DNA from: Podarcis liolepis
Lineage: Eukaryota
Reading direction: 5' to 3' (one strand)
NCBI GenBank assembly: GCA_965112155.1
Contig: OZ218110.1
Length of the DNA: 64,000 nt
Shown in pieces: positions 1 to 64,000 of this stretch. How positions within the stretch are numbered: the stretch's first letter is position 1; each line of letters starts with the position of its first letter. Position numbers and translations under genes: made by a program. The notes under the pieces were generated by a model. The model was not told where the DNA came from. It saw only the letters and a program-made list of their open reading frames with translations, and did no database searches.

Positions 1-2850
1 TGTCCCGGTGCTTAATGAAAATCCAAAGCACCAAAGCTGTAAGGAAGGACAAGGAAACAGAAAAGCAGGCCAAAGAGATCCCCAGGGGTTCTCCATAAGA
101 CAAGAAATGGATGTCCTTTGCCACGCATGAATCCTTTTCCACGTTTGGGTAATGATCCGGTGGGCATTGAAAGCATTCATCCATGTCTGGAAAAGAGAAG
201 CTGTAGGAGCACCACTATATGCATAATACTAAAATGATCAAAATGAAAACAACAAACCTTAAATAAGGGTTGCCTGCTTGAAATCTGAAAAACAATTTGC
301 CACACTTCTCATGTAATTATATTATTAGCAACATGCCGTATTCAATTCCCACCCACTCCCAGTCAGGTCAGGATGCTAGCAGATTTTACTTGTTCACATT
401 TTTAAACATCCCAACATGATTTGAACTTCCCATTCTAATATGTCGACTGGAGCAAGGTTGTATTTCAGTTTTATCACATCTCCAAATTGTGAAAAATGGT
501 TCTTGGGTCTTGTTTTTTAAGAGAGAGAGGCTGTTGCACCGTTAGCTTTCCCCTGAAGTTCTTTCATATTTCTGAAGGTTTCTGGTTTTTTCCGTTTATG
601 ATACCTCCTTCGTTTGATTAATTAAAAGCTGTCAATGGCTTGGACTGATATCATTGAATATATCAGGCTGTATCCCCATATCAGGAACCACAACCTTCAC
701 TGAATTCTGAACAACTTTCCTGAATTTTCTGAACAACTGAACACCACAAGGGAATTGTGTGTCTGAATATATTTCTATATTTTAAAGGCTCTATACATGA
801 TGTCTCTTACCTGTCTGGTTGGAAATCTTCCCTTCTGAACATAAGACGCAATCATAGCAGCAAAATGGTTTCCCTTCCTTCTTTGTTTTTTGATAACCCA
901 AAGGACAATTGGCATTACAAAGAGAAAGAGGCTGTGCCTGTCCGCAAATGAAAGAGGATCATGGGGGGTTTTTTTGGTGTTGTTGTTGTTGTTTTTTGCA
1001 ATATTGTGTATCCACAATGTATACTTGCTGAACAATCTCCTTGAACTGTTGCATTACCAGCACCAAAGCTGGGCAGTGTATATGGAGGTCCTGGGTTACC
1101 CAGACAAAAGGACATCCTTCTTGACCTCACTGATGTGGTCCAAAGGAAAGCAAATCAATATGTCACAGATTTGGGTAGGGAAAGGAAACCAGCAAGCCCC
1201 GTTGTGATAAAAGGAATCCTTAGGCTGCCTTCCCCTACATGAATATGACCCTCTGTAAATATATCAAGTTTTACTTTTTTTCTCGGGTGGTAAATTTGGT
1301 GATTGTAGTGCAAGAGTGGATTTAATGAGTGTCACTTAATTGGCAAAACATGGAAGACCTCTACAGCTATGCCCTCACTCCTATACTAAGCACATGGATG
1401 AGCATAGCACAGAGCTAGGTCAGTATCTGAACTGTGAATCGTTGTAGAAGTGATGGATAGGCTACAAAATATGAATTTATCTCACCTGGTTAAACCTGCT
1501 GGGCCACATAATGGCTTCTTCACAAATGCTAAATGCTTCTTCTTTGGGAGCCATGGTGTCAATCTTTCCAACTTTCACCCTCCGAAAGGACTGGTTTGGA
1601 AATGTGACCCAGTTTATAATATCAAATCCAGACTCTAACTCTCCATTTTGGTTGAAGGAAACTTGTCCCCCAGCACTATTATTAAATGAGATGCTTTTAA
1701 CAAAGTGGTTGAGCTGTTTGGGGGGGCGTAGAACATATAGAATCAGAGAGAATATTAAAAGAAAGCAAATTCATAAGAATATACAAAAGGCTGGTGATCA
1801 TTTGCAATAGATTACTAACCTCTTTAAAAGCTTTATACAAAGGAAGAATGGATAGGGAGAGAGGAAGATCCCGATTGGCCACCTTGAACTTATTGCAGGA
1901 ACGTTGAGAGATACAGAACGTTGACAGATACAGTAATAAACTACACTAATAAAATATAACAGTAGTACTAATGAAGGAAGTGACTGGGCAGCAGTGGAGC
2001 AGGTCAGAATGGTATAGCAACTTCTACATTTATAACTGTGATGTGGTGGAAGGTTGAAGCAGAAAAAAATCCTGCTCCGTGCTTATTATTCTGAGCTTTT
2101 GGACTTTCCAGAGAATCTCGATTCTCTGTTTATTCATTTGCTTCTGGTGAGCAATGGAGATTAGACATGGAAGAATTTGGATTTCTATGGCTATTAGCCA
2201 CAATGACTTTATACTTGCTCCAGAAAAAGGGGCGTCGTACCTCTGAATACCAGACCGTTGGAAGTGGACTACTCCCATAGTCCAGACTGAGCACTTGCAA
2301 CAGGTATCAAGTTGGCTACCTTGGGAAACCTTTGGCCTGATCCATCATCATTTGTACTCCACTTTTAGCACGCTCGGGACATTCCCATCCACAACTGCTC
2401 ATTCTGAAATGTTATTCCTTCATCCACTGTCATTCTGCCTTTGAGACTAGATGGGTGCATGGCATGCAAAGTATGTCCAACCACATAGACTTCTATACAG
2501 ACGTTGTAGTTGTAGGTGCGTGACCGACAGGTATTGGCCATGTTTGCTGGGAATATGGGTGTTGCAGTTCAGAAACATCTGGAAGACTGAAGGTTCCCCA
2601 TCCCCTTAGGACCAGTAATTGATGTAATAGAAGTCACTGAGCACTTCATCACCATCATCTTCTTTTGACGAAAGAGGATGCTGGACTAGATGGGACAATG
2701 TCGTGGTCCAGCAATATCTTATTATGGTAAGTGAATGCTGTAAAACTACCTCCTGTAATCTCTCTTTCTCAGCATACATATAGGCATTTCATTTCAGTAA
2801 GGTTTTTTTTTTAATATGCTCTTTTAATATGATCTCTTTTCAAGAAGAAC

Positions 2851-2899
<49 letters not shown>

Positions 2900-5800
2900 C
2901 TTCTGAAGAAGCTGCCATTTGGCCTTAACTGGAAACTCCTGGCATAATCTCCTATTAGTAAAATGAAAGGCCTAACCCCATTCAGTATGAGTCAGTCACA
3001 GTCCTGAGTGAGGTCCCTGGAACAAATTCACACAAGAGTGAGCTATGTTTTCAATGTCACATGTAATTTGGTCTTTAGATGCTAACCACCCTTGGTAGAA
3101 ACAGAAACCTTTCAAACACTCTGGATACTTTCTTTTTATTGTTATTTCCAGGGCTATGGTGAACATTCCTGCATTATTGTGCTCATGATATTACCTTCCA
3201 CATCTGTTTATTCCAAAGCTTCATCCACCCTTCATCCACCCTGCGCTTCAACTTAGATGAATGCATGGCATGCACAGCGTGTGCCACAGCATAGACTGCA
3301 TTGTAGATGCTATAGCTGTGGCCAGTCATGCTTGTTGGAAAAATAGAGCCAGGAAGAGTCTCCAGCTTCTCCTCCCCAGTGCATATATCACCATCCTGCG
3401 TATTTCCCTCAGAGTCAGGGAAATGACACTGAAATGCCTTTTCCCAGTATATCCTCATAAAGCCATCTTCTTTTTCCAAGATGGGATTTCTCTTCTGAAC
3501 AAATTCCTGGAATCCCAAAACGTTCTTTGAGTGAATTGTGAATGATAGAGTACCATGGAGGAAGTCTATGTCCTGATCTCTCTGATAGGGAAGTGATGTG
3601 AAATCCATCTGTACTGTCATAACCCAAACTTTCCCTTTAGCCTTTATTGGTATATCTTCATATTCTGACATAACAGGAAGCATTCTCAAAAGTGTCATGG
3701 AATCAATTTCCCCATGAATGATCAACACGTTAACAGTACTTCTCATTGCAACATTAAATGTCTTGAACCCATCTGCAACCAAGTCCGTAATACCATTAGT
3801 ATATGAAATTGATGGAAATCTTCCTATGAAATCAAAGCAGATTCCTCTCAGAATAAATTTTGGAATCACGCTCTGTAGAAACCTCTCTCCATTCTCATTA
3901 TCTGCAATCACCACACCAGTCCAGAGCCATCTGAAGTGTAGCAGTAACTTGAGAATCCCTTCATATTGATGGTCTATATTTGGGAACATTTGGTTAAGGA
4001 AAGCAACTTCAGTTTTAATATTTCTCATTGGAGCAGGACCATAGATGAGCTAAATCAAAGACAGGAAATGAGGAGATGAGAAATTTTGTTTAGGTGTACA
4101 GTGGTTTTCTATGTTAACTTGTATTGACTGCAGTGAAAATACAATCTAGATTTCAGATTTTGTTTTGAGGGAGTACTGCTGACATGGGATCTTGTCCAGG
4201 TTCTCCTCAAACATCCTGAAGCTTAAGAGAACATTAAAGAATGAGCAATCCACTAAACACAGAAAAATGTTCTCACCAGTGAAATTGTAGTAGCACAAAG
4301 TATGTGCTGGTTGAGGGTTGTGGCAATCTGCTCAAGCAATAATGCTCAGTTACCTTTCATGGCAGTGCCATGTCTTACATTACACTGGCCAAACAGGACT
4401 TCCACCATATTCCATTGTAGGATGAGAACTCCCATCATCTATGAGCACGTTGCCCTTGCTGGCTGGGGCTGGTGAAAGTTGGATTTCAATAACATCTGCA
4501 GGACACCTTACTGTAGTCCCTAAGGCAGCTTATTTCAATTAGTTATATGAAGATATCTATCCAGCTCCTCACCATTTATTTCCAAGTCAGTTAATAACAT
4601 TCTATATTCAGCAACAAGGAGAAAAAGCAAATGAAAAAGTACTGACAAAGGATCAACACAGTAACAGTTGCGACGTGGCAACTGATCATCGGTGCTTGCA
4701 AAGCACCATCATTTTGGCTGAAAAGAAGATCTAATTGTCTGGGTAGTTTTCTATCAGGAGAGGTGCTCTGAGAGAATGATACCTGTGGAATCTTGTAGTT
4801 GCTCAGTATACTTGCCATATGAAGACAAACCTCAGAGTTCGGATCTCCAATGACTGCTGCTAGTTCATTCTGGGAGTCACACTTGTAGTTTGGAATGAAT
4901 CTGCAGTATGTAGAGAGGAGTTCCAAGGAGGAACGGTAGGTCCAGCTTGCACTAAAATGGCTGTTATAGATGTGGAAGCCCAGGGTGAGGTTGGGTAAGA
5001 TTTGGAGGTTTGCATTGATCTCTTTTACAGCAAATGCTAATGCCAGGATATGTTGGTAGAGCTGTGTCATAACCCTGAAATGAGAGTAACATGCTGTAAC
5101 AGAGTGTGTTTCCTTTTGGATAGGACAATTTCTACACCTCAGCTGCACCAATACTATCTTACTGATCAATCTGAATTCAGGTAAATCAGGAGGAATATTA
5201 ACATGCACAAGTTCCAGCTCTAAACTATGGTCTTTAATCTAGTTATTTTTAAATTAAATTTCTATACAGGTGTTCATCCAAGGATTATAGGGCACTTTAA
5301 AACATAAAAACACAGAAATCCATAAGGCTCCTCAAGAAATGTAACAAAGACACAAGGTGAGCCTCCCTTAGCAGAGTATTCTACAAAGAGGGGCCACTGC
5401 AGAAAAAGGCCCTGAACCTCTTGTGAAGGGGGCACACAAAGAAATTCCTCAGATGATGATCACATGGTCTCGCTTAGTTCATATGGGGCATGGCAGTTTT
5501 TTTAGGTATTGCAGTCCTGAAACTGTTAAGGCTCACTTGAGTGATTTGTACCCCACCAATCTGAGTTACGAGGTACAAATAATAATGTCGCTTAGCTCAA
5601 GACCTGTCTCTCCCAAACTCTGCACATTGTGGCAGATTCTGGGCTTGAAATGCTCCTTAAGCTGCTGATATCATGGCTGCCGCAACTAAAAAGATAACAG
5701 ATGATGATTAATATGTGCAACTATTTGCCAAAGACAGAGAAAGCTGTCCTTCTCTCATTCACTGGATCTACCACTGATCTATGGGCCTGGCACTCCTAGG

Positions 5801-6117
5801 GAAAATTAATATCAGATATGGTACCAGAGGTTTTTACAAAACAAATCTTACACAATATCGTCAAAGAGGTCAGTAGAAGGACATTTATCAAAGTCTATTG
5901 AGTTGAATAGTATGGAGATCTGAGACATAATAGCAGCAACGATGAGGTCTCCTGGTTGGTAATATTTGTGAAGAAAAGGAAGGGGACTGCAGATGCTGCA
6001 CTTAGTGTTAGGAATCTTGCACATCACCTGAAGCAGAAGCACTGATGGCAATAATACAAATCCAACTATCTTGCAGGAAATAATTCCTCTTCTACATAAA
6101 TTCTCCTGTCCCCACAT
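1..6117 (-). CDS. Vomeronasal type-2 receptor gene A, partial at window edge. Exons: 6117-5852, 5074-4783, 4049-3195, 1713-1486, 937-811, 186-<1
   Basis: GT-AG junctions read directly; exon lengths 266/292/855/228/127 keep frame. Motifs: hydrophobic N-terminus, [15 protein letters not shown]...[26 protein letters not shown] (Venus flytrap), CNANC...CCYDC (cysteine-rich domain), MDECFQC...SYGEPLG. Confidence 0.93.
2853..2895. repeat. (GA)n microsatellite; paralogous site is shorter in B (~12996) and (GGGA)n in C (28132-28208)
   Basis: Direct inspection. Confidence 0.95.
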
Positions 6118-7082
6118 TATCTCTCAGTAAGTCCTTTGCTGTGTTGGGCAGCTTAACGTAAGTCCACACTACACTGATTTGTGAGTCAGATTGTGCAGTG
6201 TAAAGCATCTGTTATCAGCCTGAACAATCTCTGACTATCTCTTGTTACACCTTGGAATTGTACCAGCGATATTCACAGCACCCTCCTATCTTCATTGATA
6301 ATAATGCAACTCATATTTGTAAATCCCTTGATATGTGGAAACAAAGCTTCCATGCTTAATTTCATAATTACAGGGAGGATAATAATATCATTGAGATTTA
6401 CAGGCACTTAGATGTGATAGCTGCAATCATCCAGCTCATGTGATCATCCAATTGTGTTATGGGAATTAATGGTCCCAGATAGTGCCATTTGCAGCAGGAA
6501 ACTAGGTGGATGTAACTATAGTAGTTAGGAGCAGATGATATTTATATTCTCGACATTGTACAAGCAGGAACCTTTGAGCAAATACCATGCTAGATGCATT
6601 ATACTTGAAAGTGAAGTTACTCAGCTTGCTCTGTGCAGGTCTCACTGGTATTCACAAACTGCCAGATTAATATGATGATGTCAGAAATCCCCTTGAAAAA
6701 ATGATGTTTGTGGAGGGAGTTAAATGGCGTTGAAAACCAGCCTTAAGTTTGTTTTCTCTGCAGTCCTGAATTCTGTTCATTTGTTTTTGTTGTGGGCTTT
6801 TTAAATAAATTTATTTATTTTTAAAATATTCAAATTAACAAACAATCCTCAAACAACAAAAGGGGGGGGGGAGGTATTCCATAAATCCCCATGAACCTCT
6901 ATCCGCCCCGTTGTTGGATCCTTTATTAACTTTTTTCTCCACATTTTCTCTGTTGGACTTCTGTTCATTTGTAATGAAATACCCAGAGAGCAAGGAGCAA
7001 CTCGTCATCCCAGCTGACCCTCCACTCTTCCCATGCTACATGTTGACCATCTTATAATGTCTACCAGAGACTATTCATGTCA

Positions 7083-7320
7083 GCCAGTGTGGTGTAGTGG
7101 TTAAGAGCGGTAGTCTCGTATTCTGGGGAACCGGGTTCATGTCTCCACTCCTCCACATGCAGCTGCTGGGTGACCTTGGGCCAGTCACACTTCTATGAAG
7201 TCTCTCAGCCCCACTCACCTCACAGAGTGTTTGTTGTGGGGAAGGAAGGGAAAGGAGACTGTGAGCCGCTTTGAGACTCCTGAAGGGGAGTGAAAGGCAG
7301 GATATCAAATCCAAACTCTC
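7083..7320 (+). mobile_element. tRNA-derived SINE (Squam3-like)
   Basis: A-box TGGTGTAGTGGTT, B-box-like GGGTTC, LINE-like tail ...GATATCAAATCCAAACTCT. Duplicated together with its flanks at 19763. Confidence 0.8.
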
Positions 7321-8814
7321 ATTCCCTGCCCAGAACTGTATTGCAGAAACTTTCAAGTTCACTTAAGATGAGTTTGGCTTCACTGGACCTTAAGGCCCTA
7401 GACTGGTAAGCTTAACATCTGTCCTGGGAAGAAAGACTGAAATACAGGTCAATCATTCATTAGTATTTTTATTTATACACTGCACTTACGCTGAAAGCAT
7501 CTTACTCCAAGTAGCTAACAACAAGAATACAGGAAGACATCTCAAAATCAACAGGGTCAAGAACAATTTCATAATAAAAGAACAGCAAAATAGCAAATAT
7601 AACAACATAGAAAAAGGAATAGTTTAGTGTAAGAAATATAGCAAGATGACATTAAAGCATCACACCTCTTGGAAACAGCGAAAATAACCACTAATCCAAC
7701 CACAACACCCTGCTGACTATATGGTGGCTGTAATAAATTATGTAGATTCAGTATCATACAAGCCGGAGCATTATACGCAAGCTTTGCTCCACAACCAGGC
7801 CATTCGGGGGAAGAACACAAGATGGAATGCTTTGCTAGATGAAATGCACTCACCAGCAGAGCTAAACAGGTTGCTGAGTGCAGACCTTACTGTCCTTCAT
7901 GCAATGAGAACAGGGCTTGGGAATTCCAGATCTGGGAGCTGAATATGATGCTGATATTTGGAATTCTTCCCAGTTGAAAACCATTACTACCCAGCTCCAC
8001 ACCCAGAGTTTTCCCCCTCACTGGAATATGTCCCTGAACTCTAGTAATGCTCCTTACATGACTTGTGAGTGTGTGCAGATACTAGTGTACTGTACAAATG
8101 CAAAACTTACATGTGTTGCTGCTCACTCTTTTGCCTCTGCCCCCATGTGTGACAGGCAGGTGGATGGCTGCTCCGGAACTTTTTCTCATTTCCTTTTGTA
8201 AAAGGTTCGATCTCCTGCTCCCCCAATTTGAACTCTAAATTTGTCCTAGGTTCTCCCTCCCCCGACACTCTGGAGCAAATATTGGGAGGGTATGAGGCCC
8301 ACCCAGGGTGAGGAGAAGGGAGAAAATCCATTAAGCTTGCACTCATGGGATGAAGCAGTTGGATACAACACACAGAGTTGGGGCAGGAGGTTTCTGGAGT
8401 TGGGAATCTCCACAGAACAACTAGCCAAATGATATTGCCCATTTTCATATAGGCAGACAAAATAAATTTCCCACAAATCCTGGGCTCTGTATAACTTGGA
8501 TGTATTGTTTGTACTGTTGCATTCAGGAAATAAATAGCTATACTGTGACATTTAAAATGGAAGGGTAGAGCTTATATTCTTGGGTTGGCTATATGTTGTT
8601 TGGCTGCCGGATGTGGGGGGGGGGAATAATTAATTAACATGGTTCCTATATTCAATCCATATCTTGCAATATATATGTACTGCCTAATGAGGGAATAAAG
8701 GAAGAAAATGTAATCTAAACTGAAATCCAGTTGAACTAATCAGTTGTGGATGACTTAAATCCCTTTGCGTAGATTCAAATTAAGATGGAGCAGGGCCATA
8801 GAATTGTAGGTGCT

Positions 8815-11800
8815 TCACTGATTTCTTCTTCTTAACTGGTCCTTGTTGTTCAGCTCTGGCTTCATCACAATAATATAACATTTTGGGGAAAATATACAAC
8901 CTAGTAAACCAGCACTGGAGGCCAAGATGGAGAAAATCTCCACAGCCACCATATATTTTCCTTTTGTGCTTAAATAAGTTGGAACAAAGGAGAGCCACAC
9001 ACTGCAAAATACCAACATACTGAAGGTGATAAACTTGGCTTCATTAAAGCTGTCAGGTAACTTCCTGGCTAGGAAGGCTACAGAGAAGCTGACAATGGCC
9101 AGCAAGCCCATAAACCCCAAGACACAGTAGAACATGGTGACTGACCCTTCATTACATTCCAGAACAATTTCTTTACTCATTGAGTTCATGTCTATAGCTG
9201 GGAATGGGGGAGAGGTTGCCAGCCACACAGTACAAAAAGCAGCTTGAATCAAGGAACAGGAAAGAATAATGGAAGTGGCCTGCTGTTTCCCCACCCATTT
9301 CCTCATGCTGGACCCTGGTTTGGTGACCATGAAAGCAAGGACCACAATGATTGTCTTGGTCAACACACAAGAAACTGCCACTGAAAAGATGATGCCAAAA
9401 GCTGTTTGTCGAAGGAGACATGTCACTTTCTCAGGTCGACCGATGAATAGAAGAGCACAAAGGAAAGCAAGCAAGAGAGAGATGAGGAGAGTGTAGGAGA
9501 GGTTGCGGTTGTTGGCTTTGACAATGGGAGTGTCCCGGTGCTTAATGAAAATCCAAAGCACCGAAGCTGTAAGGAAAGACGAGGAAACAGAAAAGCAGGC
9601 CAAAGAGATCCCCAGTGGTTCTCCATAAGACAAGAAATGGATGACCTTTGGCACGCATGAATCCTTTTCCACGTTTGGGTAATGATCCGGTGGGCATTGA
9701 AAGCATTCATCCATGTCTGAAAAAGAGAAGCTGTGGGAGCACCACTACATGCATAATACTAAAATGATCAAAATGATAACAACAAAACTTAAAGAATGGC
9801 TGCCTGCTTGAAATTTGAAAAACAATTTGCCACACTTCTCATGTAATTATATTATTAGCAACATGCCGTATTCAATTCCCACCCACTCCCAGTTGTTAGG
9901 ACCTAATTCGACTTCAGAAGCTCAATGTTATCACTTACGGTCAGGATGCTAGCAGATTTTACTTGTTCACATTTTAAAACATCCCAACATGATTTGAACT
10001 TCCCATTCTAATATGTCGACTGGAGCAAGGTTGTATTTCAGTTTTATCACATCTCCAAATTGTGAAAAATGGTTCTTGGGTCTTGTTTTTTAAGAGAGAG
10101 AGGCTGTTGCACCGTTAGCTTTCCCCTGAAGTTCTTTCATATTTCTGAAGGTTTCTGTTTTTTTCCGTTTGTGATACCTCCTTCGTTTGATTAATTAAAA
10201 GCTGTCAATGGCTTGGACTGATATCATTGAATATATCAGGCTGTATCCCCATATCAGGAACCACAACCTTCACCGAATTCTGAACAACTTTCCTGAATTT
10301 TCTGAACAACTGAACACCACAAGGGAATTGTGTGTCTGAATATCTTTCTATATTTTAAAGGCTCTATACATGATGTCTCTTACCTGTCTGGTTGGAAATC
10401 TTCCCTTCTGAACATAAGACGCAATCATAGCAGCAAAATGGTTTCCCTTCCTTCTTTGTTTTTTGATAACCCAAAGGACAATTGGCATTACAAAGAGAAA
10501 GAGGCTGTGCCTGTCCGCAAATGAAAGAGGATCATGGTTTGGGTTTTTTTTTGTTTTTTGCAATATTGTGTATCCACAATGTATACTTGCTGAACAATCT
10601 CTTTGAACTGTTGCATTACCAGCACCAAAGCTGGGCAGTGTATATGGAGGTCCTGGGTTGCCCAGACAAAAAGACATCCTTCTTGACCTCACTGATGTGG
10701 TCCAAAGGAAAGCAGAGCAATATGTCACATATTGGGGTAGGGAAAAGAAACCAGCAAGCCCCGTTGTGATAAAAGGAATCCTTAGGCTGCCTTCCCCTAC
10801 ATGAATATGACCCTCTGTAAATATATCAAGTTTTACTTTTTTTTCGGGTGGTAAATTTGGTGATTGTAGTGCAGGAGTGGATTTAATGAGTGTCACTTAA
10901 TTGGCAAAACATGGAAGACTTCTACAGCTATGCCCTCACTCCTATACTAAGCCCATGGATATACAAAGCACAGAGCTAGGTCAGTATCTGACCTGCGAAT
11001 TGTTGTAGAAGTGATGGATAGGCTACAAAATATGAATTTATCTCACCTGGTTAAACCTGCTGGGCCACATAATGGCTTCTTCACATATGCTAAATGCTTC
11101 TTCTTTGGGAGCCATGGGGTCGATCTTTCCAACTTTCACCCTCCGAAAGGACTGGTTTGGAAATGTGACCCAGTTTATAATATCAAATCCAGACTCTAAC
11201 TCTCCATTTTGGTTGAAGGAAACTTTCCCCCCAGCACTATTATTAAATGAGATGCTTTTAATAAAGTGGTTGAGCTGTTTGGGGAGAAAGAATAGATAGA
11301 ATCAGAGAGAAGTTAAAAGAAAGCAAATTCATAAGAATATACAAAAGGCTGGTGATCATTTGCAATTGATTACTAACCTCTTTAAAAGCTTTATACAAAG
11401 GAAGAATGGATACGGAGAGAGGAAGAGCCTGATTGGCCACCTTGAACTTATTGCAGGAACGTTGAGAGATACGGAGAACAATAAACAGATAGAGTAATAA
11501 ACTACACTAATAAAATGTAACAGTGGTACTAATGAAGGAAGTGACTGGGCAGCAGTGGAGCAGGTCAGAATGGTATAGGAACTTCTACATTTATAACTGT
11601 GATGTGGTGGAAGGTTGAAGCAGGAAAAAATCCTGCTCCATGATTATTATTCTGAGCTTTTGGACTTTCCAGAGAATCTCGATTCTCTGTTTATTCGTTT
11701 GCTTCTGGTGAGCAGTGGAGATTAGACATGGAAGAATTTGGATTTCTATGGCTATTAGCCACAATGACTTTATACTTGCTCCAGAAAAATGGGCGTCTTA

Positions 11801-12499
11801 CCTCTGAACACCAGACTGTTGGGAGTGGACTACTCCCATAATGTCCAGACTGAGCACTTGCAACAGGTATCAAGTTGGCTACCTTGGGAAACCTTTGGCC
11901 CGATCCATCATCATTTCTACTCCACTTTTAGCACGCTCGGGACATTCCTGTCCACAACTGCTCATTCTGTAATGTTATTCCTTCATCCACTGTCATTCTG
12001 CCTTTGAGACTAGATGGGTGCATGGCATGCACAGTATGTCCAACCACATAGACTTCTATATAGACATTGTAGTTGTAGGGTGCGTGACCAACAGGTATTG
12101 GCTATGTTTGCTGGGAATATGGGTGTTGCAGTTCAGAAACATCTGGAAGGCTGAAGGTTCCCCATCCCCTTAGGACTAGAGACAGAAGTATTTCCATGAC
12201 ACTTCTTTTGCAAAATGGCCTGCAAAAATGTGCCTGGAGTCAAAGCTGGTTAAACCTGCTGGGCTATAAAATGGCATCCTCATGAATGGTGAACTCTTTG
12301 CTCAGGGGTTCTCGTGGGTCTATTCCTCCAACTCTCACTCTAAGAATGGACTGGTTTTGGAATGTCACCCAGTTTATGATATCAAATGCAGCCTTTAGTT
12401 CTCCATGTTGGTTTAATTAAACTTTTCCCAAAGCACTATTATTAAGGAAGTTATTTTTCACCACGCAGCTGAGCTACATTTGGCAGGGGGAATGATGGG

Positions 12500-12548
<49 letters not shown>

Positions 12549-15500
12549 TTTATTATTGATACCCCGCCCATCTGGCTGGGCCTCCCCAGCCACTCTGGGC
12601 GGCTTCCATAAAAACCAAAAATACAGTAAAATATCACACGTTAAAAACTTCCCTGAACAGGGCTGCCTTAAGATGTCTTCTGAATGTCAGGTTGATGATG
12701 AACTTTGCTTCTTGAGGGAAATGAGCAATGGGACCATCAAAAGATTCATAAAGACCAGTAATGGATGTAATAGAAGTCATTGAGCACTTCATCACCATCA
12801 TCTTCTTTTGACGAAAGAGGATGCTGGACTAGATGGCCAATATCCTGGTCCAGCAATATCTTATTATGGTAAGTGAATGTGGTAAAATTACCTCCTCTAA
12901 TCTCTCTTTCTCAGCATACTTATAGGCATTTGATTTCAGTAAGGTTTTTTTTTTAATATGATCTTTTAATATGATCTCTTTTCATGAAGAACAATGAGAG
13001 AGAGAGAGAGAGAAATCCTTCTGAAGAAGCTGCCATTGGGCCTTAAATGGAAACTCCTGGCGTAATCTCCTATTAGTAAGATGAAAGGCCTAACCCCATT
13101 CAGTATGAGTCAGTCACAGTCCTGAGTGAGGTCCCTGGAACAGATTCACACAATAGTGAGCTATGCTTTCAATGTCACATGTAATTTGATCTTTAGTTGC
13201 TAACCACCCTTGGTAGTGTGGTTGCTGACCTTGAGCCAGACATCATGGAGAGAGAAGTCAAACGGGCCTTAGAAAGCACTGCTAATAACAAGGCCAGTGG
13301 AAGTGATGATATTCCAGCTGAACTATTTAAAATTTTAAATGATGATGTTAAGGTGCTACACTCAAGATGCCAGCAAATTTGGAAAACTCAGCAATGGCCA
13401 GAGGATTGAAGAAGATCAGTCTACATCCCAATCCCAAAGAAGGGCAGTGCCAAAGAATGCTCCAACTACCGCACAATTGCACTCATTTCACACACTAGCA
13501 AGGTTATGCTTAAAATTCTACAAGGCAGGCTTAAGCAGTATGTGGACCGAGAACTCCCAGAAGTGCAAGCTGGATTTCGAAGGGGCAGAGGAACCAGAGA
13601 CCAAATTGCAAACGTGTGCTGGATTATGGAGAAAGCTAGAGAGTTCCAGAAAGACATCTACTTCTGCTTCATTGACTACGCAAAAGCCTTTGACTGTGTC
13701 GACCACAGCAAACTATGGCGGGTTCTTAGAGAAATGGGAGTGCCTGATCACCTCATCTGTTTCCTGAGAAATCTCTATGTGGGACAAGAAGCTACAGTTA
13801 GAACTGGATGGTCTGAAGCTCAACATCATAAAAACGAAGATCATGGCCACTGGGCCCATCACCTCCTGGCAAATAGAAGGGGAAGAAATGGAGGCAGTGA
13901 GAGATTTTACTTTCTTGGGCTCCATGATCACTGCAGATGGTGACAGCAGTCACAAAATTAAAAGACACCTGCTCCTTGGGAGAAAGGCCATGGCAAACCT
14001 AGGCAGCATATTAAAAAGCAGAGACATCACCTTGCCAACAAAGGTCCGTATAGTTAAAGCCATGGTTTTCCCAGTAGTGATGTATGGAAGTGAGAGCTGG
14101 ACCATAAAGAAGGCGGATTGCCGAAGAATTGATGCTTTTGAATTATGGTGCTGGAGGAGACTCTTGAGAGTCCCATGGACTGCAAGAAGATCAAACCTAT
14201 CCATTCTTAAGGAAATCAGCACTGAGTGCTCACTAGAAGGACAGATCGTGAAGCTGCGGCTCCAATATTTGGCCAACTCATGAGAAGAGAAGACTCCCTG
14301 GAAAAGACCCTGATGTTGGGAAAGATTGAGGGCACAAGGAGAAGGGGACGACAGAGGACGAGATGGTTGGACAGTGTTCTTGAAGCTACAAACATGAGTC
14401 TAACCAAACTGCAGGAGGCAGTGGAAGACAGGAGTACCTGGCGTGCTCTGGTCCATGAGGTCATGAAGAGTCGGACACCACTAAACGACTAAACAACAAC
14501 AACCCTTGGTAGAAACAGAAACCTTTCAAACAATCTGGATACTTTCTTTTTATTGTTATTTCCAGGGCTATGGTGAACATTCCTGCATTATTGTGCTCAT
14601 ATTACCTTCCACATCTGTTGATTCCAAAGCTTCAGCTGTCCTTCATCCACCCTGCGCTTCAACTTAGATGAATGCATGGCATGCACAGCATGTGCCACAG
14701 CATAGACTGCATTGTAGATGCTATAGCTGTGGCCAGTCATGCTTGTTGGAAAAACAGAGCCAGGAAGAGTCTCCAGCTTCTCCTCCCCAGTGCAAATATC
14801 TCCATCCTGCATATTTCCCTCAGAGTCAGGGAAATGACACTGAAATGCCTTTTCCCAGTATATCCTCATAAAGCCGTCTTCTTTTTCCAAGATGGGATTT
14901 CTCATCTGAACAAATTCCTGGAATCCCAAGACCTCCTTTGAGTGAATTGTGAAGGATAGAGTACCATGGAGGAAGTCTATGTCCTGATCTCTCTGAAAGG
15001 GAAGTGATGTGAAATCCATCTGTACTGTCATGACCCAAACTTTACCTTTAGCCTTTATTGGTATATCTTCATATTCTGACACAGCAGGAAGCATTCTCAA
15101 AAGTATCATGGAATCAATTTCCCCATGAATGATCACCACATTAACAGTACTTCTCATGGCAACATTAAATGTCTTGAGCCCATCTGCAACCAAGACCGTA
15201 ATACCATTAGTATAAGACATTGTTGGAAATGTTCCTATGAAATCAAAGCAGATTCCTCTCAGAATAAATTTTGGAACCACGCTCTGTAGAAACCTCTCTC
15301 CATTCTCATCATTCACAATCACCACACCAATCCATAGCCATCCAAAGTGTAGCAGTAACTTGAGAATCCCTTCATATTCATGGTCTATATTTGGGAACAT
15401 TTGGTTAAGGAAAGCAACTTCAGTTCTAATATTTCTCATTGGAGCAGGACCATAGATGAGCTAAATCAAAGACAGGAAATGAGGAGATGAGAAATTTTGT

Positions 15501-18500
15501 TTAAGTTTGCAGTGGTTTTCTCTTTTTTTTTAACTTTTATTGACTGAGGTTAAAATACAATCTAGATTTCAGATTTTGTTTTGAGGAAGTGCTGCTGACA
15601 TGGGAGCTTGTTGGTTTTTCCTGAAACTTGAAAGAATTTAAAGGTACAGATACACTGAACAATCCTCTAAACCAGTGTTTCCCAACCTTTTTTGGGCAAA
15701 GGCACACTTGTTTCATGGAAAAAATCTCGAGGCACGCCACCATTAGAAAATGTTTAAAAAATTAACTCTGTGCCTATATTGACTATATATAAAGTAACTC
15801 TCTTTAATAGGAATCAAATAAACACAAAGATAGTATTTTATAATTACTTTATTATGAAATAGTAAGTAAACAGAAATATGAAAAATTATAAAATACTTTA
15901 TTCAGTGCGCAACCTGGGCCTGTTTGGCTGAAAGTAATGCAAAATGGATTAATCCATTCCAGACATTTAAAAACAACCCCTAAAACAGCAATTTAACATG
16001 AATCTTACTATCGATAAAGACCATTGATCCATAAAATGAAAGCAATAAACAATGTACTGCAGTCACACAATCAGTCAATCAATCAGTCACAAAAACAAAA
16101 CAAAAAAGTCAGAAAGACAAAAATGCAAAATAAACAGCAAAAGCAGACAGACCGCAAAACAGAAGCATGGCACGCAAAATGGAGCACGTTTGGCTTCTGA
16201 AAAATGTTCGCAAACCAGAACACCTGTGGCTTAGCCCACCGCCTTCCATAACCAGTCTTCAGCTTCCTTACCTATAGCGGGGGGGGGGGGATTAGTTTCG
16301 GTCACTAACGACTGGAATCGAGCTGCGTGGCTGCTTTGCTTGCAATTCCCAACCGCACTCCTTGCAAAGAGGTGGGCCGGCCATGCAATTTAAAGGAGAT
16401 GGAATCCCAGCCCGTGCCCCTGCCCCGCGCAGTCCAGTCTCGAGGCGCGCCCACCTGCCCGCCGGCAGCGAAGCAGCGAGCGGGCCTCCTGCGCCGTCCA
16501 CCTGCGGCTCAGGCGCTCCTCCAACAGCGGGTGCCGGTAACGTTTCAGGAAGCGGTGCTTCGCCACAGTTGGCCGGCCTAGGAAGAGGCCCTGGTAGACC
16601 CGGGCTTCGGCTCCCTGCTGGACCATCTCCAGCCCCGCCATGGGCGGAACAGCCGCTGCCTCGGACTCGGCGCCGCCTGCGCTCCCCTCAGCCAGCACAG
16701 CCGCCATCTTGGACGCCAACGGCCGCTCTCTCCGAGGAATGCGCCTGCGCCTTTCCTCGAGAATTCTTACGTACGGCGCGGGATCGGCGAGTTGGGCCGG
16801 CGGAAACAGCCGAGTCCGGAATCTGCACTTGCCGAAAACAGCCGAGACCCGAATCTGCACTTGCCGGAAACAGCCGAGACCCGAATCTGAACATGGCAGA
16901 CTTCGCAATCCATTTGCTTCCTAGCCTCTTGCCGCCTGACTCGCCCGCCTCCCTCCCACGGCACAGCAGGCAACGTCTCGCGGCACACTAGTGTGCCGCG
17001 GAACACCGGTTGGGAAACACTGCTCTAAACATTGAAAAGCCATGCCTTACATTACACTTGTGAAACAGGGTTTCCACAATCTTCCATTGTAGGATGAGAG
17101 CTCCCATAATCTATGAGCACATGGCCCTTGCTGGCTGGGGCTGATGAAAGTTGGATTTCAATAACATTTGCAGAACACTTTCCTGTAGTCCCTCACCCAG
17201 CTTATTTTAATTATTTGTATTAAGATATCTATCCAGCTCCTCATCATTTTTTTACATGGCAGTTAATAACATTCTATATTCAGCAACAAGGGGGGAAAGC
17301 AAATGAAGAAGAACTGACAAAGGATCAACACAGTAACAGTTCCGAAGGGCCAGCTGATCATCGGCACCTGCAAAGTGGTATGTTTTTGCCTGAAAAAGAC
17401 ACCTAATGGTCTGGATAGTTTCCTATCAGGAGAAGTACTCTGAGAGAACGTTACCTGTGGAATCTTGTAGTTGCTCAGTATATTTGCCATATGAAGACAA
17501 TCCGCAGAGTTCGGACTTCCAATAACTGCTGCTAATTCATTCTGGGTGTCACATTTGTAGTTGGGGATGAATCTGCTGTACGTAGAGAGGAGTTCCAAGG
17601 AGGAACGGTAGGTCCAGCTTGCACTGAAATGGCTGTTATAGATGTGGAAGCCCAGGGTGAGGTTGGGTAAGATTTGGAGGTTTGCATTGATCTCTTTTAC
17701 AGCAAATACTAATGCCAGGATATGTTGGTAGAGCTGTGTCATAATCCTGAAATGAGAGTTACATACTGTAACAGAGTGCGTTTCCTTCTTGGATGGAATA
17801 GGAAAATTTCTACACCTCAGCTGCACCAATACTATCTTACTGATCAATCTGAATTCAGGTAAATCTGGAGGAATATTAACATGCAGTTCCAGCTCTAAAC
17901 TATGGTCTTTAAATCTACTTATTTTTCAAATTAAATTTCTACACAAGTGTTCATCCGAGGATCATAGGGCAATTTAAAACATAAAAACACAAAAATACAT
18001 AAGGCAGCTAAAGAAATGTAACAAAGGCACCAGGTGAGCCTCCCTTAGCAGAGTATTCTACAAAGAGGGGCCACTGCAGAAAAAGGTCCTGAACCTCTTG
18101 TGAAGGCCTCAGATGATGATCACATGGTCTCGCTTAGTTCATGTGGGACATGACAGTTTTTTTAGGTATTGCAGTCCTGAAACAGTTAAGGCTCACTTGA
18201 GTGATTTGTACCCGCCCAATATGAATTATGAGGTACAAAAAAATGTGGCTTAGCCCAAGATCTGTCTGTTCCAAACTCTGCACATTCTGGCAGATTCTGG
18301 GCTTGAAATGTTCCTTAAGCTGCTGATATTAGATTCGTGGCTGCCACAACTAAAAAGATAACAGATGATGATTAATATGGGGATGATGCAACTATTTGGC
18401 AAAGACAGAGAAAGCTGTCCTTCTTCTCTCATTCACTGAATCTACCACAGATCTATGGGCCTGGCACTCCTAGGGAAAATTGATATAACAAATATATGGT

Positions 18501-18795
18501 ACCAGAGGTTTTTACAAAACAAATCTTACACAATGTCAGCAAAGAGGTCAGTAGAAGGACATTTATCAAAGTCTATTGAGTTGAATAGTATGGAGATCTG
18601 AGACATAATAGCAGCAACGATGAGGACTCCTGGTTGGTAATACTTGTGAAGAAAAGGAAGGGGACTGCAGATGCTGCACTTAGTGTTAGGAATCTTGCAC
18701 ATCACCTGAAGCAGAAGCACTGATGGCAATAGTACAAATCCAACTATCTTGCAGGAAATAATTCCTCTTCTACCTAAATTCTCCTGTCCCCACAT
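8815..18795 (-). CDS. Vomeronasal type-2 receptor gene B, complete, ~889 aa. Exons: 18795-18530, 17746-17455, 15460-14606, 11274-11047, 10510-10384, 9716-8815
   Basis: Six GT-AG exons summing to 2670 nt. Class C 7TM exon with [27 protein letters not shown] and PKCYII motifs; no stop codons seen. Confidence 0.95.
11949..12076 (-). pseudogene. Relic duplicate of the 3' end of V2R exon 3 (also ~2388-2513 in A and ~26855-26981 in C)
   Basis: Translates as [32 protein letters not shown]...EQLW, versus the real [30 protein letters not shown]...QQMW. Confidence 0.75.
12246..12473 (-). pseudogene. Relic duplicate of V2R exon 4 inside intron 3 of gene B
   Basis: 228-bp span homologous to exon 4 (AG|CTC start, [19 protein letters not shown]). 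In-frame TAA; donor lost. Confidence 0.8.
12500..12692 (-). mobile_element. Short LINE (L2/CR1-like) 3' end with (AAT)n tail
   Basis: (AAT)n followed by TACCCCGCCCATCTGGCTGGG..CCCCAGCCACTCTGGGCGGCTTCCA; same family in opposite orientation at ~27225-27364. Confidence 0.7.
13217..14501 (+). mobile_element. RTE/BovB LINE, 5'-truncated and internally deleted
   Basis: RT peptides [63 protein letters not shown]. Tail CTAAACGACTAAACAACAAC; TSD ACCCTTGGTAG at 13206-13216 and 14502-14512. Empty site in A and C. Confidence 0.93.
16455..16707 (-). pseudogene. TP53RK: Captured first coding exon of TP53RK (PRPK/Bud32, KEOPS kinase) inside the hAT element
   Basis: ATG in CCAAGATGGCGG context. 84 codons: MAAVLAEG...[60 protein letters not shown], then G|GTGGGC donor. 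Matches the recalled TP53RK N-lobe (GLELVKQGAEARVF...[31 protein letters not shown]). No C-lobe exon seen in the window. Confidence 0.9.
16700..16900 (-). promoter_or_regulatory. CpG-island promoter-like segment upstream of the captured TP53RK exon
   Basis: CpG-dense. YY1-type CAAGATGGCGGC overlaps the ATG; NRF1-type TGCGCCTGCGC at 16740-16750; 32-bp tandem repeat with CGGAAA cores at 16801-16892. Motif inference only. Confidence 0.55.
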
Positions 18796-19762
18796 TATCT
18801 CTCAGTAAGTCCTTTGCTGTGTTGGGCAGCTTAACGTAAGTACACACTACACTGATTTGTGAGTCAGATTGTGCAGTGTAAAGCATCTGTTATCAGCCTG
18901 AACAATCTCTGACTATCTCTTGTTACACCTTGGAATTGTACCGGCGATATTCACAGCACCCTCCTATCTTCATTGATAATAATGCAACTCATATTTGTAA
19001 ATCCCTTGGTATGTGGAAACAAAGCTTCCATGCTTAATTTCATAATTACAGGGAGGATAATAATATCATTGAGATTTACAGGCACTTAGATGTGACGGCT
19101 GCAATCATCCAGCTCATGTGATCATCCAATGGAGTTATGGGAATTAATGGTCCCAGATAGTGCAGTTTGCAGGAGGAAAGTTGGGTGGATGTAACTATAG
19201 TAGTTAGGAGCAGATGATATTTATATTCTCGACATTGTACAAGCAGGGACCTTTGAGCAAACACCAAGCTAGATGCATTATACTTGAAAGTGAAGTTACT
19301 AAGGTTGCTCTGTGCAGGTCTCACTGGTATTCAAAAACTGACAGATTAATATGATGATGATGGCAGAAATCCCCTTGAAAAAATGATGTTTGTGGAGGGA
19401 GTTAAATGGCGTTGAAAACCAGCCTTAAGTTTGTTTTCTCTGCAGTCCTGAATTCTGTTCATTTGTTTTTGTTGTGGGCTTTTTAAATAAATTTATTTAT
19501 TTTTAAAATATTCAAATTAACAAACAATCCTCAAACAACAAAAGGGGGGGAAGGTATTCCATAAATCCCCATGAACCTCTATCTGCCCCGTTGTTGGATC
19601 CTTTATTAACTATTTTCTCCACATTTTCTCTGTTGGACTTCTGTTCATTTGTAATGAAATACCCAGAGAGCAAGGAGCAACTCGTAATCCCAGCTGACCC
19701 TCCACTCTTCCCATGCTAGATGTTGACCATCTTATAATGTCTGCCAGATACTATTCATGTCA

Positions 19763-20000
19763 GCCAGTGTGGTGTAGTGGTTAAGAGCAGTAGTCTCGTA
19801 TTCTGGGGAACCGGGTTCGCGTCTCCACTCCTCCACATGCAACTGCTGGGTGACCTTGGGCCAGTCACACTTCTTTGAAGTCTCTCAGCCCCACTCACCT
19901 CACACAGTGTTTGTTGTGGGGAAGGAAGGGAAAGGAGAATGTGAGCCGCTTTGAGACTCCTGAAGGGGAGTGAAAGGCAGGATATCAAATCCAAACTCTC
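19763..20000 (+). mobile_element. tRNA-derived SINE (Squam3-like), segmental-duplication copy
   Basis: Near-identical to 7083-7320 in the same flanking context. Confidence 0.8.
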
Positions 20001-21659
20001 ATTCCCTGCCCAGTACTGTATTGCAGAAACTTCCAAGTTCACTTAAGATGAGTTTGGCTTCACTGGACCTTAAGGCCCTAGACTGGTTAGCTTAACATCT
20101 GTCCTGGGAGGAAAGACTGAAATACAGGTCAATCATTCATTAGTATTTTTATTTATACACTGCACTTCCGCTGAAAGCATCTTACTCCAAGTAGCTAAAA
20201 ACAAGAATACAGGAAGACATCTCAAAATCAACAGGGTCAAGAACAATTTCATAATAAAAGAACAGCAAAATAGCAAATATAACAACATAGAAAAAGGAAT
20301 AGTTTAGTGTAAGAAATATAGCAAGATGACATTAAAGCATCACACCTCTTGGAAACAGCAAAAATAACCACTAATCCAACCACAACACCCTGCTGACTAT
20401 ATGGTGGCTGTAATAAATTATGTAGATTCAGTATCATAAAAGCAGGAGCATTATACGCAAGCTTTGCTCCACAACCAGGCCATTCGGGGGAAGAACACAA
20501 GATGGAATGCTTTGCTAGATGAAATGCACTCACCAGCAGAGCTAAACAGCTTGCTGAGTGCAGACCTTTCTGGCCTTCATGCAATGAGAACAGGGCTTGG
20601 GAATTCCAGATCTGGGAGCTGAATATGATGCTGATATTTGGAATTCTTCCCAGTTGAAAACCATTACTACCCAGCTCCACACCCAGAGTTTTTCCCCTCA
20701 CTGGAATGTGTCCCTGAACTCTAGTAATGCCCTTTACTTGACTTGTGAGTGTGTGCAGATACTAGTGTACTGTACAAATGCAAAACTTACATGTGTTGCT
20801 GCTCACACTTTTGCCTCTGGCCCCATGTGTGATAGGCAGGTGGATGGCTGCTCCGGAACATTTTTCTCATTTCCTTTTGTAAAAGGTTCGATCTTCCGCT
20901 CCCCCATTTGAACTCTAAATCTGTCCTAGGTTCTCCCTCCCCCGACACTCTGGAACAGATATTGGGAGGGTATGAGGCCCACCCAGGGTGAGGAGAAGGG
21001 AGAAAATCCATTGTACAAGCAGAAAAGCTTGTACTCATGGGAAGAAGCAGTTGGATACAACACACAGAGTTGGGGTATGAGGTTTCTGGAGTTGAGAATC
21101 TCCACAGAACAACTAGCCAAATGATATCGCCCATTTGCATATAGGCAGACAAAATAAATTTCCCACAAATCCTGGGCTCTGTATAACTTGGATTTATTGT
21201 TTGTACTGGAAATTATTCAGGAAATAAATGGCAATGCTGTGGCATTCAAAATGGAAGGGCAGAGCTTATATTACATTAGGTTGGCTATATGTTGTTGGGC
21301 TGCCGGATGTGGGGAGGAAATAATGAATTAACATAGGATAGCTCCAAAGAGGGGGTATCTTCATATCCACTCAAGGTGGCAGATAATTATGCACTACGTT
21401 TGGCAAACCTAAGGAAGAAAGCTTTGGCTCCCATATCTTGTTTGGTTGGCAGACTTGGGATAGGGAGTTGATATTAACATAGGATGGTTCCTATAGTCAA
21501 TCCATATGTTGCAATATATATGTATTGCCTAATGAGGGAATAAAGGGAGAAACTGTAATCTAAACTGAAATCCAGTTGAACTAATCATTTGTGGCTGGCT
21601 TAAATCCCTTTGCGTAGATACAAATTTAGATGGAGCAGGGCCATAGAATTGTAGGTGCT

Positions 21660-24600
21660 TCACTGATTTCGTCTTCTTAACTGGTCCTTGTTGTTCAGCT
21701 CTGGCTTCATCACAATAATATAACATTTTGGTGAAAATATACAGCCTAGTAAACCAGTACTGGAGGACAAGATGGAGAAAATCTCCACAGCCACCATATA
21801 TTTTCCTTTTGTGCTTAAATAAGTTGGAACAAAGGACAGCCACACACTGCAAAATACCAACATACTGAAGGTGATAAACTTGGCTTCATTAAAGCTGTCT
21901 GGTAACTTCCTGGCTAGGAAGGCTACAGAGAAGCTGACAATGGCCAGCAAGCCCATAAACCCCAAGACACAGTAGAACATGGTGACTGACCCTTTGTTAC
22001 ATTCCAGAACAATTTCTTTACTCATTGAATGCATGTCTGAATCTGGGAATGGGGGAGAAGTTGCCAGCCACACGGTACAAAAAGCAGCTTGAATCAAGGA
22101 GCAGGAAAGAAGAATGGAAGTGGCCTGTTGTTTCCCCACCCATTTCCTCATGCTGGAACCTGGTTTGGTGACCATGAAAGCAAGGACCACAATGATTGTC
22201 TTGGTCAACACACAAGAAACTGCCACTGAAAAGATGATGCCAAAAGCTGTTTGTCGAAGGAGACACGTCACTTTCTTAGGTCGACCGATGAATAGAAGAG
22301 CACAAAGGAAAGCAAGCAAGAGGGAGATGAGGAGAGTGTAGGAGAGGTTGCGGTTGTTGGCTTTGACGATGGGAGTGTCCCGGTGCTTAATGAAAATCCA
22401 AAGCACCAAAGCTGTAAGGAAGGACAAGGAAACAGCAAAGAAGGCCAAAGAGATCCCCAGGGGTTCCTCATAAGACAAGAAATGGATGTCCTTTGCCACG
22501 CATGAATCCTTTTCCACATTTGGGTAATGATCCGGTGAGCAATGAAAGCATTCATCCATGTCTGAAAAAGAGAAGCTGTAGGAGACCACTACATGCATAA
22601 TACTAAAATGATCAAAATTAAAACAACAAACCTTAAATAAGGGTTGCCAGCTTCAAATCTGAAAAACAATTTGCCACACTTCTCATGTAATTATATTATT
22701 AGAAGAATGCCGTATTCAATTCCTACCCACCCCCAAATGTTAGGACCTAACACGACACCTGAAGATCAATGTTATCACTTACTGTCAGCATTCTAGCATA
22801 TTTTACTTGTTCTCGTTTTTAAACATCCCAACATGATTTGAACTTCCCATTCCAATATGTCGACTGGAGCAAGGTTGTATTTCAGTTTTATCGCATCTCT
22901 GAATTGTGAAAAATGTTTCTTGAGTCTTGTTTTTAAGAGAGAGAGGCTGTTGCACCGTTAGCTTTCCCCTGAAGTTCTTTCATATTTCTGAAGGTTTCTG
23001 TTTTTTCATCATCATCATCAATCTTTATTACAGTCCAGAGACCCAACAAATTGTTAGCTGTTTTTATCACTTTATGATACCTCCTTTGTCTGATTAATTA
23101 CCAGCTGTCTATGGCTTGGACTGATATCATTGAATATATTAGGCTGTATCCCCATATAAGGAACCACAACATTCACAAAATTCTGAACAATTACCGTATT
23201 TTTCGCCCCATAAGACGCACTTTTCCCCCTCCAAAAATGAAGGGGAAATGTACCTGCGTCTTATGGGGCGAATGCAGGCTTTCGGTGAAGCCTGGAGAGC
23301 GAGGGGGGTCGGTGCGTACCGACCCCTCTCGCTCTCCAGGCTTCAGGAAGCTCTGCGCAACCCTCGGAAGACCGGCTCCGAGGGTTGCGCAGAGCTGCCT
23401 GCAATCCCGGGACCAGCACAGCTCTGCCCGGCCACCGGGAGCCGGGGCGAAGGTCCGCCCCGCTCCCGGTGGCCCTGCAGAGCTGCCTGCGGTCCTGGGA
23501 CCAGCGCAGCTCTGCCCGGCCACCGGGAGCCGGGGGAGAAGCTCCGCCCCGCTCCCGGTGGCCCTGCAGAGCTGCCTGCGGTCCTGGGACCAGCGCAGCT
23601 CTGCCCGGCCACCGGGAGCGGGGGGAGAAGCTCCGCCCCGCTCCCGGTGGCCCTGCAGAGCTGCCTGCGCTCCTGGGACCAGCGCAGCTCTGCCCGGCCA
23701 CCGGGAGCCGGGGGAGAAGCTCCGCCCCGCTCCCGGTGGCCCTGCAGAGCTGCCTGCGGTCCTGGGACCAGCGCAGCTCTGCGCCCCCATCCCGAGCGGG
23801 GCGCTAAGTCCCGCCCCGCTCGGGATGGCGGCAGAGGGCTGCCTGCGTCGCGGGACCGCAGGCAGGTCTCTGCCGCCATCCCGAGCGGGGCGCTAAGTCC
23901 CGCCCCACTCGGGATGGCGGCAGAGAGCTGCCTGCGTCGCGGGACCGCAGGCAGGTCTCTGCCGCCATCCCGAGCGGGGCGCTAAGTCCCGCCCCACTCG
24001 GGATGGCGGCAGAGAGCTGCCTGCGTCGCGGGACCGCAGGCAGGTCTCTGCCGCCATCCCGAGCGGGGCGCTAAGTCCCGCCCCACTCGGGATGGCGGCA
24101 GAGAGCTGCCTGCCGTCGCGGGACCGCAGGCAGGTCTCTGCCGCCATCCCCAGCGGGGCGCTAAGTCCCGCCCCACTCGGGATGGCGGCAGAGAGCTGCC
24201 TGCCGTCGCGGGACCGCAGGCAGGTCTCTGCCGCCATCCCCAGCGGGGCGCTAAGTCCCGCCCCACTCGGGATGGCGGCAGAGAGCTGCCTGCCGTCGCG
24301 GGACCGCAGGCAGGTCTCTGCCGCCATCCCGAGCGGGGCGCTAAGTCCCGCCCCACTCGGGATGGCGGCAGAGAGCTGCCTGCGTCGCGGGACCGCAGGC
24401 AGGTCTCTGCCGCCATCCCGAGCGGGGCGCTAAGTCCCGCCCCACTCGGGATGGCGGCAGAGAGCTGCCTGCGTCGCGGGACCGCAGGCAGGTCTCTGCC
24501 GCCATCCCGAGCGGGGCGCTAAGTCCCGCCCCACTCGGGATGGCGGCAGAGAGCTGCCTGCCGTCGCGGGACCGCAGGCAGGTCTCTGCCGCCATCCCGA

Positions 24601-27600
24601 GCGGGGCGCTAAGTCCCGCCCCACTCGGGATGGCGGCAGAGAGCTGCCTGCGTCGCGGGACCGCAGGCAGGTCTCTGCCGCCATCCCGAGCGGGGCGCTA
24701 AGTCCCGCCCCGCTCGGGATGGCGGCAGAGAGCTGCCTGCCGTCGCGGGACCGCTGGCAGGTCTACGCCGCCATCCCGAGCGGGGCGCTAAGTACCGCCC
24801 CGCTCAGGATGGTGGCAGAGAGCTGCCTGCCGTCGCGGGACCGCTGGCAGGTCTACGCCGCCATCCCGAGCGGGGTGCTAAGTACCGCCCCGCTCAGGAT
24901 GGTGGCAGAGAGCTGCCTGCCGTCGCGGGACCGCAGGCAGGTCTCAGCCGCCATCCCGAGCGGGGCGCTAAGACCCGCCCTGCTCAGGATGGCGGCACAG
25001 AGCTGCCTGCCCTCCCGGGACTGGTGCACTTCTCCCCATCGCCAGCCCCACAAGCTCGGGGGACAGCGGGGAGGCAGAGCGTGCCTTCCCACTGTTCCCC
25101 GACCTGGTTCTTCCAGCCCCGCACCTGGGGGGGAAATAAATTTTTTTTTCTTTATTTCCCCCCCAAAAAACTAGGTGCGTCTTATGGGCCGGAGCGTCTT
25201 ATGGGGCGCAAAATACGGTATACTGAATTTTCTGAACAACTGAACACCACAAGGGTGTTTGTCTGAATATCTTATTGTCAGTACATTTTAAAGGCTCTAT
25301 ACATGATGTCTCTTACCTGTCTGGTTGGAAATCTTCCATTCTGGACATAAGACGCAATCATAGCAGCAAAATGGTTTCCCTTCCTTCTTTGTTTTTTGAT
25401 AACCCAAAGGACAATTGGCATTACAAAGAGAAAGAGGCTGGGCCTGTCCACAAATGAAAGAGGATCATGGTTTCTTTTTTTGCAATATTGTGTGTCCACA
25501 ATGTATACTTGATGAACGATCTCCTTGAACTGCTGCATTACCAGCACCAAACCTGGGCAGTGTATATGGAGGTCCTGGGTTACCCAGACAAAAAGACATC
25601 CTTCTTGACCTCACTGATGTGGTCCAAAGGAAAGCAGAGCAATATGTCGCAGATTTGGGTAGGGAAAGGAAACGAGCAAGCCCCGTTGTGATAAAAGGAA
25701 TCCTTAGGCTGCCTTCCCCTACATGAATATGGCCCTCTGTAAATTTATCAATTTTTAATTTTTTACAGGTGGTAAATTTGGTGATTGTAGTGCAATAATG
25801 GATTTAATGAATGTCACTTAATTGGCAAAACATGGAAGATCTCTACAGCCATGCCCTCACTCCTACACCAAGCACATGGATGAACAAAGCACAGAGCTAG
25901 GTCAGTATTGAACTGTGAATCATTGTAGAAGTGAAGGATAGGCTACAAAATATGAATTTATCTCACCTGGTTAAACCTGCTGGGCCACACAATGGCTTCT
26001 TCACAAATTCTGAACACTTCTTCTTGGGGAGCCATGGGGTCGATCTTTCCAACTTTCACTCTCCGAAAGGACTGGTTTGGAAATGTGACCCAGTTTATAA
26101 TATCAAATCCAGACTCTAACTCTCCATTTTGGTTGAAGGAAACTTTCCCCCCACCACTATTATTAAATGAGATGCTTTTAACAAAGTGGTTGAGCTGTTT
26201 GGGGAGAAAGAATAGGTAGAATTAGAGAGGAATTAAAAGAAAGCAAATTCATAAGAATATACAAAAGGCTGGTGATCACTCGCAATTGATTACTGAACTG
26301 TTTAAAAGCTTTATACCAAGGAAGAATGGATACAGAGAGAGGAAGAGCCCGATAGGCCACCTTGAGCTTATTGCAGGAACGTTGAGAGATACGTATAACA
26401 ATAAACAGATCCAGTAATAAACTACAATAGTAAAATGTAACAGTGGTACTAATGAAGGAAGTGACTGGGCAGGAGTGGAGCAGGTCAGAATGGTATAGCA
26501 ACTTTTACATTTATAACCGTGATGTGGTGGAAGGTAGAAGCAGGAAAAAATCCTGCTCCATGCTTATTATTATGAGCTTTTGGACTTTCCAGAGAATCTA
26601 GATTCTCTGCTTATTCCTTTGCATCTGGTGAGCAGTGGAGATTAGACATGGAAGAAATTGGATAGCTATGACTATATACTTGCTCCAGAAAAAGGGGCAT
26701 CGTCTCTCTGAACACCAGACTGTTGGGAGTGGCCTATTGCCATAATGTCATGATTGAACACTTCCCACAGGTATCAAGTTGGCTGCCTTGGGAAACCTTT
26801 CAACTGATCCATCACCTTTTCTACTCTGCTTTTAGCATGCTTGGGACATTACCGTCCACAACTGCTCATTCTGAAATGTTATTCCTTCATCCACTGTCAT
26901 TCTGCCTTTGAGTCTAGATGGGTGCATGGCATGCAAAGCATGTGCAACCACATAGACTTCTATGTAGACATTGTAGTTGTAGGGTGCGGGACCTACAGGT
27001 ATTGGCTATGTTTGCTGGGAATATGGGTGTTGCAGTTCAGAAACATCTGGAGGGAGGGCTGAAGGTTCCCCATCCCTGCCTTAGGACTAGAGACATGTGT
27101 CTGGAGTCAAAGCTGGTTCAACCTGCTGGGCCATACAATGGCATCCTCATGAATGGTGCACTTTCCCCAGGGGTCTTGTGGACCATTTTGGTTAAAATAA
27201 ACTCTCCCCCCCAGACTATTATTATAGAAGCTATTTAAGGAAGCTTTTAATGTTTGATGGATAACTGTATTTTAATATTTTGGTGGAAGCTGCCCAGAGT
27301 GGCTGTGGAAGCCCAGCCAGATGGGCGGGGTATAAAAAATAAATTATATTATTATTATTATTATTTCTCACCAAACAACTAAGCAAATTGGACAGGGGGA
27401 AAGTGCTGGAAGATTCCATTACACCTTTAGTTGCAGGCATGAGATTATTACGTGTCACATGTCTGTTTACATTTCAGCACAGTTTGCTGGCGTAAGTAGA
27501 ACTTCTGCTGTACTTCTTTTGTTTTGACTCTCTCTCCGAGAAGACGGCAAGGAAAGATGACATGTTTCTTTGTTCTGATTTATGAAAAATAAATCTGTAG

Positions 27601-30600
27601 TTGTAGTATGTACCCAAAGCCTCTTCTGTTTGTGCGGTTTACACTGCTACGTATTGTGCGCTCGTCAGCTAGCTTGAGTCGCTAATTTATATCAGAGCCA
27701 GAGCTTGATGGGTCTTCGCAGTGTGAAGGCTGAGAGGGAAATGAACCAGCTGGGGGCTAGCCAGCTGGCCTTTCAGCCCCTGGATGCCGACAGAAACATG
27801 GGGAAAGAAGGGTATTTCATAAGAAAATATAACAGGTTGATGATGAACTTTCGTTCTTGGGGATATGAGCAATGGACCCTTCAAAAGATTCATAAAGACC
27901 AGTAATGGATGCAATAGAAGTCATTGAGCATTACATCACCATCATCTTCCTTTGACAAAAAAGGATGCTGGACTAGATGGGCCAATGTCCTGGTCCAGCA
28001 GCATCTTCTTATGGCCTTAAGTAAGTAAATGCAGAACAATTACCTCTTGTGTACTCTCTTTCTCTACGTACATATGGGCATTTAATTTCAGTAAGGTTTT
28101 TTTTTAATAAGATCTTTTCATGAAGAATAATGAGAGAGAGAGAGGGAGGGAGGGAGGGAGGGGGAGGGAGGGAGGGAGGGAGGGAGAGGGAGGGAGGGAG
28201 GGAGGGAGAAAAATCTTTCTGAAGAAGCTGCCATTTGGCCTTAAATGGAAACTTCTGGTGTAATCTCCTATTAGTAAGAATAAAGGGCTAGCCCCATTCA
28301 GTGTGAGCCAGTCACAGCCCTGAGTGTGGTCCCTAGAACAGATTCACACAACAGTGAGCTATGCTTTCAATATCACATGTAATTTGGTCTTTAGATGCTA
28401 ACCACCCTTGGTAGAAACAGAAACTTTTCAAACACTCTGGATTCTTCCTTTTTATTATTATTCCCAGGGCTATGGTGAGCATTCCTGCATTATTGTAATC
28501 ATGATATTACCTTCCACATCTGTTGATTCCAAAGCTTCAGCCGTCCTTCATCCACTCTGCGCTTGAATTTAGATGAATGCATGGCATGCACAGCATGTGC
28601 CACAGCATAGACTGCATTGTAGATGCTATAGCTGTGGCCAGTCATGCTTGTTGGAAAAATAGAGCCAGGAAGAGTCTCCAGCTTCTCCTCCCCAGTGCAA
28701 ATATCTCCATCCTGCATATTTCCCTCAGAGTCAGGGAAATGACACTGAAATGCCTTTTCCCAGTATATCCTCATAAAGCCATCTTCTTTTTCCAAGATGG
28801 GATTTCTCATCTGAACAAATTCCTGGAATCCCAAGACCTCCTCTGAGTGAATTGTGAAGGATAGAGTACCATGGAGGAAGTCTATGTCCTGATCTCTCTG
28901 ATAGGGAAGTGATGTGAAATCCATCTGAACTGTCATGACCCAAACTTTGCCTTTAGCCTTTATTGGTATATCTTCATATTCTGACATAGCAGGAAACATT
29001 CTTAAAAGTGTCATGGAATCAATTTCTCCATGAATGATCAACACATTAACAGTACTTCTCATGGCAACATTAAATGTCTTGAGCCCATCTGCAACTACGT
29101 CCGTAATACCATTAGCATAAGTCATTGTTGGAAATCTTCCTATGAAATCAAAGCAGATTCCTCTCAGAATAAATTTTGGAACCACACTCTGTAGAAACCT
29201 CTCTCCATTCTCATTATCTGCAATCAATACACCAGTCCATAGCCATCTGAAGTGTAGCAGTAACATGAGAATCCCTTCATATTGATGGTCTATACTTGGA
29301 AACATTTGGTTAAGGAAAGCAACTTCATTTTTATTATTTCTCATTGGAGCAGGACCATAGATGAGCTAAATCAAAGATAGGAAATGAGGAGATGAGAAAT
29401 TTTGTTTAAGTGCACAGTGGTTTTCTATGTTAACTTGTATTGGCTGCAGTGAAAATACAATCTAGATTTCAGATTTTGTTTTGAGGGAGTGCTGCTGACA
29501 TGGGATCTTGTCCAGGTTTTCCTCAAACTTAAGAGACCATTAAAGAATGAGCAATCCACAAAACATAGAAAAATGTTCTCACCAATGAAATTGTAGTAGC
29601 ACAAAGTATATGCTGGTCGAGGGTTGTGGCAATCTACTCAAGGAATAATTGTCAGTTACCTTTCATGGTAGTGCCATGTCTTACATTACAATGGTGAAAC
29701 AGGACTTCCACCATCTTCCATTGTAGGATGAGAACTCCCATCATCTATGAGCACATTGCCCTTGCTGGCTGGAGCTGATGAAAGTTGGATTTCAATAACA
29801 TCTGCAGGACACCTTACTGTAGTCCCTCAGGCAGCTTATTTCAATTAGTTGTATTAAAATATCTATCCAGCTCCTCACCATTTATTTCCAAGTCAGTTAA
29901 TAACATTCTGTATTAAGCAACAAGGAGAAAAAGCAAATGAAAAAGAACTGACAAAGGATCAACAGAGTAACAGTTGTGAAGTGGCAACTGATCGTCGGCA
30001 CCTGCAAAGTGCTAGGTTTCTGCCTGAAAAGAAGACCCAATGGTCTGGGTAGTTTCTAACAGGAGAGGTGCTCTGAGAGAATGATACCTGTGGAATCCTG
30101 TAGTTGCTCAGTATACTTGCCATATGAAGACAAACCTCAGAGTTCGGACCTCCAATGACTGCTGCTAGTTCATTCTGGGAGTCACACTTGTAGTTGGGGA
30201 TGAATCTGCTGTACGTAGAGAGGAGTTCCAAGGAGGAACGATAGGTCCAGCTGGCACTGAAATGGCTGTTATAGATGTGGAAGCCCAGGGTGAGGTTGGG
30301 TAAGATTTGGAGGTTTGCATTGATCTCCTTTACAGCAAATACTAATGCCAGGATATGTTGGTAGAGCTGTGTCATAACCCTGAAATGAGAGTTACATGCT
30401 ATAACACAGTGTGTTTCCTTCTCGGTAGGAAAATTTCTACACTTCAGCTGCCCCAATACTATCTTACTGATCAATCTGAATTCAGGTAAATCTGGAGGAA
30501 TATTAACATGCACATGTTCCAGCTCTAAACTATGGTGTTTAAATCTAGTTATTTTTAAATTAAATTTCTATACAACGTTGTTCATCCAAGGATCATAGTG

Positions 30601-31685
30601 CACTTTAAAACATAAAAACACAAAAAATGATGTACAGATGGTATTTAGCACCAGTGAAGTTAGCAAAAATGCATCATACTCATGATAATAAATGCTGGAA
30701 ATGCAAAGAAAAAGAAGGAACCATTTACCACATGTGGTGGACGTGCCCCAAGGTAAAAGACTTCTGGGAAAGGATTTATAATGAGCTGCAAAAAGTATTG
30801 AAAAACACATTTATTAAGAAACCAGAAGCCTTTTTACTTGGAATAGTGGGGTCGAAATCCCCAAAAAGGATATTACTTTTTTTCTGTATGCCACAACAGC
30901 TGCGAGAATATTGCTAGCCAAGAATTGGAAGAAAGAAGATTTACCAACTATCGAAGAATGGCAGATGAAGATGATGGACTATATGGAACTTGCGGAACTG
31001 ACTGGGAGACTCTGAGACCAGAGAGAAGAGATGGTGGAAGAAGATTGGAAGAAGTTTGAGGAATAGTTGAAAAAATATGTTAATATTTAAATCTTAGAAT
31101 AGCTTTGGAAGTGAATATAGGCTGTAGGGGGTAGAAGTAGCAGATGGCGTATTTTAAAATATTATTATTTGTAAGTGAAATGTGAAGATTTTTGTGTGAT
31201 AAAAAAATGGTTAGAAATTATGATATATGTAAACTGCTAAAGATGAGGTAAAATGAAAATCAGATAGGTGGGACTTGGGGAAGCCCTCCTTACAACGTTT
31301 AGAAAAAAGAAGGATAAGACAAGGATCTGCTTGTATTGTTTGTTTTTCTGTTTGTGTTGTTTATTTGTGTTATAAAATGCATAAATTTTTTTAAAAAAGA
31401 AATACAAAACAAATCTTACACAATGTCATCAAAGAGGTCATTAGAAGGACATTTATCGAAGTCTATTGCATTGAAAAATATGGAGATCTGAGACATAATA
31501 CCAGCAACGATGAGGACTCCTGGTTGGTAATACTTGTGAAGAAAAGGAAGGGGACTGCAGATGCTGCACTTAGTGTTAGGAATCTTGCACATCACCTGAA
31601 GCAGAAGCACTGATGGCAATAGTACAAATCCAACTATCTTGCAGGAAATAATTCCTCTTCTACCTAAATTCTCCTGTCCCCACAT
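21660..31685 (-). CDS. Vomeronasal type-2 receptor gene C, complete, ~889 aa. Exons: 31685-31420, 30379-30088, 29365-28511, 26194-25967, 25443-25317, 22561-21660
   Basis: Same exon sizes and splice sites as A and B, with open frames; close paralog of both. Confidence 0.95.
23390..23785. repeat. GC-rich tandem array 1, 89-bp unit, ~4.5 copies
   Basis: CAGAGCTGCC recurs at 23478, 23567, 23656 and 23745. Confidence 0.92.
23786..25020. repeat. GC-rich tandem array 2, 89/90-bp unit, ~14 copies
   Basis: GCCGCCATCCC recurs at 23872, 23961, 24050, 24140 and onward; each unit has two inverted repeats. Confidence 0.95.
27225..27364 (+). mobile_element. Short LINE (L2/CR1-like) 3' end with (ATT)n tail
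   Basis: GGAAGCTGCCCAGAGTGGCTG...CCCAGCCAGATGGGCGGGGTATAAA; interrupts the relic exon 4 in gene C. Confidence 0.7.
30624..31402 (+). mobile_element. L1/Tx1-type LINE 3' fragment (ORF2 C-terminal CCHC region, 3' UTR, A-rich tail)
   Basis: [19 protein letters not shown] zinc knuckle with frameshift and stops; homologous to the copy at 36003-37058. Confidence 0.85.
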
Positions 31686-33349
31686 TATTTTTCAGTAATT
31701 CCTTTGCTGTGTTGGGCAGCTTAACTTAAGTCCACACTACACTGATTTGTGAGTCAGATTGTGCAGTGTAGAGCATCTGTTATCAGCCTGACCAATCTCT
31801 GACTATCTCTTGTTACACCTTGGAATTGTACCGGCAATATTCACAGCACCCTCCTATCTTCATTGATAATAATGCAACTCATATTTGCAGCTTCCTTGAT
31901 ATGTGGAAACAAAGCTTCTATGCTTAATTTCATAATTACAGAGAGGATAATAATATCATTGAGATTTACAGGCATTTAGATGTAATGGCTGCAATCATCC
32001 AGCTCATGTGATCATCTAATGGTGTTATGGGAATTATTAGTCCAAGATAGTGCAATTTGTAGCAGGAAACTAGGTGGATGTAACTATAGTAGTTAGGAGC
32101 AGATGGTATTTATACTCTCATCTTTGTACAAGCAGGGACCTTTGAGCAAATACCATGCTAGATGCATTACACTTGAAAGTGAAGTTGTGGTTCGAGGACC
32201 CGACCCCGGTGAAGTGAAATGAAGACACAAGGACACGTGATATATGGTTAATGGGCTAGAGAAAGGCCACAACTTTATTGGTTACAGCATTTGAAAAGGT
32301 ATTGGCTTAGGCATTGGATCGAAACAAGTGGGTTCTTCACCAGTAGGTGGAGCCTGTCGATGCTGATCCGACTATAGGCTCACCCCTGCTGTCACCGAGG
32401 GTCGTGCCAAGGCCTCCCGCCAAGCAGGCATCGGACGGAATACACGACCCCCAGATTCCTTTAACGGAATACCCCTAAAAATTGAAGGCATAGGCGATGG
32501 CCACACCTAGCACTTCCACACAGCGCAACACATTATTCCAATGCCTAACCTACCCACCAATACCACAAAAAAGTTGTGACGATTGCTACGAGGTAGGCGA
32601 AAAAACCAATTAGCCTAGTGCCAAATGGAAAAACTCCTACCAGGCCCCCCAGCCAACCAGGGCGACCAACCTAAGGTCCATAGCAAGGCCGAAAAAACCT
32701 GAGCCCTAACTAAAGGGAGTGGAGGGTGGATGACTCGTGAGGGGCGAAGGAAGGAAGAATGAGGCCGGGCGAAGGCTGGCGCTGCAGCAAAATGCTGCTG
32801 AACACGCCCCCACCGTGGCCCCCGGTTGGATGGCCACCGAGGGGCGTGAGCGCCAGCCAGGTGAGTGGGCAGCAGGGGGCCACGCCCCCTGCTAGCCGGA
32901 GCTCGAGCCCCGACCACAACCCCTCCCCTCCCCTTCGGGGAGGAGAGTCTTTGTGGTTCGAGGACCCGACCCCGGTGAAGTGAAATGAAGACACAAGGAC
33001 ACGTGATATATGGTTAATGGGCTAGAGAAAGGCCACAACTTTATTGGTTACAGCATTTGAAAAGGTATTGGCTTAGGCATTGGATCGAAACAAGTGGGTT
33101 CTTCACCAGTAGGTGGAGCCTGTCGATGCTGATCCGACTATAGGCTCACCCCTGCTGTCACCGAGGGTCGTGCCAAGGCCTCCCACCAAGCAGGCATCGG
33201 ACGGAATACACGACCCCCAGATTCCTTTAACGGAATACCCCTAAAAATTGAAGGCATAGGCGATGGCCACACCTAGCACTTCCACACAGCGCAACACATT
33301 ATTCCAATGCCTAACCGCCACCCGAGCTAAAGGCTCGCCGCCAATACCC

Positions 33350-34006
33350 TCAAAGCTGCAACCAATCCCAGATGTTTCTAATGACACTAGCTAACCAAAA
33401 ATCATTCCCCAGATCCGATAGATGGACACCGTCATCCCGGTATAAGGCCTTGTCGCTAATCCGGATACGGTCATGGTAAATCACTCGGCCATCCGTAAAG
33501 CGCACCCAACGGGCTACCGCCCGATTTACGAGTTTCCTGGTTCTTTCAATGGCCATCAAGTTTTGCGCACCGCGCCACACAGTTCTTTTCAGGAAGGAGG
33601 ACCAGAATACTGTCGTTCTGGGACACAAGGCAGCGAATGCATTCAAGTCTCTTTTTATGCTTGACAACAAGTCCACACTCCTTTTGTTGACAAGGTCATT
33701 CTCCCCTAAATGAATCACCAGGACATCGGGAGAGCCGAGCTTGGCTACTTTCTCCCGCAGCAAAGGCATCAGTTCTTCCCAACGCATGCCTCTTCTCGAA
33801 AACCAGGAAACTCGAACATCACGTGGCAGACCAAGGTTGGGTGCCAGGCCGCAGCTCACCGCTCGCACGCGGGCCCAATGGACAATGCTGTGACCGCAAA
33901 TCCACACGTTTCTTCCGGGAATAGCTAGGAATAAAGATAGAACAAAAGGAAGGGTAAGCAGACTAAGGGGTAGGCGCAAGGTTGCGAATATACGACTTAT
34001 AAACAT
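33350..34006 (-). CDS. SGNH/GDSL-type hydrolase ORF of the Ngaro-type element
   Basis: Blocks VWICGHS, RRG, HLGENDL, DGVH. A hydrolase ORF after YR is known in vertebrate Ngaro elements. Confidence 0.85.
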   Translation of the reverse strand: MFISRIFATLRLPLSLLTLPFVLSLFLAIPGRNVWICGHSIVHWARVRAVSCGLAPNLGLPRDVRVSWFSRRGMRWEELMPLLREKVAKLGSPDVLVIHLGENDLVNKRSVDLLSSIKRDLNAFAALCPRTTVFWSSFLKRTVWRGAQNLMAIERTRKLVNRAVARWVRFTDGRVIYHDRIRISDKALYRDDGVHLSDLGNDFWLASVIRNIWDWLQL

Positions 34007-34628
34007 TGGATTTCCACCGGCCCAACTCTTTTATCCTTTCTGCCGGCAACCCTAGGTGCGCGGCCGTGGTGGCGGCCCCGATCCTGAACGAATGTGCAGC
34101 GTACTCATGGGGGGGTAGGCCACAGGCTTCAATAGCCTTGCGCATTACTCTAGTGAATTGGTACCTCAACAGGGGAGACCCATCCTCGTGTATCAGGAAC
34201 GGTCCCGGGACGGCTGGTCTAAGGCGGAGAAACCGCCTCGTGTCCTTCACCGGACATGGGCCCTGCTGGGCCGACGCCGTGAGCTTGAGCAGGACACCCT
34301 TGCCAGTCTGATCGGTCTTGGACTGACGCACCAGTACTGACAAAGCAGATTCGGATAGCTGTACATCCTCAACCAGGAGGCCGCGAGTTAAACCCCGCGC
34401 ACTAGCTTCACAGACAACCTCACCAACTCTGAGCGCACCAAAAAAGGCTATAGCGTAAGCCGCAGAGAAGAGCCGTGCCTCAAACTTAGACCAACAAATT
34501 GTCCTGAGCTTTACACGTATCTGAGATAGCAATCCATAAGAAATAGGCTTACGACCAACGGTCCTGGGCGGTTGCAACCTGCCCCAACCTTCAATGGCTC
34601 TACGAATCAGGAAGAGGGAGAATACCAT
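33963..34628 (-). CDS. Tyrosine recombinase catalytic domain of the Ngaro-type element
   Basis: FFGALRVGE, SKTDQ, HSFRIGAAT, LGRWKS...SYIR give the R-K-H-R-W-Y catalytic set. Confidence 0.9.
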   Translation of the reverse strand: MVFSLFLIRRAIEGWGRLQPPRTVGRKPISYGLLSQIRVKLRTICWSKFEARLFSAAYAIAFFGALRVGEVVCEASARGLTRGLLVEDVQLSESALSVLVRQSKTDQTGKGVLLKLTASAQQGPCPVKDTRRFLRLRPAVPGPFLIHEDGSPLLRYQFTRVMRKAIEACGLPPHEYAAHSFRIGAATTAAHLGLPAERIKELGRWKSNVYKSYIRNLAPTP

Positions 34629-36002
34629 TAAGTTAGGAGCGCCCGTCAGCTGTTGGGCGGCTGAACGCGGCCGGCGGCAGCGAAAAGGCAGCGCTCGGAA
34701 GGGCTGTAGCCCAGACTCGAAGGCAGAAGCAAGCGTCAGCTGTTGAGCGGCAAAGTGGAGAGTTTAAATTGTAGGCTGCAAAGGCGGCAGCAGCCGGATG
34801 GTTCTAATTGCTGCAGCCGGATGGTTCTAATTGCTGCTGCTGGGTCGCTGGGAAGGCACAGGGAAACCAAGCCAAACTAATTTAGAAAAGCCACACGGCG
34901 GGGAACGCAGCGGTTCAGCACCCACCACCCACGCGAAAGAAAAGAAGCAACGCAAATACTTCCCTGGCTTCCGATGCGACGGGCTCCAGAGCAGCTGACT
35001 CGTGAGGGGCGAAGGAAGGAAGAATGAGGCCGGGCGAAGGCTGGCGCTGCAGCAAAATGCTGCTGAACACGCCCCCACCGTGGCCCCCGGTTGGATGGCC
35101 ACCGAGGGGGCGTGAGCGCCAGCCAGGTGAGTGGGCAGCAGGGGGCCACGCCCCCTGCTAGCCGGAGCTCGAGCCCCGACCACAACCCCTCCCCTCCCCT
35201 TCGGGGAGGAGAGTCTTTACTTAGCTTGCTCTGTGCAGGTCTCACTGGTATTCACAAACTGACAGATTAATATGATGGTGATGGCAGAAATCCCCTTGAA
35301 AAAATGATGTTTGTGGAGGGAGTTAAATGTTGTTGAAAAACCACCATAAGTTTGTATTCTCTGCAGTCCTGACTTCTGTTCATTTGTTTTTGTTGTGTTT
35401 TTTATAAATTTATTTATTTTCAAATTTACAAATCTACAAACAATCCTCAAGCAACAACAACAACAACAAAAAAGGATTCCATAATTCCCCATGGACTTAT
35501 CTCCTCCCTGTTCTGGGTCCTTTATTAACTTTTTTCTCCTGCATGTTTAAAACCATTTATCCAGGGGTTCTCAACTCTGAGTTAGACCTCAATCTCCTTG
35601 TATTTGTATTGTTACTTTGCACTGTACCTTTAAACTCAACCTCGTTGTTATCAGAATCACCCAGATTTGGCTTTACATGTTTCTCAAAAAATATTGTTAG
35701 TAGCAGTTAGTACATTATTACAAGAGCACTGTTCCACAGCATTTGATATTTTCATTTATATACATTCATTCAAAATAAGATGGGGTATGTACTCTTCTCC
35801 ATTACTGTTTGTATTATAGTTTATAATTTTTGTAAAGTGATATGTCATGCAGGTGATCATCTGTAAAAATTTATTTTCGGTTTATGAAGCTTTCTATATC
35901 CACCCACCACGCTGACGAAGAATTCTCCGAAACAGTAGTCAATATTCGGAATTACTGTTCAGTGTTGGACATCATTCTTGAATACATAAAGCTTCACAGC
36001 TT

Positions 36003-37058
36003 TATGAAATGCTTCCAGGTGGAAAAATCAAAATTAGAAACAGAACTGTTAGAACCTAAAACTAAGACTTTGTCAAAGATGTATAACTTGCTGTTGAAAT
36101 GGAATACTCAGGATGAAACGGTGAAATCTGCTATGATTAAATGGGCACAAGATGTCGGACATAACATTATGTTTGCTGACTGGGAACAGTTGTGGACCAC
36201 AGGTATGAAATTTACGGCATGTAATGCCCTAAGAGAGAATATTATGAAAATGATATACAGGTGGTACATGACACCAGTCAAGCTTGCAAAAATCTATCAT
36301 TTGCCCTATAATAAATGTTGGAAATGTAAAGAAACTGAAGGTACATTCTTTCACCTTTGGTGGACGTGCCCAAGGATTAAGGCTTTCTGGGAGATGATTT
36401 ATAGTGAAATGAAAAAGGTATTTAAATATACCTTCCTGAAGAAACCAGAGGCCTTTCTCCTGGGCATGGTCAGCCAATCGGTGCCAAAGAAGGATAGAAC
36501 TTTCTTTATGTATGCCACAACAGCAGAAAGAGTACTCATCGCAAAGTACTGGAAGACACAAGATCTACCCACCTTGGAAGAATGGCAGATGAAGATGATG
36601 GACTATATGGAACTGGCAGAAATGACTGGCAGAATCCGAGACCAGGGAGAAGAGTCGGTGGAAGAAGATTGGAAAAAATTCAAAGATTATTTACAGAAAC
36701 ACTGTAAAATTAATGAATGTTAGAATGATGTTGGATAGAAACTAAGTGGTCTTTTGCTGTAATGCTATCAGGGAATATGAGAAAATGGTTATTAATAGGT
36801 AAAAAAAATAATGTTATAATATTTAAAAATTGAAGATTAAGATGAATGAAGAGGGGAGGGATTTGCTAAATTAACAATTTGAACTGGCATACAGAAAAGG
36901 AAGGCGTGAGGAGGTCCGGGAAATAAGCAAATGAAAAATATGTGATGGAAAGACTGAACTGTTTTTTAACTATTTTTATTTTGTATTTTTCTTTTTTCTT
37001 TTTCTTTTGTAATTTTTTGAAAATTTTAATAAATATCTTATTAAAAAAACAAAACAAA
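36003..37058 (+). mobile_element. L1/Tx1-type LINE 3' fragment
   Basis: Open ORF2 tail (CWKCKETEGTFFHLWWTC...) to 36723, then 3' UTR, AATAAA and A-rich tail. Confidence 0.87.
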
Positions 37059-38328
37059 GTTTGGTATCTCGCTTCATTTAAAGATTTTCAGAGACTTTGA
37101 GACTAAAGATTTCATTTTGAACTTTTTATGATTTGAAGTCAATATCAGGAATTACTGTTCAGTGTTGGACATCATATTTGTTGAATACACAAAGCTTCAC
37201 AGCTTGTTCTCTTTGCCACTCAGGGGTTTGTTTGGATACTTCATGCAATGAGAACAGGGCTTGGGAATCCCAGACCTGGGCGCTGAATAATATACTGATA
37301 TTTGGAATTCTTCCCAGTTGAAACCCCTTACTACCCAGCTCCACACCCAGAGATCTTTCCCCTGACTGGAATGTGTCATTGAACTCCAATAATGCCTCTT
37401 ACTTGACTTGTGAGTGTGCGCAGGTACTAGTGTACTATGCAGATTCAAAACTTACATTTGTTGCTGCTCACTCTTTTGCCTCTGGCCTCATGCGTGACCA
37501 GTAAGTGGCCTCTGGAAGGCTGCACCGGAACTTTGTTCTCATTGCCCTTTGTAAAAGGTGTGATTTCCCTGTCCCCCATGTGAACTCTAGGTTCTCCCTC
37601 CCCCGACACTCTGGAGCAGATATTGGGAGAGTATGAGGCCCACACAGGATGAGGAGAGGGGAGGAAATCCATTGTACAAGCAGAAATGCTTGCACTCATG
37701 GGATGAAGCAGTTGGATACAACTCAAAGTGTTGTGGCAGGAGTTTTCTGGAGTTGGGAGCTTTGAATCTCAACAGAGCAACTAGTCAAACGATATGGCCC
37801 ATTTGCATGCAGGCAGACAAAATAAATTTCCCACAAATCCTGGGCTCTGTATAACTTGGATTTATTGTTTGTACTGTTGCATTCAGGAAATAAATGACAA
37901 TGCTGTGGCATTTAAAATGGAAGGGCAGAGCTTACATGCTTGGGTTTGCTATATGTTGTTGGGCTGCCGGATGTGGGGGGGGGGGGGAATAATGAATTAA
38001 CATAGGACAGCTCCAAAGAGGGTGTATCTTCATATCAACTCAAGGTGGCAGATAATTATGCCACTATGTTTGGCAAACCTAAGGAAGAAAGCTTTGGCTC
38101 CCATATCTTGTTTAGTTGGCAGACTTGGGATAGGGTGTTGATATCAACATAGGATGGTTCCTATATTCGATCCATACATTGCAATATATATGTACTGCCT
38201 AATGAGGGAATAAAGGGAGAAACTGCAATCTAAATGGCAATCCAGTTGAACTAATCAGTTGAGGCTGCCTTAAATCCTTTGCATAGATTCAAATTAAGAT
38301 GGAGCAGGGCCATAGAATTTTAGATGCT

Positions 38329-41300
38329 TCAGTGATTTCTTCTTCTTAACTGCTCCTTGTTGTTCAGCTCTGGCTTCACCACAATAATATAACATTTTGG
38401 GGAAAATATAAAACCCAATAACCCAGCACTAGAAGACAAGATGGAGAAGATCTCCACAGCAACCATGTGTTTTCCTTTTGTGCTCAAGTAAGTTGGAACA
38501 AAGGACAGCCAAACACTGCAAAAGACCAACATGCTGAAGGTGATAAACTTGGCTTCATTAAAACTGTCGGGTAACTTCCTAGCTAGGAATGCCACAATGA
38601 AGCTCACAATGGCCAAGAAGCCCAGGAAGCTCAGGACAGAGTAGAACATGGTACTGGAACCTTCATTACACTCTGATACGATTTGGTCAGTCACTGAGAG
38701 CATGTCGAATTCTGGGAATGGGGGTGAGATTGCCAGCCACACAGTACAAAGGGTGGCTTGAATAAGGGAACAGGAAAGGACAATAGAAATGGCCAGTCTT
38801 TTCCCTGCCCATTTTCTCATCCTAGTTTCAGGCTGGGTGGCCATGAAGGCTACAACCACAATTATAGTTTTGGCCAGCACACAAGAAACAGCCACTGCAA
38901 AGATGATAAGAAAAGTGGTTTGCCGAAACAGGCATGCCACCTTCTCAGGCTGGCCAATGAACAGCAAAGCACAAAGGAAGGAGAGCAGGAGGGAGACAAG
39001 GAGAGTGTAAGTAAGATCCCGGTTGTTAGCTTTGACTATGGGAGTATCTTGGTGCTTCACAAAAATCCAAAGCACCAAAGCAGTGAGGAAAGAAAACGAG
39101 AGGGCCAAAGTAGCCAAAGAGATTCCCAAAGGTTCTCCAAAAGTGAGGAAGGTTATGAATTTTGGAATGCATGAATTATGGGCATGGTTTGGATAATGAT
39201 CTTCTGGACATTGAAAGCAGTCATCCATGTCTGGAAAACAAAACATGTGGTTTTAAATATGGTAGCCCTGATGGAACTTTGAAATGATCATATCTTGATA
39301 TTACAAAGAAATGAACGAGAGTTGTCAGGCTGAAATCTAAAAAAACAAATATTCAGTCTTATTGTGCCATTTTGTTAGAAGGTTGTCATATTCTGGATTG
39401 TGTAGAGAAACAAACATCTGATTACCCTAAATTTTTTATATTTTATATGCTCTGTATAGTATGTCCTTACCTGTCTGGTTTGAAATCTTCCCTTCAGGAC
39501 ATGGAAGGCAATGATAGCAGCAAGATGGCCGCCCTTCCTTCTTTGCCTTATGATATCCCAAATTGCAATGGTCATTACAAAGAGAAAGGGGCTGAGCCTG
39601 TCCACAAATGAAAAAGGAGAATGTTTTCTCTTTTGCATGCTTCCATATCTACAATGTACTATATTATGGAAATCCACTAAGCTATCTCAAACGGGACAGC
39701 CAACAGAGGTCAGAACCCAGATAAGTGTTTAAGGCCACTATTTCCTTGTTACACTTAACAATGATAGCAGTCCACATTGGTTGTTCACTTATGTGATTTT
39801 TCCCCTTGGCCAAGTTATATAGTTATCATAGCTAACATCATGAAAGGTATGTCTTCTCAGCATAATTAGTTGCAGTTACTTGGTTATACTTTGCTCACTC
39901 ATCTTTTTGTTATGCCTTTGAGTTCCAATGCATGATTATTTGGAAGTAAGTTACACTGTACACCATAGAACATATTTCATGCATACATAGGAACTCAGAA
40001 TGGTGAGGTCAATACTATACAAGTATGTTGGTGTTTGAACTGTGAACCTCTGTGAAAATGAGTAGTGGAGACACCCCAATATATGAACGGACCTTACCTG
40101 ATTAAACCTGCTGGGCCACACAATGGCTTCCTCAAAAATGGTGAAAACTTCTTTTTGCGGAGTCATGGGGTCAATCTTTCCAATTTTAACTCTACAAAAA
40201 GACTGGTTTGGAAATGTGATCCAGTTTAGAATATCATATCCAGCTGCTAACTCTCCATTTTCATTGAAGGAAACTTTTTCTCCAGCACTATTATTAAATG
40301 AGATGCTCCTCACAAGATGGTTGAGCTAATAGGGGAAGTGGAAGTGGGGAGAAATTAATGAAAACAGTTAGACAATTATTATCTTTCCCACTTGAAGAGA
40401 AGCTCCCCATTTGTAGAAAGTTCTTCTCAGGGAAACATGCCTGTCCCCATCTCTGTCAGCTTCCAGGCACAAAGCTAAACATTCCTTTTTGCTTAGGCTT
40501 TTGGCTGTTAATTTGGATCATTTCTTGGTATGCTTTTGGCCATTTTTGTGGTGCTCATCTTTTGGTTGGGTGAGGAGCATTTATACTTTTTATACCATTG
40601 TTGGATGAGCGCTTCAAGAATTTTGTTTGATTTTGTTTTTCCTTTTCATATCTAGCCTTTATTAATGTTTTATTCTGTTGGTGTTTACTAACTTTGTAAG
40701 TAAATTTGAGACTTTTTTTGTAGAAAGTGATGTATAAATGTGAATGTAAATCATTATCCACAGAGTGAATAACATTTTAAAATCTGCATGCTGCTAAATT
40801 GTTGCTTTCTGCTTTAAAGACTATTATTTTGACTTGGAAAATCAAAAATACAGCCTTAGAAATTGACACCTAAAGAAGAACGAAATCTAAAAGCTATGGG
40901 TTGAGGAAAAAGAGGCCAAAAAAGTTGTGTGAAAGGTAAACAATATTCTACTGCCCTTCAGATTCATCATGTGGCTAAGTGGGGGAGTAGCTAGAGTTTA
41001 CTTATTTTTTCTCCATAATGACTGATACTTAGCGCTAGCTTACATTTTTAATTAACAATGCGTACATATCTGGGGAAAGTCAGTATCAACCATTCAGTTA
41101 TCTCCATTTTATTTTATTTAGTCCCCCCAATTGTTGGTGTATGGTTATTGGACAGATACACATAGCTAGACCATACATGAGTTCTGACCAAGGCATTAGT
41201 GGGGTTTTTTTTAAAAAAAAAATGACTTTGACACAGCACTAGCCGAGGAAAAGCAAAATTCAAACAGCAAAACTGATGAAGTTTTCAAAACTGGGTGGGA

Positions 41301-44300
41301 AGGTTGTTGGGAGGAGAGGGATATATCACAATCAGTGCTTCATCTTACTTAGCTCTGAGTGATCACCAAAAAAAGAGAGAAGATGTGAGGAATGAGAGAA
41401 CATTTTCCCCAGTGGAATATTATTATTATCTGTGTATTACTTATTACATTTCTATACTGTCCATAATGATAGTTGCCTTGCAATTCGAATCAACTGGAAT
41501 CTCCCATTGTCAAGAATAAAGAGTTGACCCCACTTCCTGCAAGCCACAGTCGCACCCCTAAACTGCTGCTATATAGAACTTTCAGTGAGTCACATAATGC
41601 CATGTGATGTATCTAACATATCACATAATGTGGCCCAGAACAACCTTAGTAAAAAGAACATTTTCTACAGATCGCTGATGTTCTTTTTGCTCCCATAGAT
41701 ATGGTGAACTCCAGATTTAAAAGGGTATTAGTCAAGTTCATGGAGAAAAAGGCTATCAATGACTACAAGCCATGACAGCAGACTCAGAGCCTCAGTGCCT
41801 CTGAATATCACCTCCCAAGAGTGGGAGGAGACCATTACTATTGATGTAATCCAGCAAAGCTCATCTCCGGCTCTTTGTGTGTTCAGTATATTACCTTCCA
41901 CAGTTCTTGGCTAAGAAACTTCATTCTTCCATCATGCACCATTCCTCTGTGTTTGAATCTAGATGAATACATAGCATGCAACGCATGTGCCATAGCATAA
42001 ACTGCATTGTAGATACTGTAGCTGTGGCCGGTCATGCTCCTTTCAAAAACTGATGCAGGAAGAGACTCCAGCTTCTCCTCCCCACTGCAGATTTCCCCAT
42101 CTTGGCTGTCTACCTGGGAGTTGGGGAAGTGGCATGCAAATGCATTTTCCCAGAAGTCTCTGATAAAACCATCTTCTTTAGATGAAGTAGGACTTAAAAT
42201 CTGAAGAAATTCCTGGAATCCTACAGCTTCACTGGAGTGAACAGCAAAGGATATAGCACCATGGAGGAAGTCTATATCCCAACCTCTTTGAAAGGGAAGA
42301 GATGTGAAATCCATATGGACTGTCATAATCCAGACCTTGCCTTTTTCTTTTATTGGTACGTCTTGGTGTTCTGAATACTGAAAAAATATGCTCAGCATGA
42401 TCATGGTATCTATTTCACCATGAATGACCAAGGCATTAGCTTTACTTCTCATGAGAATATTGTGTATTTTGATCCCCTCATCGAACATGTCAACAACAGC
42501 AGAGGAAAAAGCCATTGTTGGGAATTTTTCTATTAATTCAAAGCAAATGCCTCTCTGGGCATACTTGGGAAGCATGTTCTGCACAAACCTCTCTCCATTG
42601 TCATCACTCACATACAACACCCCAATCCATGTCCACCTGAAATGCAGCAGTAACTGGAGAATCCCATTATATTGATGGTTCAGCTTTGGGAATATCTGGT
42701 TGTAGAGAACTGACTGGGTTTTCTGATCTATCACTGGAGCAGAGCCATATATGAGCTAAATAAAATGGGGAAAATAAGGGTACAGGAAATGATACTATCA
42801 ATATTTAAGGAAAATGTGAGCAGCGATATTATGTGTAAAGTCTATTTTCTAGATATCAATTCATATTATATTCTGATTTGAATCACTGTATTCAAGTAGT
42901 TGATGAATCATGACAGTGTTCATCAACCTGGTGCCCTCGCCCACATGATTTGGAAAACAACTCCCATCAGGCTGAACCAGAATTATGATGGTGGATGGAA
43001 GTTGTAGTCAAAAACATCTGGAGGGCACTAGACTGAAGAAGGCTGAACTAGGAGATTTCAAAATTTCTGAAGCTCCTGTTAGTGGGTGAACTGCAAAACC
43101 ACAACAGACTGGAGCTACCCTATACACCAGGCTTCCTCAATCTGTTGCCCTCCTGATGTTTTTTTTACTTCAATTTCCCCCAGCCTTTAGCTAGCGGCTT
43201 CATTTACAATAATGGTAATATAGCTGCATCTTGCTTGGAGACTGATGTGAGTTGTAGTATGTTAAGGACCACTAAGGAGCATCCAACTGCACCCTGTGTT
43301 TCCTTCCTACAGTCAACAGGGATTGCTGATAGATGTTAGAAAGGAGTAGAGCCTGCAGGAAGAGAAGACATGTAATTTTCCCTTCCCGGGGGGCTGCCAG
43401 ACAAGTTAGGTTGCAAATAGTCAAAGCCACACAAAGTTTCAGGCTTGGTGAGGTCTCAGGTCCTCTTCTAAAAGAAAGACCAAAGAGAGGGACAGAGGCC
43501 AGGGAGAGACCAGAAATGGAAGAACTGGCTGGAGTCACTGTTGAACAAATAATGAGCAGAAAGCAAAATTCCTAGAAGGACCTTGAGCATCCGGCTTTGC
43601 CCATGGTAAGGTATATTGACTGGCCATGCTTAACAGACCCCAGTCTGGCAAGGTATCCATGGAGATGCCAAAGAAGGAACTAGAGTGCCAAAAGAGGTGC
43701 TCTCCTGGCATGGAAACTGTTTTGAGCCTGATAGAGAAGTAAGAGCTGTTCAGTCTTGACAGTAAGAGCTGTTCGACAGTGGAATTTACTGCCAAGGAGT
43801 GTGGTGGAGTCTCCTTCTTTGGAGGTCTTTAAGCAGAGGCTTGACAACCATATGTCAGGAGTGCTCTGGTAGTGTTTCCTGCTTGGCAGGGGGTTGGACT
43901 CAATGGCCCTTGTGGTCTCTTCCAACTCTATGATTCTATGATTCTAACTTATTCAGGGTTTACCAGGAAATGCTGCAAGGTCTTAAAAGTTAGTTTTTTT
44001 CCTTCTTCATACATTCAACAGCAAGTGCTGAGTTATAGATGCCAGAAAAAGAACGTCTTGGCTTGACCAAGTAGAAGATGAGTGAATTTCAAAGGATGGC
44101 TGTGTTTAATATCACATATTATTTTGGGAAATACAGATTAAGTAGATTTAGCTTTTAACGCAAACTGGAACAAAAATCCCACCCACCCACCCCTATCCAT
44201 AGGAAGGACAGTACTTTATGCTGGCAGATGTGCATTAACTTGTATCACAGGCTGATCAAAGGAGGCTGTATTGATGCTCAGGGTAACTAATGCTGTCTGG

Positions 44301-46309
44301 GGGATGCAGAGTACGCTGTAATCAAATAATGCCCAGTAAAAGCTGTGAGTAACCTGTTTTCATTTTTGTTCAATATTCTGAAGAAGAAAACCCCATTGAT
44401 TTCCTTTGAAATATGATGGTTATTTTTCTTTTTAAGCATTTGACCTTAAGGACATATTAAACCCCTATGTTCCATGCATACACCTTACCTGCGGAATCTT
44501 GTATATGCACAAGGTATCTGCCATGTAGAGACAGACTTTAGAGTTAGGTCCTCCAATGACTGCTACTGGATTGTTCTGAGGATGGCATTTGTAGTTAGGG
44601 ACAAATCTGCCCTGTGTAGAGAAGAGTTCCAATGAGGCCTGATAGGTCCATCTTGGATTGAAATAGCTATTGTAGATATGGAAGCCCAGGGTGGCATTGG
44701 GTAGGATGTGTGGATTTTCATTGATCTCCTTTACAGAAAATACCAAGACCAGGATGTGCTGGTAGATCTGAGTCATGACCCTGAAATGAGAGAAACATGT
44801 TATGTGCATTTGCATCAGACCAAAGTACTTGTACCATTATCCATACTGGCCAACTAATCCTTTACCACTGAGTGGAGAGACCTTCTGGAGTTCAAGGACA
44901 TTGGGAAAGCATGAGATAGAAATGCTGTAGCTTAATTATAGAACATCTGTCCTGTAAGCAGAAGGTTGCAGGTTCAATCTCCAGCCTCACCCAACAAGGC
45001 TCCAAGTTCCTGCTATCTGAAACCCTGGGAAGCCCACTGTCAGACAATGTGCAGACAGTATTTAGCTAGGTGGACTGGCATCCTATGTGCCTAGAGGGCT
45101 TTTCTCAATGGTGTCGCTCTCCCTCCTGAAATTCCCTCAGGCAGTTTCTTTCATTGGTCATGATCGGAAGCAATTTGAAGATGTTTGCATTTGTTCATAC
45201 TTTTGGAAGGAAATAGGTATTGTTAGGTGCTGTAGGGTTTTTATAAGAGGAAGAAAATAGCAGATATTGGGGAGGGGCAGAGAGTTCATTTAATGGGTAT
45301 TGCATACAGTTCCAGAATTAACATAGTTATATGCAAAATTATTTGATAAATCAGAATCCTATGTGAGATCGCATGTTCTCATTCTTTTTGTAGTAGGGGC
45401 TGGCTGATATTGGAAATTCCCTGACTCCCCCCCCCCCATAGTTATAAATTAGAATGCTTTCAACCATAAATTCACCCTGCTATTGTACTATTCCCCTCAA
45501 TCTCTCCAACAATAGCAAAAACAACCATAGGCTCCAGTTATTTAACCCCAAAAGTCCTTAGACAGTGGAGTTTTATGATCACATTTTCCTTTGATTTGAT
45601 TGTATGTTGCTAGCCAGCCTCGTCACCCTTTGAGGAAGAAGGGTAGGATATACATTTTAGGTGCAACTGCTTATAATATGGGAAATCTCACTGTGGAATA
45701 GTGAAATAAGGAGAAGAGGTGCTCTCTCTTTTGCATGTTCATGATTTAAGTATAGCTTCAGAAGCTCATACAGGGGCATGAGATAAGGTTCCTACTTGTG
45801 CTGCCTTCAACACTAAAGCTTGCACCATTCCTTTGGCAACCAACCCACCTTTTAGCCATTCCAACCAAACAGTATATTATTATCCCACACCACATTTTGG
45901 CTGAGAGGGCCCTCTGTAGAAATTTCCCATTTATTTTTTTATCAGGGGAGATATTTTTCAACGTTCACACTGGAACTCCTGAAGAAGAATATATCACATG
46001 CAATAGTAAAATCAGTTAATTTTTTATAAATTTAAGGTCTTACAGAGTTTCTTCAAAGAGGTCAATAGAAGGACGGTTTTTGAAGGTTATCAGTTTGAAA
46101 ATTATAGAGATCTGAGACATAATGCCTGCAATTATAGCGTCTCCTGGCTGGTAATGCTTGTGAAGAATAGGAAGAGGGTCACAGAGTCTGCATTTAATAA
46201 TTGGACTCTTGCTTGACACCTGAGGCAGAAGCACTAATATCAATATCACAAATCCCATGATTTTGCATGAAACAGTTCCTTCTGTACACCAGTTCAGCTT
46301 TCCCCACAT
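38329..46309 (-). CDS. Vomeronasal type-2 receptor gene D, complete, ~891 aa. Exons: 46309-46044, 44780-44489, 42755-41895, 40325-40098, 39597-39471, 39230-38329
   Basis: Six GT-AG exons (266/292/861/228/127/902) with V2R motifs; more diverged paralog. Confidence 0.95.
42914..43045. mobile_element. Degenerate palindromic hAT-like MITE common in squamates (similar remnants at ~4425-4520, 17095-17190, 29730-29830)
   Basis: ACAACTCCCATCA...GGAAGTTGTAGTC...AACATCTGGAGGGCAC inverted structure. Confidence 0.55.
43755..43945 (+). mobile_element. CR1 LINE 3' end
   Basis: GTGGAGTCTCCTTCTTTGGAGGTCTTTAAGCAGAGGCTTGAC body and (ATTCTATG)n tail. Confidence 0.85.
44924..45092 (+). mobile_element. Degenerate tRNA-derived SINE
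   Basis: GTAGCTTAATT...AGAACATCTG...GCAGAAGGTTGCAGGTTCAATC tRNA-like head, followed by a CTGAAACCCTGG body typical of squamate SINEs. Confidence 0.55.
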
Positions 46310-48525
46310 TATCCTTCAATTTGCTTATTTGCACAACCTGACTTGAATGGAGAACCAGTTCTTTGTTTAAAATTATCACTGATTAGACTGGCAGAGTCCT
46401 GACTATTCCTAGCCCCAGTTCTGAATGGTGCAGTGATGATTATAAGCATTTATAGGTCTTGGTTCATATTTTTGCTGCTGCTTGATGCAATTCTGTTAGG
46501 ACTTGAGAGAAAACTGCATTGATTATGACTGAGCTGATATTTTGAGCAGTAGTAACTAATGACCAACCATAGTTAATGTGATAATTAAAGGGACACACAT
46601 CTATTTATAATTACAGTTATTACATGCACAAAACATATTTACCACATCTCAGCAAAACCTATCTCTTCACTTGGTTGCAATAGACACAAAGACTTGTAAT
46701 AACCCACAGCAAGAAAAGCTTCTCAGAAATAAAGACTTAAAACATATGTGGTGAACATCCAGCCTGAAGGCCAAATGTGCTTCATTAAAGGAACAGGTTT
46801 TGACCATTTTCTCCAAATCATGCCCACCCATCCCACACCTGATGCCATATGTGGTGTGGTGTGTACAGTGGCAACTGATGTGGCTTATAATATACAATTG
46901 GGAGCTAAAGCAAACTCCTGATCATTCATTTGTTTGAGATGGACCATGAGAGTGCACCTTTCTCTCAGGCGGGGAGAAGTCGTTTCCATTAAAACTGCTG
47001 TTGAAATAGAAGAAACAAATCTCTATCTGACAGTGGTTTCAATGAAAGCCATTTCACCCCCACCCCCCACCAATTTGGCTCCTTGAAATGCTGAAAAGTA
47101 TAGGTTCAAAGAGCAATGTTAGGCTATTTGAAAGCCCTTTTGAAAAGAGCTCCCTCTCACATTTTAAACCTCATAATTGAAATAAATCTTGACTGCACCA
47201 AACAATAATCCAACCCCACTTTTGAAAGACTGTCTTTTACTGGTTTTAGATTCCCATAATTATGAGAGGGTTCATTCTCAATCTTGTCTTCCTGGAAACA
47301 TCTGATCAGGAATCCAAATATGCCCTCTCTCAGAACAGCAAGAAATTGTGCATGTAACTCATTAGCTAAGTTAGACTGATTCTACTTACTTCATTGGCAA
47401 GTCTCTGTGCTGCATTGTTGCTTTCCCTCCTAGCAAGTAAACACATGTTCTTGTATCCAAAGTTAATCATGCTTAGAACACGCCCATTGAAAATAATAAA
47501 TAGTTAATAACTAATTTAGGTCCATGGGTTTCAATTGTTCTACTAAGCATATTTATTTTTCCAATATTGTGCTGAATCATGCAAGCTGAACATTAATACC
47601 AAACTTCATGCTGCTGTCCAGAGAATATTTAATAAACACAAAAGATGTAACCGGCTGTACGTATGAAAAAATAATGTATACTATTCATTGTATTAAATTG
47701 TAGATTTCAACAGAAGTAATAAAGTTCAACGAAAAAAGTTGAAATGGCTGCTGAACAATGCCAATGGCTTTGTAACTTATAAAGTAGCTCTCTGTTCCTT
47801 GGCAGCAAGGATGCTTAGGGGTAAAGAACATTTTATATGAGGACTATCTTTTATTCTATGTACCAAAGGATTTTAGTAGATTTGGCTGTGATTTTACTAT
47901 TTATTTCATGACTATTGATGTTTCAGAGGATGTCATAGCCTTTGGGTAGTGCAATGAATCAGTTCTTTTTATATAAGCAAACAAAACAAACAAACAAACA
48001 AACAAATGAATTTAAAATATACATTCATTGTTCTGATTGCAAAATTCAACAAAAACAAAAATCTGTAACTGAGAAAATGAACTACTATTAAAAAGGCGGA
48101 AGATATTTCAAAGCTGTGGTTGGTTCAGCTACCCACAATTCCCTGGGAGTGTTCTTCTTGTAATTCCAATTGATCTAGCCCAACAAATTTTCACAAACTT
48201 CATGAAGTACTTCCATAGAGGTGGTAGGAAAAAATAGCAGTATGTCTACAAAAAAATCTGCCATCTTATCATTTAATATTCCGCTTGGTGAGGCCAAGTT
48301 AAAAATTACAACAACAACCCATCACATATTTAAATAAAGTTATTCCTACATTAAAGCCACAGTATTGAGGAATAAATAATACAACAGTAGCAGAGGGAAG
48401 ATTGCCAGGTAAAATCTGAGATGATGATTCTCAAATAAATGCCAATCAAACAAATTACTTATTTCTAGGAGAAGTCTTGTTGTTTTCCCATGGGGGATGT
48501 GGGTCCCAGAATTTCAGGTGCATCA

Positions 48526-51500
48526 TTAACTTGTTCTTTTTAGCTGCTCCCTGCTGTTCAATTCCGGCCTCAGGACAATAATATAACATTTTGGGGAAAA
48601 GATACAACCAAGTAACCCAGCACTAGAGGCCAAGATGGAGAAGATCTCCACAGACACCATGAATTTTCCTTTTGTGCTCAGATAGCTTGGAACAAATGAA
48701 AGCCACACACTGCAAAATACCAGCATGCTGAAGGTGATAAACTTGGCTTCATTAAAGCTGTCAGGTAACTTCCTGGCTAGGAAGGCTACAGAGAAGCTGA
48801 CAATGGCCAGCAAGCCCATAAACCCCAAGATACAGTAGAACATGGTGACTGATCCTTCATTACATTGCAGAACAATTTCTTTATTCATTGAGTGCATGTC
48901 TAAATCTGGGAATGGGGGAGAAGTTGCCAGCCACACGGTACAAAGAGCAGCTTGAATCAAGGAACAGGAAAGAACAATGGAGGTGGCCTGTTGTTTCCCC
49001 ACCCATTTCCTCATGCTGGACCCTGGTTTGGTGACCATGAAAGCAAGGACCACAATGATTGTCTTTGTCAACACACAAGAAACCGCCACTGAAAAGATGA
49101 CGCCAAAAGCTGTTTGTCGAAGGAGACATGTCACTTTCTCAGGTCGACCGATGAATAGAAGAGCACAAAGGAAAGATAACAAGAGGGAGATGAGGAGAGT
49201 GTAGGAGAGGTTGCGGTTGTTGGCTTTGACTATAGGAGTGTCCCGGTGCCTAATGAAAATCCAAAGCACCAAACCTGTGATGAAAGCAAAAGAGAGAGCA
49301 AAACAGGCCAAAGAGATCCCCAGTGGTTCTCCATAAGACAAGAAACTTATATCTTTTGGAATGCATGAATATTTTTCCACGTTTCGGTAATGATCTTGTG
49401 GGCACTGAAAGCATTCATCCATGTCTGAAAAAGAGAAGCCAGATTTCTATACAGCATTTATATGAATTACAAAAATCTAGAAATATAGTTAGAATGAAAG
49501 TTGCCACGCTGATATCAGAAATGCAAGTTTACAGTCTCCTCATGTAATCACGCTACCAAGTTGTGTGGAGATTTTCCATGGGCCACACATATCTTTGGAA
49601 GCCCAGTAGTAAAACCTTACAGGTATTACCAATTAGAAAGGGTCTGGAACATGTCTATTTCCTCTTTATGTTAATTCTGAATGTGTGTTTTAACAATCAT
49701 TTCCTCCATTTTTATTTCTGCATTAATCTGGATATTCCAACTATAATACATATTTAAATGTATGCAGTGCTAGATTTATATTGCTGAGAACTGTGCTGAA
49801 CAACATTTAAGTGAAGGGTCAGATCCAATCAATATAGATGTTCTAATCTGCACCATTATCCAAGAAATGTTCTTTAATTAATTTTCTACCAGAATCTGCA
49901 GATATTTAATTCCTCCAAAGCTCTCAGCATCGCTGCGTCCACCAAGTTTCAATAAATTATTAGGACTGGCATTAGTTATACCATGGTGTTAATTGAATCA
50001 TGGTGTTGACTAGGAGAGCACTAAGATCTGTAACAAAGTTTCGCAGTGTTGGAATCCCACTGTTCAGTATTTTCCATTCCACTTCCTCTCTTAACATATA
50101 TTCTTTTCTGCCCCAACACATCAGTCTCCATTCCATAGTCATTTAACACACCCTGTATTCATTAAGGGGGGTGCTGCTGCAAGCCTAGTGGTTCTTCCAA
50201 GCAGGCTTGAATATCTCCATCATGTATTTGAACTCTGAGTGCTGAGATTCCTATTATTCCTCCAAACCCCCATACAGCAGCCCCAATCATCCTTAAATTT
50301 TGAACATTTCCAATGAACATAACTTTCCTTACCCGTTTGGTTGGAAATCTTTCCTTCCGGACATGGAAGGCAATCATAGCAGCAAAATGGCTCCCCTTCC
50401 TTCTTTGCCTTATGATATCCCAAATGGCAATGGTCATTACAAAGAGAAAGGGGCTGCGCCTGTCCACAAATGAAAGAGGATCATGGTTTATCCTTTGGAA
50501 AATTCCATATCATTAGTGTTCTGTATTATGGAAATCTGCTGAGCTATCTCATACAGATCAGCCAATGAAGGTCAGGAGCCAGAAAGCTATTAAAGACCAG
50601 CATTTCATTATTACAGTTACAGCCCCCTTTGGTTGGTCAGTTCTACGCTACTTCACTTCACCATATTATTATCTAAAGTCTCACTCCAATGGCTAATACT
50701 CACAACTGGAGATGACATTGAAACAGCTAAATAGAATTAGATCTCATGTCATTGCAGACACTATTGACTATTTAAAAATATGAGGAGCATATTGAATTCC
50801 AGTCCTTGCATCTAATCTCATTCTGGAGCCCATGTAGAAATACGTTGGGTTTATTTTAGAATTCCACAATGGCAATATACGTGGAATAATGACAATATCT
50901 CTGGAATATCTGGAGCCACTGCTACCACTGTGAAGAACANNNNNNNNNNNNNNNNNNNNNNNNNNNNNNNNNNNNNNNNNNNNNNNNNNNNNNNNNNNNN
51001 NNNNNNNNNNNNNNNNNNNNNNNNNNNNNNNNNNNNNNNNNNNNNNNNNNNNNNNNNNNNNNNNNNNNNNNNNNNNNNNNNNNNNNNNNNNNNNNNNNNN
51101 NNTCAGACTGGGTTGGCCCAGCCACTCTGGGTGTTAACATTTGCACATATCGTAAAAATTGGAACTCTGTGCAGTAACTTGTTTTTTGAAACACATTGGT
51201 AGTACATTGTGTGCCAAGCCACCCCCCTAAATAAATCACAATTCACACAGAAATTTTTGTTTAAGGTTTTTTTGGCATAATTTTGGCCACAACTTTATTA
51301 AAATGCATGTGATTGGTTGCTTAAGCATTGGTTACGACTATCTGCCCCCACCCCGGGACAGAACTGACTTCCGGATTCCAGCGAAAGCCAGTAAGGGAAA
51401 ACAATATTGGGGAGAGAATGGGGCTGGGCACCATACCGTCAACCCCTTCCCACATGCTCCCAGGGGCTTGCAATGCCCTAGCCCCTTTCCAGGGATACGG

Positions 51501-54500
51501 ACTAAAGTATGGCAAACCCCTGGATTCCTTTAACAGAATTCCCTTGCTGCAGCAGCATTGGAGGGACAGGCACAGGCAACCCTTACCCCTCCACCAACCA
51601 AATTTTAACCGCAAAAACCAAATGGCACCAGCCAATCTGTCAAATGGACAAAATTCCTACCAGACTCTTGCCGCCAAAGTAGACGTCCCCATGACAGGCA
51701 TAGCAATGTCAAATTCAACAGCCCTAAATTAGGGATGGTGGGTGGGCGATCTGATGCATGCAGCAAAAGAGACTGAAAAAAGCTGTGTACCAAGAATATA
51801 TAAACTTTGGGCCTACCCTCTAAATGGTAACATCAAAATCTTCCAAACAACCCAATTTGGCCCAATCACAGTCATGGCCATCCAAACAGTCCCACCCAGT
51901 AACCAAGAGGGGATGTCCTGTTAGACCCCACCACAACACGTGCTCTCCATGAAGGAGAACATGCTTTGTATTGTATTATATATAATTCTATCCTTGATAA
52001 ATGCACACTAATTTACCATGTTTGAAGTCAAATTTATTCATATAGCTTCAAAGGTTTCCAGGAGGAAGATCTTCTTTGGTTAAAAGAATGGGTGACATAA
52101 CTTACTTGTCACACAGAGAAGACCACTTCTACATATATCCCCATGTGTACCCTCAACCCACGGGTGAACAGAACAATGTCAGTATCTGAACTGTGAAGCA
52201 CAGTGGAAGTGACTGGTAAATAGACCCCACTATATGAATGGACCTTACCTGGTTAAACCTGCTAGGCCACACAAGGCCTTTTTCACGAATACTGAACGCT
52301 TCTTCTTGGGGAGCCAAGGGCTCAACTTTCCCAACTTTGACTCTATGAAAAGACTGGTTTGGGAATGTGACCCAATTGATTATATCAAATACAGCTTCTA
52401 TCTCTCCATATTCATTGAAAGAAACTTTTTCCCCAGCACTGTTGTTAAATGAGGTGCTTCTCACAAAGTAGTTGAGCTAAATTGGTGGGGAAAATGTGAG
52501 CAATTCATGAGGATGTAAAGGAATGATGAGAGAGTTATTAAATCTGTATATAGATTATCACAATAATGTACTGTATAAGGAATTGCTATTCTTTTTCCAG
52601 TCTACAACTAGAAATATAACACAACATTAGAAAACAACTACTAACTGTGCTCTAGAAGCATACTGGGATAAAATATGGAATATTGCCCTTAGGCAGAAAC
52701 TACAAAAGCATCTTAGAATTTTCAGGAACACAAAGTCCAAACATGCATGGTACATGTTAATTTAAATATGGTACACTGGAAAGGACAACATTGCCTTTTC
52801 ATCATCAGCTAAACATGTGTGATTCTGAGACAATCTGTTAAGATGGAGAGTAGAAGATACCAAACTGATATAATCATTTCCAAACAATTTAAAACTGTTA
52901 TGTTTGACTGCATTACTTACTTTGGAATATTTATTGGGGATGAGAGAATATAAGGATTGTTTGTTATATACATTTTTAGAAACTTTGAAGTGAAGGAAAG
53001 GTGGGGAAAGAAATAAGATAGCCATTGAAATCATAGCAACAAAGTCCTCTCTCAATAATCATAACTGTTAGCATGACTAAATCTGGATGCAATCAGATCA
53101 GATAAAAACAGCTGAGTGACATACTTCCTCTATGTTTAATTCATATTGAGTGTCAAGACCCTCAAGCCATCCCCCATTAGAATAAAGAAATTCACACTGA
53201 CGCAGAATTTTGGTTTAAGGTTAATGGGCAAAATTTGGGCCACAACTTTATTGATTACACCAAATGTGAGTGGTATTGGCTTAGACATTGACAAAAGACT
53301 ATATCGGACTCCTGCCCCCTTTGCAGGAAGTCAGTAAGGGTAAACCACCCAAAGAGAAAGCCCTGCATCTCCCCTGGTGTTCCCAGAGGCCTGGCATGAC
53401 CCTAGCCCCTCAACCGGACTTCAGACAGGATCCAGGCCCTGGATTCTTTTAATGGAATAACCTTGGACGATGGAGGGGCAGGCGATGGCCAACATCCCTT
53501 CCCCCATTCATCAATAAGCCAATGCCTAACCGCCAAACTTTACAAAGTTGTGATGATTGCTAAGAGGTAGGAGAAAACCAAAAAGCTAGTGCATATCTGC
53601 CAAATGGAAAAATTCCTACGCAGTCCCCATCCCAAGACGGGTGATCAACCAAAGTCCAAAGCAAGGCCAGAGGACACCTAAATTAAAGGGAGGGTAGGTG
53701 GGTGTTTGGCAGCACAAAGTAGGTGCTTGGCACACATCGGGCTGCCACTTTTATACCCCCCAAAATCACCCCACTCAAAATGATTGGCCAATCATTTTGA
53801 GTGGTGTGACTGACCCGGCATGAGGGTATTACTCCTCCCATGCCACGGTGGGGGGAACTGGGTTGAGGGCCTGCCCACAACAGGGACCATCTTTTAAGAT
53901 GATCCCACTTATTAAAATGCTCAAAAGAATAAACATACTGTCTAAAGAATATCTTACCATGATGTGTAAAAGACAGTAAAGTGAATGCCAGGTGCATTTC
54001 TTTGGGAAGGTAAATTTAGGATTGAATTTCATATTATGACTTTATAAGCACAAAATATGTCAACTTGACATGCTTATTCAAAGAGTATTCTAATGCTTAA
54101 TGTTATGGGTTGGAAGAAAAAATAATAATTTCAACCAGTCATTAAATGAAATACATTATGAGTGATATGTAGATCTATAACAAAGCAGATAGGGGGCACC
54201 TGCCTTAAGAGCAGTGCATGTGAAAAGGACTGAGGAGTCCTAGCTGACTACAAACTTAACATGAATGAATAGTGTGATTCAGCACCAAAAATACTGAAGC
54301 AATTCTAGGGTGTATCAAAAGAAGTACAGATCAAGGGACTCTTAAAAATAGCCACTGAAGAACAACAACAGGTCTGATTCAGCAGGGATCATTTTATGTT
54401 CTAAAGTTCTTAGTATGCTGAAGACATTACCTTCCACAGTTGCTGACTCAGAAGCTTCCATCTTCCTTCACCCACTCTTGCTCTATGGTTGAATCTCAAT

Positions 54501-57500
54501 GAACGCATGGCATGCAAAGCGTGTGCCACAGTATAGACCGCATTGTAGATGCTGTAGCTGTGGCCGGTCATGGTCATTTCAAAAACTGATGCAGGAAGAT
54601 TCTCCAGCTTCTCCTCCCCAGTGCAGATTTTTGTATTCTCTCCATCTACCAGGGAAGGGCTGAAAGAACAAAGAAATGCTTCTTCCCAAAACTCCCGGAA
54701 AACGTTATCTTTGTTTTCCAAAGTAGGTTTTATTATCTGAAGAAATCTCTGGAAACCTTCTATCTCACGGGAGTGAACAGAAAAGTATATAGTACCATGA
54801 AGTAAGTCTATGTTCCAGCCTCTTTGAAAGGGAACTGATGTGAAATCTATCTGGGACGTCATAATCCAGACTTTCCCTCTTCCCTTTGTTGATTCATCCA
54901 TAGTTTCTGAATAACTGGCAAATGTTCTCAAAACTACCATGGTATCAATTTCACCATGAAAGATTACTGCATTAACAGTGCTGTTAAGGATCAGATAGTT
55001 TGTTTTGACCCCATCTTCCACCATATCAAAAATATTATTGGAAAAAGTCATAATGGGTATTCTTAACATGAAATCAAAGCAAATACCTCTCTGGATAAAC
55101 ATGGGAACCACAGTGTGTACAAACCTCTCTACATTGTCATCATGCCCAGATAGGACCCCAATCCACGTCCACCTGAAATGCAGCAATAACTGGAGAATCC
55201 CTTTATACTGATGGTCCACATCTGGAAACATCTGGTGGTATAGAACAGCTTCTGCTTTCTTATTTTTCACTGGGGCAGAGCCATATATAAACTAAAGAAA
55301 AAGAAAATTATTTAAGCAAGGGGAAATGGTATTGAAGAGGCCTGAACAAATCTTTTCAACAGTCACCACAGAGGAGACATACACTGAAATTGCAAAGGCT
55401 ACGTTGGCCAAGTGCGTGCCCTCGTGGAATATTGCAGTGGAGTGTTCACTGGCATATTTCACATAATGTCAGTTTAATTCATAGGTATTTAACACAATAA
55501 TGAATAAGTGTTTTGGATGATACCTCCCATCAGTCCTTGTGAGCACAGACAATGATCAGGAATTATGACATTTGTGGTCTGCGTTATTTCGAGAGCTCAG
55601 TCTTGGCTGTCCTTGTTTGTTCTAAGGAAATAAAACCTGAATTTAAAAATAATTGACATTTGCTAATGGCTATGTAGTATATGTATATGATTTAGTGGGC
55701 TATTGAGGATACCTTCTGGTTAATCCTACATTCCATAAAAGAGGTTAGCAAAGGTACATCAAGATAATGATACATTTTGGAGGTGAGAGTAGTTTAGCAA
55801 AAGATTTTTCCGTCTCAGCTATTTATTCAAAGTTTATATGTCGAAGCATTGGTGCTTCTTCACAACATCGCCACCCAAACATAGCATGCACAATAATTGC
55901 AAAAAAGCATGTTGAATATGATGCTTTGGAAACATATTTTATCTTCAATGTGCAAAGCCACATTTAAAGGCAAGGGAAGTGACAAATTGTGTCTCAAAAA
56001 CTGATCTGCCAAATGCACACGTTTTACCTGTGGAATCTTGTAGATGCTCAGAATATCTGCCATGTGGAGACAGACTTCAGAAGTAGGTCCACCAATGACT
56101 GCTACTGGATTGCTCACCCTATCACATTTGTAGTTGGGGATGAATTTGCCCTGTGTAGAGAAGAGTTCCAATGAGGCCTGATAGGTCCATCTTGGACTGA
56201 AATAACTATTATAGATATGGAAGCCCAGTGTAACATTGGGTAAGAGGTGTGGATTTTCATTGATCTCTTTTGCAGCAAATATTGAGGCCAGGAAATGCTG
56301 GTATATTTGGATCATAGCCCTGTAATTAGAGTTACATGCTGTGTCATGATGTATTTGATTCCGAATACGATGTGTACTTCATTTCAGTTAGGTACATGGA
56401 AAGTATGGTTTCAGTAACAGAAACATAGCAGAAGTATAATGAAATGTTGCTGGAGATTGACATTCTTCATCTTTGTTTACCTGTACAGTTCTGGTACTGT
56501 TTTCAACAATACTTGTTAATGGAAGGATGTCTCTGAAATTATCCATTTACCAATTTATTTTAGGATTGTAGCATTTCCCTACACAACAACAAGCAGTTGC
56601 TGAAAACTCAAAGCTAATCACCCTGGTATTCTTCTGGAAACCTGCTATCCCTTTGAAAATAAATTGTAGATGTGGGGTTTATGAGGAATAGGAGTTTTAA
56701 TTCATAGGAAGAAATTTAGCTGGCTTACCAAAGGTGATCTCCACCTCTTCCAATTTACCACATTTTGTGCAGTGGGTTACCCATGATCAGCTGCAAGAAT
56801 TTATAATCTAAGGTACCCCAAGGAAGTCAAAAGACATACTTGCCCAAAAGCAAAAAAATCATGTTGCATATAGCAAGGGAAAAGACGGCATTCAGTAAAA
56901 ATGGAAAATATGTTTTAAACATAATATATTAATATATAATTAATCTTGTCCCATCCACTAGAGCAGGGGTGGCCTACTCGCAAGAGACTGCAATCTACTT
57001 ACAGAATTAAAAACTGGCAGTGATCTACCCCTGGTTTTTTTTTTGGGGGGGGGTTTCAGGTCAAAGTTGCTAAGCTTTTAGGGGGGAGAAATGCCCCATT
57101 TTTGGGGTTCAGGTCTAAGTTGTTGAGCTTTCTTTAGGGGGGAGGAAAGGCCCATTTTTATGGGTTTTGGGGCGAAATAGGAGCAGCTACTCACCAAGAA
57201 ATCACTGGGGAAACAAACAGCCTCACTCCGTTTTCCATTCTGCAGATTATGCAACAATGGAGGGCAGGGCGAGGGGGCGGGGCTGGATTCAATTTTAACA
57301 ACGCTAAGGAAAGGGACCCAGCGATTGACCGCGATCTACCAAAACCTCCTGGGGATCTACCAGTAGATCGTGATTGACCTGCTGGACATCCCTGCACTAG
57401 AGCTATCAATCGATGGACAGAAAAGTATTGAAGCAAATTTATTAAACATAATGCATTAATATGTAATTAATCTTCTCCCATTGTCAGGGCAGAGCCAGGA

Positions 57501-58373
57501 CGCTCCAAGTCCCCAGACATAGCTGAGCATGGGCGCTTAGAGATATGAGCAGCAGAGGAATATGTCTATGTGGAAGAGGAGGGAGAAGAGCCCAGTGAGG
57601 CAGCGTCAATTCCAACAGGACCCAAGAACCAGGAAGAGGGGGGTGGACAGGCCGACTTACAGGCACCGCAAGGGTTAACCTCTGAATCGGATGGGGGCGG
57701 GAGATTTACAATGACACAAGGACAAAAGACAGGGCCAGAGGCAGGGCTCTAGGTTCCTGCACTTTAGGTGCTGGAGAAGGAGGAAGAAGAAGCTGTTGGC
57801 TGTATCTTAAGGGAGTGACTCGGATTGATGGATTAATCTTTATGCCTTCTGAATATAGTTATAAATAAAGACTATAAAACTGTCAGCGGTCTGCCGTGGT
57901 TTATTGTGAAGAGAGCAGCATCCAGCCCTGACACCCATCCACTAGAGCTATCACTCGATGAACAGAAAAGAATTGAAGCAAATATATTAAACATAAAACA
58001 TTAATATGTAATTAATCTTCTCCCATCCACTAGAGCTACCATTTGATAGATAGAAAAGAATTGAGGCAAATGAATGCTATGCTTTTTTTTAATCTAAGAA
58101 AACTTACATGGGTTCTTCAAATATGTCATTAGAGGGACATTCCTTAAATTTTATAACTTTGGAAAATCTGTATAGATGAGACATAATACCAGCAATGATT
58201 TGGTCTCCTGGCTGGTAATACCTGTGAAGAATAGGAAGAGGGTCACGGCGGCTGCAGCTGATGTCAGGAATCTTGGACACCACCTGTGGCAAAAAAACTA
58301 CTACAAAGACTACAAATGCTACTAACTTGCATAAAAAATTTCTTTCTGCCCACCAGTACACCTGCCAACACAT
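48526..58373 (-). CDS. Vomeronasal type-2 receptor gene E, complete, ~890 aa. Exons: 58373-58108, 56319-56028, 55291-54431, 52476-52249, 50459-50333, 49424-48526
   Basis: Six GT-AG exons (266/292/861/228/127/899) with V2R motifs. Caveat: an assembly gap lies in intron 4, so joining exons 1-4 to exons 5-6 is assumed. Confidence 0.88.
50940..51102. other. Assembly gap (163 N)
   Basis: Run of N. Confidence 1.
51208..51950 (-). mobile_element. More diverged solo unit of the same Ngaro-like family; boundaries approximate
   Basis: CAGAAATTTTTGTTTAAGG, GGCCACAACTTTATT, CCCTGGATTCCTTTAA, CAAATGGACAAAATTCCTAC occur in the same order as in the 53151 unit. Confidence 0.6.
53151..53895 (-). mobile_element. 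Solo repeat unit (B-spacer-A) of a related Ngaro-type element; boundaries approximate
   Basis: Shares ordered blocks with 32187-32952: GGTTAATGGGC, GGCCACAACTTTATTG, GGTATTGGCTTAG, CCAATGCCTAACC, AAAGTTGTGA.GATTGCTA.GAGGTAGG, TGCCAAATGGAAAAA.TCCTAC, AGCAAGGCC. Confidence 0.75.
54185..54330 (+). mobile_element. Degenerate internal CR1 ORF2 fragment
   Basis: Resembles the EKDLGVLVD.KLNMS..C...ILGCI.RS coding segment. Confidence 0.55.
56964..57394. mobile_element. Non-autonomous hAT element (MITE)
   Basis: Imperfect TIRs CAGGGGTGGCC / GGACATCCCTG; exact 8-bp TSD CACTAGAG at 56956-56963 and 57395-57402. Confidence 0.85.
57482..57933 (+). mobile_element. Solo LTR (452 bp)
   Basis: TGTCAGGGC...GCCCTGACA termini, 5-bp TSD CCCAT (57477-81, 57934-38), AATAAA near 57864. 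Confidence 0.85.
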
Positions 58374-60209
58374 TATCCTTCTCTGTATCCTGACTTAAAT
58401 GGCTCTCATTTGATCTATGTCTCCAGCTATGTCTCAGTGATCAGGCTGACCCAGTGTGATTGTCTCCAGCCCCAGTTTGAAGTGATACTGGGGGGTATTA
58501 AAAATCACATCCAGCCTTGTTGTTTCATAGGTGGTTACCACAGTTCCCTTGAGACTTAAGAAGTAGAGTAATCCTTACTAATTGGATAATTACAAGGTAG
58601 CTAATCTTCTCTTTCTGTTTCTATGAGATATTGCAGAAGAAAACATATTTATCACATCTCAGCAGACGTTGCCTCTAGTCCAACTCACTGTATTTGCTGG
58701 TGTTATGCAAATTAAGTCAGTTCATAAATATACATATGCAAATTTCAGTGGTCACTGGGAAACAACTGAGTAGGGATGGATTGTCCATTCCTTTCCATCT
58801 TGCCTGTGCTGAAATCATAGGTCCATTATGTCAAAATAGATCATTGTTGAAAATCTGCAAAGGGCTAGGTAAAGGGGTAATTTTAATAACAAAAAATAAA
58901 CAAAAATAATCCTGTTTTGCTTTGGGAGGGGGGGAGTTGGTATTCACAACTCTGAGAATGACCTGTCCCATATCACCTAAGAATTAACTTCCTCCAACAG
59001 TGGTAAAGCAAAAAAAGGTATCTTCCTGTCTTAACAGATTTATAAATGGAGTGGTGCTCCGTTAAGTGTTTGGCTTTCAAGTCGCTATGGGTCTTACCTT
59101 CATATGCTAACAACAGTATCTCGAACTGTACTAGTAATGAATACTCAGGTCTTTGAAAGTATAACACAAGAGGCTTGCTAGATGCAATGTGCTTGTCGGC
59201 AGAATTAGGCTGCATGCGTATCTCAGTGGTCTTCATGAAATGGGAGTGTTAAAAGCATCACCAAAGGAAAAAGAATAGTTGTTACCTTTGAGAGTAATGA
59301 GAGACTGCAATCTGCATAGTGACATCTAGATAATCTTGGTGGATATCACTCAGTATTGGGATTTACTGACACAATACATTTTGTCCAAATATTTTTCTCG
59401 GCTCTCCGTACAGGGGTTTAGAATTCATAAAAAGGGGGTGAAAGATGTTGGACACTATACGTTTCAATTTTGATTACATTAAAATTCCAACTGCAAGTCA
59501 TGTGAAAGTATGCTTGAAATGTGCTTCAGATTTCATCTAAAGCAGGAGACTACGCAATTATTCTGGTTGTTTGAAGTTATGGCAAAATTTGATTCTATCA
59601 TTTAATATCTTTATTACTGGGATTTAATTAAACAGCAAAGGAAAATGGGGCAACTCAACAACACAGTTTGTTCCATTGGAGAGGGTGGAAAGTATAATGC
59701 TCCTTATGAAAATGGCTAAATCTAAGATGCAGATCCACACATTACTCTGCTCACTTTCTTTCCAAGTAAGCAGACAAAAAAGATGAGGATTTAGAATATC
59801 TATTTATTGTCCTGATGGTGAAGAAAAGCAGTACAAATATGTGGCTGAGAAAACAAGGTATTAAAAAGTCAGAGGGTGCTTGCCCACTGCAAGTTGGTTC
59901 AGCAATGTTGCCTTCTCAAAGAGCATTCATGCCATAATTTTCATCTATTTCACATAGCACATTTTCACTGCAATTACACAAGTAGGATTATGGAGTTGGC
60001 AATTTTATGGTGACCTCTGATGGGGATAATGGGGAACTGGAGATTTCTTACATGACAATTTTTGCTGGCATAAGTTTCATCACAAATTTTAAAAGGATTA
60101 CTGACAGTTTAAATTATATTTGCATTTTGCTGAAGAAATGAAAAACACAAAAGTACCACAGACCCCATTGCTAATTAAAATATGACATAGATGAAGGACC
60201 CAGAATATG

Positions 60210-62700
60210 TCAATTCTTCCTTCTGAGTTGGTCCTTGCTATTCAACTCAGGCTTCACCATAATAATATAACATTTAGGTGAAAATATACAGCCTACTAAA
60301 CCAGCACAGGAGGCCAAGATGGAGAAGATCTCCACAGCCACCAAATATTTTCCTTTTGTGCTTAAGTAAGTTGGAACAAAGGACAGCCACACACTGCAAA
60401 ATACCAGCATGCTGAAGGTGATAAACTTGGCTTCATTAAAGCTGTCAGGTAACTTCCTGGCTAGGAAGGCTACACAGAAGCTGACAATGGCCAGCAAGCC
60501 CATAAACCCTAAGACACAGTAGAACATGGTGACAGACCCTTCATTACATTCCAGAACAATTTCTTTACTCATTGAGTGCATGTCTAAATCTGGGAATGGG
60601 GGAGACGTTGCCAGCCACACAGTACAAAGAGCAGCTTGAATCAAGGAGCAAGAAAGAACAATGGAAATGGCCTGTTGTTTCCCCACCCATTTCCTCATGC
60701 CGGAACCTGGTTTGGTGACCATGAAAGCAAGGACCACAATGATTGTCTTTGTCAACACACAAGAAATTGCCACTGAAAAGATGATGCCAAAAGCTGTTTG
60801 TCGAAGGAGACATGTCACTTTCTCAGGTCGACCGATGAATAGAAGAGCACAAAGGAAAGCAAGCAAGAGGGAGATGAGGAGAGTGTAGGAGAGGTTGCGG
60901 TTGTTGGCTTTGACTATGGGAGTGTCCCGGTGCCTAATGAAAATCCAAAGCACCAAACCTGTGATGAAAGCAAAAGAGAGAGCAAAACAGGCCAAAGAGA
61001 TCCCCAGTGGTTCTCCATAAGACAAGAAACTTATATCTTTTGGAATGCATGAATTCTTTTCCACGTTTGGGTACTGATCTTGTGGGCACTGAAAGCATTC
61101 ATCCATGTCTGAAAAAGAGAAGCCAGATTTCTATACAGCATTTATATGAAGTACAAAAATGGAGAAATATAGTTAGAATGAAAGTTGCCATTCTGATATC
61201 GGAAATGCAAGTTTACAGTCCACTCACGTAATCACATTACCAAGTTGTGGAGAGGTTTTCCATGGGCCACACATGTCTTTGGAATTCCAGTAGTATCACC
61301 TTGCAGGTATTAACAATTGGAAAGGGTCTGGAACATGTTTATTTCTGCTTTATGTTAATTCTGAACGTGTGTTTTTAACCATCATTTCATCCATTTTTAT
61401 TTCAGCATTTATGTGAAGTACAAAAATGTACCAATTTAATTAGATGAAAGTTGCCATGCTGATATCAGAAATGCAAGTTTGCAGTCTCCTCATGCAATGC
61501 TCCATGGGCCACACATGTCTTTGGAAGCCAAGTGGTATCACCTCACAAATACGGTGGTACCTCTGGTTACTTACTTAATTCATTATGGAGATCTGTTCTT
61601 AATCTGAAACTGTTTTTAACCTGAGGTGCCACTTTAGCTAATGGGGCCTCCCGTCGCGGCGAGATTTCTGTTCTCATCCTGAAGCAAAGTTCTTAACCCG
61701 AGGTACTATTTCTGGATTGGTTGGGTCTGTAACCTGAAACATGTGTGTGTATGCAACCTGAAGTGTATGTAACCCGAGGTACCACTGTACTACTAATTTG
61801 AAAAGATCTAGAACATGTCTATTTCTTCTTTATGTTAATTCTGAATATGTGTTTTTAACCATCATTTCCTCCATTTTTATTTCTGCATTAATCTGGATAT
61901 TCCTACTAAAATACATATTTAAATGTATGTGGTGCTAGATTTAGATTGCTGAGAACATTTGTTCAACAATTGTTGAACAGATTGTTCAACAAATGTTGAA
62001 CAACATTTAAGTGAAGGGTCAGTTGCAATCAATACAAATGTTCTAATCTGCACCTTTATCCAAGAATTGTTGTTTAGTTAATTTCCTACCAGAATCTGCA
62101 GATATTTAATTCCTCCAAATCTCTCAGCATCACTGCCTCCAGCAAGTTTCAATGAATTATTAGGATTGGTATTAGTTCTACCATGGTTTTAAGTGAATCA
62201 TGGTGTTGACTAGGAGAGCAATGAGATCTGTAACAAAATTTTGCAGTGTTGGAATCCCCCTGTTCAGTATTTTCCATTCCACTTCATCTCTTATCATATA
62301 TTCTTTTCTGCCACGACACATCAGTCTCCATTCTATAGTCATTTAACACACCATGTATTCTTTGGGGGGGGGGGGTGCTGCTGCTGCAAGCCTAGTGGTT
62401 CTTCCAAGCAAGCTTGTATATCTCCACCTAGTGTTTGAACTCTGATTTTGCCCCCCTACATGATGACGGGCACTCTGAGTGCTGAGATTCCTATTAGTAC
62501 TCCAAACCCCCATATCAGCAGCCCCAATCATCCTTAAATTTTGAACATTTCCAACAAACATAACTTTCCTTACCCGTCTGGTTGGAAATCTTTCCTTCCG
62601 GACATGGAAGGCAATCATAGCAGCAAAATGGCTCTCCTTCCTTCTTTGCCTTATGATATCCCAAACGGCAATGGTCATTACAAAGAGAAAGGGGCTGTGC
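60210..62700 (-). CDS. Vomeronasal type-2 receptor gene F, exons 5 (62700-62574) and 6 (61108-60210) only
   Basis: 127-nt cysteine-rich exon and intact 7TM exon, close to gene E. Upstream exons would lie beyond the window. Confidence 0.9.
61552..61787. mobile_element. Tc1/mariner (Tigger/pogo-like) MITE
   Basis: TIRs CGGTGGTACCTCTGGTTAC / GTAACCCGAGGTACCACTG flanked by TA; absent from the matching intron of gene E. Confidence 0.85.
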
Positions 62701-62876
62701 CTGTCCACAAATGAAAGAGGATCATGGTTTCTCCTTTGGAAAATTCCATATCAATAGTGTTCTGTATTATGGAAATCTGCTGAGCTATCTCATACAGGCC
62801 AGCCAATGGAGGTCAGGAGCCAGAAAGCTATTAAAGACCAGCATTTCATTATTACAGTTACAGCCCCCTTTGGTTA

Positions 62877-63933
62877 ATCTGCAATTCACAATTTCTCCAC
62901 TAAAGGACATCAGAAAACTTCATCAAAAAAAAATTGTCTGTCACTTTCAATGTACAGAATGCTCAGTGTGGACAACCTCTCTTGAGACATCGTGTCCCTT
63001 AATTCATTTTTAATTCTTTTGAGTCTTGAAAAACTCCTCTCTCCTGAACGGTTAGTGACCAGAAAGCTAAGAAATAGCCCCCAAATTGCTTCAACGTTAG
63101 GAAAGGCCATCTGATTTTCCCCCCCCCCCTTGTATATAATTTGATAAAGGTCTGTATGAGACAGAGAGGGCTCTGCTGTAAGCCTATGGCTTTGTCTCAT
63201 GTTCAGGTGAAAGTGCAAAAGTACATCCATAAGTTTCAAGTCAATATATTCTGGGTATGATTCCATCAACTGTTCAACACCTTGCTGAGTTTCTTGCTTA
63301 GATGCTATCAGAATAGCAAGAATTGAAAAACAATTGTGCAACATCCTGCACACAGTACTTCTTTTTAAATTGGCTTCAAGTGCATCTAATATAGGAATAA
63401 AAGGGTTTTATCCTAAACTTATCTCTTGAAGAAAGTGCATCTAAGTCATCAGGTGCAATTCTGTCATTTCTTTGCCGCTACCTCACTCTTTGTCTCCTTC
63501 TTTTGTAGTTAACATTTGGCAAGGTGGCTTTTGCTTGTTTCGCAAGCTCATCGAAATCTTCTCTTTAAAAAATCCTGAAGTGAACTGTACAAACTTGCAC
63601 AAGAACTCAATAATAGGTCTGATTTCTAAAGAGCTTTGCTGACCTTGTGAAAGTGACATAGCACACGGATTTATATCTCTAAGATTATGCAGACTTTGGC
63701 TGTGAACCAGGGCCCCACAAAAAAAAAATTCAAGTTGGGCCCTAGAGTTTCAAATTGGGCCGCACATCTAATAGTTGCTGGGCCCGAGTTGCCCTGCCCT
63801 TGTATGAAATCTTGGGTTTGCAATTTTGGGAGAGGGGACAGTGCCCGCTGGAGGGTGGGTGGGCTGGGGAGCCCCCCTAGATTTAGAGGCCCTAGACTTC
63901 AGCCTACTTAGCCTATAGATAAATCCAGCACTG
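62877..63933 (-). mobile_element. Decayed hAT transposon with transposase C-terminal dimerisation domain remnant
   Basis: FPNV...VTNRSGERSFSRLKRIKNELRDTMSQERLSTLSIL motif; probable terminus ...ATAAATCCAGCACTG at 63933. Homology with the gene E intron stops at ~62876; the other terminus was not found. Confidence 0.78.
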
Positions 63934-64000
63934 AGTCTGCCCCACCTACAAGAGTGAGGGGATTCCAGTATAGACTGTCCAGCATCCCCCACTCACCCTC

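What the first reader, a model, noticed from the sequence alone, without database searches (positions are those of the whole stretch)
15673..17022. hAT transposon that captured the first exon and promoter-like region of the KEOPS kinase TP53RK (Pack-TIR-type gene capture)
Seen: a 1350-bp element with 15-bp TIRs and an exact 8-bp TSD (CTCTAAAC), absent from the same intron in paralogs A and C, so it arrived as one unit. Inside is an ATG-initiated 84-codon exon matching the TP53RK/Bud32 N-lobe (QGAEA loop, VAK lysine, QEAR helix C). It ends at a G|GTGGGC splice donor followed by non-coding GC-rich sequence, with CpG-rich sequence upstream. Known: TP53RK is a conserved housekeeping gene (KEOPS, t6A tRNA modification), and Pack-MULE-type capture is common in plants and much less reported in vertebrates. 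Inference: the retained donor, intron and upstream DNA point to DNA-level capture rather than a retrocopy. This may be a mobile promoter-exon-donor cassette spread through the genome.
Basis: partly seen in the sequence, partly recalled or inferred. Interest (0 to 1): 0.93.

Follow-up and report, generated by a model that had tools for sequence, protein, structure and literature searches.

The report
Lizard hAT transposon carrying TP53RK start
A small cut-and-paste (hAT) transposon with no transposase gene, sitting in an intron of a lizard vomeronasal receptor gene, carries a DNA copy of the promoter region, first exon and intron start of the housekeeping kinase gene TP53RK; the cargo-bearing element exists in roughly 6-20 decaying copies in wall lizards, a kind of element already described but rare in vertebrates.

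Summary
Window 15673-17022 is a 1350-bp element with perfect 15-bp inverted ends and an exact 8-bp target duplication. It lies in an intron of V2R paralog B and is missing from paralogs A and C. Contigs from two other lizard samples join 15664 directly to 17023, which is the exact empty site.

On the minus strand it carries TP53RK exon 1 (84 codons; PDB TP53RK, E 3e-22). The GT donor, the adjoining downstream DNA read as intron start, and about 216 bp of the genuine gene's 5' flank are also present. This is DNA-level capture, not a retrocopy.

The cargo is multicopy:
- Podarcis muralis has at least 8 distinct exon-1 fragment protein models. All share Ser15, which no genuine lacertid TP53RK has.
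- Contig depth over the cargo is about 6-20 times single copy. The hAT ends are orders of magnitude deeper in summed contig depth.

The copies look dead. Their private changes are almost all CpG transitions, mostly non-synonymous. Splicing into the host V2R exon would be out of frame.

Verdict: a genuine multicopy Pack-hAT, a new member of a known but rare vertebrate kind (Tan et al. 2021). The scan has already found the same kind with other cargoes (PRKAR2A, TAL1) elsewhere in this genome.

The parts
15665..15672 (.). Left copy of the 8-bp target-site duplication CTCTAAAC
   Evidence: Read directly. The joint 15664->17023 has 8 ambiguous letters.
15673..15687 (+). Left terminal inverted repeat CAGTGTTTCCCAACC
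   Evidence: a perfect 15-bp inverted pair, the only perfect matches in the window.
15673..16059 (.). Left hAT arm. It is very high copy and is itself a mosaic of two repeat modules joined near 15931.
   Evidence: summed contig depth 1e5-1.3e6 against about 30 for single-copy contigs. Loose ends at 15930/15932. Other family members diverge rightward at 16059.
16060..16250 (.). A-rich filler of intermediate copy number and unknown origin. It is either more of TP53RK intron 1 containing a repeat, or a second filler. The right edge is approximate.
   Evidence: depth falls from about 1e5 to about 3e3-7.5e3 (16109-16112) and reaches cargo level (about 250 in X4) by 16270.
16231..16271 (-). Mini-exon [14 protein letters not shown]-stop used as second exon by five 97-aa P. 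muralis gene models. Its acceptor AG is at 16273-16272, behind a C12 tract (16279-16290).
   Evidence: the last 13 residues of three of these 97-aa models (P0126, P0130, P0132) map to 16272-16234 at 100% (P0125 and P0127, which carry the same tail, gave no separate hit). Sequence.
16291..16454 (-). Start of TP53RK intron 1 carried along with the exon. Donor GT is at 16454-16453.
   Evidence: multicopy contigs run across the donor without a break (X4 16307-16477 at depth 300; 16448-16774 at depth 260). Zootoca read-through model P0128 aligns to 16393. No exon 2 follows.
16455..16707 (-). TP53RK exon 1 coding part: ATG at 16707, 84 codons plus 1 base (phase 1). This copy carries R39Q, P54L and R70W.
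16708..16923 (-). TP53RK 5'UTR and promoter-proximal CpG-island DNA, including three 32-bp tandem repeats (16801-16896)
   Evidence: the 5'-extended genuine P. muralis model P0129 matches up to 16922; repeats. CpG o/e 1.27.
16924..17022 (.). Right hAT arm (99 bp, very high copy), ending in the right TIR at 17008-17022
   Evidence: depth up to 1.8e6. About 26 contigs per run diverge leftward exactly at 16924 into a different, shared GC-rich sequence.
17023..17030 (.). Right copy of the target-site duplication CTCTAAAC
14597..15460 (-). Downstream host exon of V2R paralog B (ANF_receptor domain). It starts in phase 0 at 15460.
17263..17847 (-). Open frame holding the upstream host exon of V2R paralog B. 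The exon's exact ends were not set.

Best explanation
This is one recently inserted copy of a multicopy 'Pack-hAT'.

Origin (inferred). A transposase-less hAT element had part of its interior replaced by a DNA copy of the TP53RK 5' end: about 216 bp of promoter/5'UTR, exon 1, the splice donor and at least 165 bp of intron 1. This most likely happened by template switching during repair or replication of a hAT copy. The capture happened once, in the wall-lizard (Podarcis) lineage.

Spread (shown). The chimeric element kept both hAT ends. A hAT transposase supplied in trans moved it to roughly 6-20 sites. One of these is the intron of V2R paralog B, marked by an 8-bp TSD and an exact empty site elsewhere.

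Fate (shown). The copies carry no function under selection. They accumulate CpG-to-TpG changes, a sign of germline methylation, and these break the reading frame's conservation.

What is shown and what is inferred. Shown: the anatomy, the TP53RK identity, the DNA-level nature of the copy, the multicopy state and the precise insertion. Inferred: the capture mechanism, the trans-acting transposase, and the silencing.
For: TIR and TSD.

Absent from paralogs A and C.

Exact empty site (skips 1358, 8 shared letters) on B-type flanks in two other runs.

TP53RK identity: PDB 7sza E 2.8e-22; lacertid TP53RK at 87-92% identity.

DNA-level capture:
- The genuine 5'-extended model P0129 matches to 16922.
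- Genuine proteins match residues 1-85 only.
- The donor and downstream DNA are retained.

The right breakpoint at 16923/16924 is seen independently as the point where about 26 contigs per run leave the window sequence.

Multicopy state:
- 8 distinct P. muralis fragment models.
- All have Ser15, against Pro15 in every genuine lacertid gene, and each has 0-2 private changes, a star-like pattern.
- Cargo contigs have depth 401-633 against about 27-34 (X1), and 260-300 against about 23-48 (X4).

Decay:
- The five private differences of this copy within 16403-16785 all turn a CpG into TpG or CpA, and three change an amino acid.
- Private changes in the other copies are mostly R->W/Q/C and A->V.

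No transposase domain.

The kind is described: Pack-TIRs, mostly hAT; the multicopy ones are rare and favour GC-rich DNA (PMC8277862).
Against: The genuine TP53RK locus DNA could not be fetched (look-up of encoding contigs closed). The parent comparison therefore rests on protein models, one of them a 5'-extended Ensembl/UniProt model.

The left capture breakpoint is not fixed. It lies somewhere between 16060 and about 16270.

Copy number comes from summed contig k-mer depth. The tool itself warns that this is not a copy count.

No run could be shown to be the window's own individual, so the filled junctions were not confirmed by independent reads.

No copy other than this one was seen with its own TIRs and TSD.
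Confidence: 0.85

Rival explanations
1. The cargo is an exapted, working unit. Either the captured CpG-island promoter fires from within the V2R intron and its donor splices to downstream exons, giving a chimeric V2R transcript. Or it gives the internal two-exon 97-aa N-lobe peptide, which would bind the KEOPS partner TPRKB, and selection keeps that peptide.
For: The cassette is in sense orientation to the host. The promoter region, ATG, donor and an internal acceptor with a C12 tract are all intact. Five P. muralis models use the same internal splice, and two others splice exon 1 to foreign exons. Strand-specific RNA reads cover exon 1 and stop at the donor. Tan et al. report that many Pack-TIRs are transcribed as chimeras.
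Against: Exon 1 ends in phase 1 and the V2R exon starts in phase 0, so the fusion would stop after 11 codons. The private changes of this and the other copies are mostly non-synonymous CpG transitions, which means no purifying selection and germline methylation. The RNA reads carry the consensus letters, not this copy's, and cannot be told apart from genuine TP53RK mRNA. No read joint from the donor to any exon in the stretch was listed.
Confidence: 0.07
2. This is a single-copy Pack-TIR made on the spot. A pre-existing hAT in this intron would have been filled with TP53RK DNA by transposition-independent gap repair, which is the main route for animal Pack-TIRs in Tan et al. 2021.
For: That route accounts for most animal Pack-TIRs.
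Against: The empty site lacks the whole element, not just the cargo. The cargo is multicopy with a shared derived residue. No cargo-less hAT was seen at this site in paralogs or other samples.
Confidence: 0.03
3. Artefact or misreading: the true TP53RK 5' end misassembled into the V2R array, or a processed retrocopy of TP53RK.
For: No read set of the source individual was available to span the junctions.
Against: Perfect TIRs, an exact TSD and a matching empty site are not what a misjoin produces. Full-length TP53RK in four lacertids has Pro15, not Ser15. A retrocopy would carry exon 2 after exon 1 and would lack the promoter and the intron, but here the match stops at residue 85 and the 5' flank is present.
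Confidence: 0.02

Closest known systems
Multicopy Pack-TIRs of animals, e.g. Pack-hAT-N8_XT carrying the CAPSL 5'UTR in Xenopus tropicalis (Tan et al. 2021, Nat Commun, PMC8277862)
   Same: A non-autonomous hAT with both TIRs and an 8-bp TSD. Its interior is a host gene's GC-rich 5' fragment. It was amplified to several loci with different insertion sites. The parent gene is elsewhere in the genome.
   Different: The host is a lacertid lizard; the only lizard in that survey, Anolis, had 0 Pack-TIRs. The cargo is larger (at least 630 bp against a median of 224 bp) and is a complete promoter-exon-donor unit of a housekeeping kinase. The apparent copy number (about 6-20) is higher than the 3-5 of the frog case.
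Pack-MULEs of rice and other plants
   Same: A TIR element carrying host gene fragments, with a bias towards GC-rich 5' ends of genes, amplification after capture, and chimeric transcripts (as cited in PMC8277862; otherwise my own knowledge).
   Different: The superfamily differs: hAT with an 8-bp TSD and 15-bp TIRs, not Mutator with a 9-11-bp TSD and long TIRs. This is an animal genome. Only a handful of cargoes is known here, against thousands in rice.
Other Pack-hAT candidates noted by this scan in the same genome (PRKAR2A 5' end, TAL1 fragment; s1-843421, s1-845164, s1-843425)
   Same: The same genome, the same kind of element (transposase-less hAT with CpG-island cargo), and reported multicopy.
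   Different: The cargo differs. I could not compare their backbones with this one, so whether they belong to the same hAT family is untested.

Membership tests
hAT superfamily (non-autonomous member) | 8-bp target-site duplication, usually nTnnnnAn | tested here: met
   CTCTAAAC on both sides. The empty site has one copy and the joint has 8 ambiguous letters. T is at position 2 and A at position 7.
hAT superfamily (non-autonomous member) | Short terminal inverted repeats beginning YARNG | tested here: met
   Perfect 15-bp TIR beginning CAGTG.
hAT superfamily (non-autonomous member) | A related autonomous element encoding a hAT transposase (BED/RNase-H-like/hATC) with the same ends | not testable with these tools
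   No transposase lies in the element or near it. The lizard genome cannot be searched here. A findings search gave no autonomous partner.
Pack-TIR (Tan et al. 2021 definition) | TE sequence with TIRs on both sides of an internal non-TE segment | tested here: met
   High-copy arms at 15673-16059 and 16924-17022 flank a low-copy interior.
Pack-TIR (Tan et al. 2021 definition) | The internal segment is a duplicate of a host sequence whose parental copy exists elsewhere | tested here: met
   Full-length TP53RK exists in P. muralis, P. raffonei, P. lilfordi, Zootoca and Lacerta, with a distinct exon-1 signature. 5'-flank homology was shown through P0129. The test was at protein level only, because the parental DNA was not fetched.
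Pack-TIR (Tan et al. 2021 definition) | Multicopy class: the same cargo at several loci with different TSDs | tested here: inconclusive
   Several copies are shown (8 distinct P. muralis models; depth 6-20 times single copy). Their own TIRs and TSDs could not be inspected.
TP53RK/Bud32 kinase (functional gene) | Complete kinase fold: N-lobe plus C-lobe with the catalytic HGD and DFG motifs | tested here: not met
   Only residues 1-85 (part of the N-lobe) are present. No further exon lies in the window. There is no Pfam kinase hit. It is a gene fragment.

The most novel reading that the evidence does not exclude
Wall lizards may harbour a very abundant, recently active hAT-N family that serially captures CpG-island 5' ends of host genes and amplifies each one. 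Cargoes so far would be TP53RK here and, from unverified scan notes, PRKAR2A, TAL1 and others. That would make it a vertebrate counterpart of the rice Pack-MULE system. It would scatter dozens of promoter-exon-donor cassettes through the genome, some forming chimeric transcripts, as several P. muralis gene models hint.
Probability: 0.35. Interest if true: 0.7.

Novelty: new member of a known kind. Interest (0 to 1): 0.5.

Why it matters
Gene-fragment capture by DNA transposons is a major source of exon shuffling in plants. In a survey of 100 animal genomes it was rare: 370 cases, only four of them multicopy, and none in the one lizard examined.

This is a clean, young, multicopy example in a lizard. 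It carries a complete promoter, first exon and splice donor, and it has an exact empty site. It suggests that hAT elements moved in trans until recently in lacertids.

It also gives a natural experiment on what happens to a housekeeping CpG island once it is moved. Here it appears to become methylated and to decay.

In practice it explains the many spurious 'non-specific serine/threonine protein kinase' fragment models in Podarcis annotations.

Tried and rejected
- The look-up of encoding contigs for the genuine P. muralis TP53RK (P0121) was closed. The cargo was therefore not aligned to the parental DNA, and no breakpoint microhomology was read.
- A second protein search with the 97-aa model added no further lacertid copies. 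It returned only ordinary exon-1 read-through ORFs from many vertebrates.
- BLASTN of the element against the window found no second copy or relative. The TIR search with mismatches gave only chance-level hits.
- Pfam on all element ORFs found no transposase and nothing else. Rfam found nothing.
- Literature searches for TP53RK plus transposon, and for Podarcis plus hAT, found no prior description.
- The MAFFT alignment of the empty site against paralogs A and C is poor, because B has diverged and lost about 100 bp there. I relied on the contig joint instead.
- RNA evidence (X23 and X15) cannot separate element-derived transcripts from genuine TP53RK mRNA, because rows at the diagnostic codon were not shown. 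No claim of expression is made.
Frame compatibility was judged by translating referenced stretches only.
- A composite-transposon origin (two hATs flanking the gene) was considered and set aside, because the inner junctions at 16059/16060 and 16923/16924 do not look like TIRs.

Full report
**1. The observation**

The stretch 15673-17022 begins with CAGTGTTTCCCAACC and ends with its exact reverse complement. These are the only perfect matches to that 15-mer in the 64-kb window. It is flanked on both sides by CTCTAAAC, at 15665-15672 and 17023-17030. An 8-bp duplication with T at position 2 and A at position 7, and ends of the YARNG type, are the hallmarks of hAT elements (my own knowledge of the superfamily).

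The window is a tandem array of five vomeronasal type-2 receptor-like genes on the minus strand (ANF_receptor domain; repeat families). The element lies in the intron between the exon in 17263-17847 and the exon that starts at 15460. The same intron of paralogs A and C lacks the element and holds the target sequence once. Paralog B has also diverged and lost about 100 bp next to the site, so that alignment is only approximate.

**2. The empty site**

Laying contigs of public lizard runs on 14400-18000 gave a joint from 15664 to 17023. It appears in two runs of two differently labelled organisms. It skips 1358 bases (1350 + 8), and 8 letters fit on either side.

The contigs lie on the B-specific left flank (15492-15664). 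Its last 60 bp have no counterpart in A or C. So they are a B-type orthologue or allele without the insertion. This is the signature of a cut-and-paste insertion, and it argues against misassembly. No run could be shown to be the window's own individual, so the filled junctions themselves were not re-read.

**3. What the interior is**

On the minus strand an ATG at 16707 opens 84 codons that end at 16455, followed by G|GTGGGC. The peptide matches human TP53RK structures at E 2.8e-22, aligning the QGAEA loop, the VAK lysine and the QEAR helix. It matches lacertid TP53RK at 87-92% identity.

Full-length lacertid TP53RK proteins match only residues 1-85, and no later exon is in the window.

A 5'-extended model of the genuine Podarcis muralis gene (P0129) matches the element upstream of the ATG as far as 16922. 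The match includes the three 32-bp tandem repeats at 16801-16896.

Independently, about 26 contigs per run leave the window sequence exactly at 16924. They continue leftward into a different, shared GC-rich sequence, which is the ordinary body of the hAT family. The right capture breakpoint is therefore 16923/16924.

Downstream of the donor, the multicopy contigs continue unbroken to at least 16307, and to 16270 by depth. A Zootoca read-through model aligns to 16393. So the DNA next to the exon, most simply the start of intron 1, came along as well.

A promoter flank, an intact donor and intron DNA exclude a retrocopy. The interior keeps a CpG island: GC 64% and CpG o/e 0.96, against 0.09-0.23 in the flanks. 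No ORF of the element has a transposase or any other Pfam domain, and there is no Rfam match.

**4. Architecture by copy number**

Single-copy contigs have depth of about 27-34 in run X1 and about 23-48 in X4.

| Region | Depth |
|---|---|
| Arms 15673-16059 and 16924-17022 | 1e5 to 1.8e6 (summed) |
| 16060 to about 16250 | intermediate |
| Cargo, about 16270-16923, X1 | contigs of 401-633 |
| Cargo, about 16270-16923, X4 | contigs of 260-300 |

- The arms belong to an enormously abundant hAT/MITE family. The left arm is itself a mosaic with a junction near 15931.
- The intermediate region may be a repeat inside the TP53RK intron or a second filler. This is unresolved.
- The cargo depth is roughly 6-20 times single copy. 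The tool warns that summed depth is not a copy number, so this is only an order of magnitude.

**5. Independent evidence that the cargo is multicopy**

The protein collection holds eight distinct short P. muralis 'non-specific serine/threonine protein kinase' models that consist of this exon 1 plus something else.

- All eight, and the window copy, have Ser15. The genuine TP53RK of P. muralis, P. raffonei, Zootoca vivipara and Lacerta agilis has Pro15, and that of P. lilfordi has neither residue there (a two-residue gap followed by Asp).
- Each copy differs from the copy consensus by 0-3 private residues, a star-like pattern.
- This fits one capture followed by a burst from a master copy.
- Five models splice exon 1 to a mini-exon ([12 protein letters not shown]-stop). 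In the window it lies at 16231-16271, behind a C12 tract and an AG.
- Two other models splice exon 1 to unrelated exons.
- A Zootoca 'TP53RK-like' fragment carries Zootoca-type residues. It is not part of this family.
- Six coded organisms hold about half of the sampled words of the stretch. This fits a genus-wide presence of the arms and cargo.

**6. State of the copies**

Within 16403-16785, this copy differs from the multicopy consensus at 16415, 16500, 16547, 16592 and 16678. Each difference turns a CpG into TpG or CpA. Three of them change an amino acid: R39Q, P54L and R70W.

The private changes of the P. muralis copies are R->W, R->C, R->Q and A->V, again CpG-type, together with G->E. 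That is the pattern of a methylated, unselected sequence. Most CpGs survive (62 left) and non-CpG differences are about 1 in 560. The insertion is therefore young, at most a few million years as a rough inference.

Exon 1 ends in phase 1 and the host exon at 15460 starts in phase 0. Splicing between them would stop after 11 codons.

Stranded RNA reads of one run cover exon 1 in sense and stop at the donor. They carry the consensus letters and cannot be told from genuine TP53RK mRNA. I make no claim of expression.

**7. Mechanism**

Shown:
- a hAT-type insertion;
- a DNA-level TP53RK 5' fragment between hAT arms;
- several copies sharing a derived residue.

Inferred:
- The fragment replaced part of a hAT interior by template switching during gap repair or replication. 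[quoted passage not shown] 2021.
- The chimera was then mobilised in trans by an autonomous hAT, which was not found here.
- The copies are silenced by methylation.

**8. Comparison with what is known**

Tan et al. 2021 (PMC8277862) defined Pack-TIRs in animals.

- They found 370 in 100 genomes, 208 of them hAT.
- Only four were multicopy: three in Xenopus tropicalis and one in alligator.
- The multicopy ones favour GC-rich DNA.
- The single lizard in their table, Anolis, had none.

Searches for TP53RK plus transposon, and for Podarcis plus hAT, found no description of this element. It is therefore a new member of a known, rare kind.

Earlier notes of this scan report the same kind with other cargoes elsewhere in this genome: PRKAR2A and TAL1 (s1-843421, s1-845164, s1-843425). 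One note (s1-843424) cautions that a CpG-rich interior can simply be the family's normal body. I tested that caution here. The family's normal body diverges from this element at 16924 and 16059. The interior is low copy and homologous to a real gene, so this case is a true capture.

**9. Limits**

- The read tools were limited to one call each.

Noticed in passing
P0124 against P0121/P0122 and the element copies (alignment A3): The genuine TP53RK of Podarcis raffonei shares Val4 and Gly11 with the transposon-borne copies. P. muralis, P. lilfordi, Zootoca and Lacerta have Ala4 and Ala11. Possible causes are gene conversion of the real gene by a Pack copy, ancestral polymorphism or introgression, or parallel mutation (A4V is a CpG transition).
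   Followed up: partly
window 14400-14520: Contig depth here is the highest in the laid stretch (about 1.3e7 summed in X1), and RNA reads are abundant on both strands. Loose ends at 14403 and 14503 bound a roughly 100-bp, extremely abundant repeat (SINE-like?) just downstream of the V2R exon.
   Followed up: no
window 15930-16059: Inside the left hAT arm, a 130-bp module has its own junctions (loose ends at 15930/15932, 16018 and 16059) and higher depth than its neighbours. The 'backbone' is thus itself a mosaic of at least two abundant repeats.
   Followed up: no
window 15613-15672 and 17031-17045 against paralogs A (4195-4370) and C (29510-29675): Paralog B lacks about 100 bp that A and C have directly beside the insertion site, and its 60 bp left of the site are strongly diverged. 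The empty-site contigs share this B-type structure, so the deletion predates the insertion.
   Followed up: partly
P0128 (Zootoca vivipara XP_034957817.1, 106 aa): Zootoca has a separate 'TP53RK-like' exon-1-plus-intron model with Zootoca-type residues. It could be an independent duplicate, an uncollapsed haplotype or an intron-retaining isoform. It is not the Podarcis Pack family.
   Followed up: no
window 16733: Organism B's multicopy contigs have a GAG insertion behind 16733 that the window and organism A lack. This is a lineage marker within the cargo family and suggests the window is nearer to organism A.
   Followed up: no
window 23194-25218 and 32187-35218: Other notes on this window describe a Tc2-type element filled with 89-bp arrays, seen here as 89/90-bp tandem families, and a Ngaro-type element. 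I did not examine them.
   Followed up: no
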